From the NCBI GenBank assembly GCA_963737905.1, contig CAVTUQ010000004.1, positions 142,270 to 206,269 on the forward strand: a DNA stretch of 64,000 nucleotides, read 5' to 3'. The stretch is from an uncultured delta proteobacterium. GTDB lineage: Bacteria; Desulfobacterota; Binatia; UBA9968. The notes beneath the pieces were generated by a model, which did not search any database, had not been told where the DNA came from, and saw only the letters and a program-made list of their open reading frames with translations. Of this stretch, positions 1-64,000 are shown one piece after another. The translations under genes were made by a program, and so were the position numbers. Every line of letters begins with the position of its first letter. Positions within the stretch are counted from its first letter, which is position 1.

Positions 1-328
1 CCGGCGTCAACCCGCGCTCGGGGTGGCCGGGGGTGCGGCTCTCCCATTGGCGAAACCGCTGGATTTGCTCAAGCGGCAGATCGTAGCCCGTAAGATAAAG
101 CATGCTGTAAACGAGCATCGACGCGTGACCCGCGGAAAGGACAAAGCGATCTCGATCGGGCCATAAGGGGTTGCGCGGGTTATATTTCATGAAGCGGGTC
201 CATAAGACATAAGCCGTCGGCGCCAGTCCCATGGGCGCCCCGGGATGGCCTGACTTCGCCTTCTCCACGGCATCCACGGAAAGCATGCGAATGGTATTGA
301 TACAGAGCTGATCGAGTGATTCGCTCAT
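1..328 (-). CDS. tkt: Transketolase, N-terminal part (runs off the window's left edge)
   Basis: Not in the ORF track. Manual translation from ATG at 328 gives [34 protein letters not shown]...[15 protein letters not shown]...TPGHPE, the transketolase signatures. Confidence 0.95.
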
Positions 329-409
329 AGAGATATTAGCTCCCTTTTTAGCCGCGGCTCATAATCGCCACCTGATGGCTCGGCTCTCGAAGCCCGGGCC
401 GACCCGCGA

Positions 410-2227
410 TCAACTTCCCCTGGCCAAAACGCGGTCGAGATTGAAGGCCGCACTGATAAGACCTAAGTGGGTGAAGGCCTGCGGAAAATTACCCAACGTT
501 TCGCCGCAGTGACCGATCTCTTCGGCGTAAAGTCCCACATGATTAGCATAACCAAGCATCTTGTCGAACATCAAGCGCGCCTCTTCGATTCGGCCGGCCC
601 GCGTCAATGCTTCGACCAACCAGAAGCTGCAGATGCTGAAAGCGCCTTCAAACCCGCTGATGCCGTCTACCGGGTCATCATCGCTGAGCGAGTAGCGATG
701 CACGAGGCTATCCATCGCCAAGCGATCCTGGATCCGGTCCAAGGTCCGGATCATGCGCGGGTCGCTGGGCGAGACGAAAAAAACCAGCGGCATCAGCAGC
801 AGGCTCGCATCCATCCGATCGGAGCCGTAGTACTGCACGAAAGAATTGCAGCTCTGGTTCCACCCCTGTTCCATGATTTCGCAGTAGATCTGGTCCCGAT
901 TCTTTAACCAGCGCTCTTGATCGGCCGGAAAACTTCGCTTGGCGGCGAGCCGCAGCCCGCGGTCGAGTGCCACCCAGCACATCAGCTTCGAGTAAACGAA
1001 ATGACGCGGTTCGCCTCTTATTTCCCAGATCCCTTCATCCGGCCGGCGCCAGTTGTTGCAAACGTAATCGAGCAGTCGCTCGAGATTACGCCATAAATCA
1101 TAGGCGATGGGCGCGCCATATTTATTATAGAGGTATACCGAATCCAGCAGCGCCCCATAGATGTCCAGTTGCGACTGCCGGTAAGCTCCATTGCCGACAC
1201 GCACCGGCTTTGAGTTTTTGTAACCTTTCAAGTGGGGCAGACTCTCCTCGGTGAGTTGGGAATGGCCGTCAATAGCATACATCGGCTGCAAAGAACCATC
1301 CGGATTAAGCTGCCGGCATCTCTCTTCCAGCCAATCCATGAAATGGCCCGCCTCCTCATGAAAACCGAGTCTCATAAGGGCGTATACAGTAAAACTCGCA
1401 TCTCGCATCCAGCAAAAGCGATAATCCCAGTTGCGAACGCCGCCCACCCCCTCGGGTAAACTGGTCGTGGGGGCCGCGACAATAGCGCCGGTGGGCGCAT
1501 AGGTGAGCAGCTTCAGGACGAGGGCGGAGCGATGCACCATCTCCCGCCAGCGCCCGGTATATCGGCTCTGAGACAGCCAGCGCTTCCAGAAATCAATGGT
1601 CTCGCGAAAGGCGGTCTCCCCGGTTTTCTCGGGAATCAGCAGATTGGCCTCGCTTCCCCGATCGGCTTGACGGAGAAAAAATGTTGCCGTGTTGCCGCGG
1701 GGAAGAGAAAACTCCGCAACCACGCCCGTGCCTTCGATGGTGAGCGGCACCGGCGAGGCCAATCCGACGGACGCGGAAGGGCTGACAAATGTGGCACCTT
1801 GAGGAAACGGATGAATCTCGTGCTTATCGCGGGCATAATTGAAAGCCGGAAAGCATTCCAAGCGAAAACGCACGTGCCCTGCTACCGTGCTGACCCGCCG
1901 AATGATCTGATGATAGTTCGGTGGAGCGTAGACGAGGCTGCGTCCCTCGATGGGCATGAAATCGATGAGTTCGGCAATCCCCTCGGCACAATAGAACCGG
2001 GTAATGAGAACGTTCGTATCCGGCAAGTAAAGCTGCTTGCAGCGCTCCGGGGATACCGCAGTGATTTTGAAATATCCGCCCTTTTCATCGTCCAGGATGG
2101 TGGCAAAGACGCTGGGTGAATCAAAGTGCGGCAGACAGCACCAATCGATGGAGCCATCGAGACCCACCAGCGCCACGGTATGGAGATCACCGATGACGCC
2201 GTAGTCTTCAATAGCCTTATAAGCCAC
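410..2227 (-). CDS. Glycoside hydrolase family 15 (glucoamylase/trehalase-like)
   Basis: [17 protein letters not shown]-terminus, [28 protein letters not shown] and [10 protein letters not shown] motifs. Confidence 0.9.
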
Positions 2228-2345
2228 TTCTATTCTCTCTTACCAGATCAAACACACTGCCATAACTGGTGGGGCGATGGGGAGCTTTTAATTTAATGTT
2301 AACACAATTAAGGCGGGCTGCCAGTCGCGGGAGCAAAATTCCAGC

Positions 2346-3047
2346 TCAGTCTACGACACCGGGCATTTTTTTCAGTCCCAAGCGTTGCATCATTAGCAGA
2401 GTATTTGGCATTGCCTTCTTAAGTGCAGTGTCCGCAACAGAATCCAGGTAAGTCAAATCATCCGGCGTATCGATATCGAACCAGGGGGCAAGAAGATGAT
2501 AGTCAATTTTCAAGGAGGCGAGCTTGTTCTGGGTATCCGTTAAAACTTTACTGTGGCTCCAGCTCATCCCCTCGAAAATTTGCGGCGTCGGGTGGTTGCA
2601 ACCCACTAGATAGTAACCGCCGTCGCGGCTCGGTCCCAGCACAACGCGGTTCTCTGATGCTTCCAGAAAGGCGTAAGCCTCACCAAAAAAGTTGAGCGGA
2701 ACGGGTGGCAAATCACCGCCAATGAGTACAATGTTCTTGTGGCCCATCCGAGACAGTCTTTCGAAAACCGCAGCCATACGGGCACCGAGGTCGTCGCCTT
2801 GCTGCGGAAACAGGCGAAAGCGAGCCGGCGCGAGTTGCGCCATCAAGAGCTGCGTGTCGTCGGGCGCAAAGGCGAGATAAAAATCGGCCGTGTCCAATTT
2901 TTGAAGGTGATTTAACTGATCGACGAGGAGAGAGCGGGAGAATTCCATCGCTTCTTCAGCAGTGAAAGTCGGCTGCAAACGGGTCTTGACCTGACCGGCT
3001 AGAGGAGCCTTGGCCAATACCACAAGGGCGTTAGCGCGTATCGCCAT
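2346..3047 (-). CDS. DUF2064/TIGR04282-type transferase (radical SAM/arsenosugar-associated)
   Basis: AKAPLAGQVKTRL, QQGDDLGARM, VLGPSRDGGYYLVG and DIDTPDDL motifs; operon context. Confidence 0.85.
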   Translation of the reverse strand: MAIRANALVVLAKAPLAGQVKTRLQPTFTAEEAMEFSRSLLVDQLNHLQKLDTADFYLAFAPDDTQLLMAQLAPARFRLFPQQGDDLGARMAAVFERLSRMGHKNIVLIGGDLPPVPLNFFGEAYAFLEASENRVVLGPSRDGGYYLVGCNHPTPQIFEGMSWSHSKVLTDTQNKLASLKIDYHLLAPWFDIDTPDDLTYLDSVADTALKKAMPNTLLMMQRLGLKKMPGVVD

Positions 3048-3708
3048 AGTATCGTGTTAGACGAATCGGAGAAATGCCGGCGAGATAAAGCGACTTGAGC
3101 AGCCACATCTTCAATAACGTGCGCCATACCCCCTCTTTCTCCCAGCGCCGCGCCGAAGTAACTACGCGGCTCCGCAGACAGGCGACCGCGCCTCTGCGTT
3201 TGAGCGCCCGCGAGAAGGCGATGTCTTCCATTAGAGGAATGTCAGGGTAGCCGCCCAGTTCTGCAAAAACCTCGCGTCGCACAAAGATCGCCTGGTCGCC
3301 GGTGGCGACTTTCGAAATCCGCGAGCGCAAGCTGATCATGAAGCCAATCAGTTTGAGCATGGGTCGCACAGCGTCTAGTTGAAGATCGAAACGACCACCG
3401 ACAACCCTCTGATCCTCCAACGCCGAACGAATATCGTCGAAAGCGGACGGCGGAAGCCGGGTGTCCGCATGAAGAAATAGCAGCACGTCGCCGGTCCCGC
3501 GTTGCGCGCCGAAGTTCATCTGTCGCGCCCGCGCCTTTGGCGTCGCGTAAAGTTCCACGCCGAATTTCCGGCAAACTTCCCGGGTGCCATCGCTGCTCCC
3601 GCCGTCAACCACAATCAGCTCGTCAGGCTTTAGCCGCTCAAGCCCCCGCAACGTCGCAGCGATGCTCTTCACTTCATTGAATACAGGAATAATGACGCTA
3701 ATCCGCAT
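3031..3708 (-). CDS. GT2 glycosyltransferase, TIGR04283-type (arsenosugar-associated)
   Basis: ISVIIPVFNE, VDGGSSDGT, RARQMNFGA, FLHADT, GDQAIF, PLMED and TSARRW motifs. Confidence 0.88.
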   Translation of the reverse strand: MRISVIIPVFNEVKSIAATLRGLERLKPDELIVVDGGSSDGTREVCRKFGVELYATPKARARQMNFGAQRGTGDVLLFLHADTRLPPSAFDDIRSALEDQRVVGGRFDLQLDAVRPMLKLIGFMISLRSRISKVATGDQAIFVRREVFAELGGYPDIPLMEDIAFSRALKRRGAVACLRSRVVTSARRWEKEGVWRTLLKMWLLKSLYLAGISPIRLTRYYGDTR

Positions 3709-3729
3709 GGATTGCCTTGCGCAAGCCCA

Positions 3730-4584
3730 TTAGGGTTGCGGCTTAGGCTCCGCGTCGTTCAGGCGCCAATCGTAGTCGTGTTCCAGGCCGCCGCTGTAAT
3801 TTTGCAAAGCATCCGCCAGCCCCTTGTTGGCATATTTCGCCCAATGCTCCATCAATCCTTCGGCGCTGCCGCCAAAATCTTCTTGAAACCAAATATAGAT
3901 GCTCGACACCTTGAGTTTGCCGCTTTGCAGCGAAACACCGCGGGGGTGATTGATGTATTCCCCGGCGCCTCGCTCCAGCAAGGAATCGGTATTTTCTGCC
4001 GTAAAAGCCACCGGCTGCAAGTTCGGGCAACCTAAGCTAGCGCAATTGACCGCGTAATGAATCCGATGGTCTTTCCAGATCGGTCTAAGAATACGGTGCT
4101 CGATGTCATCCAACGCCAGTTTTTCACCTTCCACAGTCATCAGTTTGGCACCCCATGGACCGCTCGAAAACAAGCCAGGCGAGATGTTGATGTCGCGAAT
4201 CGATTTTACCGGAAAGCGGGTCAGAATGAGCTCCACCGTCTTGGCGTTGTAGAGATTGATCCAATAGGCTCTTTGCTCCGCCCGACTATAGCCGGTGACG
4301 GCAACCCTCTCCAGACTCTTGACGTAATTGGCCAGTGCTGTGCGATCTTCCGGCGCCACCCTGGCATAATCGACCCGGTTGATCCCTGAAGGGTGAGGCG
4401 CCACGATATATTTTTTCAGGAACGCGTCCCAAGCGCTATGATCGACTTTTTGATTGTTCGCCGGATCACTCTTGTCCCAGCGCGGCCAGAGATCGGCCTT
4501 CGATGCAGCGCCGGCTAGTTGCGCAACGAGCAACAGTGCAGGGCTCACAACGGTCAAAAACGGCCATCGACAAAAGTGTTTCAT
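3730..4584 (-). CDS. Exported DUF547 domain protein
   Basis: Signal peptide; AYWINLYNA, LDDIEHRILR, RIHYAVNCASLGCP and YDWRLN motifs. Confidence 0.85.
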   Translation of the reverse strand: MKHFCRWPFLTVVSPALLLVAQLAGAASKADLWPRWDKSDPANNQKVDHSAWDAFLKKYIVAPHPSGINRVDYARVAPEDRTALANYVKSLERVAVTGYSRAEQRAYWINLYNAKTVELILTRFPVKSIRDINISPGLFSSGPWGAKLMTVEGEKLALDDIEHRILRPIWKDHRIHYAVNCASLGCPNLQPVAFTAENTDSLLERGAGEYINHPRGVSLQSGKLKVSSIYIWFQEDFGGSAEGLMEHWAKYANKGLADALQNYSGGLEHDYDWRLNDAEPKPQP

Positions 4585-4618
4585 GTTGTCTCTGAGACAC
4601 TCCCATTAGGAAATGTTT

Positions 4619-6872
4619 TCAGCGTCGCCATGCTAACCATTTTTCAAAGACTTTCTTTACGGTCGGCGTCAGTTTCGTGCGCATGTAGGTGTCGCCGATC
4701 TCCCGCAGCATCTCGGCTTGAGTTGGGTAGGAATGGATGGTCGAAGACAAAATGGCAGCGCTCTGTTTCGCGGTAATCGCGAGCGTTAATTCACCGAGCA
4801 TCTCACCGGCATGGCGCGCGACAATCGTACCGCCAAGAATTCTACCCGTTTTCTTGTCGTAGTGAACGCGCGCGAAACCGTCGGTTTCCCCGTCGAGGAT
4901 CGCTCTATCGACATCGCTGAGCGGTTGCGTAATCGTCGCGACGTCGAAGCCGGCCGCCTGTGCGTCTTTCTCATAATAGCCGACATGGGCGATCTCGGGG
5001 TCGGTATAGGTACACCAGGGGATGACGAGATCCGTCACCTTGCGGCGCGCAAGAAACAAGGCATTGGCGATAACCAAACGCGCCATGGCGTCCGCGGCGT
5101 GGGTAAACTTATATTTGGAGCAGACATCGCCGGCGGCAAAGATTCTCGGATTCGACGTGCGCATGCGCTCATCCACCAGCACGCCACTGCGAGTAAACTT
5201 GACCCCGGCTTTTTCCAATCCCAAACCTTCCAGGTTCGGCTGTCGGCCAACGGAAACGAGAATAGCGTCGCATTCGATCTCTTGATGGCCCCCGCTAACG
5301 CAGAAAAAAACCCGTTTGCCGAAGCCATCGCCACTCACCTTTTCAATGGCACCCTTAGTGACAATCGTGACGCCTTCCCCGCTCATCTGCCTGTGCACAA
5401 TGGCGGCGGCGGCCTGATCTTCTTTGGGCAAGATTTCCCCACCATCGGTGATGAGTGCCACTTCGCTGCCGAAGCGCCGAAAGGATTGAGCCAACTCACA
5501 ACCGATAGGCCCAGCGCCGATGACGACTAACCGGCGCGGCAGCTTGGTTAGAGTAAAAATGGTTTCGTTGGTATGGTACCCGGCTTCCTTGAGCCCCTGG
5601 ATGGGCGAGTTCAGCAGCGCGAGCACCGGTGGCAATCGCTGCACGGTCAAACTCCAACCGCTTACCATCGACTTCAACAACGGAGGGCCCGGTAAACGCG
5701 GCGTTGCCGATGTAAACATCGACACCCAGTTTCCGGAACCTCTCAACGGAATCATGCGCGCTGATCTCGGCGCGCAGCCGCCGCATCCGCTCCATGGCTG
5801 AAGAAAAACTCACACGAGGAGCTGAGGCGGTATAAACACCGAACTCGGTTCCGTTCCGGGAATCGTAGGCCGCCCGCGCCGCCCGAATCACCCCCTTAGA
5901 CGGCACGCAGCCAACATTCAAACAATCTCCGCCCAAGAGATTGCGCTCGATTAACGCGACCTTCGCCCCGAGCCCCGCTGCTCCCGCGGCGCTCACCAGG
6001 CCCGCGGTTCCCGCGCCGACCACCACCAAGTTGTATTTGCCGGAAGGCGTGGGATTGACCCATCGCGTCGGATGGCAGTTCTCGATCAACTGCTTATCGT
6101 ACACATCATCGACAAGCATCATCTTGTCCACGGTGGTGGGTTTGTGCTCGACATCGAGCCGCGGCAGACTTGACGTGATGCTGCCTTCCTGCTCTTGTTC
6201 CGCTTCCCGCAAAGCCCTGCGGGCGATGCGCGTCACGATCACTACCACCGTCACCGTAGCGAGCAGCCCCACGTACTTGAGGACCTGCTGGTAGAACCCC
6301 ACCGACGCGTCTGCTTGTCCCACTAAGGCATCCCGTGCTGCCGCACCGATGTACACATAGAGAAACATGCCTGGTAACATGCCAAGCAGATTCGCCAGCA
6401 CATAAGCTCCGGTTTTGACCGTGGTCAGCCCGAGCAAATAGTTGAGCAAAGTAAAAGGGAATGCAGGACTCAAGCGCGTAAGAAAGACCATCTTGAATCC
6501 CTGGCGGCCGATGGCGAGATCGAGAGCGCGAAATTTCGGATTTCCCTCCGCCCAACGCGCCACTTTCTCGCGCAGGAACGTCCGTGCCAGCAAGAAAGCG
6601 CAGAGCGCTCCCAAGTTCGCCCCCACCAACACCACAAGGAAACCCGTGCGCAGCCCGAACAAAGTGCCGGCGCCAATGGTCAGCGCACTACCTGGGATGA
6701 ACAGCACAGTCGTAACTACGTAGGCAAACGCGACGACAACGGGTCCCACCGCGCCGAGGCTTTGCACATAGTATTCAAATTGTTTGAACCATTCGCGAAA
6801 AGGCAATAACAAGACCGCGGCCGCGATATCGGCGGCTATAAAGATGATAAGCGCAATCTTGCCGGCCCTCAT
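4619..6872 (-). CDS. Fusion of a TVP38/TMEM64 (DedA-like) membrane domain and a pyridine nucleotide-disulfide oxidoreductase (MerA/LpdA-like); split by one indel near 5607
   Basis: N-terminal LTRLSPAFPFTLLNYLLG (DedA/SNARE_assoc), then VVGAGTAG and GGDCLNVGCVPSK. The second frame supplies VIGAGPIGCE, AAGDV and PWCTYTDPE. Removing one base restores ATGARAAELPIQGL. Confidence 0.85.
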
Positions 6873-6903
6873 GATGTGTTCCTCGGTCTTTTGTCGCCTC
6901 CGT

Positions 6904-8031
6904 TCAGATGGCTGCCAGCCGAGACAAAACCGTATAAATCAGCCCCGCTATCACCGCTGCGGTTGGGAGCGTTAACAACCAAGCCAAAAGAATCGTGCGG
7001 ATGACGTTCCAGCGCGCTTGTCCGTTGGCGACGCCGATGCCGAAGAGCGCGCCACAGGAGACATGGGTGGTTGAAACGGGCAGGCCCCACTTGGAAGAGA
7101 AGATGACAAGAAAGCTTGTGACCAAATTCGCCAAGAATGCTTGGTCGGCATCCATGCCCGTGATGCGTTTGCTGACCGTCTCCGCCACCTTTCTGCCATT
7201 GATCAATCCCCCGAGCGCCATGATGGCTGCCACGAGTATGACAGACCAAGCTAGGTCGAACGCGCCGGCGACCAAGCCCAGCGCGACAATCTTCGGCGTA
7301 TCATTAAGACCGCGCGCAAAACTTACAGCGCCAGCGCTCAAGAAATGTCCGGCGTCGAGCAAATTCTGGCCGTTTAATCCAAACAAAGTTCCAGAAAGCG
7401 GCTGCGCACAGGCCGTCTGATTATCTACTATCACGCGCAGGCCGGTCACCGATTCAGAAATGACAATTCCTTCTGGCGTGACGGCTCTCGGAACGGCTTC
7501 GCTGCCGATGCAAACGCAAATTTCTTTACTGAAACCGGGGGTTCTGAGCACGCGGCTTAACAACGGATAACCAAAGAGGGCCAGCATCACGGCCAGCAAC
7601 GGGCTTACCAGGAGCGGCAGAAAAACACTCGTCAGAAGCGTATAAAAACCGAGCTGAAGCCCCACCGCTACGAAACCGCCACCGAAGAGAGCACCCGTTA
7701 AACTGTGGGTGGTCGAGATGGGGATGCCAATCTTTGTTGCCAAGAACACCGTCAACGCTGCGCCGAGGATCACCGCGGCGACAAATGGTTGCGATTGCGT
7801 GAGAGACTCCGGCAGGAAGTCTTTTCCTTGAAAGATCGAAATAAGTTTGGTGGCGACAAAAAGTGCCGTGACGGAACCCGCTAGGGTCGTCAGAGTCGCC
7901 CACCAAAGCGCTCTGCGGTAGTCGGTGGTCCCGCTACCGAACAGCGTCGCAACACCCTTAAAGTTGTCGTTGGCGCCATTGGCATAAGCAACAAAAAGCA
8001 TAGCACTGACGATGAGAATGGGCCAAACCAC
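6904..8031 (-). CDS. Inorganic phosphate transporter, PiT family
   Basis: YANGAND and ARGLNDTPK repeats; PISTTH and PVSTTH motifs. Confidence 0.9.
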   Translation of the reverse strand: MVWPILIVSAMLFVAYANGANDNFKGVATLFGSGTTDYRRALWWATLTTLAGSVTALFVATKLISIFQGKDFLPESLTQSQPFVAAVILGAALTVFLATKIGIPISTTHSLTGALFGGGFVAVGLQLGFYTLLTSVFLPLLVSPLLAVMLALFGYPLLSRVLRTPGFSKEICVCIGSEAVPRAVTPEGIVISESVTGLRVIVDNQTACAQPLSGTLFGLNGQNLLDAGHFLSAGAVSFARGLNDTPKIVALGLVAGAFDLAWSVILVAAIMALGGLINGRKVAETVSKRITGMDADQAFLANLVTSFLVIFSSKWGLPVSTTHVSCGALFGIGVANGQARWNVIRTILLAWLLTLPTAAVIAGLIYTVLSRLAAI

Positions 8032-8050
8032 TATTTCGCTCCTGAACGAA

Positions 8051-9013
8051 TTATGAAACCAGCGCGCCGCCGCAGCTGCTGCCGGCGCCGGCGGTGCAGG
8101 CGTAACAATGATCGCCGACCGTGATGGGCGGGTTCAGCAGTTGATCCAACGATGCCGAGAGGATGTTAAGCGCTTTGCCGTCCGTGTCGCGCATCGGCAG
8201 ATCGAGCATCTGGTTGAAATCGCAGTCGTAGATGGAACCTTCCCAGCCGACACTTACAAGATTGCGGCACATGACCTGCTCGAGGGTGGCGGCATTGAAG
8301 CTAGTTTCCAACAGTTCCGTATAGCGATCATATTCGCCGCGCAATTTGAGATGGGTGGCATAGCGGGTGATCGGCATGTTGGTCAAACAAAAAAGGTGAT
8401 TGAACACGATGCCGAACTGTTCGCGGAGAATCCGCTTATAATCTTGTTCCAGCTGTGCTTGCGGCGGCGGCAAGTGCGGCCCTACGGGATTGTAGACCAG
8501 ATCAAGAATCAAGTCGGTGTCCGGTTGACCATAACCGATTTCGTTGAACCGCTGTAATGCGCGGATGCTCAAATCGAAAGTTCCTTTGCCGCGCTGTTTG
8601 TCGACGTTTTCTTGGGAATAACACGGCAAGGAACAAACCAGCTCGACTTCATGCCGTTTAAGAAACTCCGGCAGATACTCCTTGCCGGGCTCGAAGATGA
8701 CCGTCAAATTGCAGCGGTCCATCACGTGGCGCCCAAAGCGCCGCGCCGCGACAACTAAATAATCGAAATCGGGATGCAGCTCGGGCGCGCCGCCTGTGAC
8801 ATCGAGCGTGGGAATGTTCGTCCCGGCGAGAAAATGCAAGACGCCGTCGACGGTCTCCCGGCTCATCATTTCTGTTCGCGTCGGACCCGATTCGACGTGG
8901 CAGTGAATGCAGGCCAAATTACAGTAGCGGCCCATGTTCACTTGTAAGACATCGATGGCGCGGCGTTGTAGACCTTTACCGTGTAGATCTAGCCTTTGTG
9001 CGAAAGGTTGCAT
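8051..9013 (-). CDS. arsS: Radical SAM/Cys-rich domain protein, ArsS type (arsenosugar biosynthesis)
   Basis: LQVNMGRYCNLACIHCH (CxxxCxxC), TGGAPE, SLPCY, DCDFNQ and a C-terminal HCYACTAGAGSSCGG; lies next to an arsM-like gene. Confidence 0.85.
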   Translation of the reverse strand: MQPFAQRLDLHGKGLQRRAIDVLQVNMGRYCNLACIHCHVESGPTRTEMMSRETVDGVLHFLAGTNIPTLDVTGGAPELHPDFDYLVVAARRFGRHVMDRCNLTVIFEPGKEYLPEFLKRHEVELVCSLPCYSQENVDKQRGKGTFDLSIRALQRFNEIGYGQPDTDLILDLVYNPVGPHLPPPQAQLEQDYKRILREQFGIVFNHLFCLTNMPITRYATHLKLRGEYDRYTELLETSFNAATLEQVMCRNLVSVGWEGSIYDCDFNQMLDLPMRDTDGKALNILSASLDQLLNPPITVGDHCYACTAGAGSSCGGALVS

Positions 9014-9022
9014 GGAAGATCA

Positions 9023-9057
9023 CCCTCACCTCGATCCTCTCCCGTCCAGGGAGAGGA
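9023..9057. repeat. REP-like palindromic element CCCTCACC..TCCTCTCCC-N5-GGGAGAGGA
   Basis: 9-bp inverted repeat at 9035-9043 and 9049-9057. On the minus strand its GAGGTGAGG lies just upstream of the arsS ATG. Confidence 0.6.
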
Positions 9058-9132
9058 AGGAAAGACTTATCGTGCTGGCGTCACTTTCTCCATCTCCACG
9101 TCTCCCCGTCTGCCTTTCTCCCTATTTGTATC

Positions 9133-10339
9133 CTAAGGGCAGCAATTGGAGTCGGGCCCGCAGACACCGCCCGACAATTGTGTCACCTTGTAGCCCAGCC
9201 CCTTGGTCTCCCGGGGGTCGCGCTTGTGATCACGCGCGCAATCGAAGACGCCGGCCTTGGCCAGCGCCACTTCTTCCCGCGGCGGCACCAGAATGAATTG
9301 CCCTTCGTAGGGCGGCTGGGAGTAGAGCTTAAAGGTCTTATCGCAGACGGCGATGCGCACGCCGCGCGGCAGCGTGTGCCCGTCGTCATCGACCACTTGT
9401 TTCCAAGGCCCACGGTAGATGACCGCTTGGTTGCGCTCGATGCATGGCCCTTCTTTGCCCTTGTATGCGGTCACCGTTACGGCGCGGAACTCGATGCCTT
9501 CGACCGTTTGATAAGCCTCCGAGCGAAACTCCTCGATTTTGATGCCGTAGAACTTGGCCTCTTCGAAGGCGCGCAAGAAATCTTCTTCTTGGAAAGCGCC
9601 GGAGACACAGGCACTCCAGAGATCGGGGATCGTTGGCGAGATGCTCTGGCACCGGCTCGTCGCTGACGATGTCGGAAATAGCGACCCGTCCGCCGCGCTT
9701 GAGCACGCGGTACATCTCGGCGAACAATTGCTTTTTGTCCTCAGGCCGAACCAGATTCAGCACGCAGTTCGAAATGATGACATCGATGGATTCGTCGGCA
9801 ACTAACGGCTGTTCGTGACCCATCTTAGCTTCGACCTCCTGGAAGTGCGCGAGATCGGCCATGGACCGGACGGGATTGTCCTGCAGGTAGCGATCGATCA
9901 ATTCCAGGTTGGTTTTCAGATCCTGGATCTTGCCGCGGCGGAACTCCACGTTGTGATAGCCGAGCTGATCGCCGATGGTTTTTTGATACTTGCGTGCCAA
10001 TTCCAGCATTGGCGGATTGAAATCGACGCCAATGACTCGGCCGCTAGGCCCGACAATTTGGGAAATGATGTAACAAGCCTTGCCGCTGCCAGAACCCAAA
10101 TCAAGCACGATCTCACCCTCACGAATATAGCGCGACGGATCGCCGCAGCCATAGTCTTTCTCGATGATTTCCTTGGGGATAACTCTCAACAACGCTTGGT
10201 CATAACTCACCGGCAGACACAAGCAGGCGTCCACTTCCCGTGCCGCGTTGCCGTAACGCTGCAACACGGCAGCCTCGTAGTCAGTACCATTCCGATTACC
10301 GCTCTCTCCATTGGCTCGGATGACAGCTTCCCGGTCCAT
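9133..10339 (-). CDS. arsM: Arsenite S-adenosylmethyltransferase-like protein (ArsM family); one extra base near 9627 splits the ORF
   Basis: CLCLPVSY, DYGCGDP, VLDLGSGSG and ISNCVLNL motifs. After removing one C from CCCC it continues DPDLWSACVSGA and ends GGVCGPDSNCCP. Confidence 0.75.
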
Positions 10340-10455
10340 GCAGCCTCCCTTAAATCTCTTGTAAGGTAATGATTCTAAAGAAGATCACTTTCGAAATGAC
10401 GGCGCAACTTAAAAATTGGCGTATTTCAGCATTTTTCTACATTAGATAACCGTAA

Positions 10456-10481
10456 AACGTCGCCGGTTGCAAAAAAGTTCC
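10456..10481 (-). promoter_or_regulatory. ECF sigma promoter (GGAAC-N17-CGTT) driving the arsM-arsS operon
   Basis: The minus strand reads GGAAC TTTTTTGCAACCGGCGA CGTT, about 115 nt upstream of the arsM ATG. Confidence 0.7.
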
Positions 10482-10584
10482 CCCGTGGCGGAGCGCCGGC
10501 CAGTAGCGATTGTTCTAGCCCTTCCAAGTGCCGAAGTCGTTGTCGATGGCAATCGGTTATTGAAAGCCATGTTTGTGGACATCG

Positions 10585-10610
10585 GGAACTCAGGCACCCA
10601 GTAAAACGTT
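10585..10610 (+). promoter_or_regulatory. ECF sigma promoter (GGAAC-N17-CGTT), probably autoregulatory
   Basis: GGAAC TCAGGCACCCAGTAAAA CGTT, 43 nt upstream of the ECF sigma start. Confidence 0.7.
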
Positions 10611-10653
10611 ATGTTGCTTAGACAGACTCTCTTCTATTCGTTAAAATGCCCGC

Positions 10654-11229
10654 GTGGCCGGGAAGCGAAAAACAGCAGACGCCGGGCGGGATGCTTTTGC
10701 GCGTGAAGCCATGGTTCATCTCGATCATTTGTATCGTGTCGGATTTCACCTGGCTAAACATCAAGACGAGGCCCAGGAACTCGTCCAAGAGACCTTTGTC
10801 CGTGCCCTTGCCGCTTACGAGCAGTTCAATCCCGGAACCAACATGAAAGCGTGGCTGACAAAGATTCTGCACAATCTTTTCTTCGATCGCTACCACCAAG
10901 GGAAACGATGGATTTCAACAGACGATCCAGCTTATGAGGAATCCGATTATTGGAAAGGACTGCCGGCGGAGAACCCTGGACCGGAGAGCCATGCCTTGGC
11001 GAGGGAATTAAACGCCCAAATCACCGATGTTTTGAGAAAGATCCCCGGAGAGTTTCGCGCTCCAATCGTTTTAGTCGACATGGGCGATTTCACATACGAA
11101 GAAGCTGCGGAAATGCTGTCATGCCCGATAGGTACCATTCGCTCGCAGCTTTCTCGCGGTAGAAAACTGCTGCAGGAATACCTGAGGCCATACGTAAGCA
11201 GCGAACAAGAAAAGGCCAAGCTAAAATGA
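10654..11229 (+). CDS. ECF sigma-70 factor, SigR/SigH-like
   Basis: AQELVQETFVRA, FNPGTNMKAWL (region 2) and YEEAAEMLSCPIGTIRSQLSRGR (region 4). Confidence 0.92.
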   Translation: MAGKRKTADAGRDAFAREAMVHLDHLYRVGFHLAKHQDEAQELVQETFVRALAAYEQFNPGTNMKAWLTKILHNLFFDRYHQGKRWISTDDPAYEESDYWKGLPAENPGPESHALARELNAQITDVLRKIPGEFRAPIVLVDMGDFTYEEAAEMLSCPIGTIRSQLSRGRKLLQEYLRPYVSSEQEKAKLK

Positions 11230-12038
11230 CCTGCGGCGAAGCGCAAGAACTTATCACCGCGCTGATCGATCACGAGCTGCTTGACGCGGAGCGGTCCTCG
11301 CTGGAAACACATCTCAAGGAGTGCGCCCGCTGCCGGTTTGCTTTGGAAGAGGAGCGGGCTCTCAAGCAAGCGATCCGAGAGGCTGGCGATCGCATCCGCG
11401 CTCCCGCCGAACTCCGTAGTAAGATTCTCTCGGACCGGCGCGTCTTTCCTGAGACGAAACGATCCCCGCGCCGGTGGCAAGATTACATCTGGCCCATGCC
11501 GCATGTTCTCGGTCCGGCACTTGCCGTCGCCCTTCTCCTGGCCATCGCGCTCCCGGCGTTTGTCTTTCTTCAATCACGCAGCCAGCCTATGGCCGTTGCC
11601 GCCCTGGAGACATACGATCTTTTTCTCAGGGGCGAACTTCGCGTGCATAGGGCGGAAACCGCAGAGGAAATCGTCGCACAGTTGACCCGCACCGTGGGCG
11701 GGGACTTCCACCCCATGGGCTACAATCTCACGGCCATGGATCTACGCCCTGTGGCGGGCTTGGTCCGTGAGATTGACGGTCGCAAGGTCCTCGTCGTCAT
11801 CTACCAGGGCAAAGGCGGGACTCTCTTCTGCTACACTTTTCTCGGATCAGAAAAAGATGCACCACCCAACGCCGCCAGGTTTGTTGACGCCGCCAAGAAG
11901 ATGAACTTTTATGCCTTCTCCCACAGCGGCATTAACGCGGTGCTTCATCGTGAAGGCGAAGTTATTTGTATCCTGGCTTCTAAAATGTCAATGGAGGAAC
12001 TTTTGGCCCTGGCGCAGTCTAAGGCCAAACGAACCTAA
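11226..12038 (+). CDS. Zinc-binding anti-sigma factor (zf-HC2) with a TM helix and an extracytoplasmic domain
   Basis: MTC...HLKECARC (HxxxCxxC); hydrophobic ALAVALLLAIALPAFVFL; its start overlaps the end of the sigma gene. Confidence 0.85.
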   Translation: MTCGEAQELITALIDHELLDAERSSLETHLKECARCRFALEEERALKQAIREAGDRIRAPAELRSKILSDRRVFPETKRSPRRWQDYIWPMPHVLGPALAVALLLAIALPAFVFLQSRSQPMAVAALETYDLFLRGELRVHRAETAEEIVAQLTRTVGGDFHPMGYNLTAMDLRPVAGLVREIDGRKVLVVIYQGKGGTLFCYTFLGSEKDAPPNAARFVDAAKKMNFYAFSHSGINAVLHREGEVICILASKMSMEELLALAQSKAKRT

Positions 12039-12207
12039 CATGGGCTGGCAATGTCATTCCGAGCTCTGCGATCTGAGTCAAAGGTCAGTCGATCACCCAG
12101 CGCAAAGGGGGGCTTGTTTCCATGCGTCGCGTAATTTTTTCCTAGCGCTCATTGTTTTTTCCAGTCTCGGTGCCTTCCGATACAAGGCATTTCGCCACAA
12201 TTACAAC

Positions 12208-12223
12208 TGGCACTTACTTTGCT
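12208..12223 (+). promoter_or_regulatory. Sigma54 -24/-12 promoter
   Basis: TGGCAC-TTACT-TTGCT, a perfect consensus, upstream of the M48 peptidase. Confidence 0.7.
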
Positions 12224-12237
12224 GTCAGACATAGAGA

Positions 12238-12918
12238 ATGGTCGTTAAAAAATTCACAATAGCCATCCTGGGCACAGTGCTTTTTTCGGTTTTGAGTCTT
12301 TACATAGATCCGGCACTTGAGGGCACCGCCGGGCAAGCTGATACCCGTAACGACCGGCAGCATTTCAGGCAAAGGGCCGCGGAGCGTGATCTAGAGCGGC
12401 TTCAAAGGATCATGGGTCCTCTAGTACGAGCGACGAATCATCCGGACCGTCTAAATGAAATCCGAGTCAAAATCGCTGACGACTCCAATATTAATGCAGG
12501 CAGCGCCGGGGGAGGAGAGTTTGTTATAACAACCGGTCTATTGCAGAAAGCCAATGACGAGCAATTGCGCGGCATTCTGGCCCACGAGATTGCCCACGAC
12601 GATCTGGGACATCCCGTGAAGATGCAACTCGTAGGAACTGGTATAAGCCTCGGGGCAGCACTGCTGGAAAAGGTGTTTCCAGGAAGTGGGGCGGTAGCGC
12701 CGATCGCGGGCACCTTGATCGCGTCGAGTTACAGCCGTCCGCAGGAATTGGAAGCGGACCGCCATGGGGTGACGATTCTGCGACGCGCGGGATATTCGAA
12801 AGAGGTGATGGTTCGGACGCTCAGCTGGATCATGCAGATGCAAGGGAACAGCGGCGGCGGGTTCTTATCGACCCATCCTGCAACCGATGAGCGCATTCGT
12901 GCTCTCAGACAGCTCTAG
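12238..12918 (+). CDS. Exported M48 family zinc metallopeptidase
   Basis: Signal peptide; LAHEIAH, YSRPQELEAD and LSTHP motifs. Confidence 0.88.
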   Translation: MVVKKFTIAILGTVLFSVLSLYIDPALEGTAGQADTRNDRQHFRQRAAERDLERLQRIMGPLVRATNHPDRLNEIRVKIADDSNINAGSAGGGEFVITTGLLQKANDEQLRGILAHEIAHDDLGHPVKMQLVGTGISLGAALLEKVFPGSGAVAPIAGTLIASSYSRPQELEADRHGVTILRRAGYSKEVMVRTLSWIMQMQGNSGGGFLSTHPATDERIRALRQL

Positions 12919-12994
12919 CTTGGAGGCTCGCTCCTCGGTCACTCTTCCGTGAATAATGCGCAGGTTAGCGCTATCTCTTCGAGGACGTTGCAGG

Positions 12995-14008
12995 CTATCC
13001 GCCGAGAGAAATCATTTCGATTTTCTTGTGGCTCTTGGGATCGTAGCTTGCGTCGCGCAGTGCTTCCAACCGTTCGAGGGAATAGCGATCGGCGCGTTTG
13101 ATCCATATCGAGCTGAGCAATTCCAGAATCTCCTCGTCCGAGGAGCCGTTGCGGAGGAGAGTCTTAATGTCATGACCCACCGCTGAAAAGAGGCAAGTTA
13201 CGATTTTCCCGTCGGCGGTGATTCTCGCCCGCGTGCAACTCGAGCAAAACGGCTCCGTCACCGAAGCGATGACACCGATATCGCCACGTCCATCGACAAA
13301 CTCGTAGTCCATCGACGGCGCGCTTCCCTGGGCCCGGCCGATTTCTTTCAGTGGATATCGGGCATGAATCTTTGCGATAATTTCCTTTTTGGAAACCAGT
13401 TTCTCCGACGTCCAGTTGTTGGCGTTACCGACATCCATGTACTCGATAAAGCGCATGCCAAAGCCGTGCTCTCGGGAAAACTCCACCAGGGGAATGATAT
13501 CGTCGTCATTCACGCCCCGTTCGACTACCGCATTCAGTTTGATTGGATGAAGGCCATGACTCTTAGCGGCAAAGATGCCTTCCAGCACCTTGTTCAAGTC
13601 GCCCCTCTTGGTCATTCGCCTAAACTTGTCATGATCCAAAGAGTCCAGGCTTACATTAATCCGCTGCAATCCCGCTTGTTTGAGCGATCGAACCTTCTCG
13701 GCCAACAGTGCCCCGTTCGTTGTTAAGCAGAGCTCTTTGAGCCCTTCGATTGCCGACAGTTTTTCAACCAGCCGATCGAGATTCTGTCGAACCAGCGGCT
13801 CGCCGCCGGTTAGCCGGATTTTCTCGACACCGACTCGAATGAACAAAGTTGCCAGCCGAGTAATCTCCTCAAAAGTAAGAATCTCTTTCTTATTGATCCA
13901 CTCGTACTCGTCCAGCGGCATACAGTAGGTGCAGCGGAAGTTGCACCTGTCGGTTACGGAAATTCTAAGGTCACGAAGCGGTCGTTTGTAGACATCCATT
14001 ACCATCAC
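12995..14008 (-). CDS. moaA: GTP 3',8-cyclase (molybdenum cofactor biosynthesis)
   Basis: LRISVTDRCNFRCTYC, RLTGGEP, FCSSCTRAR and a C-terminal GG. Confidence 0.96.
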   Translation of the reverse strand: MMVMDVYKRPLRDLRISVTDRCNFRCTYCMPLDEYEWINKKEILTFEEITRLATLFIRVGVEKIRLTGGEPLVRQNLDRLVEKLSAIEGLKELCLTTNGALLAEKVRSLKQAGLQRINVSLDSLDHDKFRRMTKRGDLNKVLEGIFAAKSHGLHPIKLNAVVERGVNDDDIIPLVEFSREHGFGMRFIEYMDVGNANNWTSEKLVSKKEIIAKIHARYPLKEIGRAQGSAPSMDYEFVDGRGDIGVIASVTEPFCSSCTRARITADGKIVTCLFSAVGHDIKTLLRNGSSDEEILELLSSIWIKRADRYSLERLEALRDASYDPKSHKKIEMISLGG

Positions 14009-14113
14009 TTTTTACTATGCAATACCAGGCTCTTGGGTGCAAGACGCGGGCGTCCCCGCAACGGGCCTTTTAACTTTGCTGGCTATGGGGCGATCTGTTA
14101 TCCTATCGCGGCA

Positions 14114-15650
14114 ATGAGCCTGCGCCAGCAGCAAATCGCAGTCTTTTTCGGCACCGTCGTGGTTATTTTCGGTATTTTCGCCGGAGGCGTTTGGCTGATC
14201 GCCCGGCGATTGACTACAGAGGCAACCCTGCAAACCGCCGTCTTAATGGCGCGCCAGGTTGAGATCGCCTTGGCTGACAGCCTGCGCCAGCGCCCCGCGC
14301 CCCAAGGGCGGATTATCCAGTCACAGCCTTCTTCGTCTTTTTGGAGCTTCTTGGGTAACATTTTTCCCGGCGTCGGTTCGAGGCCTAGGACGCAATACAT
14401 CCCTGGACGCCCGGCCTCGCGGCAAGCTGAAGTCAAAGGATTAATGGAAGCCTTCGTTAGCCGCAGCGGCAGTATCGAAGCGATGTGGGTACTCAATGCC
14501 GACGGCAAGATTCTCTATAGTTCAAAGGGTCACGAAAAGGGTGAAGCCCTGACCGATCCGAATCTCAGAAGCAGTCTACGGCGTGGTGTTACCAGTATCA
14601 ATTCCCAGCACCAAGGGGAATCGACTTATTACGACGTCCTGGTGCCGCTGCAAATGCCCGCTGGCGTGGAGGGACCGGGCGGTCTCAGGTTGTGGATCAA
14701 TCCGGCGGACTGGACGGAGATGCTTTCAGGACTATGGCGACAACTTACCTTGTTATTCGCCCTCGGCGGCGGCGTGGCTTTGCTGAGCGCGTTCCTGACC
14801 ACGGCTCTCTACACGCGCCGCTTTCGCTTGATCAGCGAAACTTTGCGCCAGGCTGAAGCCGGCACCTATCAAACCCGGCCCCAGTATCGGAGCCAAGACG
14901 AAGTGGGAACGAGTTTGGATTTGATCGACCGCCTGGTCATGAAGCAGCGCAAGACCGTTGGCGCACCCGCGCCAATGCAGCGCCTGGCCTACGCGGCTCG
15001 AACCTTGGCGCACGAAGTACGCACGCCTTTGAACGCCTTGGCGATTCATCTCGAACTTCTCCGCAACTCTGCCCAGACGGGCAACGGCCCGGACATCCAG
15101 CAAGAAAAATCCATCAGCGCGCTGGACGCCAGCGTCCGGCAAGTCGATCGACTCGTGCGCGAGTTTAGCGACTATTCCGCGCCGGTCACCATGGAAAGGA
15201 AAGCAACCGATGTATCCGAAGTGCTCGCCGCAAGCCTCGAAGCGGCGGCGGCACAATGCGCAATGAAGAATATTGCTCTAAAAAAAGATCTGGTCCCGGG
15301 TCCGTGGACGATTCAAGGCGACGGCACGCGTCTGCGCCAATGCTTCGACAACCTTTTGCGCAACGCCATGGAAGCCCAACCTGACGGCGGCGCCATTCAT
15401 GTTACCGCTGCAAAAAAATCCAAAGAGTTGGTTCTACGGTTCGCAGACTCCGGACCCGGAGTAGCGCCGGAGCACCGCACTGAACTGTTTGAGTTTGGCA
15501 AAACGACGAAGATCGGCGGTAGCGGCATCGGACTGCCGCTGAGCCAGCTAATCGTCGAGTCCCATGGCGGCTCGCTTGGTATATGAAGATCAAAACGGCC
15601 ATAGCGCGGGAGCCACCTTTCGTTTGACTCTATCCTTGGAGGGGAATTAG
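14114..15650 (+). CDS. Membrane sensor histidine kinase; C-terminal indel near 15578
   Basis: Two TM segments, LAHEVRTPL (H-box), NLLRNAMEA, DSGPG and GSGIGL. After one extra T it continues LVYEDQNGHSAGATFRLTLSLEGN* to TAG at 15648-15650. Confidence 0.85.
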
Positions 15651-15652
15651 TC

Positions 15653-17009
15653 ATGGCCCGCCCCCGTGCAAAGGTTCTCGTCGTTGACGACGATTCCTGC
15701 CACCCGCGACGGGCTAACGGCGCTGTTGGAAAACTGGGGCTATGGCGCCACCTCGGCGGCCGATGGCAAAGCGGCTCTTAAGATCTGCGAAAAGGAGCTC
15801 CCCCACGCCATCGTGACCGACCTGATGATGCCCGGCATGAACGGCATCGAGTTTATCGAAGGCCTAAACGAACAGGTGCGGCAAGTCGCCATCGTCATGA
15901 TGACCGGCCAGGCGACCATCGAAACTGCGGTTCAGGCCATCAAGCTCGGTGCCTACGATTATCTCACCAAGCCGCTCGAGCCGGAGAAGTTGCGCGCCGT
16001 TCTCGAAAGGGGCCTTAAACAAGTCTCACTGGCTCGCGAATCGAGCGCTCTCCGCCAAAAGCTGGAGTCACCATTGGGTTCTTACGGGGCATTGATCGGG
16101 AAATCGACGCCGATGCGCGAGCTTTATAAGCAGTTGAGTCAGATTGCAGCGACGGATGCCGCCGTGTTGGTCAACGGTGAAAGTGGCACGGGCAAAGAAT
16201 TAGTCGCGAATACGCTGCATGATCTCTCACCGAGGCGTGAGGGAAGCTTTCTTGCGCTGAACTGCGCGGCGATCTCCCCGACGCTTATGGAAAGTGAGCT
16301 TTTCGGGCACGAGAAAGGCGCCTTTACCAACGCCATCGAGCGGCACTTGGGCTGCTTCGAGCAGGCTGACGGCGGAACGCTGTTTCTCGACGAGATCACG
16401 GAGATGGCAGCGGAAGTACAGGCGAAGTTCTTGCGCGTTCTGGAGGAAGGGCAGGTGCGCCGCATCGGTGGGAATACGAACGTACCGGTATCGGTGCGGG
16501 TCGTCGCTGCCACCAACCGCTCGCCGGCTGGCGCCGTCAAAGAAGGCAAGTTGCGCCAGGATCTTTTTTATCGCTTGAGCGTTTTTAGTGTGGAGCTGCC
16601 GCCCTTGCGGGAGCGTGGCGAAGACATAATGCTGCTGGCACGCTATTTCCTTGAATCCTTCGCCGAGAAATACCGGCGCCCCATGCTCCAATGGGCCACC
16701 GACTTCACGAGCGCTCTCCAATCTCACTTGTGGCCGGGCAATGTCCGCGAGCTACGCAATGCCATGGAGCGACTCGCGGTGCTGGCACCCGGTCCGAGCC
16801 TGACAGCGGCCGATGTGCAACAATTCTGTCTGGCCGCTGTAGTGGAAGAACCGTTCGATGCGGCACCGCTTTCACTGGCCGAGGCCGAGCGGCAAGCCAT
16901 TGAACGTGCCCTGGCTGCTAGTGGCGGCAACAAGACCCAGGCTGCAAGAATTCTCGGCATCACGCCTAAAACTCTGAACGCCAAATTGTCTCTTTATAAT
17001 AAAGAGTAA
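15653..17009 (+). CDS. Sigma54-dependent (NtrC-family) response regulator; indel near 15694
   Basis: ATG at 15653 gives MARPRAKVLVVDDD, then TDLMMPG, GESGTGKE, GAFTNA, WPGNVREL and a Fis-type HTH. Confidence 0.9.
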
Positions 17010-17092
17010 TTTCTCCCTGTCGCGCTACGTTTTTACTTAGCCGGGTTACTCTCGATATTACGTAACTGGCTAACTTCACGAGCTTTTCCTCA

Positions 17093-17108
17093 TGGCACAA
17101 GCGTTGCT
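17093..17108 (+). promoter_or_regulatory. Sigma54 -24/-12 promoter
   Basis: TGGCAC-AAGCG-TTGCT, a perfect consensus, directly downstream of the NtrC-family gene. Confidence 0.8.
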
Positions 17109-17147
17109 CAACCATCCAAGTGGGCTATGTTCCTAAAGGGAGGACAA

Positions 17148-17279
17148 ATGAAATCACCTAACTACGTTGCCGTCTTGGCCATTCTCAACGCGATGTTACA
17201 TCGCGTATCCGAGTCACTGCCTCAGATCGAACAAGCTACTCGAGAATTGGGGCACGCTAAAATTGCCGCGACCAAGTGA
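17148..17279 (+). CDS. 43-aa small protein (not in the ORF track)
   Basis: Strong SD (AGGGAGGA), downstream of a sigma54 promoter. Translates MKSPNYVAVLAILNAMLHRVSESLPQIEQATRELGHAKIAATK; the N-terminus resembles that of the next gene. Confidence 0.5.
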   Translation: MKSPNYVAVLAILNAMLHRVSESLPQIEQATRELGHAKIAATK

Positions 17280-17313
17280 AATTTGCGTGTAATCTTAACC
17301 CAGCGGAGATTTT

Positions 17314-17619
17314 ATGAAGCCGCACAAATATATCGCTGTCTTTTCTCTCCTAAACGCGTTGGCGTTTTGCTCGATACTTTCACCTGCAAATGCGGGACAG
17401 GGCGACAAAGGTTCGCAGTACGGCAGTCAAGCAAAGTCTCATATGAGCGAAAAGGGCGCCGCAAACTCAAACGCGCAGTGGTCGGCAGACCCGGAGCGAG
17501 GCTGGGTTCGCGCGGAAGAACGGCACCAAGGACACGATGAGTCTCGAACAAAGGGCAAATCCAAGCAAAATCACGGCAAGCAAAAAGCCAATGGGGCAAA
17601 AGAGAAGACGAACAACTAA
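17314..17619 (+). CDS. Small secreted low-complexity hypothetical protein
   Basis: Signal peptide ending ANA; K/G/Q-rich mature part; GGAG SD. Confidence 0.65.
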   Translation: MKPHKYIAVFSLLNALAFCSILSPANAGQGDKGSQYGSQAKSHMSEKGAANSNAQWSADPERGWVRAEERHQGHDESRTKGKSKQNHGKQKANGAKEKTNN

Positions 17620-17679
17620 CCAAATAAAGTAAAACTGCGAGATACATCGGATTGATGGGGAAGAAAGGAGAATTTGACA

Positions 17680-18036
17680 ATGAGCACTAATACGAAGGTA
17701 ATCGGTAAGGCTTCGGTGTTTTTCTTAGCGGGGGCGATGCTGATAGTGGGTTGCGCCGGCGGTTCGTTGACTACGCGTGAGAAAGGCGCCGGCATTGGCG
17801 CCCTCGGTGGCGCTGCGGCAGGTGGGCTGGTTGGCTCGGCTGTCGGTCATCCTGGCGTAGGCGCCGCCATCGGTGGTGGCCTTGGTCTTGGCGCCGGTGC
17901 TCTGATCGGCGATCAACTGCAAGGGCAGGAGATCACCAATTATCAGCAGCAACAGCAACTTAACCGGAATCAAGCCGAGATCAATCGCAGCCGCCAGGAG
18001 ATCGAACGGTTAAAGCGCCAACAGAGTGAATATTAA
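17680..18036 (+). CDS. Glycine-zipper lipoprotein
   Basis: Lipobox LIVGC; GAGIGALGGAAAGGLVG...GAAIGGGLGLGAGALIG; Gln-rich coiled-coil tail. Confidence 0.85.
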   Translation: MSTNTKVIGKASVFFLAGAMLIVGCAGGSLTTREKGAGIGALGGAAAGGLVGSAVGHPGVGAAIGGGLGLGAGALIGDQLQGQEITNYQQQQQLNRNQAEINRSRQEIERLKRQQSEY

Positions 18037-18075
18037 TCTTTTGCCTTCTGCCAACGAAAATTAAGTACGACCACC

Positions 18076-18103
18076 GAGGCGGAGTGTACGATCACTTCGC
18101 CTC
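18076..18103. terminator. Stem-loop downstream of the glycine-zipper gene
   Basis: GAGGCGGAGTG-TACGAT-CACTTCGCCTC; no clear U-tract. Confidence 0.35.
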
Positions 18104-18245
18104 AATACTGTAAGGAAGATACATACAAAATATCAGATGTAGGCTTTACAAACCCCTCCAGCTGGGTGTCTTAGAGCGCAACTTGCCTGCAACCAGAATT
18201 TAAATTTCCTGCCAATTAGCAGACTTGAGTGGTCGACTTGCAACT

Positions 18246-18261
18246 TGGTACAGACGTTGCT
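18246..18261 (+). promoter_or_regulatory. Sigma54 -24/-12 promoter
   Basis: TGGTAC-AGACG-TTGCT upstream of the MlaC-like gene. Confidence 0.65.
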
Positions 18262-18364
18262 GTTCGATGATCTGGTTGTGCCAATCAACCACCGTCACAG
18301 CCCTCAACTTTTTGGGTCTCCCTTGAGATTAAGATCGAGAGTGGGTCGAAGAAAGGAAATCGTC

Positions 18365-18976
18365 ATGGTTAATTTACATCGGTGGATACTGATAGTTGGG
18401 CTTGGGACTATCCTAGTCGTTGGAGCGGGAGGAACGACGTTGTGGGCTGCGGCCCCCGGCGAGCAGGTGAAGGCAACGATCGATCAAGTGATGGAAGTAC
18501 TTAGAGACTCAAAGTTTCAGGGCACCGGCAAAAAGGCCGACAGGAGAGAAAAGTTACGGCAGATTATTTTACCTAGATTCGACTTCGCCGAGATGGCCAA
18601 GCGCGCGCTGGGAAACAACTGGAATCGCTACCCGGATAAGCAACAAGAATTTGTCACCGTGTTTAAGCAACTCCTCGAAGAAACCTACGCCGATCAGATT
18701 GAACTGGCTAGCGGCGATAAGGTTGTATACCTGAACGAACGCACTGAGAAAGACTATGCGGAGGTGGACACCAAAGTGATTTCTTCCAAAGGTGAGGAAA
18801 CGCCAATGACTTACAAACTCCATCCCGTGGGTTCCGATTGGAAGGTCTTCGACATCGTGGTCGAGAACATAAGCATCGTGAACAACTATCGCGCCCAATT
18901 CAATCGCGTTCTGAGCAACGCCTCCCTGGATGAGCTAATCAAAAGGATGAAGGAAAAACGATTTGAGAAGAGCTAG
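18365..18976 (+). CDS. MlaC/Ttg2D-family phospholipid-binding periplasmic protein
   Basis: FDFAEMAKRALG and WKVFDIVVENISIVNNYRAQF motifs; signal peptide. Confidence 0.88.
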   Translation: MVNLHRWILIVGLGTILVVGAGGTTLWAAAPGEQVKATIDQVMEVLRDSKFQGTGKKADRREKLRQIILPRFDFAEMAKRALGNNWNRYPDKQQEFVTVFKQLLEETYADQIELASGDKVVYLNERTEKDYAEVDTKVISSKGEETPMTYKLHPVGSDWKVFDIVVENISIVNNYRAQFNRVLSNASLDELIKRMKEKRFEKS

Positions 18977-19104
18977 GGACGATCGGCTCGACGCGACTAA
19001 ACAGAAACGCTTGTAAAACAAAACTCGTAGTGAAAAGCTATAGGAAGTCCACTGGGGGTTCTGGATCCTCGCAGCTAAACACGTCTGATCGCCTGGTTTG
19101 AACG

Positions 19105-21363
19105 ATGGCAGATCGCGTTAAATCACAAAGAATTGTTGTTGTTTCCAACCGTCTCCCTTTCACGGTCGTGGAAGAAGGGGAGGGGATCCAATTCAACGAA
19201 AGCGCGGGAGGCGTAGCGACAGGGTTGAAAACGTTGCTCACCTCGCAACAGGGTTCTCTAGCCCCGGAATCCGAATACTTGTGGGTTGGCTGGCCGGGGA
19301 GCACTATCAAAGATGAAATCCGTGACGAAGTTAGAGCCAAAGCCCTATCGGAGTATGGCTGCTGCCCGGTTTTCCTCTCTGAACAAGATCTTGAAAATTT
19401 TTATCAGGGTTTCTGCAATGAAACGATCTGGCCGATCTTTCATTACTTTCCCAACTATGCCAGATACGACGAAGCCTACTGGGAGCAGTATCGCAAGGTT
19501 AATGAATCATTTAGCGCTACGCTGCTAGAAGCAATACGCCCGGACGATACCGTATGGATTCACGATTATCATTTGATGCTGCTGCCACATCTTGTTCGAA
19601 AAGCCTTGCCGACAATTCGCATCGGCTTTTTCTTACACATTCCTTTCCCGCAGTTTGAGATCTTTCGACTGATTCCGGGAAAATGGCGCCGGGGGATTCT
19701 CGAGGGTTTGCTTGGGGCGAATCTCATTGGGTTCCACACGCACGAATACGGGGAGTATTTTCTCCGATGCGTTCAACGCATCCTCGGCTACGGGCATTCC
19801 ATGGGCCGGCTCATCATCGACGAAGACGATCGCCTGGTGAGAGTTGGCACCTTTCCCATGGGCATCGATTTTCAGAAATTCCACGATGCCGCGAGCGGCA
19901 TGGAAGTTCAAGCGGAAAAAGAAGAGCTGCGAAGGAGTTTGGGCGATTCCAAAATCGTCCTCTCGGTTGACCGACAAGATTACTCGAAGGGCATACTCCA
20001 CCGTTTGCAGGGCTTCGAGGCGATGCTCGAATCGAATCCGGAATGGCAAGGCAAAGTAACGTTGATTATGCTAGTGGTACCCTCCCGGATAGGCATTGCA
20101 GACTACGAAGGGATGAAAAAACGGATCGAGGAGCTCGTCGGCAAGATTAATGGTCGATTCGGCACTATCGGCTGGACACCGATTATATACCAATACCGAT
20201 CGGTGCCCTTTCAGTCTTTGGTGGCGATGTATACCGCGAGCCACGTTGCTCTGATTACCCCTCTGCGGGATGGGATGAACTTGGTGGCCAAAGAATACGT
20301 TGCGGCTCGTCACGATAAAACGGGCGTTTTGGTACTGAGCGAAATGGCGGGTGCCGCGAAAGAGCTGACGGAGGCGATTATCATTAATCCCAATAACCGG
20401 GAAGAAATTTCGGATGCCCTGAAAACGGCATTAGAAATGCCTCACGAAGAACAAATGCGGCGCAATATAACGATGCAGAATCGTCTGCGCCGCTACGATG
20501 TCAGCCGTTGGGCCACGGATTTTTTGCGTGAGTTGCTTTCTCATAAGGAACTGCCTGTTAAGTGGCTCGAAGCTTCGGATTGGCGTGCAGCGACGGAGAA
20601 ATACCATCGCAGCGCGCGCCGTCTCTTGATCCTTGACTATGATGGGACATTGGTTCCGTTCGCGGGTTCCCCAGAGCTTGCTAAACCAACCAACGAGTCG
20701 CTCAAAGTCCTCCGCTCTCTGGCAAATGATCCGCGAAACGAGCTCCTCCTCGCCAGCGGGCGGGACCGCGCCACACTCGATCAATGGTTCACCGGAGTGC
20801 CGATAGGCCTTGCAGCGGAACATGGAGCCTGGATTAGGGAGCGGAACTGCGACTGGAAGGTGCAACAGTTTTCCGCGCCGGCGTGGAAACAAAAGCTTTT
20901 TCCTATTCTTGAGATGTACGCCGATCGTGTTCCCGGCGCGTTCGTCGAAGAGAAGGAGTTCTCTCTCGTATGGCACTATCGTATGGCCGAGCTAGAGCAG
21001 GGGCGCGCCGTAGCGAGAGAATTAACCGATCATTTGCTTATATTTACAGCCAGCATCGGTCTTCAGGTATTGACCGGAAACAAAGCGATTGAGATCAGGG
21101 GGGCGGGCATCAGCAAAGGAACAGCGGTGCAACGGTGGTTGGCCAAGACCGAATTCGATTTCGTTTTAGCCATCGGAGACGATTTGACCGACGAGGATAT
21201 GTTTGCGGTACTACCGCAATGGGCCTATTCCTTCCATGTAGGATCAACTCAAACCGGGGCTCGATTCCGTCTGCGCGATCCGATCGAGGTATTACAGTGC
21301 TTGGGGGAGCTTGCGGAGTTGTCGCAAATGGCAATTCAAACCTCGAATACGCAACAACTCTAA
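19105..21363 (+). CDS. Bifunctional trehalose-6-phosphate synthase/phosphatase (OtsA-OtsB fusion)
   Basis: VVSNRLP, WIHDYHL, FLHIPFP and RDGMNLVAKEY, plus HAD motifs LDYDGTL and IGDDLTDEDMF. Confidence 0.93.
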   Translation: MADRVKSQRIVVVSNRLPFTVVEEGEGIQFNESAGGVATGLKTLLTSQQGSLAPESEYLWVGWPGSTIKDEIRDEVRAKALSEYGCCPVFLSEQDLENFYQGFCNETIWPIFHYFPNYARYDEAYWEQYRKVNESFSATLLEAIRPDDTVWIHDYHLMLLPHLVRKALPTIRIGFFLHIPFPQFEIFRLIPGKWRRGILEGLLGANLIGFHTHEYGEYFLRCVQRILGYGHSMGRLIIDEDDRLVRVGTFPMGIDFQKFHDAASGMEVQAEKEELRRSLGDSKIVLSVDRQDYSKGILHRLQGFEAMLESNPEWQGKVTLIMLVVPSRIGIADYEGMKKRIEELVGKINGRFGTIGWTPIIYQYRSVPFQSLVAMYTASHVALITPLRDGMNLVAKEYVAARHDKTGVLVLSEMAGAAKELTEAIIINPNNREEISDALKTALEMPHEEQMRRNITMQNRLRRYDVSRWATDFLRELLSHKELPVKWLEASDWRAATEKYHRSARRLLILDYDGTLVPFAGSPELAKPTNESLKVLRSLANDPRNELLLASGRDRATLDQWFTGVPIGLAAEHGAWIRERNCDWKVQQFSAPAWKQKLFPILEMYADRVPGAFVEEKEFSLVWHYRMAELEQGRAVARELTDHLLIFTASIGLQVLTGNKAIEIRGAGISKGTAVQRWLAKTEFDFVLAIGDDLTDEDMFAVLPQWAYSFHVGSTQTGARFRLRDPIEVLQCLGELAELSQMAIQTSNTQQL

Positions 21364-21458
21364 GCTTAAAGACTTTCCACTATTGCGCTAAGCCTCACTT
21401 ATCGCATAAATTTTCATTCGTGACCCGGGCTTCAATAAAATGCGCGCCGTATCCAAGA

Positions 21459-22007
21459 TCAGCGAATCTCGAATAGCAGAATCGTATGATCGTGGAGGAA
21501 ATCGCCCTTTATTCGTTCAATCTTATCCGGTACCCATCCTTCAATTTCGTAGTCATGTGAAACTACTCTGGAACCCGGTTTCAGCTGCTTGTCAAAAATC
21601 GGTCTTAGTTTGGCGTTGAACTCCGGGAGCATATAGAGGGTTACAACCGTCGCCGGTGAAACATCCACTGTGAGAGCATCTTGCATCCGGAATTCGACTA
21701 AATGATCGACCTTTTCTTTGAAAGCGTTGTCCCTGGCTTTTTGCACTAGGCCGGCATCGATTTCGATTCCGACCCCTTTTACGCCATAGCGCTTGGCCGC
21801 CCGAATGATGATGCGGCCATCGCCGCTGCCCAAATCGTAGATCACATCGCCGCTTTTCACCTGGGCCATCTCGAGCATGCGGTCGACGACGTCGGGCGGC
21901 GTCGGCACGAACGGCACTTCGCCATCGGTCCAAACGGCCACAGGATAGCAGCCGTTTCCCATCAGGAGGAGCAAACTCAACGCAAGCCAATCTGCAATTT
22001 GTCTCAT
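21459..22007 (-). CDS. Class I SAM-dependent methyltransferase with an N-terminal signal/hydrophobic segment
   Basis: VPFVPTP, IYDLGSGDGRI and LKPGSRVVSHD motifs. Confidence 0.85.
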   Translation of the reverse strand: MRQIADWLALSLLLLMGNGCYPVAVWTDGEVPFVPTPPDVVDRMLEMAQVKSGDVIYDLGSGDGRIIIRAAKRYGVKGVGIEIDAGLVQKARDNAFKEKVDHLVEFRMQDALTVDVSPATVVTLYMLPEFNAKLRPIFDKQLKPGSRVVSHDYEIEGWVPDKIERIKGDFLHDHTILLFEIR

Positions 22008-22140
22008 TGACTAATTTCCACTCCGGTCATTGAATCTTCAAACCCGTTGGTTATAGGGTATTCACTAATGCCGCGTCAATCAGCGGCACGCCGCTCGGGA
22101 ACTTTGAGGATAATTTCTTCGTCACGGCCTTTGACCAACG

Positions 22141-22887
22141 GTGAAGCATAGATATACGGAGGGAAATATGCCGACCTGGGACGATGTTCTAACGCCACGC
22201 GACAGGGATGTTTTCGCTCTTTCCGGCTACGGCAAGCGCGCCGGTTTCGGACAGAGACCGGCGATTTTAGTGATCGACGTTAACTACAACTTCGTCGGAG
22301 ACAAACCGGAGCCGATTCTCGAATCCGTAAAGCGCTTCCGCAACAGCTGCGGCGAAGAAGGCTGGGAAGGAGTTCATCGCATTAGTGAGCTGCTCAGCGA
22401 AGCGCGAAAGAAACATCTGCCGACTTTCTATACGACTGGTCATGACGACAGAACAAACACCGTGGCCTTTGGTCGCTGGCAAGCGAAAAACAGCCGATCG
22501 ACCGAAGATATGACCGAAGACTGGGATAAGGGAAACACCATAGTCGAGGAGATAACGCCTCAAAAGGGCGACATCGTCGTCCGCAAGCAAAAACCCAGTG
22601 CCTTTTTCGGCACACCGCTTATCAGCATGCTCAATGAAGTTCACGCCGACAGCCTACTTGTGACCGGCACCACAACCAGCGGTTGCGTGCGCGCCAGCGT
22701 CATCGATGCTTTTTCCTATAATCTCAAGGTTTCCGTCATCGAGGAGTGCGTCTTCGACCGCGGCCAGGCATCGCACAAAATCAATCTCTTCGACATGGCT
22801 ATGAAGTACGCCGATGTGATCCCGCTCAAAGAAGCTATCGAATACGTTCGTGGCCTGCCCGACAACCTGTTTGCCCCGGCGTTGTAA
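22141..22887 (+). CDS. Isochorismatase-family cysteine hydrolase
   Basis: AILVID, KQKPSAFFGT and TTTSGCVRASVIDA motifs. The start may instead be the ATG at 22168. Confidence 0.88.
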   Translation: MKHRYTEGNMPTWDDVLTPRDRDVFALSGYGKRAGFGQRPAILVIDVNYNFVGDKPEPILESVKRFRNSCGEEGWEGVHRISELLSEARKKHLPTFYTTGHDDRTNTVAFGRWQAKNSRSTEDMTEDWDKGNTIVEEITPQKGDIVVRKQKPSAFFGTPLISMLNEVHADSLLVTGTTTSGCVRASVIDAFSYNLKVSVIEECVFDRGQASHKINLFDMAMKYADVIPLKEAIEYVRGLPDNLFAPAL

Positions 22888-22927
22888 TCGGGTTCCGCGT
22901 TCAAAAATTCGTGACAGGGATATCAAG

Positions 22928-23203
22928 ATGGAGAAATCCGAAAGCAACCCGAATTTGCAAGCCGCAATCTTCGAAGTGGTAGAAAACCATCTCCGCAATA
23001 GTGACCCGCCTCAAACGGGACACACCTTCAAACGGCTCATTGAAGCCGGCCATTCTGAAAAAGAGGCAAAGCAACTGATCGCCTGTGTTGTCTCCGCAGA
23101 GATTTTTGACGTGCTGAAGAGAAATGAACCCTTCAATCTTGACCGGTTTGTAAAAGGTCTCAACAAGCTCCCCACGATGCCTTGGGAAAAAGAGGAACGT
23201 TGA
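22928..23203 (+). CDS. Small helical hypothetical protein
   Basis: MEKSESNPNLQAAIFEVVENHLR...EIFDVLK...FNLDRF; plausible SD. Confidence 0.6.
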   Translation: MEKSESNPNLQAAIFEVVENHLRNSDPPQTGHTFKRLIEAGHSEKEAKQLIACVVSAEIFDVLKRNEPFNLDRFVKGLNKLPTMPWEKEER

Positions 23204-23313
23204 CCTCGACGATACATCCAAAAAGTTGGCATCGCAAAGAAGAGTCGAGGCCGTGGATGAACAAACAATCACTGCCAACTAAACAAACTTAGCTCACCTG
23301 CGAGAAAGTCAAA

Positions 23314-24090
23314 CTAGACAGGGTGGTTGTTGATAGGCCGGTAAGGTGAGGCCGCCTCTAAGTGATCGCCGAGTTCCGTATAGAATTCGCTCGAACAGGG
23401 CTTAAAATTCTCCGGCCAATTGGCCGTTAACGTGCACAACAATCGTAACTGAATCGGTGCGTCAGTATTCACTCGCTTCACGCGTACCTGAACTGCGTCT
23501 GGATCATTTTCCAAGATTTCGAGAAAATCTCGCGAAATATATCTTGGACAATAGCCTACGATGGTCGCAGGATCATCTGTTCGGATCGCAATCGCACAAC
23601 CATCATAACGGTTCTGAGGGTCTGGCATGAGATATAACCTCTGCCCAACATGGAGTTTACTAATCCTGACCCGTGCTTCGTCCGGTAGATGCCGAACACC
23701 ATGACTAAAGAAATGAACTACATATTTACCCTCCGGGTCTCGCTCCGGGCACGGAAATACCGTTAAAGAATCTGTTTCTCGAACTCCTTCTGTACGACCT
23801 AGCAATACGAGCGGGTCTGCTTCATCTTCCCGCAAATCAAGCCAGCGCAAAAAATCCCTATACTCTGGCCTTTTCTTTGAAATGAGACGATTCGCGAACA
23901 GGGGTAATAATTCGTGGGATTTGTACACAGCATGCAAATCCTGCATAAACCCAAACGGAATGAAGTTTTTGGAAAGCTTCGCACCCTTCGTATAAACGAA
24001 CCGATAAACGCCATTCTCGGAGCTCAGTTTTCCTACCGGAAACCATTGCCGAGACTGCGGGTCTTGCCAAGCTAAATACAAGACTTTCAC
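23314..24090 (-). CDS. HipS/HipA-N-terminal-like domain fused to a HIRAN domain
   Basis: N-terminal WFPVGKL..YRFVY..LLPLFANRL; C-terminal LMPDPQNRYDGCAIAI..IVGYCPR (HIRAN). Confidence 0.8.
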   Translation of the reverse strand: MKVLYLAWQDPQSRQWFPVGKLSSENGVYRFVYTKGAKLSKNFIPFGFMQDLHAVYKSHELLPLFANRLISKKRPEYRDFLRWLDLREDEADPLVLLGRTEGVRETDSLTVFPCPERDPEGKYVVHFFSHGVRHLPDEARVRISKLHVGQRLYLMPDPQNRYDGCAIAIRTDDPATIVGYCPRYISRDFLEILENDPDAVQVRVKRVNTDAPIQLRLLCTLTANWPENFKPCSSEFYTELGDHLEAASPYRPINNHPV

Positions 24091-24091
24091 C

Positions 24092-25006
24092 TTACACCTC
24101 CAGCTTCAGAAGGCGTCGTTGGTTTAATTCGAGCATCTTCATAGCAAACTCCCTACCGGCGTCTGAGATTCGACCGGGTGGAACCTGGGCAAATATACCG
24201 TCAATCGCATTCTCTGAGATTTGCGCTAGCCGGTCAAGCCACGCCCTCGCTGCTGATCCCCTCAGTCTTGCTGCTTCCCTAAAAACAGCCAATGTTGGCA
24301 TGGGTTTACTACTTGCGGGCGAGCTGAAGAATGCAGAAAGAGGCTTTTCAATATACCAATCCATACCCCTCCGACGATCTTTTGTCGAGAGTCTTTGCAG
24401 TCTTGTTGCGTCTGTCTCGTTCCATCCTAAGCTCGATGCGTGATCGAACGTTGGCGCCAGATGTATGCTTCGATCCGAGCTAACTACAAAACCCCAATTC
24501 TCATGATGGCGGTCCTGATTTGCAATCCAGGCATCCAACATCAAATAGCCAACAAAAACATCGACTGCCGACCGAACATTACCGAACGTATTCCAATTAA
24601 GCGGCGGCTGAACGCCATCCTGTTTAACGATTGTCAAGACCAATCTGACCGTATGTTGGCTCACCCGATAAAACTTCTCTTTGGGATAGCTCTTATCTAG
24701 GCGCACTAAGACCTCATTCCCGGCTACTAACCTTCCACCAGAAGGGACAAAAATGCGAGACACAACCCCATGTTGACCTTTCCATGTCGCAAACTCATAC
24801 TCCGCGTGGGGTAGCCCGAGAAGTTCGCAGAGTTCACTGACAACCTTCTCGCTCCAGTCTTCGCCTGTTGCGCTTTCACCTTCGCTTCTATTCAGCTTGA
24901 ACAGATATCTATTGGAATGCTCATCGCTAAACCAAAACTTGGGTTTGGTCCCAAGCTGTTCTAACATGTCTCCAGCCTCATCCGGAACTACAATGACGGG
25001 ATACAT
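24092..25006 (-). CDS. HipA-like Ser/Thr kinase
   Basis: LGTKPKFW, YLFK, EDWSEKV, DAWIANQDRHHENW and LAPTFDHASSLG motifs. Confidence 0.85.
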   Translation of the reverse strand: MYPVIVVPDEAGDMLEQLGTKPKFWFSDEHSNRYLFKLNRSEGESATGEDWSEKVVSELCELLGLPHAEYEFATWKGQHGVVSRIFVPSGGRLVAGNEVLVRLDKSYPKEKFYRVSQHTVRLVLTIVKQDGVQPPLNWNTFGNVRSAVDVFVGYLMLDAWIANQDRHHENWGFVVSSDRSIHLAPTFDHASSLGWNETDATRLQRLSTKDRRRGMDWYIEKPLSAFFSSPASSKPMPTLAVFREAARLRGSAARAWLDRLAQISENAIDGIFAQVPPGRISDAGREFAMKMLELNQRRLLKLEV

Positions 25007-25057
25007 TAGGGTTTAGGACGTAAGTGAATGGGCTCTCTTCAGCTCTCGTCGTCGCAT

Positions 25058-25365
25058 TTATCTCATTCGATCGTTACACCAATAAATGTCTCGTGCCTTT
25101 ACCTTCAATTCCTCGGACCGATCACGCCAATCGGGTAGCGACCGGTCAAGAATTTTCCAAAACTCGTCTCCATGATGACGCTCGAGCAAATGCGCTAACT
25201 CGTGCGCTATCACGTAATCAGCGATCACGCACCGGCAGCTGCAACAGCTTCCAATTGAAATAGACCACACGGTTCTTGCCACAAGATCCCCACCGATACC
25301 CAAGATCACGGACCTCAACTCGTGCCGCTGCAACCCTAGTTTGCGGCTTAATAAACTTACCCGCT
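25058..25365 (-). pseudogene. Fragment of a YgjP/SprT-like metallopeptidase
   Basis: Across frameshifts it reads VEVRDLGYRWGSCG..YFNWKLLQLP..DYVIAHELAHLLERHHGDEFW; the 5' half is missing. Confidence 0.75.
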
Positions 25366-25372
25366 CAAGACA

Positions 25373-25476
25373 GCTTCGGTTATATTTGCCTTTCTTTACT
25401 ACAGCTCGTCGTCCAGCCTCATCGCCGAGCCGAAAAGGATAATTTTCTCGGGCTTGGCGACTTCTACAATTCGCCG
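25373..25476 (-). pseudogene. Fragment of a minimal nucleotidyltransferase (MNT)
   Basis: RRIVEVAKPEKIILFGSA, then a broken segment and VVKKGKYNR. Confidence 0.55.
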
Positions 25477-25484
25477 CCCAGGCA

Positions 25485-26186
25485 TCATGTCTGAAGCTTT
25501 TTGAGCACCTCGAGCGATCGCGCCCAGGCAGGATGCGCGGCAGATTCCATATAGCCGCGGCCAGGCGTCATGGTCATGAAACCATGGCCCGCGCCCGGGT
25601 ACACGTACACCTTCGCATCCGGGAGGCGGGTGAACGCCGCTTGGATACGCTCGATCGCGGCCATCGGTGCGACCTGATCCCGGTCTCCGTAATGGAAGGA
25701 AAGCGGGCAGCGTACCTTGTCTACCTCGTCGAGGTGCTTTTCGACGTGTGATCCGTGGAAGGAGATTCCGGCATCAGTGCCATAGCGCGCCGCCGCCAAA
25801 AGCGCGAAGGGGCCGCCGAAGCAAAACCCCATCACGGCAACTTTGCCGTTGCAGCGGGGATGCTTCTTGAGATCGGCGATTACATCAGCGAGATCTTTCA
25901 TACCCAGCTCAAGGTCGTATCGGTCGTTCCGAGCGAAGGCGCGCTTGCGGCCGTCTTCGTTCCAGACCAGCGGGCCCGGGTCCGCATCGCGCCAGAACAT
26001 ATCGGGAGCGGACGTAACAAATCCCTCGGCGGCGAGTGCGTCGGCGTAATAGATCATGTCGCTGTCAACACCGGAAATGGTTGACACGATGATCACGCCC
26101 GCTCCCTTGCCGGACTCGGGCGAAGCCACGTAGGAGTCAAACCTGCCGCCGTCGGCAGCAGCAATCGTAATATGGGTCCCCGCCAT
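25485..26186 (-). CDS. Dienelactone hydrolase family protein
   Basis: GFCFGG nucleophile motif; YPGAGHGF. Confidence 0.9.
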   Translation of the reverse strand: MAGTHITIAAADGGRFDSYVASPESGKGAGVIIVSTISGVDSDMIYYADALAAEGFVTSAPDMFWRDADPGPLVWNEDGRKRAFARNDRYDLELGMKDLADVIADLKKHPRCNGKVAVMGFCFGGPFALLAAARYGTDAGISFHGSHVEKHLDEVDKVRCPLSFHYGDRDQVAPMAAIERIQAAFTRLPDAKVYVYPGAGHGFMTMTPGRGYMESAAHPAWARSLEVLKKLQT

Positions 26187-26353
26187 TGCTATTTCCTTTC
26201 ATGCAATTTTTCATCTTCGGTGAGAGTATCGGATAACTGGGCGATACGTCAACGTTTCGATTGAAACCCTTGTGTTCGGCATCGGACTGAACTAGCGTCG
26301 ACATGATTGTTGATGCTCAACGGTATCAAACTCGCGATTGCTGATAGACGGAC

Positions 26354-27457
26354 ATGATCACCGCTCATGCCGACGTGATTGGCAGCCTGCTCAGACCACC
26401 GAATTTGCTTGCGAGTCAAAAGCAACTCGCCGCTAGAACCATCACCGCTGCTGAATTCAAAGCGATCGAAGATCGCGCGGTCGATGACGCTATCGCGTTG
26501 CAGGAAGATGTGGGCTTGGACATCGTCACCGATGGTGAGATGCGGAGGCAGTCGTTTCAGAGCCAGATGACCGCCGCCGTGAGCGGGTTCGGTGAATTTA
26601 ATCTTGATGCCTTCCTATGGGGTGAATGGTACGACGAACAGGGAGTAAAGAAAACCCGTCGGCCTCGCCGGCTCGGGGCGGTCGGCAAGCTGAAACGAAT
26701 TCGTTACCTCTCGGCGGAGGAAGTTTCTTATCTCAAGAGCAGAACGAATCGAATTCCCAAAGTGACAGTTCCAAGCCCCAGCCTGTGGGCTAACTTTTGG
26801 TCGCCGAGTTATTCAAGAGACGCTTATCCAACGCTTGATGCGTTTCTGGGTGACATCGTTAACATTCTGCGCGAGGAAGTTGCCGAGCTGGTTCGCCTAG
26901 GAGCGAGCTACATTCAAATCGACGCGCCACACTACGGACTCTTGCTTGATCCCAAAACGAGGGGCTTTTATGAGAGGCGGGGTTGGAGCCTCGATCAATG
27001 GCTGAGTCAGGGGATCGAGCTGGACAACGCGATCATAGATGGTTTTTCCAATGTGACTTTCGGATTTCATGTCTGACGCGGCAACCAGGGCAGCCGGTGG
27101 CTGTCTCAAGGAGGTTATGAATCGATCAGCCGGGAGCTTTTTCGTAGGCTAAAGGCGCAAAGACTGTTGCTGGAATACGACGATCCTCGCTCCGGCTCCT
27201 TTGAGCCACTCAGAGACGTGCCCGGGGACAAGTTTGTGATTCTAGGACTCATCACGACAAAGCGGCCGGGGCTTGAACCCATCGAGCTATTGCAGCGGCG
27301 AATCACGGAAGCCAGTCGGCATGTTCCGCTGGAACGACTTGGCCTCAGTCCCCAGTGTGGTTTCGCCTCTTCGATCATTGGCAACAATATTTCTCTTGAA
27401 GATCAGCGAAGAAAATTGGAGCTTGTCGTTAGGACTGCCGAAACTGTGTGGGGTTGA
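26354..27457 (+). CDS. Cobalamin-independent methionine synthase II (MetE C-terminal-like) family protein; probable selenoprotein with in-frame TGA at 27074-27076
   Basis: ADVIGSLLRP, TDGEMRR and IQIDAP, then HV[TGA]RGN continuing in the same frame to LLEYDDPRSG and LSPQCGFAS. The TGA sits at the HxC zinc-ligand Cys. Confidence 0.85.
27088..27106 (+). promoter_or_regulatory. Candidate bacterial SECIS hairpin
   Basis: GGGCAGCC-GGT-GGCTGTCT: an 8-bp stem with a G-first apical loop beginning 19 nt after the UGA. Confidence 0.6.
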
Positions 27458-27465
27458 AAAAGTTT

Positions 27466-28227
27466 TCAGGCGGCCTGGGTCAGCGCTCGCCAGACGAGCG
27501 TCACTCCGATGACGAATAATAGGACCAACAGGCTACGATTGAAAGTTTGCTGGTTCACGCGGTCTTGGATTTTGAGACCGCCGTAAAATCCTAGCAGCAC
27601 GAACAAAGTCACTTCTAGAGATAGGGAGAGAGTGGACCAGTTAAAAAGATTCCAGGTCGATACCGCAACCAACTGGCTTAACTTGGTGATAATAAAAATC
27701 GTCGCGATGGTCTTGATGAATTCTCGCTTCTGCAACTTGAGGTTATAGAGATAGATCGCTAATGCGGGTCCGGCGGCATTGGTCATACCATTGAGGAAGC
27801 CGCTGACAAACCCGACAGGTAGCGCAAGCATTTTCTCGAGCCGCGGCGAGATCTCAATCTTAAATTGGAGCCAATTTGAAACGATAAAAACCAGCACCAT
27901 CACGCCCAAACAGAAATTAAGAATCCAGAGCGGTAGAGTGACCAGAACCTTTGTTCCTACGAAAACGCCGATAATCGTCACCAACAAAAACCAGGGGAAA
28001 CGACGCACCACCTCAAAGGGAAACCCACCGCGAAAGATCTGCGTGATATCCATTACGAGATTGGGAAGAATCAGGATGGTGATGGCGGTCCGAATGTCCA
28101 GCAGGAGTGCCACAGTCGGCGTACCGATTAACGGGAAGCCCATCCCCGTGGCACCCTTGACCAAGGCAGCAAACAGGAGCGCTAGACCTACGAGAATCGT
28201 AGACAGATCGAGAGGCATTTTACGCAA
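27466..28227 (-). CDS. Sulfite exporter TauE/SafE family
   Basis: KGATGMG and SGFLNGMTNAAGP repeats; about 8 TM segments. Confidence 0.85.
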   Translation of the reverse strand: MRKMPLDLSTILVGLALLFAALVKGATGMGFPLIGTPTVALLLDIRTAITILILPNLVMDITQIFRGGFPFEVVRRFPWFLLVTIIGVFVGTKVLVTLPLWILNFCLGVMVLVFIVSNWLQFKIEISPRLEKMLALPVGFVSGFLNGMTNAAGPALAIYLYNLKLQKREFIKTIATIFIITKLSQLVAVSTWNLFNWSTLSLSLEVTLFVLLGFYGGLKIQDRVNQQTFNRSLLVLLFVIGVTLVWRALTQAA

Positions 28228-28255
28228 CAGGCCGTAGCGGAGAGTTCCAGCTTTG

Positions 28256-29851
28256 CTAAGGCTTCCTCCGCTGTCCCGTCTGCTTCTCGCCGGTTACAAA
28301 ATAATCACCTTTCACCGCCAGCTCTGCTTCCTCTTCATCCTCCTGTGTCCACGCGCCGAGACTGTAGCCGTGCCACGGCATCCGCGGTTTAAGCGCCGGG
28401 AGTCCCAATTCTTCCCAAATCGCTTTGGATCTCTCCATGAACTCCCTTTTAGGGAGGGAAACCGGCGTGTAAGGCCATGGGCGCACGGCATTGATCAACA
28501 ACGCTCCGATGGATGCCATCCGGACATCGAGACTTTCCATTCCAGGAGGATGCGACGATGGGTCGAGTCCGGGCGGTTTTCCTTTGGCGATAAAAATATC
28601 TTCCTCCGGTCTCACATTGAAACAGATCGCCCAGTTAACCATCGCCGGATCATGGATATCGATGTCCTCGTCGACGGCAATACAGACCTTCGCGTAGGCT
28701 CCCGTGAAGCCCGCCGACGCATTCAATGCTCTCCACGCGTCGGCCTTTGTGGCGTTGCGCATCTTGATGACGCAGTACGCCTGTCCACTACCGCTGACCT
28801 CGTCGTGCAAAGCAACGTCTAAGACCGCCGCGTTGCCGCTATCGTGGCGCAAGAATTTATAGATGATCTTTTCTGTCCCGGTGTGTTTGATTTTGCTACT
28901 TTCGCTGGGGGGAAACTGGCTCATCAGAGCCGTGTAAATAGCGTCCTTGCGGTGCGTAATGCAGGTCACCTGCAGATACGGAGACATCGTCCGGTGGCCC
29001 ATGTATCCCGGATATTCGCCGAATGGCCCTTCGGGCTCAATGGAATCCGTCGGAATAATTCCTTCTATGATTATTTCCGCTGTCGCCGGAACAAGCAGGT
29101 CGATGGTCTTGCAAGGCACCACGGGCACGGCTTCTCCTGCTAATCCGCCGGCGAGCCGGTATTCGTCAAAATCGTACGGTATCTTTGCGGTAGCCGAGTA
29201 TGCGATGTTCGGAGTGACGCCGATGGCAATGGCTGCCTCGAGCGGCACGCCCATGGTTTTGCATTTGCGCCAGTGCAACCCCATGTGTTGAGAAGTAAAA
29301 AATCCACCGGCGCGGTCCGGCGCCTTTATCTGGCTGCGATAGTTGCCGATATTGTATACGCCGGTTTCCGGATCCTTAGTGATCCAATTGGCCGAAGTGA
29401 GATACGGTGCGTTATCGAAACCCGGAGTCGAGATCGGAACTGGAATCATATCGAGGCCGTGACCGTTGAGTAAATCTTTGCTCTGCCATACGACTTCCTG
29501 AGCCGGACCCGATTCAACTACTACCGGATCTACAGGGTGCAGCTGCGCTTGCGTCCAGCGCTCGTGGATTTCATCCGGTTCGCACATCATCCCGATCGCG
29601 TATATCTCAGTGGTGGCTGCCAAGGTGCCGACGGTTACCGGCATCGGGTATTTTTTCCCTTTCGCGTCGATGACGTTCTCAAACAAGAACGCCTTACGTT
29701 GACCCTCATCGAGACCGCGAAACTGCCAACGCACCAGGGGCATTAGTTCCGTATCTTTGTTGATCTCTCGCTCGATTCTGATTAGCTTTCCGCGCTCCTC
29801 CAGTGCCTTTACATGCTCGCGAAAATCTCGGTAATATTTTTTATTCGCCAT
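28256..29851 (-). CDS. UbiD-family prFMN-dependent (de)carboxylase
   Basis: AFLFENV, NIGNYR, VPATAEIIIEG, EGPFGEYPGY and AVDEDID motifs. Confidence 0.9.
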   Translation of the reverse strand: MANKKYYRDFREHVKALEERGKLIRIEREINKDTELMPLVRWQFRGLDEGQRKAFLFENVIDAKGKKYPMPVTVGTLAATTEIYAIGMMCEPDEIHERWTQAQLHPVDPVVVESGPAQEVVWQSKDLLNGHGLDMIPVPISTPGFDNAPYLTSANWITKDPETGVYNIGNYRSQIKAPDRAGGFFTSQHMGLHWRKCKTMGVPLEAAIAIGVTPNIAYSATAKIPYDFDEYRLAGGLAGEAVPVVPCKTIDLLVPATAEIIIEGIIPTDSIEPEGPFGEYPGYMGHRTMSPYLQVTCITHRKDAIYTALMSQFPPSESSKIKHTGTEKIIYKFLRHDSGNAAVLDVALHDEVSGSGQAYCVIKMRNATKADAWRALNASAGFTGAYAKVCIAVDEDIDIHDPAMVNWAICFNVRPEEDIFIAKGKPPGLDPSSHPPGMESLDVRMASIGALLINAVRPWPYTPVSLPKREFMERSKAIWEELGLPALKPRMPWHGYSLGAWTQEDEEEAELAVKGDYFVTGEKQTGQRRKP

Positions 29852-29992
29852 CGCTCTCTCCGGTGATAAAGTTCTCCTCCCATCTATCATCTGCGATGTC
29901 CTACTTGTCAAGCAAACAGTTGACAATGACGATGACCTGACCTAACTCTTGAGGCAGTAATTTGCCGCAGCATAGATTAAAGTCATTAGACC

Positions 29993-31186
29993 ATGACCTT
30001 CGCTCGAGAAATTCTCTGCCCCCGCTGTCACAATCGCTTTGCCCTCTCTCAATTGCTCAACCTTTGCTCGTGCGGTTCGCCTTTGCTCGTGCGCTACGAT
30101 CTAAAAACAGCTTCGGTGGCGCTCGCCAAATCCTCTCTGCGCGGTCGAGCCCCAACGCTTTGGCGCTACCGCGAGCTATTACCGCTGGAGGATGACGCAA
30201 ATCTGATCTCGTTAGGGGAAGGCTTCACGCCGCTTCTCAAGGCAAAAACCCTAGCCCGGGAATGCGGGGTGCAAAAACTTTGGATCAAAGACGAGGCGCA
30301 GAATCCCACCGGATCATTCAAAGATCGGGGGCTTTCGCTCGCGGTCTCGCGTGCCAAAGAGCTCGGAGTAAAAAAAATCGCCATCCCTTCCGCCGGGAAC
30401 GCCGGCGGCTCGCTCTCCGCCTATGCGGCGCGCGCCGGAATCGAGGCTCATGTCTTTATGCCCAAGGACACCCCTTTGGCAAACCAGATTGAAGCGCGGC
30501 AGTATGGCGCGCGGCTCACTCTGGTGGATGGCTTGATCAACGATTGCGGCAGGATTATCGCCGAAAGAAAAACCGCCGAAGGTTGGTTTGACGTCTCGAC
30601 GCTCAAGGAACCCTACCGGGTCGAAGGCAAGAAGACCATGGGGTATGAAATCGCCGAGCAGCTTAACTGGAAGCTGCCGGACGTGATTATCTATCCCACC
30701 GGTGGCGGCACCGGCCTTATCGGGATGTGGAAGGCTTTTAGCGAGATGGAAGAAATGGGCTGGTTGGGTAAAGATCGGCCGCGCATGGTTTCGGTGCAGG
30801 CTAGCGGCTGCGCTCCGATTGTAAGAGCGTTTGAGGAAGGCAAGGATGCAGCAGAGCCGTGGCAAGACGCGAAGACTGTCGCTTCCGGCTTGCGCGTGCC
30901 CCAGGCGGTGGCCGATTTCTTGATGCTAAAGGCTCTGCGAGAGAGCAAAGGCACAGCGCTAAGCGTTTCCGACGATGACATGCTCGCGGAGATTCCGCGC
31001 GTTGGCCGCGCCGAAGGAATCTTTTTTTGCCCCGAGGGGGCCGCTTGCGTCGCAGCCTTGCGCCAACTAACGCAGCAAGGATGGATCAAGCCCAACGATG
31101 AGGTCGTGATCTTTAATACCGCCACGGGCCTCAAATACTTGGATGTGCTCCAGGACACCCCGCCAACAAACAAGCATCTCGCGTAA
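29993..31186 (+). CDS. Threonine synthase-like PLP enzyme
   Basis: LGEGFTPL, NPTGSFKDRG, SAGNAG, EGKKTMGYE and PTGGGTG motifs. Confidence 0.85.
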   Translation: MTFAREILCPRCHNRFALSQLLNLCSCGSPLLVRYDLKTASVALAKSSLRGRAPTLWRYRELLPLEDDANLISLGEGFTPLLKAKTLARECGVQKLWIKDEAQNPTGSFKDRGLSLAVSRAKELGVKKIAIPSAGNAGGSLSAYAARAGIEAHVFMPKDTPLANQIEARQYGARLTLVDGLINDCGRIIAERKTAEGWFDVSTLKEPYRVEGKKTMGYEIAEQLNWKLPDVIIYPTGGGTGLIGMWKAFSEMEEMGWLGKDRPRMVSVQASGCAPIVRAFEEGKDAAEPWQDAKTVASGLRVPQAVADFLMLKALRESKGTALSVSDDDMLAEIPRVGRAEGIFFCPEGAACVAALRQLTQQGWIKPNDEVVIFNTATGLKYLDVLQDTPPTNKHLA

Positions 31187-31214
31187 TGAATTCCACTTTT
31201 TTCCATCGACAGCC

Positions 31215-32198
31215 GTGAAGCGAACAGCGCGAAAAAAAGTCGCAGTCCTCGGCGCTCGTTACGGCGACCTGGCCGTCGAGAGACGGATGCTGGATCCGCT
31301 GGGAGTCGATCTATTCGAATCCCGAGGAGCGACCGAAGATGAGATTGTCGGCGCTTCTGCGGAGGCTCAAGTAATACTTTGTGGCGGCGCCCCCAAGATC
31401 AGCGCAGCGGTTATTCGGCGGCTTCCTGAACTGAAGGCCGTCGTGCGGTATGGTATCGGCGTCGATACGGTAGATCTCGCCGAATGCACCAAGCGCGGTA
31501 TTTACGTCGCCAACATTCCCGACTACTGCATCGAAGAGGTCGCAACCCACGCGCTAGCGCTCATTTTGTCGTGGGCAAGAAAGATTCCCATCGCCCGAGC
31601 AAATACCCGCGCCGGACACTGGGATGTCGCTTCCGTTAAACCCCTGCAATCACCACGAGAGCTTGTCTTGGGCATCTTGGGGTTCGGCCGGATCGCGCAA
31701 AGTCTTTGCCGCATGGCTCGCGGAATCGGTTTCCAAGTTTGGGCCAGCGACCCTTATGTGGCAAAAAGCCGTATCTTGAAGAAGGGAGCACGACCGGTTT
31801 CTCTCAATATCCTTGTCCGCCAATCTGACTTCATCTCACTGCATCTGCCGCTGAGCACTAAGACGCGGCACATCATCAATGCCGAACAGTTGAAAAAGAT
31901 GAAGCCCACGGCCTATTTGGTGAACACGGCGAGAGGTGAGCTGATCGATGAACAAGCGCTGCAGGCCGCATTGAACCGCGGCGACCTCGCTGGGGCAGCG
32001 TTGGATGTGATGGAAATAGAGCCGCCAAGCCCCGACCACCCGCTGCGCACCCTGAAAAATCTCATCCTGACCCCACATTGCGCCTGGTACACGGAACGTT
32101 CACAAAACGAACTCCGCCGAAAGGCTTGTGACGAAGTGATTCGAGTGCTTCGCGGAGGCGTTCCTAAGAGCATTGTTAATACGGAAGTCTTACGATAG
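31215..32198 (+). CDS. D-2-hydroxyacid dehydrogenase, CtBP-like
   Basis: RYGIGVD, NIPDYCIEEVA, GFGRIA, VNTARG and TPHCAWY motifs. Confidence 0.88.
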   Translation: MKRTARKKVAVLGARYGDLAVERRMLDPLGVDLFESRGATEDEIVGASAEAQVILCGGAPKISAAVIRRLPELKAVVRYGIGVDTVDLAECTKRGIYVANIPDYCIEEVATHALALILSWARKIPIARANTRAGHWDVASVKPLQSPRELVLGILGFGRIAQSLCRMARGIGFQVWASDPYVAKSRILKKGARPVSLNILVRQSDFISLHLPLSTKTRHIINAEQLKKMKPTAYLVNTARGELIDEQALQAALNRGDLAGAALDVMEIEPPSPDHPLRTLKNLILTPHCAWYTERSQNELRRKACDEVIRVLRGGVPKSIVNTEVLR

Positions 32199-32280
32199 AT
32201 AGAAACCAAGCCTCCAGGCCCAAGCCTTTATGGCGGCGATCTTATTGGCTGAGTCGATAAGAGAAGAAAGGAGATTTCTC

Positions 32281-33297
32281 ATGAAGGGCAGACAGTTTCT
32301 CGTGGCTCTCGCTATCCTTGGCTTTGTATTCGATGCCTACGCACAAAAAGATCCGTTGCTCGATGCCGCTAAGCGCGAGGGGAAAGTGGTTTTCTACTCC
32401 TCGGAAGATCGCACGGCTCTTACGGATCCGGTAAAGGTCTTTGACAGTAAGTATGGCATCCCCGTGGATCTCAACAGGCAATCGACCGGACGGATTCTCA
32501 AGGTCGCCCAGTCTGAATTCGAGACGAATACAGTTCGATCCGACGTATTGGACATCACCAACCCCCTGGTCTTCTTTGACTGGAAAAAGAAGGGCTATTT
32601 GAAGCAATGGAAAGCCAGCCACGCTGATGATCAGGTCTCAGACCTCTTCAGAGACAACGACGATACGATCTGGTCCAGAAGGTTACTGATCACCTGCATC
32701 GGCTACAACAAAAAAAACATCGGTGAGGCTGAGGCGCCGAAGAGCTGGCAAGAGCTGGTTACGCCGAAGTGGAAAGACAAAGTTGTTACTGCCGGTCCGG
32801 AATCCGGGCCTACCTTCGGCTGGATTGTCTACATGAGCAAGAAATTCGGCTGGGATTATTTCGACAAGCTCCACGCCAATAATCCGATCGTCGCCCCGAG
32901 TAGCGATGAGACCGTGGCCCTCTTGGCTACAGGAGAGAGGCCGGTCGCGATTGTCAATTGCTTCGACATCCTTGAAGCCGGGGCGCAAGGCTCTCCGGTA
33001 GGAAACATCTTTCCCACCGACGGTCTCGGGGTCTGGTGGGCTGGACTGGCGATTCCCAAGGCGGCCCCTCATCCGAATGCCGCGCTGCTCTTGGCGAACT
33101 TCGTGATGAGCGCCGAGGGCGCCGCCGCGGCGTCCAAGGGTCGGCATGGTTACATCGCTTACCTCAACAAAGATACGCCGATGGCCAAGGTCTTACCGCC
33201 TATGAAGGAACTGGTGAAAGGCTATCCGAAGATCGATTGGGCCACTCTCGATCCCGCGCAGATCACCAAAGAGTTTCGCAAGCGGATGGGGCAATAG
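32281..33297 (+). CDS. ABC substrate-binding protein (Fe3+/AfuA-like cluster)
   Basis: Signal peptide; AAKREGKVVFYS, APKSWQEL and APHPNAALL motifs. Confidence 0.85.
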   Translation: MKGRQFLVALAILGFVFDAYAQKDPLLDAAKREGKVVFYSSEDRTALTDPVKVFDSKYGIPVDLNRQSTGRILKVAQSEFETNTVRSDVLDITNPLVFFDWKKKGYLKQWKASHADDQVSDLFRDNDDTIWSRRLLITCIGYNKKNIGEAEAPKSWQELVTPKWKDKVVTAGPESGPTFGWIVYMSKKFGWDYFDKLHANNPIVAPSSDETVALLATGERPVAIVNCFDILEAGAQGSPVGNIFPTDGLGVWWAGLAIPKAAPHPNAALLLANFVMSAEGAAAASKGRHGYIAYLNKDTPMAKVLPPMKELVKGYPKIDWATLDPAQITKEFRKRMGQ

Positions 33298-33318
33298 TAG
33301 CTTCTGTTAGGCAGGGCT

Positions 33319-35064
33319 ATGGCGAAGAACGCGGACCGGCCGCTCTCACTGGGGGAAGAGAGTAACCAGGGTTTGTCGCTGCCCAGGCGCGCATTAGGAC
33401 CGGCGTTCCTTATCGTCTCCCGCAGCCTTCCCGTAATTCTTCCCCTTCTCGTCCTGGCGGTCCTTGTTCTCTATCCTGTAGCCGGACTCGTCGGCTCCAG
33501 CTTCTTTGGCGAAAATGGCTTTACACTCGCTAATTATACTCAGTTGCTGTCCCCGCGCTTCTTCAAAATAATGGCCAATACGGTGACGCTGGGCCTCGGC
33601 TCGGCCATATTGGCTACGGCGGTGGGAACGATCTTCGCCTGGCTGTGCGTTTGCACGGATCTGCCCTTTAGAAAAATCTTCACGATCCTTCATATCGCTC
33701 CGTACGGCTTGCCTACCATCGCCGCCGCTCTCGCTTGGATATTCCTACTTACTCCCAAGGCCGGACTCTTCAACAGATTTCTCATGTGGCTGTTTGGTAT
33801 GGAAACCGCGCCTTTTAACATACTAAGCATGCCCGGCATGATATGGGCCCTATGCGCTCACTTATACCCGTGGGCTTTCCTACTCACCTCGGGGGCCTTC
33901 GCGACGATGGACCGGTCGCTGGAGGATGCGGCGCGAATGAGCGGGGCGAGCGAATTCAAGACGTTTCGGAAGATCACTGTGCCGCTTGTCACGCCGAGCA
34001 TCGCCGCCGCATTCATTCTGGTATTTAGCATATCGATTGAACAGTTCTCGATTGGGGGGACCATTGGGGTACTCGCAAGGATTCCCATCTTGCCTGTGGA
34101 AATCTACAGATCCATCGCCGTCTATCCCCCGGATTGGGGATTTGCCACCACATTGTCAGTGGTTCTCCTTTGCCTAACCAGCTTGCTTGTCTATGGACAA
34201 AACAGAATCCTGGCAGGAAAGTCCTTTGTCACGGTCACTGGGAAAGAGACCATGGAGCGCGTCAAGCTCGGTAAGTGGCGCTGGATCGCTTTCAGCCTTT
34301 CGGTGGTTTTTGTTTCCTTCGCCGTCGTCCTACCTTACATCGGGATCATCATGGTGTCGCTGAGCCCCTCGTTGGGCGCGGATTTGACGCTCCACAATTT
34401 TACTTTCAAGCACTATGCCTACATTTTCACCGAGCATCCCTTTGTTTTCCGCGCTATTGGAAACAGCTTTTTCTTGGCCTTTTCCGCGGCAACTCTGCTC
34501 GCGATTTTCACGTTGGCGGTGGCGGTCGTGGTCAAGCGCGGCCAGGCTCCAGGACGGGGAATACTGGGCTACCTGACTCGATGGCCCATCGCCATCCCGG
34601 GCAGCGTCATCGCTGTATCGCTCCTTTACGCCTATATCAAACCTCCCTTGCAACTGGTCGGGACAATGTGGATCCTTTTACTCGCGTACTTGATTCGAAA
34701 CCTCCCCTATGCCTACAGCGCAGCCTACGCGGGGCTCTCGAGGGTCGACCCCACGCTCGAGGAGGCTGCAAGAATTCACAGTACCCCGGCGCGCCGGACT
34801 TTTTTTCGCATTATCGTGCCGCTGACGATTCCCAGCGTCATGGCCGGATGGGTAATCGCTTTTATCAACTCCCTAAGAGAGCTACCGGCCTCACTGTTGC
34901 TGTTCTCACCAGGGAATGAAACCATCTCTGTAGCCATCTACGAGATGTTTGAAGAGGGAGCATTTCAGTTGACCAACGCCGCGGCGCTTATGACCTTGCT
35001 TTCGCTGATAACGGTTTTACCAGCCGTTATAATTCGCCTGCGATCTCGCGAAGCGGCAAGTTAA
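33319..35064 (+). CDS. ABC permease, duplicated FbpB-type
   Basis: Two EAA loops: DRSLEDAARMSG and DPTLEEAAR. Confidence 0.9.
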   Translation: MAKNADRPLSLGEESNQGLSLPRRALGPAFLIVSRSLPVILPLLVLAVLVLYPVAGLVGSSFFGENGFTLANYTQLLSPRFFKIMANTVTLGLGSAILATAVGTIFAWLCVCTDLPFRKIFTILHIAPYGLPTIAAALAWIFLLTPKAGLFNRFLMWLFGMETAPFNILSMPGMIWALCAHLYPWAFLLTSGAFATMDRSLEDAARMSGASEFKTFRKITVPLVTPSIAAAFILVFSISIEQFSIGGTIGVLARIPILPVEIYRSIAVYPPDWGFATTLSVVLLCLTSLLVYGQNRILAGKSFVTVTGKETMERVKLGKWRWIAFSLSVVFVSFAVVLPYIGIIMVSLSPSLGADLTLHNFTFKHYAYIFTEHPFVFRAIGNSFFLAFSAATLLAIFTLAVAVVVKRGQAPGRGILGYLTRWPIAIPGSVIAVSLLYAYIKPPLQLVGTMWILLLAYLIRNLPYAYSAAYAGLSRVDPTLEEAARIHSTPARRTFFRIIVPLTIPSVMAGWVIAFINSLRELPASLLLFSPGNETISVAIYEMFEEGAFQLTNAAALMTLLSLITVLPAVIIRLRSREAAS

Positions 35065-35083
35065 AAAGGAAGCGACGTCACAC

Positions 35084-36166
35084 TTGGCATATGTCGAGCT
35101 GAAAAATCTCCGCAAGCTGTACGGTAAGACGGTCGCTGTCGATGGCGTCGATCTCGAGATAGGGAAAGGTGAATTCATGACCCTATTGGGACCCAGCGGC
35201 TGCGGAAAAACCACCACCTTGAGGATGATTGCAGGGCTCGTTGAACCGACGGACGGAGAAATCAGTGTGGGCGGCAAATTATTGTCCTCGCCCGGCACGA
35301 AGGCAGTCCCCCCGGAAAAGAGGAACATGGGGATGGTCTTCCAAAGCTTCGCCGTATGGCCTCACATGAGCGTTTTCGAGAACGTGGCCTTTCCCCTGCA
35401 TAACCTGAAAATGTCCAACGATGAAATCCGCAAACGGGTGCATGCCGCATTGGAGCTAGTCAAATTGGCCGGACTGGAAGATCGGTATCCCTCCCACTTG
35501 AGCGGCGGTCAGCAGCAGCGGGTCGCCTTGGCTCGCGCCATGGCTGTCGAGCCCGACATCTTGTTGTTCGATGAGCCTCTGAGCAATCTCGATGCAAAGC
35601 TAAGAGAAGAGATGAGATTCGAGTTGAAAGAAATTCAACGAAGAATCGGCGTAACATCGATTTACGTCACCCACGATCAAGCGGAGGCGATGGCCATTTC
35701 CGATCGGATCGCCGTCATGTTCCAAGGAAAAATCAAGCAGATCGGGATCCCGTGCGACATTTACGATAGCCCGCAGGACACATTTACCGCGGAATTCATA
35801 GGGCTCGCCAATCACTTGCCCGGCACGGTGACAGGCGAGAGCGTCGTCAGATTGACGAGTCAACAGGACCTGGTGATCAATGGATCCACCGGTGCGAAAT
35901 TGGGAGCGGAAGTATTGGTCTCGATTCGCCCGCATAATATTAAGATCAAGACCGTAGATCGAACGGATAACGGCGAAAAGAACCAACTCTGCGGAGTGGT
36001 CGACAAGGTCGCCTATCTTGGCGATAGAGTTGATTACCGGATCTTGGTCGGCGACAGCGCGATCAGAGTTCAGACCGAACCCGGAGAGATCTTTACGGAG
36101 GGAACGAAGGTGTTGCTAGTGCTTCCTCCCGGTAAAATCGGTGTCATTCCGGCAAGGGTACAATGA
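35084..36166 (+). CDS. ABC ATP-binding protein (PotA/FbpC type, TOBE domain)
   Basis: GPSGCGKTT, LSGGQQQRVALARA and DEPLSNLDAKLR motifs. Confidence 0.93.
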   Translation: MAYVELKNLRKLYGKTVAVDGVDLEIGKGEFMTLLGPSGCGKTTTLRMIAGLVEPTDGEISVGGKLLSSPGTKAVPPEKRNMGMVFQSFAVWPHMSVFENVAFPLHNLKMSNDEIRKRVHAALELVKLAGLEDRYPSHLSGGQQQRVALARAMAVEPDILLFDEPLSNLDAKLREEMRFELKEIQRRIGVTSIYVTHDQAEAMAISDRIAVMFQGKIKQIGIPCDIYDSPQDTFTAEFIGLANHLPGTVTGESVVRLTSQQDLVINGSTGAKLGAEVLVSIRPHNIKIKTVDRTDNGEKNQLCGVVDKVAYLGDRVDYRILVGDSAIRVQTEPGEIFTEGTKVLLVLPPGKIGVIPARVQ

Positions 36167-36193
36167 CTGGGATATTTTAGACGTTAAGACGGA

Positions 36194-36224
36194 AACTTTG
36201 AACCTTGAACCCGGAACTTTGAAC
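36194..36224. repeat. Degenerate tandem heptamer repeat (AACYTTG)n
   Basis: AACTTTG AACCTTG AACCCGG AACTTTG AAC. Confidence 0.7.
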
Positions 36225-36243
36225 GGCATTTTTCTTTTCTAAA

Positions 36244-37983
36244 ATGGACTCTAAGCCAGCACAGATACTCGACACGGACGTCCTCATCATTGGCGGAGGC
36301 GTAGCCGGGTGTCTCGCGGCTATTGGCGCGAGAGAGCTAGGCGCGCGCGTTGCAGTGATCGACAAGGGCGGACTACTAGAGCGTTGCGGCAGCATCGCGG
36401 CAGGGGTCGATCAGATCCTCGCGGTGGCCGACGATGGACCGGAGTGGGACACGCCCGATTATCTCCTCCAGCACATCCCCAAGCTCACCGATTACATCGT
36501 CGATATGAAGCCGGTGGAGACTTTTGTCCGGGGCCTCCCCGGTATGCTGCGAAAATTGGAAAAGCTGGGAGTTCCTTTTAAAGACCCTTCGACGGGAAAA
36601 TATTTCCGTCACCGGACCTTTGGCTTGCCGGGCGAGTATCACATCGATTTCGACGGCAGCAAGTTCAAGCCGAAAATTTCCCGTGCAGTGATCGATTCCA
36701 GCGCGCAGATTTTTCTTCGCACCATGGCGGTTAATTTCTTAACCCACAAAGATCAGGCAGTCGCCGCATCGCTATTCCACATCCGGACCGGCGAGTTTTA
36801 TCTTTTTCGCGCCAAAGCCATCGTTTTAGCCACTGGCGACACCAACCGGTTGTCGCGCAATTCGTCGGGACTTGCATTTGATAGTTGGCACTGCCCTTAC
36901 AACACGGGCGATGCCCAGGCCATGGCCGCGCGCCATGGCGCTTTGCTCGCCAATATGGAGTTCACCGAAAACACGATCACGCCGAAAGGCATTTCATCCC
37001 AGGGAACCAACTCGCTGACGGGACTTGGCGCTCATTTCATCAATGCCAAGGGAGAACGTTTCATGCTCAAATACGACCCCGCAGGCGAGCGAGCGAGACG
37101 AGATATACTGACCAGCGCCATCGTTACCGAAACACTAGGAGGCAACGCGCCGATTTATTGCGATTGCCGCCATCTGCCTGCGGATATACTTGAACGGCTG
37201 GAGGAAACCCTGGGTGTCGATCGCCCTTCTCTGCCGCGCTGGTTCAAAGAAAAAGGCATCGATCTCAAAAAAGAACCCTTCGAAGTCACGGTTTCGGAAT
37301 TTTCCTCGCGCCGCGGCGGCGTTTATTTCCGTGGCAGCGGCATTTTGATCGACGACAAAACCGCAACCAACATCCCCGGACTGTTTGCAGCCGGGGATTG
37401 CTGTACGGTGAGCGGAGGCATCTCTGGCGCCGCCGTCATGGGTTACGAAGCGGGCAAGCAAGCGGCACTATTCGGTCGTCACGATGGAGCCGAGCAGAGA
37501 GTTCAGGATCAAGAAATCGCGGCAGAAAAAGAGCGGCTTTTCTACCCTTGCCAGAACCTTGATGGAATTTCGCCGCGCGACTATGAAGACAAAGTCCGCC
37601 AGATCGTGACCGATTATATTGGCTATCAAAGAACCGAGGAAAAGCTGCGGAAGGCCGTCAAAGAGCTAAAGGAGTTGGAAAAAAAGGAATCGGCTCTCCT
37701 GGCCCACGACTATCATGAGCTCATGCGGGTGCATGAGGCGCGCAATATTCGCGAGGTCGCCGAGATGGTGGCCACGGCTGCCTTGGAGCGGCGCGAAAGC
37801 CGCGGCAGTTACTCCCATTTTCGTGGAGATTTCCCGCACCGCGACGATGCCAACTGGCGCAAGATGATCGTGCTAAAAAAACGGGATGCGGGTTACGAAA
37901 TAGATTACCGATCGATTGGGCTTGAAAGATCCGCCCACGGAGAAAAGCGATGCCCATATTCATTAACCAGGATCTTTGCGTGA
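36244..37983 (+). CDS. AprA/SdhA-family FAD flavoprotein
   Basis: IIGGGVAGC, IVLATGD, NTGDAQAMA, GLFAAGD and ERRESRG motifs. Confidence 0.85.
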   Translation: MDSKPAQILDTDVLIIGGGVAGCLAAIGARELGARVAVIDKGGLLERCGSIAAGVDQILAVADDGPEWDTPDYLLQHIPKLTDYIVDMKPVETFVRGLPGMLRKLEKLGVPFKDPSTGKYFRHRTFGLPGEYHIDFDGSKFKPKISRAVIDSSAQIFLRTMAVNFLTHKDQAVAASLFHIRTGEFYLFRAKAIVLATGDTNRLSRNSSGLAFDSWHCPYNTGDAQAMAARHGALLANMEFTENTITPKGISSQGTNSLTGLGAHFINAKGERFMLKYDPAGERARRDILTSAIVTETLGGNAPIYCDCRHLPADILERLEETLGVDRPSLPRWFKEKGIDLKKEPFEVTVSEFSSRRGGVYFRGSGILIDDKTATNIPGLFAAGDCCTVSGGISGAAVMGYEAGKQAALFGRHDGAEQRVQDQEIAAEKERLFYPCQNLDGISPRDYEDKVRQIVTDYIGYQRTEEKLRKAVKELKELEKKESALLAHDYHELMRVHEARNIREVAEMVATAALERRESRGSYSHFRGDFPHRDDANWRKMIVLKKRDAGYEIDYRSIGLERSAHGEKRCPYSLTRIFA

Positions 37984-38195
37984 AAGGGTGCACGCTCTGC
38001 GACCAGTTTTGTCCCGGAGATATTATTTATCGTCTGGACCCGCAGAAAATACCGGTGATAAAATACGAAGACGAATGCTGGTACTGCGGCAGCTGCGAAG
38101 AGTATTGTCCGACCGACGCGGTGAAGATCGTATTTCCCCCGGAAATGCTTCATTCCGAAATCCAAGCGGAGAGCTTGTTTGGCGAGGCCAGCTAA
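37950..38195 (+). CDS. 2x[4Fe-4S] ferredoxin, AprB-like
   Basis: CVKGCTLCDQFCP and ECWYCGSCEEYCP motifs. Confidence 0.88.
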   Translation: MPIFINQDLCVKGCTLCDQFCPGDIIYRLDPQKIPVIKYEDECWYCGSCEEYCPTDAVKIVFPPEMLHSEIQAESLFGEAS

Positions 38196-38268
38196 CGAAA
38201 CTAAGAACAAAGATAATGGACCGACGAAGCTCTAATAAGATCAGCCAATAGAGAGGAGCTGGAGGCGA

Positions 38269-39027
38269 ATGAGAGAGTCGCTACTCAAAATGACCCAGCC
38301 TGAGGCTGAAGCGATTTTAAAACGCAGCGGCCTCGCCATTCTTCCGATGGGGAGCGTGGAGCAACATGGCCCTCACCTTCCCTGCGGCACAGACTATCTC
38401 GCTTCACTGGTGATCGGCCAACAGGTCGCTGACAAAGTCGACGCTCTCCTGGTTCCGTTCTGTCCCATCGGCGTAACCCCTTTTCACATGTCCTTTGCCG
38501 GCACTTTGACATTACAGCCGCAAACTTTCATCGCCGTGGTCGAGGATATCTGCGCCAGCCTGGCGCAGCACGGTGCCAAGCGGGTGGTTTTTCTCAACTG
38601 GCATGAGGGAAACACCGCCTCGATGAATCTCGCCGGCGTATCGGTCCAGCAACGCTACGGACTGCGTGTGCTCGTTGTGCAGGCGTGCTACATCGCTTTT
38701 GAGCTTTTCGGCAAAGAGTGCGGTCTCACCCACGGCGGGGAGCTCGAGGTATTGCCGGTGCTCGCCTATGATCCATCTCTGGTTCACCTGGAGCGGGCCA
38801 CCAATTCCTCCTCAGCCGAGCATGCGCGAAAAATCGATGCTCTCAGACGCGGGCGAGCGGGTTATCCTTTTTTAAAAGACATTAGAGAAATCGCTCCGAC
38901 CGGCTGGTATGGCGAGCCGCAAAAGGCGACCCGGGAAAAAGCCATAGAATTTTTAGAAGGTGTCGCCAGCGCAGCCGCAGATTACATCGAGAAAACTTTC
39001 AAGGAGTTGAGTGAATATGGCAAATGA
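38269..39027 (+). CDS. Creatininase-family amidohydrolase
   Basis: GSVEQHGPHLPCGTD, NWHEGN and HGGELE motifs. Confidence 0.88.
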   Translation: MRESLLKMTQPEAEAILKRSGLAILPMGSVEQHGPHLPCGTDYLASLVIGQQVADKVDALLVPFCPIGVTPFHMSFAGTLTLQPQTFIAVVEDICASLAQHGAKRVVFLNWHEGNTASMNLAGVSVQQRYGLRVLVVQACYIAFELFGKECGLTHGGELEVLPVLAYDPSLVHLERATNSSSAEHARKIDALRRGRAGYPFLKDIREIAPTGWYGEPQKATREKAIEFLEGVASAAADYIEKTFKELSEYGK

Positions 39028-40057
39028 CCCGGTGCGAGTAGCGGCCGTAGGACTTGGACGTTGGGCGAAGGTTCTTGCCGATGCAATCAAACGAAGCGAT
39101 CGGCTCCGTCTCGTCAACTGCTTCAGCCGCTCGGAAAAGAGCCGTGAAACATTTGCCCAACAATACGGCTGCCGAAGGGCCAAGAATTACGAAGAACTGC
39201 TTGATGACACCGAGGTCGAGGGACTCATTATCACCACGCCCAACGACGCCCATGCTGAGCCGATCATTCAAGCGGCTGAGAAAGGAAAAGACGTCTATGT
39301 GGACAAGCCGCTTGCCCACCGATTGGCGGATGCCGTCGCTATTGACCGTGCCTGCCGGAAGGCGGGCGTCATCTTGTCGGTGGGCCACAGCGCGCGCCGA
39401 CTAAAAGGCAGCCGCAAAATTAAAGAGATCATCGATCGGGGCGGCATCGGCAAGCTCGTGATGGCTGAATGCAATTTTTCCAATGATCGAAGCTTGGAGT
39501 TGACTCCTGACAAATGGCGCTGGTACAGAGACAGGAACCCGGGTGGCCCGCTGATCCAGCTCGCAGTGCACCATACCGATACGCTGCATTACTTGTTTGG
39601 TCCGGCAAAGAGCGTAACGTGTATGGCTAAAAGACTCTACACGCCGGCAGAGAGCGAAGATGTGACTATGACCATTGTCGAGATGGAGAGCGGGCAACTC
39701 TGCTACATCGGTTCAAATTGGGCTTCACAGGGAACCTTCTTCACCCACGTTTATGGAATGGATGCCAATCTCTACTTCACGGTGGATTTTAACTTCTGGA
39801 GCAGCTCCGACGTGGTCGATCGGCACAGCCAGCTGGAAATTCAACACCGCGGCTCCTCGGAGCACAAGCCCATTGCTCTCGAAATCGGGGATATGTTCCG
39901 CGAGCAGCTGGAAGAATTCGGCAATTGTATCCGCGATCGAAAGCAACCTGAGGTCGGCGGTCCGGAGGCGATCGCCGCTCTCGCCGTGATCGATGCAGCG
40001 CTGCGCTCCGCCGAAAGCGGCCACACAGTGGCGATCAAGGAAGTAATGGAGGGTTAG
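39017..40057 (+). CDS. Gfo/Idh/MocA family oxidoreductase
   Basis: VGLGRWA, ITTPNDAH, DKPLA and GGPLIQLAVH motifs. Confidence 0.88.
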   Translation: MANDPVRVAAVGLGRWAKVLADAIKRSDRLRLVNCFSRSEKSRETFAQQYGCRRAKNYEELLDDTEVEGLIITTPNDAHAEPIIQAAEKGKDVYVDKPLAHRLADAVAIDRACRKAGVILSVGHSARRLKGSRKIKEIIDRGGIGKLVMAECNFSNDRSLELTPDKWRWYRDRNPGGPLIQLAVHHTDTLHYLFGPAKSVTCMAKRLYTPAESEDVTMTIVEMESGQLCYIGSNWASQGTFFTHVYGMDANLYFTVDFNFWSSSDVVDRHSQLEIQHRGSSEHKPIALEIGDMFREQLEEFGNCIRDRKQPEVGGPEAIAALAVIDAALRSAESGHTVAIKEVMEG

Positions 40058-40449
40058 TGACAATTCGCAAGATTAACACGCGCGCGGTCGCGCCCAAAAA
40101 GCTACCAAGCCGCTTTTTCCGCGAGCTGGTCTCGCACAAAGTCCTAAAGTCGAAAGGTATAGCGCTCCGCTTCGTGGAACTGTTGCCGCTTCGAGACGCG
40201 GGACCTCGCCACCCTCATAGCCATCGAGGCATGGAAGAAGTGATATTCGTGCAACAGGGCAATGGCAAGGCCTGGGTCAACGGAGAAGTTGAGAAAATCG
40301 TGAAGGGTGACACCATTCTTATTCCCGCCGGCACGCGCCACATGATGATCAATACCGGTCGCAAACCCATGATCTTGATCTGCGCATTTTCCGCCGCCGA
40401 TCCCGAAAACCGCTATAAAGAGCACCCCGAGGTAAGCTATTCGGGGTAG
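40057..40449 (+). CDS. Cupin domain protein
   Basis: HPHSHRGMEEV and GDTILIPAGTRH motifs. Confidence 0.85.
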   Translation: MTIRKINTRAVAPKKLPSRFFRELVSHKVLKSKGIALRFVELLPLRDAGPRHPHSHRGMEEVIFVQQGNGKAWVNGEVEKIVKGDTILIPAGTRHMMINTGRKPMILICAFSAADPENRYKEHPEVSYSG

Positions 40450-40464
40450 ATCGCCGAGATTGGT

Positions 40465-41343
40465 ATGGCAAACATTGGCTTTATTGGTCTAGGGATTATG
40501 GGAAGCGGAATGGTGAAACGGTTGCTATCCGCAGGCCATGGGGTAACAGGCTACAATCGTACCCGAGCGAAAGCTCAGCCGCTCATCGAACGCGGCATGA
40601 AATTCGCGGAGACGCCGCGTGCCGCGGCCCAAGCCGGGGATTTCATATTTACGATGGTGACCAACACCGAGGCATTGCACGCAGTCACGGGCGGCCCGGA
40701 CGGTATCCTGGCAGGCTTGTCTGCCGGCAAGGTCTTTATAGACATGAGCACCGTGAGTCCTGCCGCGAGCCGCAATCTAGCGAAACAGGTGGAGGCCCTG
40801 AGAGCCCAGATGCTGGACGCGCCGGTATCCGGCAGCGCGATTACACTCGAGGAAGGCAAACTCTCTTTCATGGTTGGCGGTAGCCGTGAAACGTTTGAGA
40901 AAGTGCAGCCGATTCTCCAAGCGATCGGGCCGAAGGCGACGCATGTTGGCGCCAACGGCCTCGCCGCGGCAATGAAAGTCGCTACCAATTTGAGTCTCGC
41001 TGTGCAGATGCTCGCGTTTAGTGAAGGCGTATTGCTCGCTGAAAAGAGCGGTATAGCGCGCGCGACCGCCGTCGAAGTTCTCTTCAATAGTGTAATCGCT
41101 TCGCCGATGGTGAAATATCGCGGTCCGTTTGTGCTCAACATGCCGGACGAAGCTTTGTTCGATGTCAACATGATGCAAAAAGATCTGCTGCTGGCCTTGG
41201 AAATGGGCCGCCAGCTCGATGTCCCGCTGCCGACCACGGCGATCACCAACGAACTGCTCACCGCGGCGCGGGGGATGGGGCTTTCGAACAAAGACTTTGC
41301 GATATTATTTGAAGTGCTCGCGAGGATGGCGGGAAAAAAATAG
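40465..41343 (+). CDS. Beta-hydroxyacid dehydrogenase (3-hydroxyisobutyrate dehydrogenase family)
   Basis: GFIGLGIMG, DMSTVSP, DAPVSGS and MKVATN motifs. Confidence 0.9.
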   Translation: MANIGFIGLGIMGSGMVKRLLSAGHGVTGYNRTRAKAQPLIERGMKFAETPRAAAQAGDFIFTMVTNTEALHAVTGGPDGILAGLSAGKVFIDMSTVSPAASRNLAKQVEALRAQMLDAPVSGSAITLEEGKLSFMVGGSRETFEKVQPILQAIGPKATHVGANGLAAAMKVATNLSLAVQMLAFSEGVLLAEKSGIARATAVEVLFNSVIASPMVKYRGPFVLNMPDEALFDVNMMQKDLLLALEMGRQLDVPLPTTAITNELLTAARGMGLSNKDFAILFEVLARMAGKK

Positions 41344-41430
41344 AGTTTCGAGTTTCGCGTCTCGGGTCTCGAGTTAGAAAACCCATCTCTGCGGTGATAA
41401 CGCGGAACTCAAAACTCTAGACTCGAAACT
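41344..41430. repeat. Inverted pair of heptamer arrays, (AGTTTCG)n ... (AACTCGA)n
   Basis: AGTTTCG AGTTTCG CGTCTCG GGTCTCG AGTT / AACGCGG AACTCAA AACTCTA GACTCGA AACT. Confidence 0.75.
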
Positions 41431-41442
41431 GGCGCAATAACG

Positions 41443-42453
41443 ATGACACAATCAAAAAAACCCGGAAGAAAACAGCAATCGTCCGCTTCTTCACTCGACA
41501 GAGAGCGGTTATTGCGTTTCTACCGGCAGATGTTGAAGATCCGCTTGTTTGAAGAGCAGGTCAATCAGCTCTATCTCAGCGCCAAGATGCCGGGCCTCGC
41601 TCATCTCTACATTGGGCAGGAAGCAGTTGCCGTGGGTGTCTGTGAGGCGCTACGGCGTGATGACTACATTACCAGTACTCACCGCGGGCACGGTCACTGC
41701 CTCGCCAAGGGCGCATCGGTCGACAAGATGTTCGCCGAGCTTTTGGGCAAGGTGTCGGGCTACTGCCGCGGCAAAGGCGGCTCGATGCACATCGCCGATC
41801 AGGATACCGGAAACCTGGGAGCAAACGCTATCGTCGGCGGCAGCGCAGGAATTGCCACTGGCGCGGCTATGTCGGCGAAGATGCGCGGCAGCGATCAAGT
41901 AGCGGTCTGCTTTTTCGGCGAGGGCGCGCTGGGGCAAGGGCTGCTTTACGAAGTGATGAACATGGCTTCCCTCTGGACGCTGCCGGTTATTTACGTCTGC
42001 GAGAACAACCAGTACAACGAGTACACGAGCTACCGTGAAACCACGGCAGGGGAGGTGGCAGGCCGTGCTGAAGCTTTTGGGATCCATACCGAAACCATCG
42101 ACGGCCAAGATATCCAGCTCGTTTATGCGACGAGTCTTACATTAGTCGAACGGGCTCGCCGCGGTGAAGGGCCTGCTTTTCTGCAATGCAACACCTACCG
42201 TTTCCACGGCCATCACGTGGGCGACATCGACCGTTCCTATTACCGTCCCAAGGCTGAAGAAGAACAGTGGAAGGGCAAGCGCGATCCGTTGAAACTGTTC
42301 GCCGAATGGTTGCAAAAGAGCGAAATGGCGGACGGCAAGCTGCTTAATCAAATCGAAAATGAAATCGCCACGGAAGTCAAAGAGGCGGTGACCTTCGCCC
42401 TCAACGCGCCTTATCCTGAGCCGAGCGAAGTCAATCAACATGTGTATGCCTAA
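41443..42453 (+). CDS. TPP-dependent dehydrogenase E1 alpha subunit (acetoin/pyruvate type)
   Basis: HLYIGQEA, STHRGHGH, GKGGSMH, GEGA..ENN and TYRFHGH motifs. Confidence 0.92.
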   Translation: MTQSKKPGRKQQSSASSLDRERLLRFYRQMLKIRLFEEQVNQLYLSAKMPGLAHLYIGQEAVAVGVCEALRRDDYITSTHRGHGHCLAKGASVDKMFAELLGKVSGYCRGKGGSMHIADQDTGNLGANAIVGGSAGIATGAAMSAKMRGSDQVAVCFFGEGALGQGLLYEVMNMASLWTLPVIYVCENNQYNEYTSYRETTAGEVAGRAEAFGIHTETIDGQDIQLVYATSLTLVERARRGEGPAFLQCNTYRFHGHHVGDIDRSYYRPKAEEEQWKGKRDPLKLFAEWLQKSEMADGKLLNQIENEIATEVKEAVTFALNAPYPEPSEVNQHVYA

Positions 42454-42456
42454 TCT

Positions 42457-42513
42457 ATTTTCGATTTTAGGTCTTGGATTGTAATCGAAAATCGGAAATC
42501 TAAAATCCAAAAT
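42457..42513. repeat. Inverted pair of heptamer arrays, (ATTTTNG)n / (AATCNAA)n
   Basis: ATTTTCG ATTTTAG GTCTTGG ATT GT AATCGAA AATCGGA AATCTAA AATCCAA AAT. Confidence 0.75.
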
Positions 42514-42543
42514 GAGTGCGTCAACTGCTGACAGCGAGCAATC

Positions 42544-43567
42544 ATGGCGGCAAAACCCCACGACATAACCATTACCAAAGCGCCCGTCCGTGAGATCACC
42601 TTTGCCCAAGCCATCAACGAAGCGTTGGCCGAAGAAATGCGCCGTGACCCTACGGTCTTCATCATCGGCGAAGACGTTGCCGAAGCGGGGACGCCGTTCA
42701 AAGTCCTTTCAGGGCTGGCGAAAGAATTTGGCACCAAGCGTGTGATCGACTCGCCGATCTCCGAGGCCGGTATTACCGGCATTGGCGTCGGCGCTGCGAT
42801 GACCGGGATGCGCCCGGTGGTGGATATCATGTTCGGCGACTTCATCACTCTCACGATGGACCAACTGGTCAATCAAGCAGCCAAGATTCATTACATGTCC
42901 GGTGGCAAACTCAAGGTTCCGATGGTCCTGCGCACGACCCTCGGTGCCACGCGCCGCTCCGCTGCCCAGCATAGCCAAAGTTTGCATGCTTGGCTGAGCC
43001 ATGCTCCGGGATTGAAAGTCGTCGTCCCTTCCACCCCCTTTGATGCCAAGGGACTGCTCAAAAGCGCTATTCGTGACGACAATCCCGTGGTCTTTTTCGA
43101 AGACAAAATGATGTACCAGTTAAAGGGACCCGTTCCTACCGAGGAATACACGATTCCGCTCGGGGTCGCCGATGTGAAGCGCGCCGGCACGGATATTACC
43201 CTCGTCGCTACCAGCAGCATGGTTCACGTCGCTCTCGCTGCAACGGAAATTTTAGAAAAGAGCGGTATCAACGCCGAAGTAATCGATATTAGAACGACTT
43301 TACCGCTCGACAAAGAAACGATTGTTGAATCCGCGAAGAAAACCAGCCGGGCGATTGTCATCGACGAAGGCTACGAACGCTACGGCGTGACGGCAGAGAT
43401 CGCCTCGGTCATTGCCGACGGTGCCTTCTATTATCTCGATGCGCCGGTGAAACGGATGGGCGCGATGGACGTGCCCGTGCCGTTTTCACCGGTCCTCGAG
43501 GATCAAACCGTGCCAACGCCGGAAGCGGTAGCCGCAGATGGCGAGAACGCTATGCGGAAAAACATGA
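42544..43567 (+). CDS. TPP-dependent dehydrogenase E1 beta subunit; indel near the C-terminus
   Basis: IGEDVA, DSPISEAG, AAQHSQ and DDNPVVFFE motifs. The likely true end is ..MARTLCGKT* at 43565-43567. Confidence 0.9.
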
Positions 43568-43568
43568 C

Positions 43569-43642
43569 GTTCAAGCCGTTCAAAGTTCAACGTTCAACCC
43601 GTTAAATTCCTCTGACGACGTTGAACTTTGAACGGCTTGAAC
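43569..43642. repeat. Perfect 25-bp inverted repeat built from GTTCAA units
   Basis: GTTCAAGCCGTTCAAAGTTCAACGT (43569-43593) and ACGTTGAACTTTGAACGGCTTGAAC (43618-43642). Confidence 0.85.
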
Positions 43643-43663
43643 CATGGAAAGGGAGGTGGTGCT

Positions 43664-44984
43664 ATGGGGCTTAAGACTTTCGGCCTGATGGGAGTCGATT
43701 GGGAAGAGCGCGTCGATCTGGAGCGCCTCCGGCGTGAACGTCTGGCGCGCATCAAACGCGCTCTGAAGGCCTCGGAGATGGGCGCGCTCTTATGTTTCGA
43801 CATGAACAACATCCGCTACATCACCGCCACCCATATCGGCACCTGGGCCATGGACAAACTGGTGCGCTTCTCGCTTTTACCGCAGGACGACGAGCCGATC
43901 CTGTGGGATTTTGGCTCGGCGGCGCGTCACCATCAAATCTATTGCCCTTGGCTCGGCAGAGCGCTCCCGCGCCGGCATCTCCACGTTGCGCGGTGCAACC
44001 AATCCTTCCTCGGGATTGGCCGAGGACGTGGCAAAAAAAATCAAGACCGAACTTGAGATGCGCAAGCTCGACAAGGAACCGCTCGGGGTCGATGTGATCG
44101 AACTACCCGTGCTGTTTGCCTTGCAAGCGCAAGGCATCAAGGTCGTCGACGGCCAGCAGCTCATGCATCACGTGCGAAAGATCAAGACCCAGGACGAAAT
44201 CACCCTGCTCAATACCGCGTGTATGATGGTCGATTCCGCATACGATGAGCTTTACCGCTTTATGAGACCGGGCAGTTCGGGAGAACGAATGCGTCGGAGT
44301 CGTGAGCAAAGTGCTCTACGATCTCGGCTCCGAGCATGTGGAAGGGAGTCAACGCCATCTCCGGCGAGCGCTGCAGTCCCCATCCGCATGTTTATACCGA
44401 CCGCGTGTTGCGGCCCGGTGATCCGGCCTTTTTCGATATCCTGCACAGCTACAACGGTTATCGCACTTGCTATTACCGAACTTTCGCTATCGGCAGCGCG
44501 TCGCCGGCCATGGTCGACGCCTACAAGCGCAGCCGTGACTACATGGACGCGGCGATCAGCATCGTCAAGCCGGGCATTACGACGGCCGATGTCGTGAAGC
44601 TCTGGCCCAAGGCCGAAGAATTCGGCTTCGCCAACGAAGAAGCAGCCTTTGCGCTACAATATGGTCATGGCGTCGGCTTGTCGATCTGGGAGAAACCGAT
44701 CTTCAGTCGCTTGGTTTCACTTGACAATCCTGAAGTCATCGAAGAGGGCATGGTCTTCGCCTTAGAGACTTACTGGCCGGCTTCAGATGGCTGGTCTGCC
44801 GCTCGGCTCGAAGAGGAAGTCGTCGTAACTAAAGATGGCTGCGAAGTCATCACGCGTTTTCCCTCTGAGAAACTCTTGGTGGCCGGGTACACACTACTTC
44901 ACCGCCGGCGGTCCATTGCCCACCACAAGGGAAACGCAGTCAAATTTAAACAACCCTGGATCGCTGGAACGAGTAAAACGTTAG
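43664..44984 (+). CDS. M24 (Xaa-Pro peptidase/creatinase) family hydrolase; several indels
   Basis: VDWEERVDLERLRRERL, NIRYIT, RKIKTQDEI, YGHGVG, FALETY and RLEEEV spread across three frames. Confidence 0.8.
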
Positions 44985-45016
44985 GCAATAGGCACGAAAA
45001 CCGTAGGCAAGCGGTG

Positions 45017-45036
45017 GGGCGACTGGCCGGTCGCCC
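45017..45036. repeat. REP-like palindrome GGGCGAC-TGGCCG-GTCGCCC
   Basis: 7-bp inverted repeat in the intergenic space. Confidence 0.55.
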
Positions 45037-45090
45037 GTAACAAATTGCGCCTTCCGCTTAAAGATTTTCCGTGATAAGCAACCAACGATT

Positions 45091-46353
45091 ATGGCAACCG
45101 ACGTAATTATGCCTGCGCTGGGAGTCGCGCAGGAAAAGGGAACGTTGCTTAATTGGCGCAAGGCCGAAGGCCAATCGGTCACCAAGGGCGAGCCACTGAT
45201 GGAGATCGAAACCGATAAAGCCACGGTGGAGATCGAAGCGCCCGCTTCCGGGAATTTTGACAAATGTCAGTGCTTCCGCTGGAGATGAAATTCCGGTCGG
45301 AAATAAAATCGCGGTCATCCTTGCGCCTGGCGAAGTGGTATCTCCGGCCGCGCTTCAGGATCCTCGCCCCCGGATCTCGTCCGGGCGGGCTCTCGCCCTG
45401 AACCCTCAACCCACAATTCACAGAACAAACCGGGAGCGGAACCAAATCCCCCTATTTCCCCCTTTACTAAAGGGGGATCAAAGGGGGATTTCCACGCCTC
45501 CGAAACTTCACCTCTTACTAGTACGCGTATACTTGCGTCTCCGGCAGCAAAGAGAATCGCTAAAGAGAGAGGCGTCGACATCGTATCCCTCAAAGGCACC
45601 GGACCGGACGGAGCCGTTTTAGCCGAAGATGTGCTCCGGTCCACGATCAGCAAAACTGTCGCCCCAGAAGGGCCGCCTAAAGTCAAAGAAATAGTCCAAC
45701 TCACTGCGATGCGCCGCATCGTCGGCCAACGGATGACGCAGAGCAAACAGAACGCCCCGCATTTTTATATCAGCATGGACATCGATATGACGGCAGCGAG
45801 TAAGCTCAGGAACGAATGGAAGGAGCGCGGCGACAGCGGGATCCCTTCGATCAACGATTTCATAATCCAAGCGTGCGCCCGCGCGCTGAAGGATTTTCCG
45901 TCGCTTAACTCTAGCTTCACTGACCAAGGGATCCGACAGCACGCGGACATAAATATTGGTGTTGCCGTGGCCCTTGAAGAGGGACTCGTGGTTCCGGTGA
46001 TTCGCAACGCGGACCAGCTTACCTTACGCGAGTTGGCAGAGCACGGCCGGCAGTTGGCCGATAAAGCGCAAAACAAGAAGCTTTTCCCGCTCGATTACGA
46101 AGGCGGGACCTTCACGGTGTCCAATCTCGGCATGCTCGGCGTCGATAGTTTTATCGCGATTATCAATCCGCCGCAGTGCGCCATTTTGGCAGTTGGACGG
46201 GTCGCTCCGCGCGTGGTCGCCGACGAAGGCATGTTTGCGATTCGCTCGCTGATGACCGCGACTTTGTCCGCCGACCACCGGGTCGTCGACGGTGCCATCG
46301 CCGCTCGCTTCCTTGGGGAGGTAAAACAATCGCTGGAACATCCTAAGTTCTAA
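45091..46353 (+). CDS. Dihydrolipoamide acyltransferase E2; two compensating indels
   Basis: Lipoyl motif EIETDKATVE, PSBD ILASPAAKRIA..GTGPDG and catalytic TVSNLG and DHRVVDG. Confidence 0.88.
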
Positions 46354-46360
46354 CTGCTCC

Positions 46361-47146
46361 ATGGGCAATATCGTTATCCGAAATCTCACCAAGACCTACA
46401 GCGGCGGCGGAGTCGTGGCATTGCAAGACGTCAACTTCGAAGTGACCTCCTACGAAAGCCTTTGTGTCCTAGGCCCAAGCGGATGCGGTAAAACGACGCT
46501 TCTTCGAATCATCGATTGCTTAATCCCGTGCGACCAGGGCGAGATTCTCATCGACGGCGCGCCGGTTACTTGCCCGCGCTCCGATATCGCCATGGTGTTC
46601 CAACATTTTGGCCTTTTCCCTTGGAAAAGACTGGACGAAAACATCGCGTACGGGCTGGAATTAAGGGGGAAGTCGCGACATGAAATTAAGGCAACCGTTG
46701 AGCGCTACGTAGAACTTATCGGACTTGACGGATTTGAGAAATCGTATCCGCACCAACTCTCCGGCGGTATGCAGCAGCGAGCCGGCCTCGCGCGAGCCAT
46801 GGCCATCAACCCTTCTGTACTCCTCATGGACGAACCCTTCGGCGCTCTGGATGCTCAGACAAGGGAGATGATGCAGGAAGAGCTGTTGCGGATCTTGGAG
46901 AGCGAGCAAAAAACCATGATCTTCGTAACCCATAGCATTGACGAAGCCATCCTGTTAGGCGATCGCATTGTGATCATGTCCCGCCGTCCCGGGCGTATCC
47001 GGGAAATCCTATCGGTCGATATCCCGCGGCCAAGAAAGATTCTCTCCGTGCGTTCCCACCCGCGCTATATCGACCTCAGGAACTTGATCTGGGAAATGCT
47101 CAAGCAGGACCTGGACCCGGCCAGTTCCGCCAGGAGCAATTCATGA
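46361..47146 (+). CDS. NitT/TauT-family ABC ATP-binding protein
   Basis: GPSGCGKTT, LSGGMQQR, MDEPFGALD and VTHSIDEA motifs. Confidence 0.92.
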   Translation: MGNIVIRNLTKTYSGGGVVALQDVNFEVTSYESLCVLGPSGCGKTTLLRIIDCLIPCDQGEILIDGAPVTCPRSDIAMVFQHFGLFPWKRLDENIAYGLELRGKSRHEIKATVERYVELIGLDGFEKSYPHQLSGGMQQRAGLARAMAINPSVLLMDEPFGALDAQTREMMQEELLRILESEQKTMIFVTHSIDEAILLGDRIVIMSRRPGRIREILSVDIPRPRKILSVRSHPRYIDLRNLIWEMLKQDLDPASSARSNS

Positions 47147-47898
47147 GCCGACATGTTCGAGTGCGTCTATTTTCGCTCTTCGCTTTTTTAGTTCTCTGGG
47201 AATTCGTCGGCAGGCGGGTAAATCCAATCCTCTTCACGTACCCCACCGCGATCGTTCGTGCCTTCGGTGAACTCGTCGTTTCTGGCGAGTTGCAGAGTTA
47301 TATGAAAGAGAGCCTCCTGGTCTTGCTCTATGCCTCCATTCTTTCGGTCATCGTGGGAGTGATCTTCGGCGTGGTGATGGGGCGCTTTGCCATCGTGGAA
47401 TGGGCGACGGATATATACGTGAGCGCACTTTATTCCATGCCGATGGTCGCGATGGTGCCGCTGATCGTTCTCTGGTTCGGCTTCAGGGTTCCGGCAAAGG
47501 TGACTATTGTCTTCCTCTTCATGGTCTTTCCTATATTGCTTAATACCTACCAAGGCGTCAAAGATGTCGACCGCAATCTCCAGGAAGTCGCCCGCTCTTT
47601 TTGCTCCTCCGAAGGTCAGCTCTGGCGTCACTTGATTATTCCATCGGCGATTCCCTTTATCGTTGTGGGTGTTCGTCTGGCAATCGGCCGCGGCCTGGTG
47701 GGCATGATCGTCGCCGAGTTTTATACGTCCGTAACCGGCTTGGGCTATATGATTGTTCGTTACGCCAACGCCTTCGAGACCGATAAGCTCTTTGTCCCCA
47801 TAGTAGTAGTTATGGTATTAGGGGTGGGGTTGATGTGGCTCGCGAAATGGGTGGAGGGGCGAATCGCCCCGTGGAGAAACTTTGAAGAAAGAGAATAA
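47143..47898 (+). CDS. NitT/TauT-family ABC permease
   Basis: Multiple TM segments; VPLIVLWFG and IVAEF motifs. Confidence 0.9.
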   Translation: MSRHVRVRLFSLFAFLVLWEFVGRRVNPILFTYPTAIVRAFGELVVSGELQSYMKESLLVLLYASILSVIVGVIFGVVMGRFAIVEWATDIYVSALYSMPMVAMVPLIVLWFGFRVPAKVTIVFLFMVFPILLNTYQGVKDVDRNLQEVARSFCSSEGQLWRHLIIPSAIPFIVVGVRLAIGRGLVGMIVAEFYTSVTGLGYMIVRYANAFETDKLFVPIVVVMVLGVGLMWLAKWVEGRIAPWRNFEERE

Positions 47899-47911
47899 GT
47901 AAGGAGGCCCT

Positions 47912-48931
47912 ATGAAAAAAACTCTTTTGATGCTCGTGCTGGTTACGCTCTGGCTGTCGCCTGTCGAGGCCCAGACGAAGCGAAAAGTCGTTTTCGGTGT
48001 TCCGGTCACGCCACCCAATGTCGTGCACATTCCGCCTTATATCGCCAAAGATATGGGGTTCTTTGCTGAATATGGGATTGATGTGGAACTGGTAACGTTC
48101 GAGGGCGGCACGCAAACGGTCAGAGGAAGCGTAGCCGGGGGGCTCGACATTACCGGGACCAGTGCTGATCCGGCTATTGTTGGCGCTGCCAGAGGCGCCG
48201 GCACCAAAGTGGTTGGAACCTATTCCCACAAACTGTCGCAGTCAATGCTGGTCCAGGGTGATATCAAAAGCTGCAAAGATCTCAAAGGACGCAAAATCGG
48301 CATTCAAGAGATCGGAGCATTTTCTGAAGTGTTGAGCCGCGCGGTGATGGCTTCGTGTGGTCTGACAGAGAAAGATGTTCAATATATTAACGTCAGTACG
48401 AAGGGACGGGTTTCAGGTCTTCTTACTGGCCAAATCGATACGGCCATCCTCCATGTCGATCAGGCGTTGGTGGCAAAGAAGAAAAAGCCCGACCTCAACA
48501 TCCTCGTGAATCTTTGGGAAACTCTGCCCAAGTGGCTATACGCCGTTTACATTGCACCCGGTAACCAATTGGCTGAAAACCGCCAGCTTTATGTGGATCT
48601 GGAAGCTGCGCTTATCAAAGCAAACCGGTTTATTTACAAAGATAAAGCCAAAACCGTTGAGATTGCCGTGAAGTACACCAAGGAAGACCCCGAAGTAGTT
48701 TCCCAGACCTATGATTTGTTGGCCAATGCCGGCGCCTGGCCAGTGAACGATGGTTTGCCTAAGGAGATGGTCCAGTGGACTATCGATCGTCAAGTCGAGG
48801 TGGGAACGATTAAGGCGGCGGAAAAACCCAGCTACGACAAATTGGTTGATGTCTCTGTGATCGACGCCGCGATCAAGAAGGTGGGCGGGCGGTTAACCGG
48901 CGATAAGCGCTGGGAAATTAGGAAGAGTTAA
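47912..48931 (+). CDS. NitT/TauT-family substrate-binding protein
   Basis: Signal peptide; YIAKDMGFFAEYGIDVE and DLKGRKIG motifs. Confidence 0.88.
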   Translation: MKKTLLMLVLVTLWLSPVEAQTKRKVVFGVPVTPPNVVHIPPYIAKDMGFFAEYGIDVELVTFEGGTQTVRGSVAGGLDITGTSADPAIVGAARGAGTKVVGTYSHKLSQSMLVQGDIKSCKDLKGRKIGIQEIGAFSEVLSRAVMASCGLTEKDVQYINVSTKGRVSGLLTGQIDTAILHVDQALVAKKKKPDLNILVNLWETLPKWLYAVYIAPGNQLAENRQLYVDLEAALIKANRFIYKDKAKTVEIAVKYTKEDPEVVSQTYDLLANAGAWPVNDGLPKEMVQWTIDRQVEVGTIKAAEKPSYDKLVDVSVIDAAIKKVGGRLTGDKRWEIRKS

Positions 48932-48944
48932 AGTCAAAAAACGG

Positions 48945-48978
48945 GAGAGGGCGGAAAATTTTCCTGCCCTCTCTTTTT
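48945..48978 (+). terminator. Intrinsic terminator ending the large catabolic cluster
   Basis: GAGAGGGCGGAAAA..TTCCTGCCCTCTC followed by TTTTT. Confidence 0.75.
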
Positions 48979-49000
48979 ATGCCGGCGAAGGAAAGATAAG

Positions 49001-49294
49001 TTGGTAGAATTTTATCCCGGATGCAGACTCACCCTTTCTCGGCCGATTGTCATTCCTATAGAAGATTCCCTTGATCTGCATCCCTTCGCTCCCAAGGACA
49101 TTCCGAGCGTCGTGGAAGAATACATTGAACAATGTCTGCAAGCTGGAATTTACGAAATCCGATTGATCCACGGTCGCGGTCAGGGCATTCAGCGACGCAT
49201 TATTCAATCCCTCCTGGAAAAACATCCCCAAGTGTTGTCCTTCAAGGATGCGCCGGCGGAAGCCGGTGGGTGGGGCGCTACGTGGTCGTCGTGA
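49001..49294 (+). CDS. Smr/MutS2-domain protein (both ends corrupted)
   Basis: PIEDSLDLH, RLIHGRGQG and GGWGAT motifs. Confidence 0.75.
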   Translation: MVEFYPGCRLTLSRPIVIPIEDSLDLHPFAPKDIPSVVEEYIEQCLQAGIYEIRLIHGRGQGIQRRIIQSLLEKHPQVLSFKDAPAEAGGWGATWSS

Positions 49295-49492
49295 GTAGTG
49301 AAGAGTATGTAAGGGTTGATAAGCTTTGGTAAGTTGGGGGTGCTTATGTTTTGAGCTGGTGGTGTAATAAGGGTGTTGGTTTTTGACGAGAGCCATTTTG
49401 AGATCTGTGGTTGGGTGTTTATTCACAGTTTGATTTCTGAGACTGGCGAGAAGCGATGGTGTAAATCCGAATTCAATATAAGGAGGGATTAA

Positions 49493-50653
49493 ATGAAAAT
49501 TTTTCTGACTACTTCGTATGGTGGCTGGCATGGCGGTGAGTTTTGCGCCGATCGAGCTTGGCGCGTGGTAACTCACGGGGCAGTTTGCAACACCGGGCGC
49601 TACTATCGGGACGCTATCAGCTTGCAGTGGACAGATCAATGCCGCAGGAGGGGTGAAAATGGGTCAAGGAAAGGAAAAACTTACTGTAAAAATTATAGAC
49701 AATCAGTCTGACGTGAATCTGAGTGTCCGCAGTACGTGCAATTGGCAGCAGGATAAAGTCAACTTTCTGCTCGGACCATTCGCAGTGATTTTGTTCTGGC
49801 GATTCGGCGATCGCAGAAAAGTACAGCATACCCATGATCCAAGGCGGAGGCGCTTCGGACCAAATTTTCAGTCGCGGTTACAAATATATCTTCGGCACAT
49901 TGCGCGGCGAGCGACTATTTCCAGAGCACGTTGGAGCTGATGGGGCAACTGAAGCCACCACCAAAACAGTTGCGCTGCTGTATGCGAGACGCGTTCGATG
50001 TTTCAGTCGCGAGGGCACTCGGAAAGCCATCGGCAAAACCTCGTTGAGCTAGCGGTGGATCAACGCTATAGTTCAAAGGCTTCCGATTTTAACTCGCTTC
50101 TGTCGCTGATTAAGAGCCAAAATGTAGATGCCATTTTGGTCGCTGGCCATGAAACTGAAATTTTAAATTTCATCCGTCAGGCCAAGACTCTCGACGTAAC
50201 CCAAGCTCTATTCCTTTACGGTGGGTGTCACGACCGCCGACTTCCGCAAAGCTCTAGGACAGGACGCAAATTATGCTCTTGGTATGAGCTCGTGGGTACG
50301 TCCCGGGTGCTAAAGGACGAATATTTCGGCGACGCTGAACAGTTCGCCGGGGAATATCAGAAGCGCTTCGGTTATGAAGCCGATTATCACGCGGCGTCGG
50401 GTACGCCGTTGTCGAAGCGTTTGTGAAGGCGATCGAATCGGCTAACAGCCTTGAGCCGGCCAAAGTCCGTGATGCGATTGCTCGTCTCGATTTCGACAGT
50501 CTCTATGGTCGGATTCGCTTCAACGAAAACGGACAAATCAACTTGCCGCAGACCGTGGTGCAGATTCAAAATGGCAAGATGGTGCCGATTTACGGCCCCA
50601 AAGGAGTTATTGAAAAGGCGCTTTATCCTATGCCGGCCTGGGGCAAACGATAG
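49493..50653 (+). pseudogene. Branched-chain amino-acid-type ABC substrate-binding protein, heavily frameshifted (probably sequencing error)
   Basis: Fragments [36 protein letters not shown] and [18 protein letters not shown] in different frames. Confidence 0.7.
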
Positions 50654-51517
50654 GTGCAGCTCCTCTGGCAGATCCTAGTTAACGGCATCCTACTAAGGCG
50701 GTCTCTATGCCTTGATGGCGTTGGGTCTAGTGCTCGTCTGGGGAGTGCTTAACATCGTCAATTTGGCGCATGGCACTCTCATCATGTTGGGCGCTTATGC
50801 CTGCTATTACCTTTTCACGGTATTCGGTTTGGACCCTTTCGCTGCCTTGCCGGTGTCCATGGTGCTTTTATTTTGCCTCGGTTATGTGCTGCAGCGTTTT
50901 GTGCTCAATTTCGTGATCCGCGCGCCGATGTTCAACACATTGTTGATTACTTTTGGTTTGGAGGTAGTAATCACCTATCTTGCTCAGATCACTTTTAGCG
51001 CTGACTTTCGAACCGTTAACCCGAGTTACGCAGGAGCCAATTTTGCTTTTTTCGGGGCCACGGTTCCCTGGCAAGGCTCCTGACCTTCGGCGTAGCGCTG
51101 GGACTGACGGCTGCGCTGTGGCTGTTCCTCGATCACACCCGGATCGGCCGAGCGATCCGAGCGACGGCGCAGAATCTGATCGCGGCGCGATTGTATGGGG
51201 TTAACCCGAGACAGCTCTATGCGCTGACATTTGGCATCGGTGCAGCATTGGCAGGTGCCGCTGGCACGCTCTACGGCGTGGTGTCGCAAATCAACCCCTA
51301 TATTGGCGCAAGCCTTACCGGCAAGTCATTTGCCATTGCCATCATCGGCGGTCTGGAAAAGTAGATCTACGTCTTGGTCGGAGGATTATTTCTCGGCATT
51401 GTCGAATCCCTCACCGCCTTGTATATCGGGCCAACCTATACCGACGTCATCAGTTTCGGTATTCTGGTATTGGTGTTGATCGTGCGCCCGACCGGCCTGC
51501 TCGGGAGAACGGCTTGA
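50654..51517 (+). CDS. livH: LivH-type ABC permease (frameshifts plus one in-frame TAG)
   Basis: LVWGVLNIVNLAHG, GRAIRATAQN and LIVRPTGLLG in different frames. Confidence 0.7.
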
Positions 51518-52464
51518 AGCGGATCCTCAAGATTGCACTGGCGGCTGTCGTAGTCGCAAGCCTCGCGACAGTGCCGTGGTGGGGATCGGCGGTCTTAGTG
51601 CAATTCGGCATCAGCGCGCTTATTCTCGCGACCCTTGCACAAAGCTGGAACATCATCGGGGGTTATACCGGCTATCCTTCGTTTGGCAACTCGGTCTTCT
51701 ATGGTCTAGGCGGTTATGGCGTAGCTATCGCCATGGTTCAGTTCAAATTGTCTTTTGCATTAGGCTTGTTGTTAGGCGTCGCGCTGGCCGTGTCGTTTGC
51801 GTTTATTATCGGCCTTCCAGTTCTCAGGTTGCGCGGGCATTACTTTGCCATCGCCACATTGGGGCTTGCCGAAGTGATGACCGCCATCGTTTCCAACCTC
51901 GAAATCGCGGGCCGCAATGTCGGACTCATCCTCCCGCTACTCAAGGGCGACACGGTTTTTTATGAACTGTCTCTTGCGCTCTTAACTCTGACTACCCTTA
52001 CCGTTGCCTGGCTCTCGCGAAGCCGTTTTGGTTTCGGGCTGATTGCGATTCGAGAGAATGAAGGCGCGGCGGCCGTCATGGGCGTAAACACGACCCTGTA
52101 CAAGGTTCTGGCGTTCGCCTTATGTAGTGTTTTTGCAGCGCTTGCTGGAGGCATTCACGCCTATTGGATTACCTATCTCGATCCCAGTAGCGCTTTCGAT
52201 ATCACCCTGAATGTGAAGATGATCATCATGGCCGTGTTCGGCGGTCCCGGAACCATTTTCGGCCCTGTATTAGGTGCGTTTGCGCTGTCGGCGATCTCGG
52301 AAATCCTCGCCAGCAAAATAACCAATCTCGCTAGTGTCTTTTTCGGTCTGGTAATTGTCGCGGCGATCGTTTTCATGCCGCGCGGGTTCGCTGATCTGGT
52401 CCAACGCTTTCGGCAGCTCGGGTGGCGCTATTTTCAGGAAAACATTCGCGCCCACCGCGTGTGA
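51514..52464 (+). CDS. livM: LivM-type ABC permease
   Basis: WNIIGGYTGYPSFG, LRLRGHYFAIATL and AIRENE motifs. Confidence 0.85.
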   Translation: MKRILKIALAAVVVASLATVPWWGSAVLVQFGISALILATLAQSWNIIGGYTGYPSFGNSVFYGLGGYGVAIAMVQFKLSFALGLLLGVALAVSFAFIIGLPVLRLRGHYFAIATLGLAEVMTAIVSNLEIAGRNVGLILPLLKGDTVFYELSLALLTLTTLTVAWLSRSRFGFGLIAIRENEGAAAVMGVNTTLYKVLAFALCSVFAALAGGIHAYWITYLDPSSAFDITLNVKMIIMAVFGGPGTIFGPVLGAFALSAISEILASKITNLASVFFGLVIVAAIVFMPRGFADLVQRFRQLGWRYFQENIRAHRV

Positions 52465-52469
52465 TCATT

Positions 52470-53207
52470 ATGGATGCAATCCTCGAGGTTTTGAGCCTTA
52501 CAAAGAGATTTCATGGTTTACTGGCTATCGACAACGTCAGTTTTGCGCTTGAGCGCAATGAGATTCTCGGCTTGATCGGACCCAATGGCGCCGGCAAAAC
52601 GACAATAATCAGCTTGGTGAGCGGGACACTCGATCCCACCGCCGGTTCGATAAAATTCGAAGGCGCGCCGATTCAACAGCTTCCCGCCTATCGTCGGGGA
52701 CTGCTCGGCATCGCCCGGACGTTTCAGGTCATGCGGCCGTTTCCCGGACTAACGGTGCTCGACAATGTCGCGGTGGGAGCGCTTTTCGGCGCCGCTGGGC
52801 GAGATCCTCGAAACTTGAGAGATGCGCAGGAAAAGGCGGGCCATTGGCTCAGGTTTGTTGGGCTCGCTCACCGGGCGGCGCAGCGCGCTGATGCGCTTGG
52901 CGGCCCGGACCGGAAAAGATTGGAGCTCGCCAAAGCCCTGGCGATGCGGCCCAAGTTGTTGTTGCTTGACGAGGTCATGGCGGGACTCAATCACGTGGAG
53001 ATCGAAGAGGTGATCAGCGTCATCAAGAAAGTTCGCGAGCAAGGAATCAGTATTCTAGTGATCGAGCACGTCATGAAAGCGATTCAAAGCCTGTCCGATC
53101 GGTTGCTGGTTTTACATCACGGTGAGAAGATCGCCGAAGGCAAGCCGGAAACGGTGCTGAGTAACGAACAGGTGATCGACGCCTATCTCGGAAGGAAGCG
53201 TTCGTGA
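52470..53207 (+). CDS. livG: LivG-type ABC ATP-binding protein
   Basis: GPNGAGKTT, GIARTFQ, LLDE and AYLG motifs. Confidence 0.88.
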   Translation: MDAILEVLSLTKRFHGLLAIDNVSFALERNEILGLIGPNGAGKTTIISLVSGTLDPTAGSIKFEGAPIQQLPAYRRGLLGIARTFQVMRPFPGLTVLDNVAVGALFGAAGRDPRNLRDAQEKAGHWLRFVGLAHRAAQRADALGGPDRKRLELAKALAMRPKLLLLDEVMAGLNHVEIEEVISVIKKVREQGISILVIEHVMKAIQSLSDRLLVLHHGEKIAEGKPETVLSNEQVIDAYLGRKRS

Positions 53208-53917
53208 GTGAGACGTTATTAAAGGTCGAAGGCCTGAACGCGGGCTACGGCGAGATGGCGGTCCTGGACGACATTCATCTGGAAATCGAGCGCGGAGAGA
53301 TCGTCGCGCTGGTAGGCAGCAACGGCGCCGGCAAGACCACGTTGCTGCGCGCGCTGTCGCGGCTCATCCCAAGCACCGGCCGCATCCTCTTCTCGGGCAG
53401 GTCTCTCAGTGAGCTTACCCCGGATCGAGTCTTTACTTTAAGACTCGTCCAAGTACCTGAAGGCCGGCAGCTCTTCGATCAAATGTCGGTCGAGGAAAAT
53501 CTCCTGATGGGCGCTTATCACCGCACCGGTCACGCCAAGATCGCCGCCGACCTGGAACGCGTCTATGGACTGTTTCCGAAACTTAAAGAGCGTCGGAAAC
53601 AGATAGCCGGGAGCCTGTCCGGCGGCGAGCAGCAGATGTGCGCCATCGCCCGCGGTTTGATGGCCGCTCCGCAACTGTTAATGATCGATGAAATGAGCTT
53701 GGGATTGGCGCCTGTCGTCGTCGATCTTTTACTCGATACGCTTGAGGAAATCCGCAAGGAAGGAATTACCGTTCTGCTTGTCGAGCAGGATGTCTTTTCC
53801 GCTTTTCACGTGGCCGACCGGGGCTACGTCCTTGAAACTGGCAAGATCGTCCGCGTAGGCACCGCCCGCGAGCTATCAGAAGATCCAGAAGTTAGGCGCG
53901 CGTACCTGGGCATTTAG
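53204..53917 (+). CDS. livF: LivF-type ABC ATP-binding protein
   Basis: GSNGAGKTT, VPEGRQLF and LSGGEQQM motifs. Confidence 0.9.
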   Translation: MSETLLKVEGLNAGYGEMAVLDDIHLEIERGEIVALVGSNGAGKTTLLRALSRLIPSTGRILFSGRSLSELTPDRVFTLRLVQVPEGRQLFDQMSVEENLLMGAYHRTGHAKIAADLERVYGLFPKLKERRKQIAGSLSGGEQQMCAIARGLMAAPQLLMIDEMSLGLAPVVVDLLLDTLEEIRKEGITVLLVEQDVFSAFHVADRGYVLETGKIVRVGTARELSEDPEVRRAYLGI

Positions 53918-53952
53918 CTCGGTACATGCGTCGCACGGATAAAGATCTTCAA

Positions 53953-54450
53953 CTACTTGGCGGTAAAAGGATCTTCGCCCTTAGCCTTGATCAGATAGTA
54001 GACGGTGATCAGGACGCCGACGGTGATGAAGCTATCGGCAAGATTGAATGCCGGCCAGTGAAAGTTCGACCAGTAGACGTCGAGAAAATCAATCACTTCC
54101 CCGTACGCAACCCGATCGATGAGGTTGCCGATCGCGCCGCCGAGGATAAAAGCAAGTGCGGTGATCAAGCCCGTTTCTCTGTCGGGCAAACGTCTGAGCA
54201 TCATGACGACAAAGCCGATCGCGATCAAGGAAAACAAGACGAGAAAGGGGAGGCGAAAAGCCGCCGCGCTTCCCGACAGGATGCCGAACGCGGCGCCGGT
54301 GTTGCGGATGTAGGTCAGGCTAAACAAGTCGTCGATCACCGGAATCGAATGATGCAAGGGCATCGTTTGGTCAATGATGAATTTCGTCAGCTGATCCGCA
54401 ACGAGGATAAAAGCGAGCCAGCCGAGGACGATTTTGGATTTTGTAGTCAA
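53953..54450 (-). CDS. lspA: Signal peptidase II
   Basis: DQLTK, NTGAAFG, GNLIDR, VIDF and FNLADS motifs; follows ileS. Confidence 0.95.
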   Translation of the reverse strand: MTTKSKIVLGWLAFILVADQLTKFIIDQTMPLHHSIPVIDDLFSLTYIRNTGAAFGILSGSAAAFRLPFLVLFSLIAIGFVVMMLRRLPDRETGLITALAFILGGAIGNLIDRVAYGEVIDFLDVYWSNFHWPAFNLADSFITVGVLITVYYLIKAKGEDPFTAK

Positions 54451-54523
54451 GAAAACTCTCCGAATTTCGATTAACAGCGAACGTGGACTGTCTTACAGAG
54501 AATCTGCAGGGTCAAAAAACGTC

Positions 54524-57500
54524 TCAAGACGCTGCTTTAGGTCCCGCCACGACCTTGCGCAACTGTATTGTCAAAGGATGGCCGTCCACCTTCACGCCGG
54601 TCGTGTGGGAGTCGCCGTCAAGCGGTAGGTTTGCCCACTCAACCGCTAATGTTTCCGCGGAAATGTAGGAATTATTAGCCTCGACGGCTCGCCGCAGCGC
54701 CGGAGACTCGGTCCCAAAGTGCAAAATAATGCGATCTTCCATTTCCAGACCCGACTTTTTCCGCAGCTCCTGAACATGGCGAACAATCTCGCGAGCCATC
54801 CCTTCCTGAGCCAGCGCTTCGTCGATCCTTACGTCGAGTAGCAGTTGGGTCCCGTGATCAATGAGGCCCGTCCAACCATCCGGCGCCTTGGCTTTTAGCA
54901 GGATGTCACTTGAATCCAAGACCACCGCTTTGCCCGCGCAGTCCAGCTCGATTTTATCCCCAGCCTGTACCTTGGTGGCCAACGAGTTAGCATCGAGCTC
55001 AGCCAGAGCCGTTCGGATCTGTTTTACTTGCTCACCAAACTTTGGACCCAACGTTTTTAGGTTCGGATTAATTTCGTAGCTAAGCAGGGGACCTTGGGCC
55101 GGATCATGCACGCTCACCTTTTTAAGGTTTAACTCCTCTGAGATTTGTTCAGCAAAGCGTCTGACCGCATGGCGCTCTGAGTCATTGGCCGGCTGGATAA
55201 TGATTTCGGCCAACGGCTGGCGGACTTTGATGCGCACGCTATTTCTTAGAGATGAACCCAGTGAGACGAGCCGGAGCAAGGCCTCCATATCAGCCGAAAG
55301 CTCGCCGTCAATGAGCGACTCATCGACTTCAGGAAAATTGCAATGGTGGATGCTGAGGGCCCGGCCTGCCTCTTCGTTTGTTCCGCGCCGCTCCAGATTC
55401 TGGTACATGACCTCGGTCAAAAAAGGCATGACGGGGGCGAAAAGCCTGATCAACGTCGTCACCACAGTGTAGAGCGTTTGGTACGCCGCCAATTTATCTT
55501 CGCTCTTTTCACTCTTCCAAAAGCGACGACGGTTTCGGCGCACGTACCAGTTACTGAGCTTTTCGGCAACGAAAGTTTCAGCTGCAAGACAAAAGGCCAT
55601 CACGTTGTAGTTTTCGAACTCGCGCCGCGCGGTTTGGACAAGTAGCTGCAGGTCCGACAGAATCCAGCGGTCGATGTCGGACCTTGCGCTCACCGGCACG
55701 GCTGGGGTGTCGGGATCAAAGCCATCCAGTCGAGCATAGTTGCAGAAGAAAGCATAGGTGTTCCACAGCTTCAAAATAAAACGGTTTCTAATCTCGTCCG
55801 CAGGGCCGTAGCCGAAATTGATGTTGTTGGCTGGATTGTGCCGGGAAAACATCCAACGCATCACATCAACCCCCATTTTTTCCGCTGATTCCTCGAAGGG
55901 TATGGCGTTGCCCTTGGACTTATGCATCTCCTCGCCCTTTTCGTCCCGCACGGTGGCATGCCCTAGAAGCACTCTAAAGGGAGCTCGTCCCTCCATCAGC
56001 GTGCTCATAGCGAGCAGGGCGTAAAACCAGTTGCGAAACTGGCCAGGAAAGCTTTCGGTAACAAAGTCCGCAGGAAACCACTTCTCCCAGTACATGCGGT
56101 CGCGGTTGTAACCCAGGGTCGAGTAGGGCACGATGCCGGCGTCGAGCCACGGATTCCCGACATCAGGAATCCGACTTGCCCTCCCAGCGCATTTGGAACA
56201 GCGAATTTTGACCAGATCTATCCACGGCCGGTGCGGAGAGTGACCTTCGAATTCATTCCATCCGGCCACGGCTCGACTCCTAAGCTCCTCACGACTGCCA
56301 ACGACTTCAAAAGCACCGCAGCTCTCGCAAATCCAGATGGGCAGCGCAAGCCCCCAATAGCGCTTCTTAGAAATCATCCAGTCGCCCATGTTTCTTAGCC
56401 AGTCGAGCTCGCGTTGCAAACCAAAATCGGGGACCCAGCGGACGTCATGACAGATTTTCATGATCGCCTCACGCCAACGCATGTCGATAAACCACTCATC
56501 CACAAGCCTGAAGAGAAGTTCTGTTTTGCAGCGCCAGCAGTGCGGATAGTTGTGCGGATATTGCTCGATCGCCACAAGTAACCCTTTGTGCTGGAGGTTA
56601 CCCAATATCCAGTCAATGGTGGAAGGATCAAGCGCCGATTGGCTTTCAAGCTCTCCAAAGCCGTGCAGGAATAGGCCAGCCTCATCGAGGGGCCCGATTG
56701 GAACGAGACCTTCCTCCTTGCCGAGGGCGAAATCTTCCTTGCCGCAGCCCGGGGCAATATGCACGATCCCGGTGCCTTCAGCCTCGCTGACTGCATCCCA
56801 CGGTATCACCCTATGCATTTCACGCGCAGGTTTTCCCGTTCCCCACTTTTGTTTCACCGCCACATCGGCAATTTCCGTTGGAAAACCTCCTGGATGACCC
56901 TGCGCCTCAAACTCATCGAAAGGGCCGTCATAGGGCCATCCAAGCATCTCCGTTCCGGATAACTCTCCCAAGACTTCGTAGCCGCCTTTTTCCTTGAAGA
57001 TCTGTTCAATGGACTTAAGTTTGGGTACTCCCTCGACCCATTCCTTTCTCCGAAACTCCTCTTCAAGCCGTTGTGCGGTGAAGGTGCCTTTGGCCAAATA
57101 GTAAACCTCGTTTCGGTGGCGAATCTTTAAATAGGTGAGGGCTGGGTTGACCGCGGCCGCCACGTTGCTGGTTAGAGTCCAAGGGGTGGTTGTCCAAACG
57201 AGCAGGCTTTCGCCTGGCCGCTCACGAAGGGGCAAGCGCACAAACACCGCCCTGTGGGCGACTCGTTGATAGCCTTCGTGCATCTCCATCTGGCTGATAC
57301 CTACGGCGCAACGAGGGCACCAAGGCATCGAGTCGTAAGCTCGGTAAATCAAGCCGCGTTCGTGACACTTCTTGAGGAAGCTCCAGATCGTGTAGTTATT
57401 TTCCTCGGACATGGTGAAGTAACTGCGACGCTCGTCAGGCGGTTTCAGCCAGTCTTCATCTCGATCCCAGTCCATCCAGTAGCCGAGGCGAATAGATTGT

Positions 57501-57928
57501 TCCGTCTGAATCCGGGCGAACTTGTCCACTCGCTCTTTGCATAGCGCGACGAACCGGTCGATGCTTGCGAAGCGGTTGTCCGGGACAAGATTTTCAATGT
57601 CCTGCTTCGACCGCAGACCGAGCTCTTTTTCCACCTCCACCTCAACCCAAAGTCCTTGGCAATCGAAGCCGTTTTGATAACGCAACTCATGTCCTGTCAT
57701 GGCAAAATAGCGGCCGTAAGTATCTTTGTACGTGCGCCCCCAGGCATGATGTACACCCATAGGATTGTTAGCGGTAATCGGACCGTCAAGGAAAGACCAT
57801 TTCGGCTTGCCGCGATTCTTTTCCCGGAGAAGCTCGAAGACACGTAGGCGCCGCCAAAAATCGAGGATCGATCGTTCGAGGCCAGGAAAATCGACTTCCG
57901 TGGTTACTTTGTCGAAGTTAGGTTGCAT
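54524..57928 (-). CDS. ileS: Isoleucyl-tRNA synthetase, type 2
   Basis: FLDGP..GVHH, GFDCQGL, WTTTPWTL, GTGIVH, DWMISKKRYWG and EMHKSKGN; IleRS2-type long C-terminus (EGMAREIVRHVQELRK). Confidence 0.93.
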   Translation of the reverse strand: MQPNFDKVTTEVDFPGLERSILDFWRRLRVFELLREKNRGKPKWSFLDGPITANNPMGVHHAWGRTYKDTYGRYFAMTGHELRYQNGFDCQGLWVEVEVEKELGLRSKQDIENLVPDNRFASIDRFVALCKERVDKFARIQTEQSIRLGYWMDWDRDEDWLKPPDERRSYFTMSEENNYTIWSFLKKCHERGLIYRAYDSMPWCPRCAVGISQMEMHEGYQRVAHRAVFVRLPLRERPGESLLVWTTTPWTLTSNVAAAVNPALTYLKIRHRNEVYYLAKGTFTAQRLEEEFRRKEWVEGVPKLKSIEQIFKEKGGYEVLGELSGTEMLGWPYDGPFDEFEAQGHPGGFPTEIADVAVKQKWGTGKPAREMHRVIPWDAVSEAEGTGIVHIAPGCGKEDFALGKEEGLVPIGPLDEAGLFLHGFGELESQSALDPSTIDWILGNLQHKGLLVAIEQYPHNYPHCWRCKTELLFRLVDEWFIDMRWREAIMKICHDVRWVPDFGLQRELDWLRNMGDWMISKKRYWGLALPIWICESCGAFEVVGSREELRSRAVAGWNEFEGHSPHRPWIDLVKIRCSKCAGRASRIPDVGNPWLDAGIVPYSTLGYNRDRMYWEKWFPADFVTESFPGQFRNWFYALLAMSTLMEGRAPFRVLLGHATVRDEKGEEMHKSKGNAIPFEESAEKMGVDVMRWMFSRHNPANNINFGYGPADEIRNRFILKLWNTYAFFCNYARLDGFDPDTPAVPVSARSDIDRWILSDLQLLVQTARREFENYNVMAFCLAAETFVAEKLSNWYVRRNRRRFWKSEKSEDKLAAYQTLYTVVTTLIRLFAPVMPFLTEVMYQNLERRGTNEEAGRALSIHHCNFPEVDESLIDGELSADMEALLRLVSLGSSLRNSVRIKVRQPLAEIIIQPANDSERHAVRRFAEQISEELNLKKVSVHDPAQGPLLSYEINPNLKTLGPKFGEQVKQIRTALAELDANSLATKVQAGDKIELDCAGKAVVLDSSDILLKAKAPDGWTGLIDHGTQLLLDVRIDEALAQEGMAREIVRHVQELRKKSGLEMEDRIILHFGTESPALRRAVEANNSYISAETLAVEWANLPLDGDSHTTGVKVDGHPLTIQLRKVVAGPKAAS

Positions 57929-57981
57929 GGCGGGAAAATTAGTGCAGGCTAAAAATTAATTTCTATCTCAAGAAAGAAAAA

Positions 57982-58089
57982 TTATCTAGATCGACGTGGC
58001 GGTTTCGGTTGTTGCCGAAAATTAGCGACACCGGGAATGTAGATCCATGACGTATAGGCAGGGATTCGGAAACCAACTGGCCTTTTCAT
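57982..58089 (-). CDS. Possible 35-aa small protein coupled to the upstream gene
   Basis: ATGA overlap with the stop of 58086..58475; translates MKRPVGFRIPAYTSWIYIPGVANFRQQPKPPRRSR. Confidence 0.3.
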   Translation of the reverse strand: MKRPVGFRIPAYTSWIYIPGVANFRQQPKPPRRSR

Positions 58090-58475
58090 CGGTGGTTGTT
58101 TCTGTGATTGTTCAAACCCCGGACCATTCGAAAGGCAAACATGTCGGCCTTGTTTTCGGCATCCGCCCAAAAAACATAATGGCCCATCTCATGATAAACG
58201 GTGTTAATCCACTTTCGCTCTGAGTTATATTTTCTGCCTTTTTTCCAGTTCTCCGGATGAACCAGATAGATTTGGCCGTTTTCATAGGTCTTACCGGCGG
58301 TTCTCCCCCAATCGATGTACTCGTACCACTCTACCAGCGGATTCTTCAGATGATAGAATCGACAAAGCGAAGCTATAGCCTTTTTGAAACTTTGAGGCTT
58401 GTATTCCCGGAAAAAAGACGAAAGCAGGCGGTCTACCACGCGGCGTTCTTTCAAAGATGGCAGTATCATACGCAT
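58086..58475 (-). CDS. Small basic zincin-like (HExxH) hypothetical protein
   Basis: TVYHEMGH followed by AENKADMFA (IrrE/ImmA-like E..AD.FA). Confidence 0.65.
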   Translation of the reverse strand: MRMILPSLKERRVVDRLLSSFFREYKPQSFKKAIASLCRFYHLKNPLVEWYEYIDWGRTAGKTYENGQIYLVHPENWKKGRKYNSERKWINTVYHEMGHYVFWADAENKADMFAFRMVRGLNNHRNNHR

Positions 58476-58730
58476 AGTATTTTTTCCTAGCCACGGCGCT
58501 CATTATTTTTAGCATAGAAAAGCGGTAATAAAAACCCGGCAGGAAAGAGGCGAGATCGACTGTTATATTGTAAGTGGTTGATTTATCGCCCATTTTTAAC
58601 CACTGGATGTTTCCCGAAGCTAAACTGTGTGCCACAAATCCGGCCTTGCGACGGAGACAAAAGTATCGTAGATTGACGTACTTTGTGAGCCAACGCTGTT
58701 CTCTCGAACCGCGACTCCAGCCAAAGCCCA

Positions 58731-59687
58731 ATGATTCAATCGTGGAGTGAGAGCGCCGCCCGTATCGGTGCTTGGGTAGGTTTTAACGCGGGTTGCCTTG
58801 CCGCGAGGATTTTTCCGCGCCACTGGCTTTATCGCTTCGCTGATACGCTGGCTGATATCGGCTTTTATCTTTTCCGCGGCTTTCGCACGAGGTCAATAAG
58901 AAATGTTGGCTTTGCACTCGGTGGGAAACTGACTGGAGTTCAGATTGAAGAGATCGTTCGCAAATCGCTGCAGAATTTTTTTCGCGACTTTGTTGAGATC
59001 GCGATCGCACTGGTCATACCGTCCGAGGAGCTGCGCTCAGAAATTCCCATCGAGGGCTGCGAAAATCTCGACGCGGCTCTTTTAAAAAGACAAGGCGTTA
59101 TTGTATTAGGCGCGCACTTAGGAAACTTTTTCCTTACAGGGACGCGATTGGCCATTGAAAACTATCCTACTCATGTCTTGGTCAACCAGCCAAGAAATGG
59201 GCGGTTTGCCAGATTCATGGACGAGTATCGGCTGAAAGTCCGACAGCAAACGATTCATGCCAGGCCCCGCCGTGAGGCCTTGCGCGAGCTTGGGCAAGTA
59301 CTGCGACGCAATCAGCTTGCTGTCGTCATTGCTGATGAATATCGTAGAAACAATGGAATTCATGTGCCTTTTTTTGGCCGCACCGTGTTGGCTCGACGGG
59401 GACCCGCGACGTTGGCGCTGCGTACCGATGCTGCCGTTGTACCGGTCTACCTGATCCGTGACGAGAGCCGGAGTCTAAAGATGATCGTCGAGCCTGAACT
59501 TGAACTGATCAGAACCGATAGAGACAAAGCCGCAATACGCGAAAATACGCTGCGCATGACGCAATGGCTGGAACGGACCGTGCGAGCCTATCCAGAGCAA
59601 TGGAACTGGATGAACATTCATTGGCAAGAAGACAACGATAGCACACCTGTCGTCAAAGAGCAGCGAGTTCAACGCCTTACTTCTTAG
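58731..59687 (+). CDS. LpxL/HtrB-family lipid acyltransferase
   Basis: GVIVLGAHLGN, VPFFG and YPEQWNW motifs. Confidence 0.85.
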   Translation: MIQSWSESAARIGAWVGFNAGCLAARIFPRHWLYRFADTLADIGFYLFRGFRTRSIRNVGFALGGKLTGVQIEEIVRKSLQNFFRDFVEIAIALVIPSEELRSEIPIEGCENLDAALLKRQGVIVLGAHLGNFFLTGTRLAIENYPTHVLVNQPRNGRFARFMDEYRLKVRQQTIHARPRREALRELGQVLRRNQLAVVIADEYRRNNGIHVPFFGRTVLARRGPATLALRTDAAVVPVYLIRDESRSLKMIVEPELELIRTDRDKAAIRENTLRMTQWLERTVRAYPEQWNWMNIHWQEDNDSTPVVKEQRVQRLTS

Positions 59688-59705
59688 TTAAGAAAGGGGA
59701 CTAAA

Positions 59706-60452
59706 GTGGCAAGCAGCAAGAAGGAACTTGATGAACTTAGAAGGAAAGTCGCCTTGGGTAACCGCATCATGTTCCACCAAGGCTTAGCAGACTATCACGG
59801 GCATGTGAGCGCGCGTATTCCGGGAACCAAGCAGTTTTTTATCAAGCCTGTCCTTGCGCCGCTGGGATCGATTACCGCCAAAGATATCATCAAGGTGGAC
59901 ATCGATGAGTACAAACAGGTCTGCGAGCAAAACTGGGCCAAGGCCGGCAACAAGCGAGAAGTTACCCGAGTCAAAGCGCCACCGCGAGAAACGATGATCC
60001 ATGCTGCAATCTATGAAGCTCGACCGGATGTAAACTCGGTGGTTCACACACATCAGCCTTTAGCGACCGCATTTTCCGTTGCCGGCACGCCGATATTGCC
60101 TATTTATAACCAAGCTGCCGTATTCGCGCCTGAGACACCGATCTTTCCTAGTCCCAGACTCATCTACACGCTTCAAGATGGCAAGGAAATCTGCCAAACG
60201 TTGGGCGACCGCATGGCGATGTTACTCAAGGGACATGGTATTGTTGTATGCGGCGATAGCTTGGAATATGCTGCGGTCCACGCTATCTATTTGGAACGGA
60301 CGGCCTACATGCAGTGGGTGGCGAGTTCAGTGGGTACGCCCGCGATCATGCCTCAGGCGGACATCGATTACATGAAAGAGAACATGACGTATCGCTCCTA
60401 CGACGCCTTTGCGTACTTCAGGTCGCTGTTGCCCAAAGGCGGTCAACTATAA
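59706..60452 (+). CDS. Class II aldolase/adducin family protein
   Basis: GHVSAR, ETMIHAAIYEARPDVNSVVHTH and LLKGHG motifs. Confidence 0.9.
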   Translation: MASSKKELDELRRKVALGNRIMFHQGLADYHGHVSARIPGTKQFFIKPVLAPLGSITAKDIIKVDIDEYKQVCEQNWAKAGNKREVTRVKAPPRETMIHAAIYEARPDVNSVVHTHQPLATAFSVAGTPILPIYNQAAVFAPETPIFPSPRLIYTLQDGKEICQTLGDRMAMLLKGHGIVVCGDSLEYAAVHAIYLERTAYMQWVASSVGTPAIMPQADIDYMKENMTYRSYDAFAYFRSLLPKGGQL

Positions 60453-60494
60453 AAATTCAAATTCCCGACACTGCACAATTTGGAGGCTATACCG

Positions 60495-62099
60495 ATGGCT
60501 AAACGAGAAGCGAGAGTAACGGAATCCACAGGCAAAAGACCGATTCAAGACCTGCGTGAGTGGCTCGCGCGTGTTGAAGAGATGGGCGATCTTATCCGGG
60601 TAAAACAACCCGTAAGCTGTGACGAAGAGATGAGCGCGATTGGTTATCTCATCGCAAAACAAAACCCGTCGCCGGCAATTTTGTTTGAAACAGTCAAAGG
60701 CTATGAAAAAAGCCCCTTCAAGGCTCGACTTCTATGGAACATCCTCGGTCCGAGCATCCCGCGGATTGCGCTCACACTTGAAGAGCCGGCGGAAACGCCC
60801 ACTCTCGAACTCATCCGTCGTGTCAAAGACAAGTTCAGAAACCGGATGGCGCCGCGCGAAGTAACGTCCTCCCAAGCGGGCTTTTTTGCCAATAGCGTCA
60901 CCGGCGACAAAATCGACTTAAATCAGTTGCCGATCCCGAAACATTGGCCTTTGGATGGTGGCCGCTATGCTGGAACGGCTGATGTAGTCATTACGCGGGA
61001 CCCAGACAGCGGCTACCTGAACGTCGGTACTTACCGCATGATGCTTCAGGGTAAGAAGGAGGTCGGTCTCTACTTGTCACCCGGAAAAGACGCTCGCTTG
61101 CACATTACCCGTTCCTGGCAAATGGGAAAGCCCGTTGAGGTGGCTGCAGCTTGGGGCATCGATCCGCTGTTTATGCTCATCGGCTCCCAAACCTTTCCGA
61201 AAAATGTGTCCGAATATGAATATTTGAGCGGTGTCAAAGGCGAACCCATTCCGGTCGTCAAAGGGAAGACCACGAATCTGTTACTGCCGGCAAACGCGGA
61301 GTTTGTCATTGAAGGGGTTATCAAGCCAAATTCCGTGAGGAAGGAAGGACCCTTCGGAGAGTTTCCCGGTTATTACGGCCGGCCCGAAGCCGGCTGCCCG
61401 CTGGTTGAAGTGACGGCAGTTCATTATCGCAACAACCCCATCCTAACGAATGCACTGATGGCGGATTACCCGTCCTGTGAACAGAGCGGCTTTTTTTCTG
61501 TCATTCGTTCTGCCCGTATCTGGGATGATCTAGACAAGCTAGGTGTTCCCGGAGTCCAGGGAGTCTATGCCCATCCCGCCGGCGCTGGCGGTTTCGGCAT
61601 GACAGTCATCAGCTTGGAGCAACGTTATGCCGGCCATGCGGCGCAGGCATTGGCTCTTGCTGCCCAGGTACCAGGGGGTGCCTACTACACGAAATGGATC
61701 ATTGCCGTCGATGAGGACGTCGACCCTACGGATATGGATCAAGTCATTTGGGCCATGAGCAGCCGATGCAACCCTATCGACGATATCGACATCCTGCGCA
61801 ACACCTGGAGTACCTGGCTCGACCCGACACAGAACCCGCCGGAGAAGCGGCCTTACGGTTCAAAGGCACTGATTAACGCCTGCAAAGAGCATCGTTATCT
61901 GCCCGTGTTCTCCAAACGGACTGCCTTACGCAGGGAAATTTACGAGAAGGTAGCCGCTGAATGGAAAAAACTCGGCCTACCGGGACAAATTCCAACCGTG
62001 AGGGCATTCGAAGAGGAAACGAAAGTCGTCTACCACGAAGTGGGCGGCTTCGAGCCAGGAAAGCAGCCCGGTGAAGAAACGTCAGAGAAGAAAAAGTAG
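60495..62099 (+). CDS. UbiD-family prFMN-dependent (de)carboxylase
   Basis: DLREWL, DGGRYAGT, NVGTYR, EGPFGEFPGY and AVDEDVDP motifs. Confidence 0.9.
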   Translation: MAKREARVTESTGKRPIQDLREWLARVEEMGDLIRVKQPVSCDEEMSAIGYLIAKQNPSPAILFETVKGYEKSPFKARLLWNILGPSIPRIALTLEEPAETPTLELIRRVKDKFRNRMAPREVTSSQAGFFANSVTGDKIDLNQLPIPKHWPLDGGRYAGTADVVITRDPDSGYLNVGTYRMMLQGKKEVGLYLSPGKDARLHITRSWQMGKPVEVAAAWGIDPLFMLIGSQTFPKNVSEYEYLSGVKGEPIPVVKGKTTNLLLPANAEFVIEGVIKPNSVRKEGPFGEFPGYYGRPEAGCPLVEVTAVHYRNNPILTNALMADYPSCEQSGFFSVIRSARIWDDLDKLGVPGVQGVYAHPAGAGGFGMTVISLEQRYAGHAAQALALAAQVPGGAYYTKWIIAVDEDVDPTDMDQVIWAMSSRCNPIDDIDILRNTWSTWLDPTQNPPEKRPYGSKALINACKEHRYLPVFSKRTALRREIYEKVAAEWKKLGLPGQIPTVRAFEEETKVVYHEVGGFEPGKQPGEETSEKKK

Positions 62100-62225
62100 C
62101 AACGGCTTCAACTTGAATTTTGCGCGGTGAGACTAACGGAAGACGGCATCGGCAATTCTATTCCCCGATTGAGCTTTCTTCGCGATTGACCTGAACCCAT
62201 CCCGTGTAGTCCAGGTCGACAAACC

Positions 62226-62591
<366 letters not shown>

Positions 62592-62616
62592 TCACTCGCC
62601 TAAACCCATACAGTGT

Positions 62617-64000
62617 TTAGATATCGAAGTACAGGGCGAATTCATGGGGATGGGGTCTGAGCCGGATGGCATCGACCTCTTTTTTGCGCTTGTAGTCAAG
62701 CCAGGTCTCAATCACGTCCTTGGTAAACACATCCCCTCGAAGCAAAAAGTCGTGATCCTTCTCCAACGCATCGAGCGCTTGATCCAAGGACCCTGGCATG
62801 GACTTCACCTTGGCTGCTTCCTCCGGCTCCAACTCATATAAGTCCTTATCAATAGGCTTGGGTGGCTCGATCTTGTTTCGAACCCCATCCAGCCCCGCCA
62901 TCAGCATGGCCGGAAAGGCAAAATAGGGGTTGCAGCTAGGATCGGGGGTCCTAAACTCGAGCCGCTTGGCCTTCTCGTTGGTTGAATACATGGGGATTCG
63001 AACACAGGCGCTTCGGTTTCGGGCCGAGTACACCAGATTGATCGGCGCCTCGTAGCCGGGAACCAGCCTTCGGTAGGAGTTGGTCGTTGGCGCGATAAAG
63101 CCGCACAGCGCATGGGCATGCTTGATTAAGCCCCCAATATAATACCGCGCCATGTCGCTGATCAGCCCATAGCCCTTCTTATCGTAAAACAGGTTCTTGC
63201 CACCCTTCCACAGGCTCTGATGGGTGTGCATGCCGGAGCCGTTGTCTTGAAATAAGGGCTTGGGCATTACGGTGACCACTTTGCCGCGCTTTCGAGCGGT
63301 GTTCTTGACCACGTACTTGTACAGCAGGACCTGGTCGGCCATCTTAGTCAAGGTCGTGTATCTCATGTCAATCTCGGTCTGCCCGGCGGTGCCCACTTCG
63401 TGATGATGCACTTCAATCTTGATTCCGCACTTCTCTAGATTCTTGACCATCTCGGAGCGTAAATCCTGGTATTGGTCCATGGGCGGCACGGGGAAGTAAC
63501 CTTCTTTGTAGCGGATCTTGTAGCCCAGATTCTGCTTGTCGTTGTTCCCTGAGTTCCAAAAGCCTTCTTCAGAGTCAATGTAGTAGTAACCGTGATTCTG
63601 CGCTTGATCAAAACGGATGTTGTCGAAGATGAAAAACTCGATCTCGGGCCCCCAGTAACTTATGTCGGCGACCCCACTCGATTTTAAGTACTTCTCGGCC
63701 TTTTGCGCTACGTATCTGGGATCTCGGCTGTAGGATTCCCGCGTGACCGCGTCGATGACGTTACACACCAAGCTCAAGGTCGGATGTTCGGTGAACGGGT
63801 CCATCATGGCGCTGTCGGGGTCGGGGATGAGGAGCATGTCGGACTCGTTGATCGACTGAAATCCCCGTATGCTGGAGCCGTCGAAGCCAATCCCATCTTC
63901 AAATAAGTCCGCCGTCAACTCTGTCGCCGGAATCGAAAAGTGCTGCCATAACCCCGGCACGTCGACAAATTTGAAATCCACAATCTCTACTTTGTTCTTC
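62617..64000 (-). CDS. glnA: Type I glutamine synthetase (5' end beyond the window)
   Basis: [31 protein letters not shown] and the adenylylation-site DLY. Confidence 0.96.

What the first reader, a model, noticed from the sequence alone, without database searches (positions are those of the whole stretch)
26354..27457. Candidate selenoprotein: MetE-II-family zinc enzyme with Sec at the HxC metal ligand and a SECIS-like hairpin
Seen: two track ORFs (26354-27076 and 27167-27457) are one reading frame broken only by TGA at 27074-27076, in the context F-G-F-H-V-[TGA]-R-G-N. An 8-bp stem with a GGT loop (27088-27106) has its loop 19 nt after the stop. Established: this family binds zinc through H-x-C(-RGN) and a later PxCG (LSPQCGF here); bacterial SECIS elements are hairpins just 3' of the UGA with a G at the start of the apical loop; relatives such as core MetE enzymes and epoxyalkane:CoM transferase use zinc to activate thiols. 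Inference: Sec acts as a zinc ligand in a thiol-alkylating enzyme, outside the classical redox selenoprotein set, and pipelines would call this a pseudogene. The other lesions I resolved in this assembly are mostly indels, whereas this is a clean TGY-to-TGA at the catalytic Cys.
Basis: partly seen in the sequence, partly recalled or inferred. Interest (0 to 1): 0.85.

Follow-up and report, generated by a model that had tools for sequence, protein, structure and literature searches.

The report
Selenocysteine in MetE-like zinc enzyme
A gene that looks broken by a stop codon most likely encodes a complete short methionine-synthase-like enzyme with selenocysteine in place of a zinc-binding cysteine, a selenoprotein family missing from the published lists I could check.

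Summary
Window 26354-27457 is one 367-codon frame interrupted only by TGA at 27074-27076 (F-G-F-H-V-U-R-G-N). An 8-bp hairpin with a GGU loop starts 19 nt after it.

The TGA is not a lesion:
- It sits at the same column in all 24 orthologous loci of the window's clade (Binatia-type MAGs).
- It sits there in 31 of 79 named genome loci from at least 8 phyla; the other 48 have TGC/TGT.
- It sits there in 80 of 80 metagenome loci.
- The part after the TGA is under purifying selection (dN/dS about 0.15).
- The loop Arg codon is CGG or CGT in 47 of 47 Sec forms, but CGC in 33 of 48 Cys forms.

The genome has selA, selB and a Sec-containing selD. tRNA-Sec is missing from this 87%-complete assembly but present in 5 of 5 relatives.

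The protein belongs to PF01717 (short MetE-II type; closest structure 1YPX). By alignment, Sec replaces the Cys of the H-x-C zinc motif.

The family is not in the parts I read of the 119-family inventory in a 2026 review. This scan has already found the same family in other genomes (e1-778648, e1-2220945, e1-1257344, e1-2429636, e1-5214574).

Substrate and methyl donor are unknown. In a few other phyla the gene lies beside selenoneine genes (egtD, senA, senB).

The parts
26354..27457 (+). Complete coding sequence of the MetE-II-type selenoprotein: 367 codons, Sec at codon 241, terminal stop TGA at 27455-27457.
   Evidence: frame. (PF01717, residues 8-339). (1YPX aligned over 5-367). (orthologs align from residue 1 to 366/367).
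27068..27070 (+). His239 codon (CAT) of the H-x-U motif, the inferred zinc ligand.
   Evidence: Read. Invariant H239 in alignment A1. Aligned to the H of HICRGN in 1YPX and HICYG in 3RPD.
27074..27076 (+). UGA selenocysteine codon (codon 241), in the column that is Cys in Cys-form homologs.
   Evidence: Contigs of other runs.
27085..27111 (+). SECIS-type hairpin inside the coding sequence. Lower helix 27085-27086 with 27110-27111; upper stem 27088-27095 with 27099-27106; apical loop GGU at 27096-27098.
   Evidence: fold. (conservation: the top four pairs are never broken in 38 distinct sequences). (loop Arg codon constraint). (position and size).
27173..27175 (+). Glu274 codon (GAA) in the LLEYDD motif, the inferred zinc ligand equivalent to E. 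coli MetE Glu665.
   Evidence: Read. Invariant E274. Aligned to LEYD of 1YPX and LECH of 3RPD. The equivalence with MetE is my inference from the ligand list.
27356..27358 (+). Cys335 codon (TGT) in SPQCGF, the inferred zinc ligand equivalent to E. coli MetE Cys726.
   Evidence: Read. Invariant C335. Aligned to PDCGL of the fungal MetE structure 3PPF and to SPQCGF of 1YPX.

Best explanation
Window 26354-27457 is an intact selenoprotein gene. During translation the UGA at 27074-27076 is read as selenocysteine by SelB carrying Sec-tRNA(Sec). SelB is recruited by the hairpin lying in the next 35 nt of the coding sequence (stem 27088-27106, loop GGU).

The product is a 367-residue single-domain member of the MetE catalytic-domain family (PF01717, short 'MetE-II' or 1YPX type). 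In it Sec241 takes the place of the Cys in the H-x-C zinc motif. Sec241, His239, Glu274 and Cys335 are inferred to hold a catalytic zinc that activates a thiol (or selenol) substrate for alkyl transfer. That substrate is probably an amino acid such as homocysteine. The methyl donor is unknown.

The stem of the hairpin is encoded by the conserved peptide G-S-R-W-L, so it already exists in Cys forms. Only the Cys codon (TGY to TGA) and the third base of the loop Arg codon distinguish the two forms, and this may be why Cys and Sec have been exchanged repeatedly.

Shown here: the conserved UGA, coding constraint after it, the constrained loop, the Sec machinery apart from selC, and family membership. 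Inferred: selenium insertion itself, zinc binding by Sec, and the reaction.
For: (1) TGA at the same column.
- 24 of 24 orthologous loci (the window plus 23 relatives' loci). These come from 23 of the 40 relatives searched. Two of them, L036 (G012) and L054 (G006), are from unpublished genomes; without them the count is 22 of 22.
- 14 of 14 matches at E<=1e-120 among 301 genomes of the class.
- 31 of 79 named genome-contig loci where my pattern found the motif (80 fetched; L129 was not matched). The other 48 have TGC or TGT.
- 80 of 80 metagenome loci.
- Sec forms carry labels of Binatia/'Deltaproteobacteria', Acidobacteriota, Gemmatimonadota, Methylomirabilota, Poribacteria, Chloroflexota, Bacteroidota and Latescibacterota.

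(2) The downstream frame is kept. It is 125-128 codons in all 24 loci, mostly 126. Among 47 distinct Sec forms, NG86 dN/dS is 0.149 downstream and 0.111 upstream. In codons +1 to +30, pN is 0.243 against pS 0.652. 13 of the 47 have no in-frame ATG/GTG/TTG within 44 codons of the TGA.

(3) Loop constraint. The Arg codon forming the loop is CGG (41) or CGT (6) and never CGC in 47 Sec forms. In 48 Cys forms it is CGC 33, CGG 8, CGT 5, CGA 2. The Arg codon right after the U/C column is CGC in 25/47 Sec forms and 25/48 Cys forms, an internal control. The loop codon has the lowest codon entropy of 88 comparable columns in Sec forms (0.55 bits), against 1.33 bits in Cys forms. In 44 distinct metagenome sequences it is CGG 37, CGT 7.

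(4) Hairpin. 90.8% of cells pair, against 28-68% when partners are slid. The top four pairs are never broken in 38 distinct sequences.

(5) Machinery. selA, selB and selD lie together on C29. selD itself reads KAAG-U-AAKLGP and is followed by a 6-bp stem with a 3-nt GUU loop. A second candidate (WAA-U-IGGAL, ArsM-like) lies on the same contig. tRNA-Sec is found in 5 of 5 relatives, including the same genus, and in G025, a one-contig genome that also carries the TGA form. selB is present in 5 of 5 Sec-form genomes from other phyla.

(6) Family. PF01717 at 61.3 bits against a cutoff of 21. 1YPX at E = 6e-47 over the full length. H239, E274 and C335 are invariant. S11, E62 and D190 are also invariant and align to the GS / GE / D-P motifs of fungal MetE, which I equate with the homocysteine-binding S433, E484 and D599 named.

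(7) Paralogs in the same genome have TGC or TGT and no such hairpin. Sporadic stops in relatives' paralogs lie elsewhere.
Against: - tRNA-Sec was not found in this genome by ARAGORN, by Rfam RF01852 (the best hits are Leu and Ser tRNAs below the cutoff), or by BLAST with relatives' tRNA-Sec. The assembly is 87% complete with 44 tRNAs, so the gene is probably unassembled, but this is not shown.
- The hairpin is not thermodynamically unusual (z = 0.02), and similar hairpins follow 2.7% of random TGAs.
- Covariation is slight: 1 pair with compensatory change, in 3 cells. RNAalifold keeps only a 5-bp core. The stem is largely dictated by the protein sequence and is equally stable in Cys forms (mean -11.2 against -12.0 kcal/mol).
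- The Sec/loop-codon association rests on related sequences. Only 3 Sec/Cys contrasts lie on well-supported branches, too few for a sign test.
- selB is also present in 4 of 5 Cys-form genomes, so it does not discriminate.
- No protein-level evidence of selenium or zinc exists. The H-x-U to MetE H641-x-C643 equivalence was not aligned residue by residue to a full MetE structure here.
- NCBIfam subfamily cutoffs are not reached.
- The window's own gene neighbourhood gives no functional clue.
Confidence: 0.85

Rival explanations
1. Sec is inserted, but it is not a zinc ligand. It serves instead as a catalytic nucleophile or as a binding residue for a selenium- or metal-containing substrate. In that case the enzyme does something other than zinc-activated thiol methylation, for example a step in selenoneine or hercynine metabolism.
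For: In 5 of 47 Sec-form loci and 0 of 48 Cys-form loci, a SenA-type gene lies within 3 kb. It scores 502-520 bits on NF041186 against a cutoff of 420 in the three loci scanned (L077, L095, L104). It lies with egtD (TIGR03438) in four of these loci, and with a partial SenB in L104. L105 has an MttB-family gene directly upstream.
Against: His239, Glu274 and Cys335 are invariant in both Sec and Cys forms, as expected for an intact metal site. The window's genome shows no EgtD-like gene at E<=1e-10 and only weak EgtB-like matches (29% identity). The association holds in only about 3 lineages.
Confidence: 0.1
2. The gene is a recent nonsense pseudogene, and the hairpin is a coincidence.
For: Gene callers split the gene at the TGA. 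The hairpin is not exceptional by itself. tRNA-Sec is not found in the assembly.
Against: The same TGA occurs in 24 of 24 clade orthologs at 63-79% identity, in 31 further named loci and in 80 of 80 metagenome loci. dS is near saturation while dN/dS downstream is about 0.15. Real lesions in paralogs fall at other positions and are not shared.
Confidence: 0.02
3. Translation stops at the UGA and the C-terminal 96-126 residues are made separately, giving a split enzyme. Alternatively the UGA is read through by a mechanism not involving Sec.
For: An in-frame TTG at 27167 opens a 96-codon ORF.
Against: The 30 codons between the TGA and 27167 are under protein-level constraint (pN 0.243, pS 0.652). 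In-frame start codons after the TGA are not conserved, and 13 of 47 Sec forms have none within 44 codons. The gene's own terminator is TGA, and the column is Cys in 48 homologs, which fits Sec and not Trp or Gly reassignment.
Confidence: 0.03

Closest known systems
PDB 1YPX, 'putative vitamin-B12 independent methionine synthase family protein' (called Listeria from earlier scan notes and my recall, not from the call output); NCBI name 'cobalamin-independent methionine synthase II family protein'
   Same: Same single-domain architecture and length. Aligned over residues 5-367 at E = 6e-47 and 1.6e-61 with the profile. Same HxCRGN, LEYD and SPQCGF motifs.
   Different: 1YPX has Cys where the window has UGA. 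Its function is not established as far as I know (recalled). The window protein falls below the NCBIfam cutoffs for PRK06520 and PRK06233.
E. coli MetE catalytic (C-terminal) domain
   Same: Pfam family PF01717. Zinc ligands His641, Cys643, Glu665 and Cys726, and homocysteine-binding Ser433, Glu484 and Asp599 (Price et al. 2021, PMC7857596, passages read), have motif counterparts H239, U241, E274, C335 and S11, E62, D190.
   Different: The window protein has no N-terminal folate-binding domain (TIGR01371 scores 41.7 bits against a cutoff of 929.95), so the methyl donor cannot be assumed. It has Sec instead of Cys643. There are about 11 extra residues between the HxU motif and the Glu (my count).
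Core methionine synthases MesA-MesD (Price et al. 2021)
   Same: Short MetE-like proteins of at most 386 residues that keep the zinc and homocysteine residues and use methyl donors other than methyl-folate (passages).
   Different: Membership was not shown. MesD is defined there by adjacency to MesX (DUF1852), which was not found in this genome, and the control search rang nowhere, so the result is inconclusive. None of those families is described as a selenoprotein in the passages I read.
Bacterial selenoprotein genes with an in-ORF SECIS (E. coli fdhF type; selD of this same genome)
   Same: In-frame UGA at a Cys-homologous position. Hairpin immediately downstream inside the coding sequence. 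Small apical loop containing G-U (selD here: 6-bp stem, GUU loop).
   Different: The family is not among the 119 families and subfamilies of the 2026 inventory (PMC13188914; parts 1-2 of section 7, which hold Table 1, were read, and the whole text was searched). The stem is encoded by a peptide conserved in Cys forms too.
FdhA and [NiFeSe] hydrogenases (Sec as a metal ligand)
   Same: Sec coordinates a catalytic metal: Mo/W in FdhA and Ni in [NiFeSe] hydrogenases, as stated in the review text read.
   Different: Those are redox enzymes. Here the metal would be redox-inert zinc acting as a Lewis acid in an alkyl transfer.

Membership tests
Bacterial selenoprotein gene (SelB/SECIS-dependent UGA recoding) | In-frame UGA at a column occupied by Cys in homologs | tested here: met
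   31 TGA and 48 TGC/TGT at the same column among 79 named loci; the genome's own paralogs have TGC or TGT.
Bacterial selenoprotein gene (SelB/SECIS-dependent UGA recoding) | UGA conserved among orthologs, with coding constraint on both sides | tested here: met
   (24/24, 14/14, 80/80). (dN/dS 0.111 upstream, 0.149 downstream)..
Bacterial selenoprotein gene (SelB/SECIS-dependent UGA recoding) | Hairpin starting shortly after the UGA, with G (G-U) in the apical loop. The 16-37 nt criterion and the G/U requirement are recalled from the bSECIS and SelB literature, not taken from a call. | tested here: met
   (loop 19 nt after the UGA, 8 bp). (loop always GGU or GUU in Sec forms). By itself the hairpin is weak: 2.7% of random TGAs have one.
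Bacterial selenoprotein gene (SelB/SECIS-dependent UGA recoding) | selA, selB and selD in the genome | tested here: met
   606.9, 409.8 and 381.4 bits, all over their cutoffs, adjacent on C29. selD carries its own UGA.
Bacterial selenoprotein gene (SelB/SECIS-dependent UGA recoding) | selC (tRNA-Sec) in the genome | tested here: not met
   none found in the 87%-complete assembly; present at 74-77 bits in 5 of 5 relatives, including the same genus. Probably unassembled, but not shown.
Bacterial selenoprotein gene (SelB/SECIS-dependent UGA recoding) | Selenium demonstrated in the protein | not testable with these tools
   Needs 75Se labelling or mass spectrometry.
MetE catalytic-domain family (Pfam PF01717, Meth_synt_2) | Pfam match above the gathering score | tested here: met
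   61.3 bits against 21, covering residues 8-339.
MetE catalytic-domain family (Pfam PF01717, Meth_synt_2) | Zinc ligand set His-x-Cys ... Glu ... Cys | tested here: met
   H239-x-U241, E274 and C335, with U in the Cys position. The ligand list for E. coli MetE comes. The residue equivalence is by motif and by alignment to 1YPX and 3RPD, not to E. coli MetE itself.
MetE catalytic-domain family (Pfam PF01717, Meth_synt_2) | Homocysteine-binding Ser, Glu and Asp | tested here: inconclusive
   S11, E62 and D190 are invariant and align with the GS / GE / D-P motifs of fungal MetE. Equating them with S433, E484 and D599 is my inference.
Full-length MetE (TIGR01371 / PRK05222) | [quoted passage not shown] | tested here: not met
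   41.7 bits against 929.95. The protein is 367 residues with a single domain.
NCBIfam PRK06520 / PRK06233 (short B12-independent methionine synthase models) | Score above the curated cutoff | tested here: not met
   234.6 against 313, and 209.2 against 576. It is related to these models but not a member by the cutoffs.
MesD/MesX oxygen-dependent core methionine synthase | Partner MesX (DUF1852, PF08908) in the genome, usually adjacent | tested here: inconclusive
   no match in G000, but the same search rang in none of the 14 control genomes.
Published prokaryotic selenoprotein families | Listed in the 2026 inventory (119 families and subfamilies) or in the other papers searched | tested here: not met
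   no PF01717, MetE or methionine synthase entry; no mention in the main texts of deep-Sep, BSepDB, Haft 2022 or Chaudhuri & Yeates 2005. Supplements were not seen.

The most novel reading that the evidence does not exclude
This would be a widespread, so far unlisted selenoprotein family in which selenocysteine is a first-shell ligand of a catalytic, redox-inert zinc, tuning a Lewis-acid methyl transfer. The enzyme would be a quaternary-amine (betaine, hercynine or selenoneine type) to homocysteine/selenol methyltransferase, tied in some phyla to selenoneine biosynthesis. Its SECIS would be pre-formed by a conserved peptide, so that two point mutations switch the enzyme between Cys and Sec, which has happened repeatedly across phyla.
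Probability: 0.25. Interest if true: 0.85.

Novelty: new member of a known kind. Interest (0 to 1): 0.7.

Why it matters
Nearly all known selenoproteins use Sec for redox chemistry. A Sec in the zinc site of an alkyl-transfer enzyme would extend what selenium does in proteins, and it offers a natural Cys/Sec pair for testing how the ligand tunes zinc reactivity.

In practice, annotation pipelines split or discard this gene. That happens in many soil, freshwater and marine MAGs, so methionine and one-carbon metabolism and the selenoproteome are mis-scored in those lineages.

A stem that already exists in the Cys forms gives a concrete, testable route by which a new selenoprotein can arise. The link to selenoneine genes in some phyla gives a lead to the unknown substrate.

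Tried and rejected
- Pseudogene and split-gene readings were rejected on conservation and selection.
- tRNA-Sec was sought three ways in G000 without success.
- selB co-occurrence does not discriminate: 5 of 5 Sec-form genomes and 4 of 5 Cys-form genomes have it.
- The phylogenetically independent test of Sec against the loop codon has only 3 robust contrasts, so no significance can be reached.
- Folding energy against shuffles gives z = 0.02. Hairpin energy in Sec and Cys forms is about equal.
- I first took P0002 and P0003 (80% and 75% identity, printed with C at the column) for close Cys forms. I withdraw that. All 80 of 80 metagenome loci retrieved with P0002 have TGA, so the printed C may stand for U. 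The alignment A1 used for the search for related loci therefore mixes forms.
- The neighbourhood in the window and in Binatia loci gives no operon partner. Upstream is a divergent dienelactone hydrolase. Downstream is a convergent TauE/SafE gene (the largest downstream ORF cluster, 19 loci; its representative L045 matches TauE), then UbiD-like and threonine synthase genes.
- MesX was not found, but the control failed.
- The TGAs in two relatives' paralogs (G015, G025) are not at the Cys column.
- RNA run X20 gives one metatranscriptome contig (26965-27131, 95-99% alike) spanning the TGA and hairpin. It is a single low-depth contig in a library that may contain DNA, so it is not evidence of expression.
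- Habitat labels of the runs (soil, freshwater) were not analysed further.
- No structure prediction was run, because the tool returns no coordinates from which to measure the metal site.
- Literature searches found no description of a MetE-like selenoprotein.
Full report
**Observation**

The window frame 26354-27457 (+) translates without interruption except for TGA at 27074-27076, in the context T-F-G-F-H-V-[TGA]-R-G-N-Q-G-S-R-W-L. The mechanical ORF list shows the two halves as 26354..27076 and 27167..27457.

The minimum-energy fold places an 8-bp stem (27088-27095 with 27099-27106) capped by GGU (27096-27098), with 19 nt between the TGA and the loop, on top of a 2-bp lower helix.

The hairpin by itself is not remarkable. 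The region folds no better than shuffled sequence (z = 0.02). An equivalent hairpin follows 1072 of 40000 (2.7%) randomly chosen TGA triplets in this genome.

Contigs assembled from runs of three separate DNA studies cover the TGA with no alternative base listed. One of those runs may be the MAG's own source sample.

**What the protein is**

Read through, the product is 367 residues.
- It matches Pfam PF01717, the MetE catalytic domain (61.3 bits against a cutoff of 21, residues 8-339).
- NCBIfam gives PRK06520 and PRK06233 as best models, but below their cutoffs. The full-length MetE models score far below theirs.
- The closest solved structure is 1YPX, aligned over residues 5-367 (E = 6e-47), with HICRGN, LEYD and SPQCGF in register.
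- 3RPD aligns its HICYG, LECH and NCG motifs to the same columns.

Price et al. 2021 (PMC7857596, passages read) give the E. coli MetE zinc ligands as His641, Cys643, Glu665 and Cys726, and the homocysteine-binding residues as Ser433, Glu484 and Asp599. By motif these correspond to H239, U241, E274 and C335, and to S11, E62 and D190. All are invariant in a 14-sequence alignment. The equivalence to E. coli numbering is my inference.

The protein has no folate-binding domain, so it is a 'core' MetE-type enzyme with an unknown methyl donor.

**Is the TGA a selenocysteine codon?**

*Conservation.* In a search of 40 relatives, 23 genomes carry an ortholog (63-79% identity), and every one has a single in-frame TGA. 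Paralogs at 38-47% identity almost never have one.

I located the TGA in the same H-x-[TGA]-R-G-N column in all 24 loci (the window plus 23). A downstream frame of 125-128 codons, mostly 126, follows it. Two of these loci, L036 from G012 and L054 from G006, come from genomes flagged as unpublished. Without them the count is 22 of 22.

In a sample of 301 genomes of the class, 14 had a match at E<=1e-120, and all 14 had the TGA. They belong to two families of one order.

A scan of named genome records returned 80 loci. My pattern found the motif in 79: 31 with TGA and 48 with TGC or TGT. The TGA forms are labelled Candidatus Binatia/'Deltaproteobacteria', Acidobacteriota, Gemmatimonadota, Methylomirabilota, Poribacteria, Chloroflexota, Bacteroidota and Latescibacterota.

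A metagenome scan with the closest database protein returned 80 loci, all 80 with TGA.

*Selection.* After removing duplicates, 47 Sec and 48 Cys forms remain.
- Among Sec forms, dN/dS is 0.111 upstream and 0.149 downstream of the TGA.
- For the window against its 23 clade relatives, the values are 0.082 and 0.105. dS is near saturation, so the values are rough, but they are far below 1.
- The 30 codons between the TGA and the next possible start in the window have pN 0.243 against pS 0.652.
- 13 of 47 Sec forms have no in-frame start codon within 44 codons of the TGA.

This rules out a pseudogene and argues against a split gene.

**The recoding signal**

Across 38 distinct Sec-form sequences, the proposed structure pairs in 90.8% of cells, against 28-68% for slid partners. 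The four pairs closing the loop are never broken. Only one pair shows compensatory change, in 3 cells. RNAalifold retains a 5-bp core.

The stem is encoded by the conserved peptide G-S-R-W-L and is about as stable in Cys forms (mean -11.2 against -12.0 kcal/mol).

The loop is what differs.
- The Arg codon that forms it is CGG (41) or CGT (6) in all 47 Sec forms, giving GGU or GUU.
- In the 48 Cys forms it is CGC 33, CGG 8, CGT 5, CGA 2.
- The Arg codon immediately after the U/C column is CGC in 25/47 Sec forms and 25/48 Cys forms, an internal control for codon bias.
- Among 88 columns with a conserved amino acid of four-fold or greater degeneracy, this codon has the lowest entropy in Sec forms (0.55 bits, rank 1). 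In Cys forms it is ordinary (1.33 bits; the median over all 88 columns is 1.50).
- The 44 distinct metagenome sequences give CGG 37 and CGT 7.

A requirement for G-U in the SECIS apical loop fits what I recall of SelB-SECIS recognition. That is recalled, not taken from a call.

This genome's own selD reads KAAG-U-AAKLGP, and its UGA is followed by a 6-bp stem with a 3-nt GUU loop.

*Caveat.* The sequences are related. A tree needs 10 Sec/Cys changes by parsimony, but only 3 are forced by well-supported branches. The independent-contrast test therefore has no power; in those contrasts the loop codon went the same way in 2.3 on average and never the opposite way.

**Machinery**

selA, selB and selD lie together on contig C29, all above their curated cutoffs.

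A second candidate selenoprotein gene (ArsM-like, WAA-U-IGGAL, with a hairpin) lies 68 kb upstream on the same contig.

tRNA-Sec is the gap. ARAGORN finds 44 tRNAs and no tRNA-Sec. The best Rfam hits are Leu and Ser tRNAs. BLAST with the nearly identical 91-nt tRNA-Sec genes of five relatives finds nothing.

The assembly is 87% complete. The same-genus genome G002 has tRNA-Sec, and so does the single-contig genome G025, which also carries the TGA form. I read the absence as an assembly gap, but it is not proven.

selB is present in 5 of 5 Sec-form genomes of other phyla and in 4 of 5 Cys-form genomes. It is therefore necessary but not discriminating.

**Function**

The window's neighbours give no operon context:
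- a divergent dienelactone hydrolase upstream;
- a convergent TauE/SafE membrane protein downstream;
- a UbiD-like enzyme and a threonine synthase beyond that.

Among the 95 loci, the largest neighbouring-ORF cluster is a convergent downstream ORF in 19 Sec loci. Its representative, from L045, matches TauE/SafE, like the window's own downstream gene.

- In three Methylomirabilota loci and one unclassified locus, the gene sits between an egtD-like gene and a SenA-like gene.
- In the two of these scanned with family models (L077, L095), the SenA-like gene scores 515 and 502 bits on NF041186 (selenoneine synthase SenA), against a cutoff of 420, and below the EgtB cutoff. The L077 egtD-like gene scores 380.8 bits on TIGR03438.
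- A ProV/OsmF-type betaine ABC transporter follows in the three loci whose downstream genes I scanned: L077, L081 and L095.
- In a Latescibacterota locus, SenA (520 bits) and a partial SenB follow one gene away.
- In an Anaerolineales locus, an MttB-family methyltransferase lies directly upstream.

A SenA-like gene is within 3 kb in 5 of 47 Sec loci and 0 of 48 Cys loci. The window's genome shows no EgtD-like gene and only weak EgtB-like matches.

The selenoneine or quaternary-amine link is therefore a lead for the family, not a finding for this window.

MesX, the partner that defines MesD, was not found, but that search's control failed.

**Prior knowledge**

The 2026 review 'Recent advances in exploring the composition and evolution of the prokaryotic selenoproteome' (PMC13188914) tabulates 119 families and subfamilies. 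I read parts 1-2 of its section 7, which hold Table 1, and searched the whole text. There is no PF01717, MetE or methionine synthase entry.

The main texts of deep-Sep (PMC12013277), BSepDB (PMC13326102), Haft's 2022 preprint and Chaudhuri & Yeates 2005 do not mention it. PMC9402790 and PMC8318568 mention methionine synthase only as MetH.

Full-text searches found no description.

NCBIfam release 20.0 has no dedicated model that this protein passes.

Within this scan the same family was already reported from other genomes, with the same conclusion (e1-778648, e1-2220945, e1-1257344, e1-2429636, e1-5214574). My counts are independent of theirs.

**Correction made on the way**

I first took database proteins P0002 and P0003 (80% and 75% identity, printed with C at the column) as close Cys forms. 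All 80 loci retrieved with P0002 have TGA, so the printed C may stand for U. I do not count them as Cys forms.

**Verdict**

This is a genuine selenoprotein gene of a family absent from the lists I could check. The recoding mechanism is canonical. The position of Sec, in the zinc-ligand motif of a non-redox alkyl-transfer enzyme, is unusual.

My confidence in each step:
- Sec codon: about 0.9.
- Sec as a zinc ligand: about 0.75, given Sec insertion.
- Homocysteine-type thiol methylation: about 0.45.
- A betaine- or selenoneine-related donor or substrate: about 0.25.

Noticed in passing
G000 contig C29:71024-75669 (outside the window): selA, selB and selD lie together. selD is itself a selenoprotein gene (KAAG-U-AAKLGP) with a 6-bp stem and GUU loop 33 nt after its UGA.
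   Followed up: yes
G000 contig C4, about 68 kb before the window's start (outside the window): An ArsM-like gene has an in-frame TGA (WAA-U-IGGAL) and a downstream hairpin.
   Followed up: partly
L077:1936-7106, L081, L083, L095 (Methylomirabilota and an unclassified MAG): A cluster of egtD, the Sec-containing MetE-like gene and senA (NF041186 above its cutoff in L077 and L095). A ProV-like ABC ATPase and an OsmF-like betaine-binding protein follow in the three loci whose downstream genes were scanned (L077, L081, L095). This looks like a selenoneine or hercynine module with its own transporter.
   Followed up: partly
L104:3007-6816 (Latescibacterota MAG): The Sec-form gene is followed by a transglutaminase-like gene, SenA and the start of SenB (174 bits over the first 124 residues, cut by the end of the locus).
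   Followed up: partly
L105:1409-4110 (Anaerolineales MAG): An MttB-family (trimethylamine/quaternary-amine methyltransferase) gene lies directly upstream of the Sec-form gene on the same strand. A DDE transposase lies two genes downstream.
   Followed up: no
window 23314-25006 (-): Adjacent genes encode a HipA_C kinase-like domain (24092-25006) and a HIRAN-domain protein (23314-24090). This may be a toxin-antitoxin or defence-like pair.
   Followed up: no
L227 (G015:C157) and L228 (G025:C1:3088900-3090900): Paralogs at about 40% identity have a stray in-frame TGA away from the Cys column (G015), or have lost their N-terminus (G025). They look like real lesions and contrast with the conserved TGA of the orthologs.
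   Followed up: yes
window 27094: A C>T variant appears in contigs of runs X5 and X20. It is synonymous (AGC to AGT) and turns a C-G pair of the stem into U-G, as in loci L062 and L065.
   Followed up: partly
P0002, P0003 (search for homologous proteins): These full-length database proteins are printed with C at the Sec column, although all 80 related metagenome loci have TGA. Some sources may already translate through the TGA, or U is shown as C.
   Followed up: partly
G000 contigs C7:41049-42173, C21:74944-76041, C37:99215-100357: There are three further paralogs of the same short MetE-II type (41-43% identity), all with Cys. The genome carries a small family of these enzymes.
   Followed up: partly
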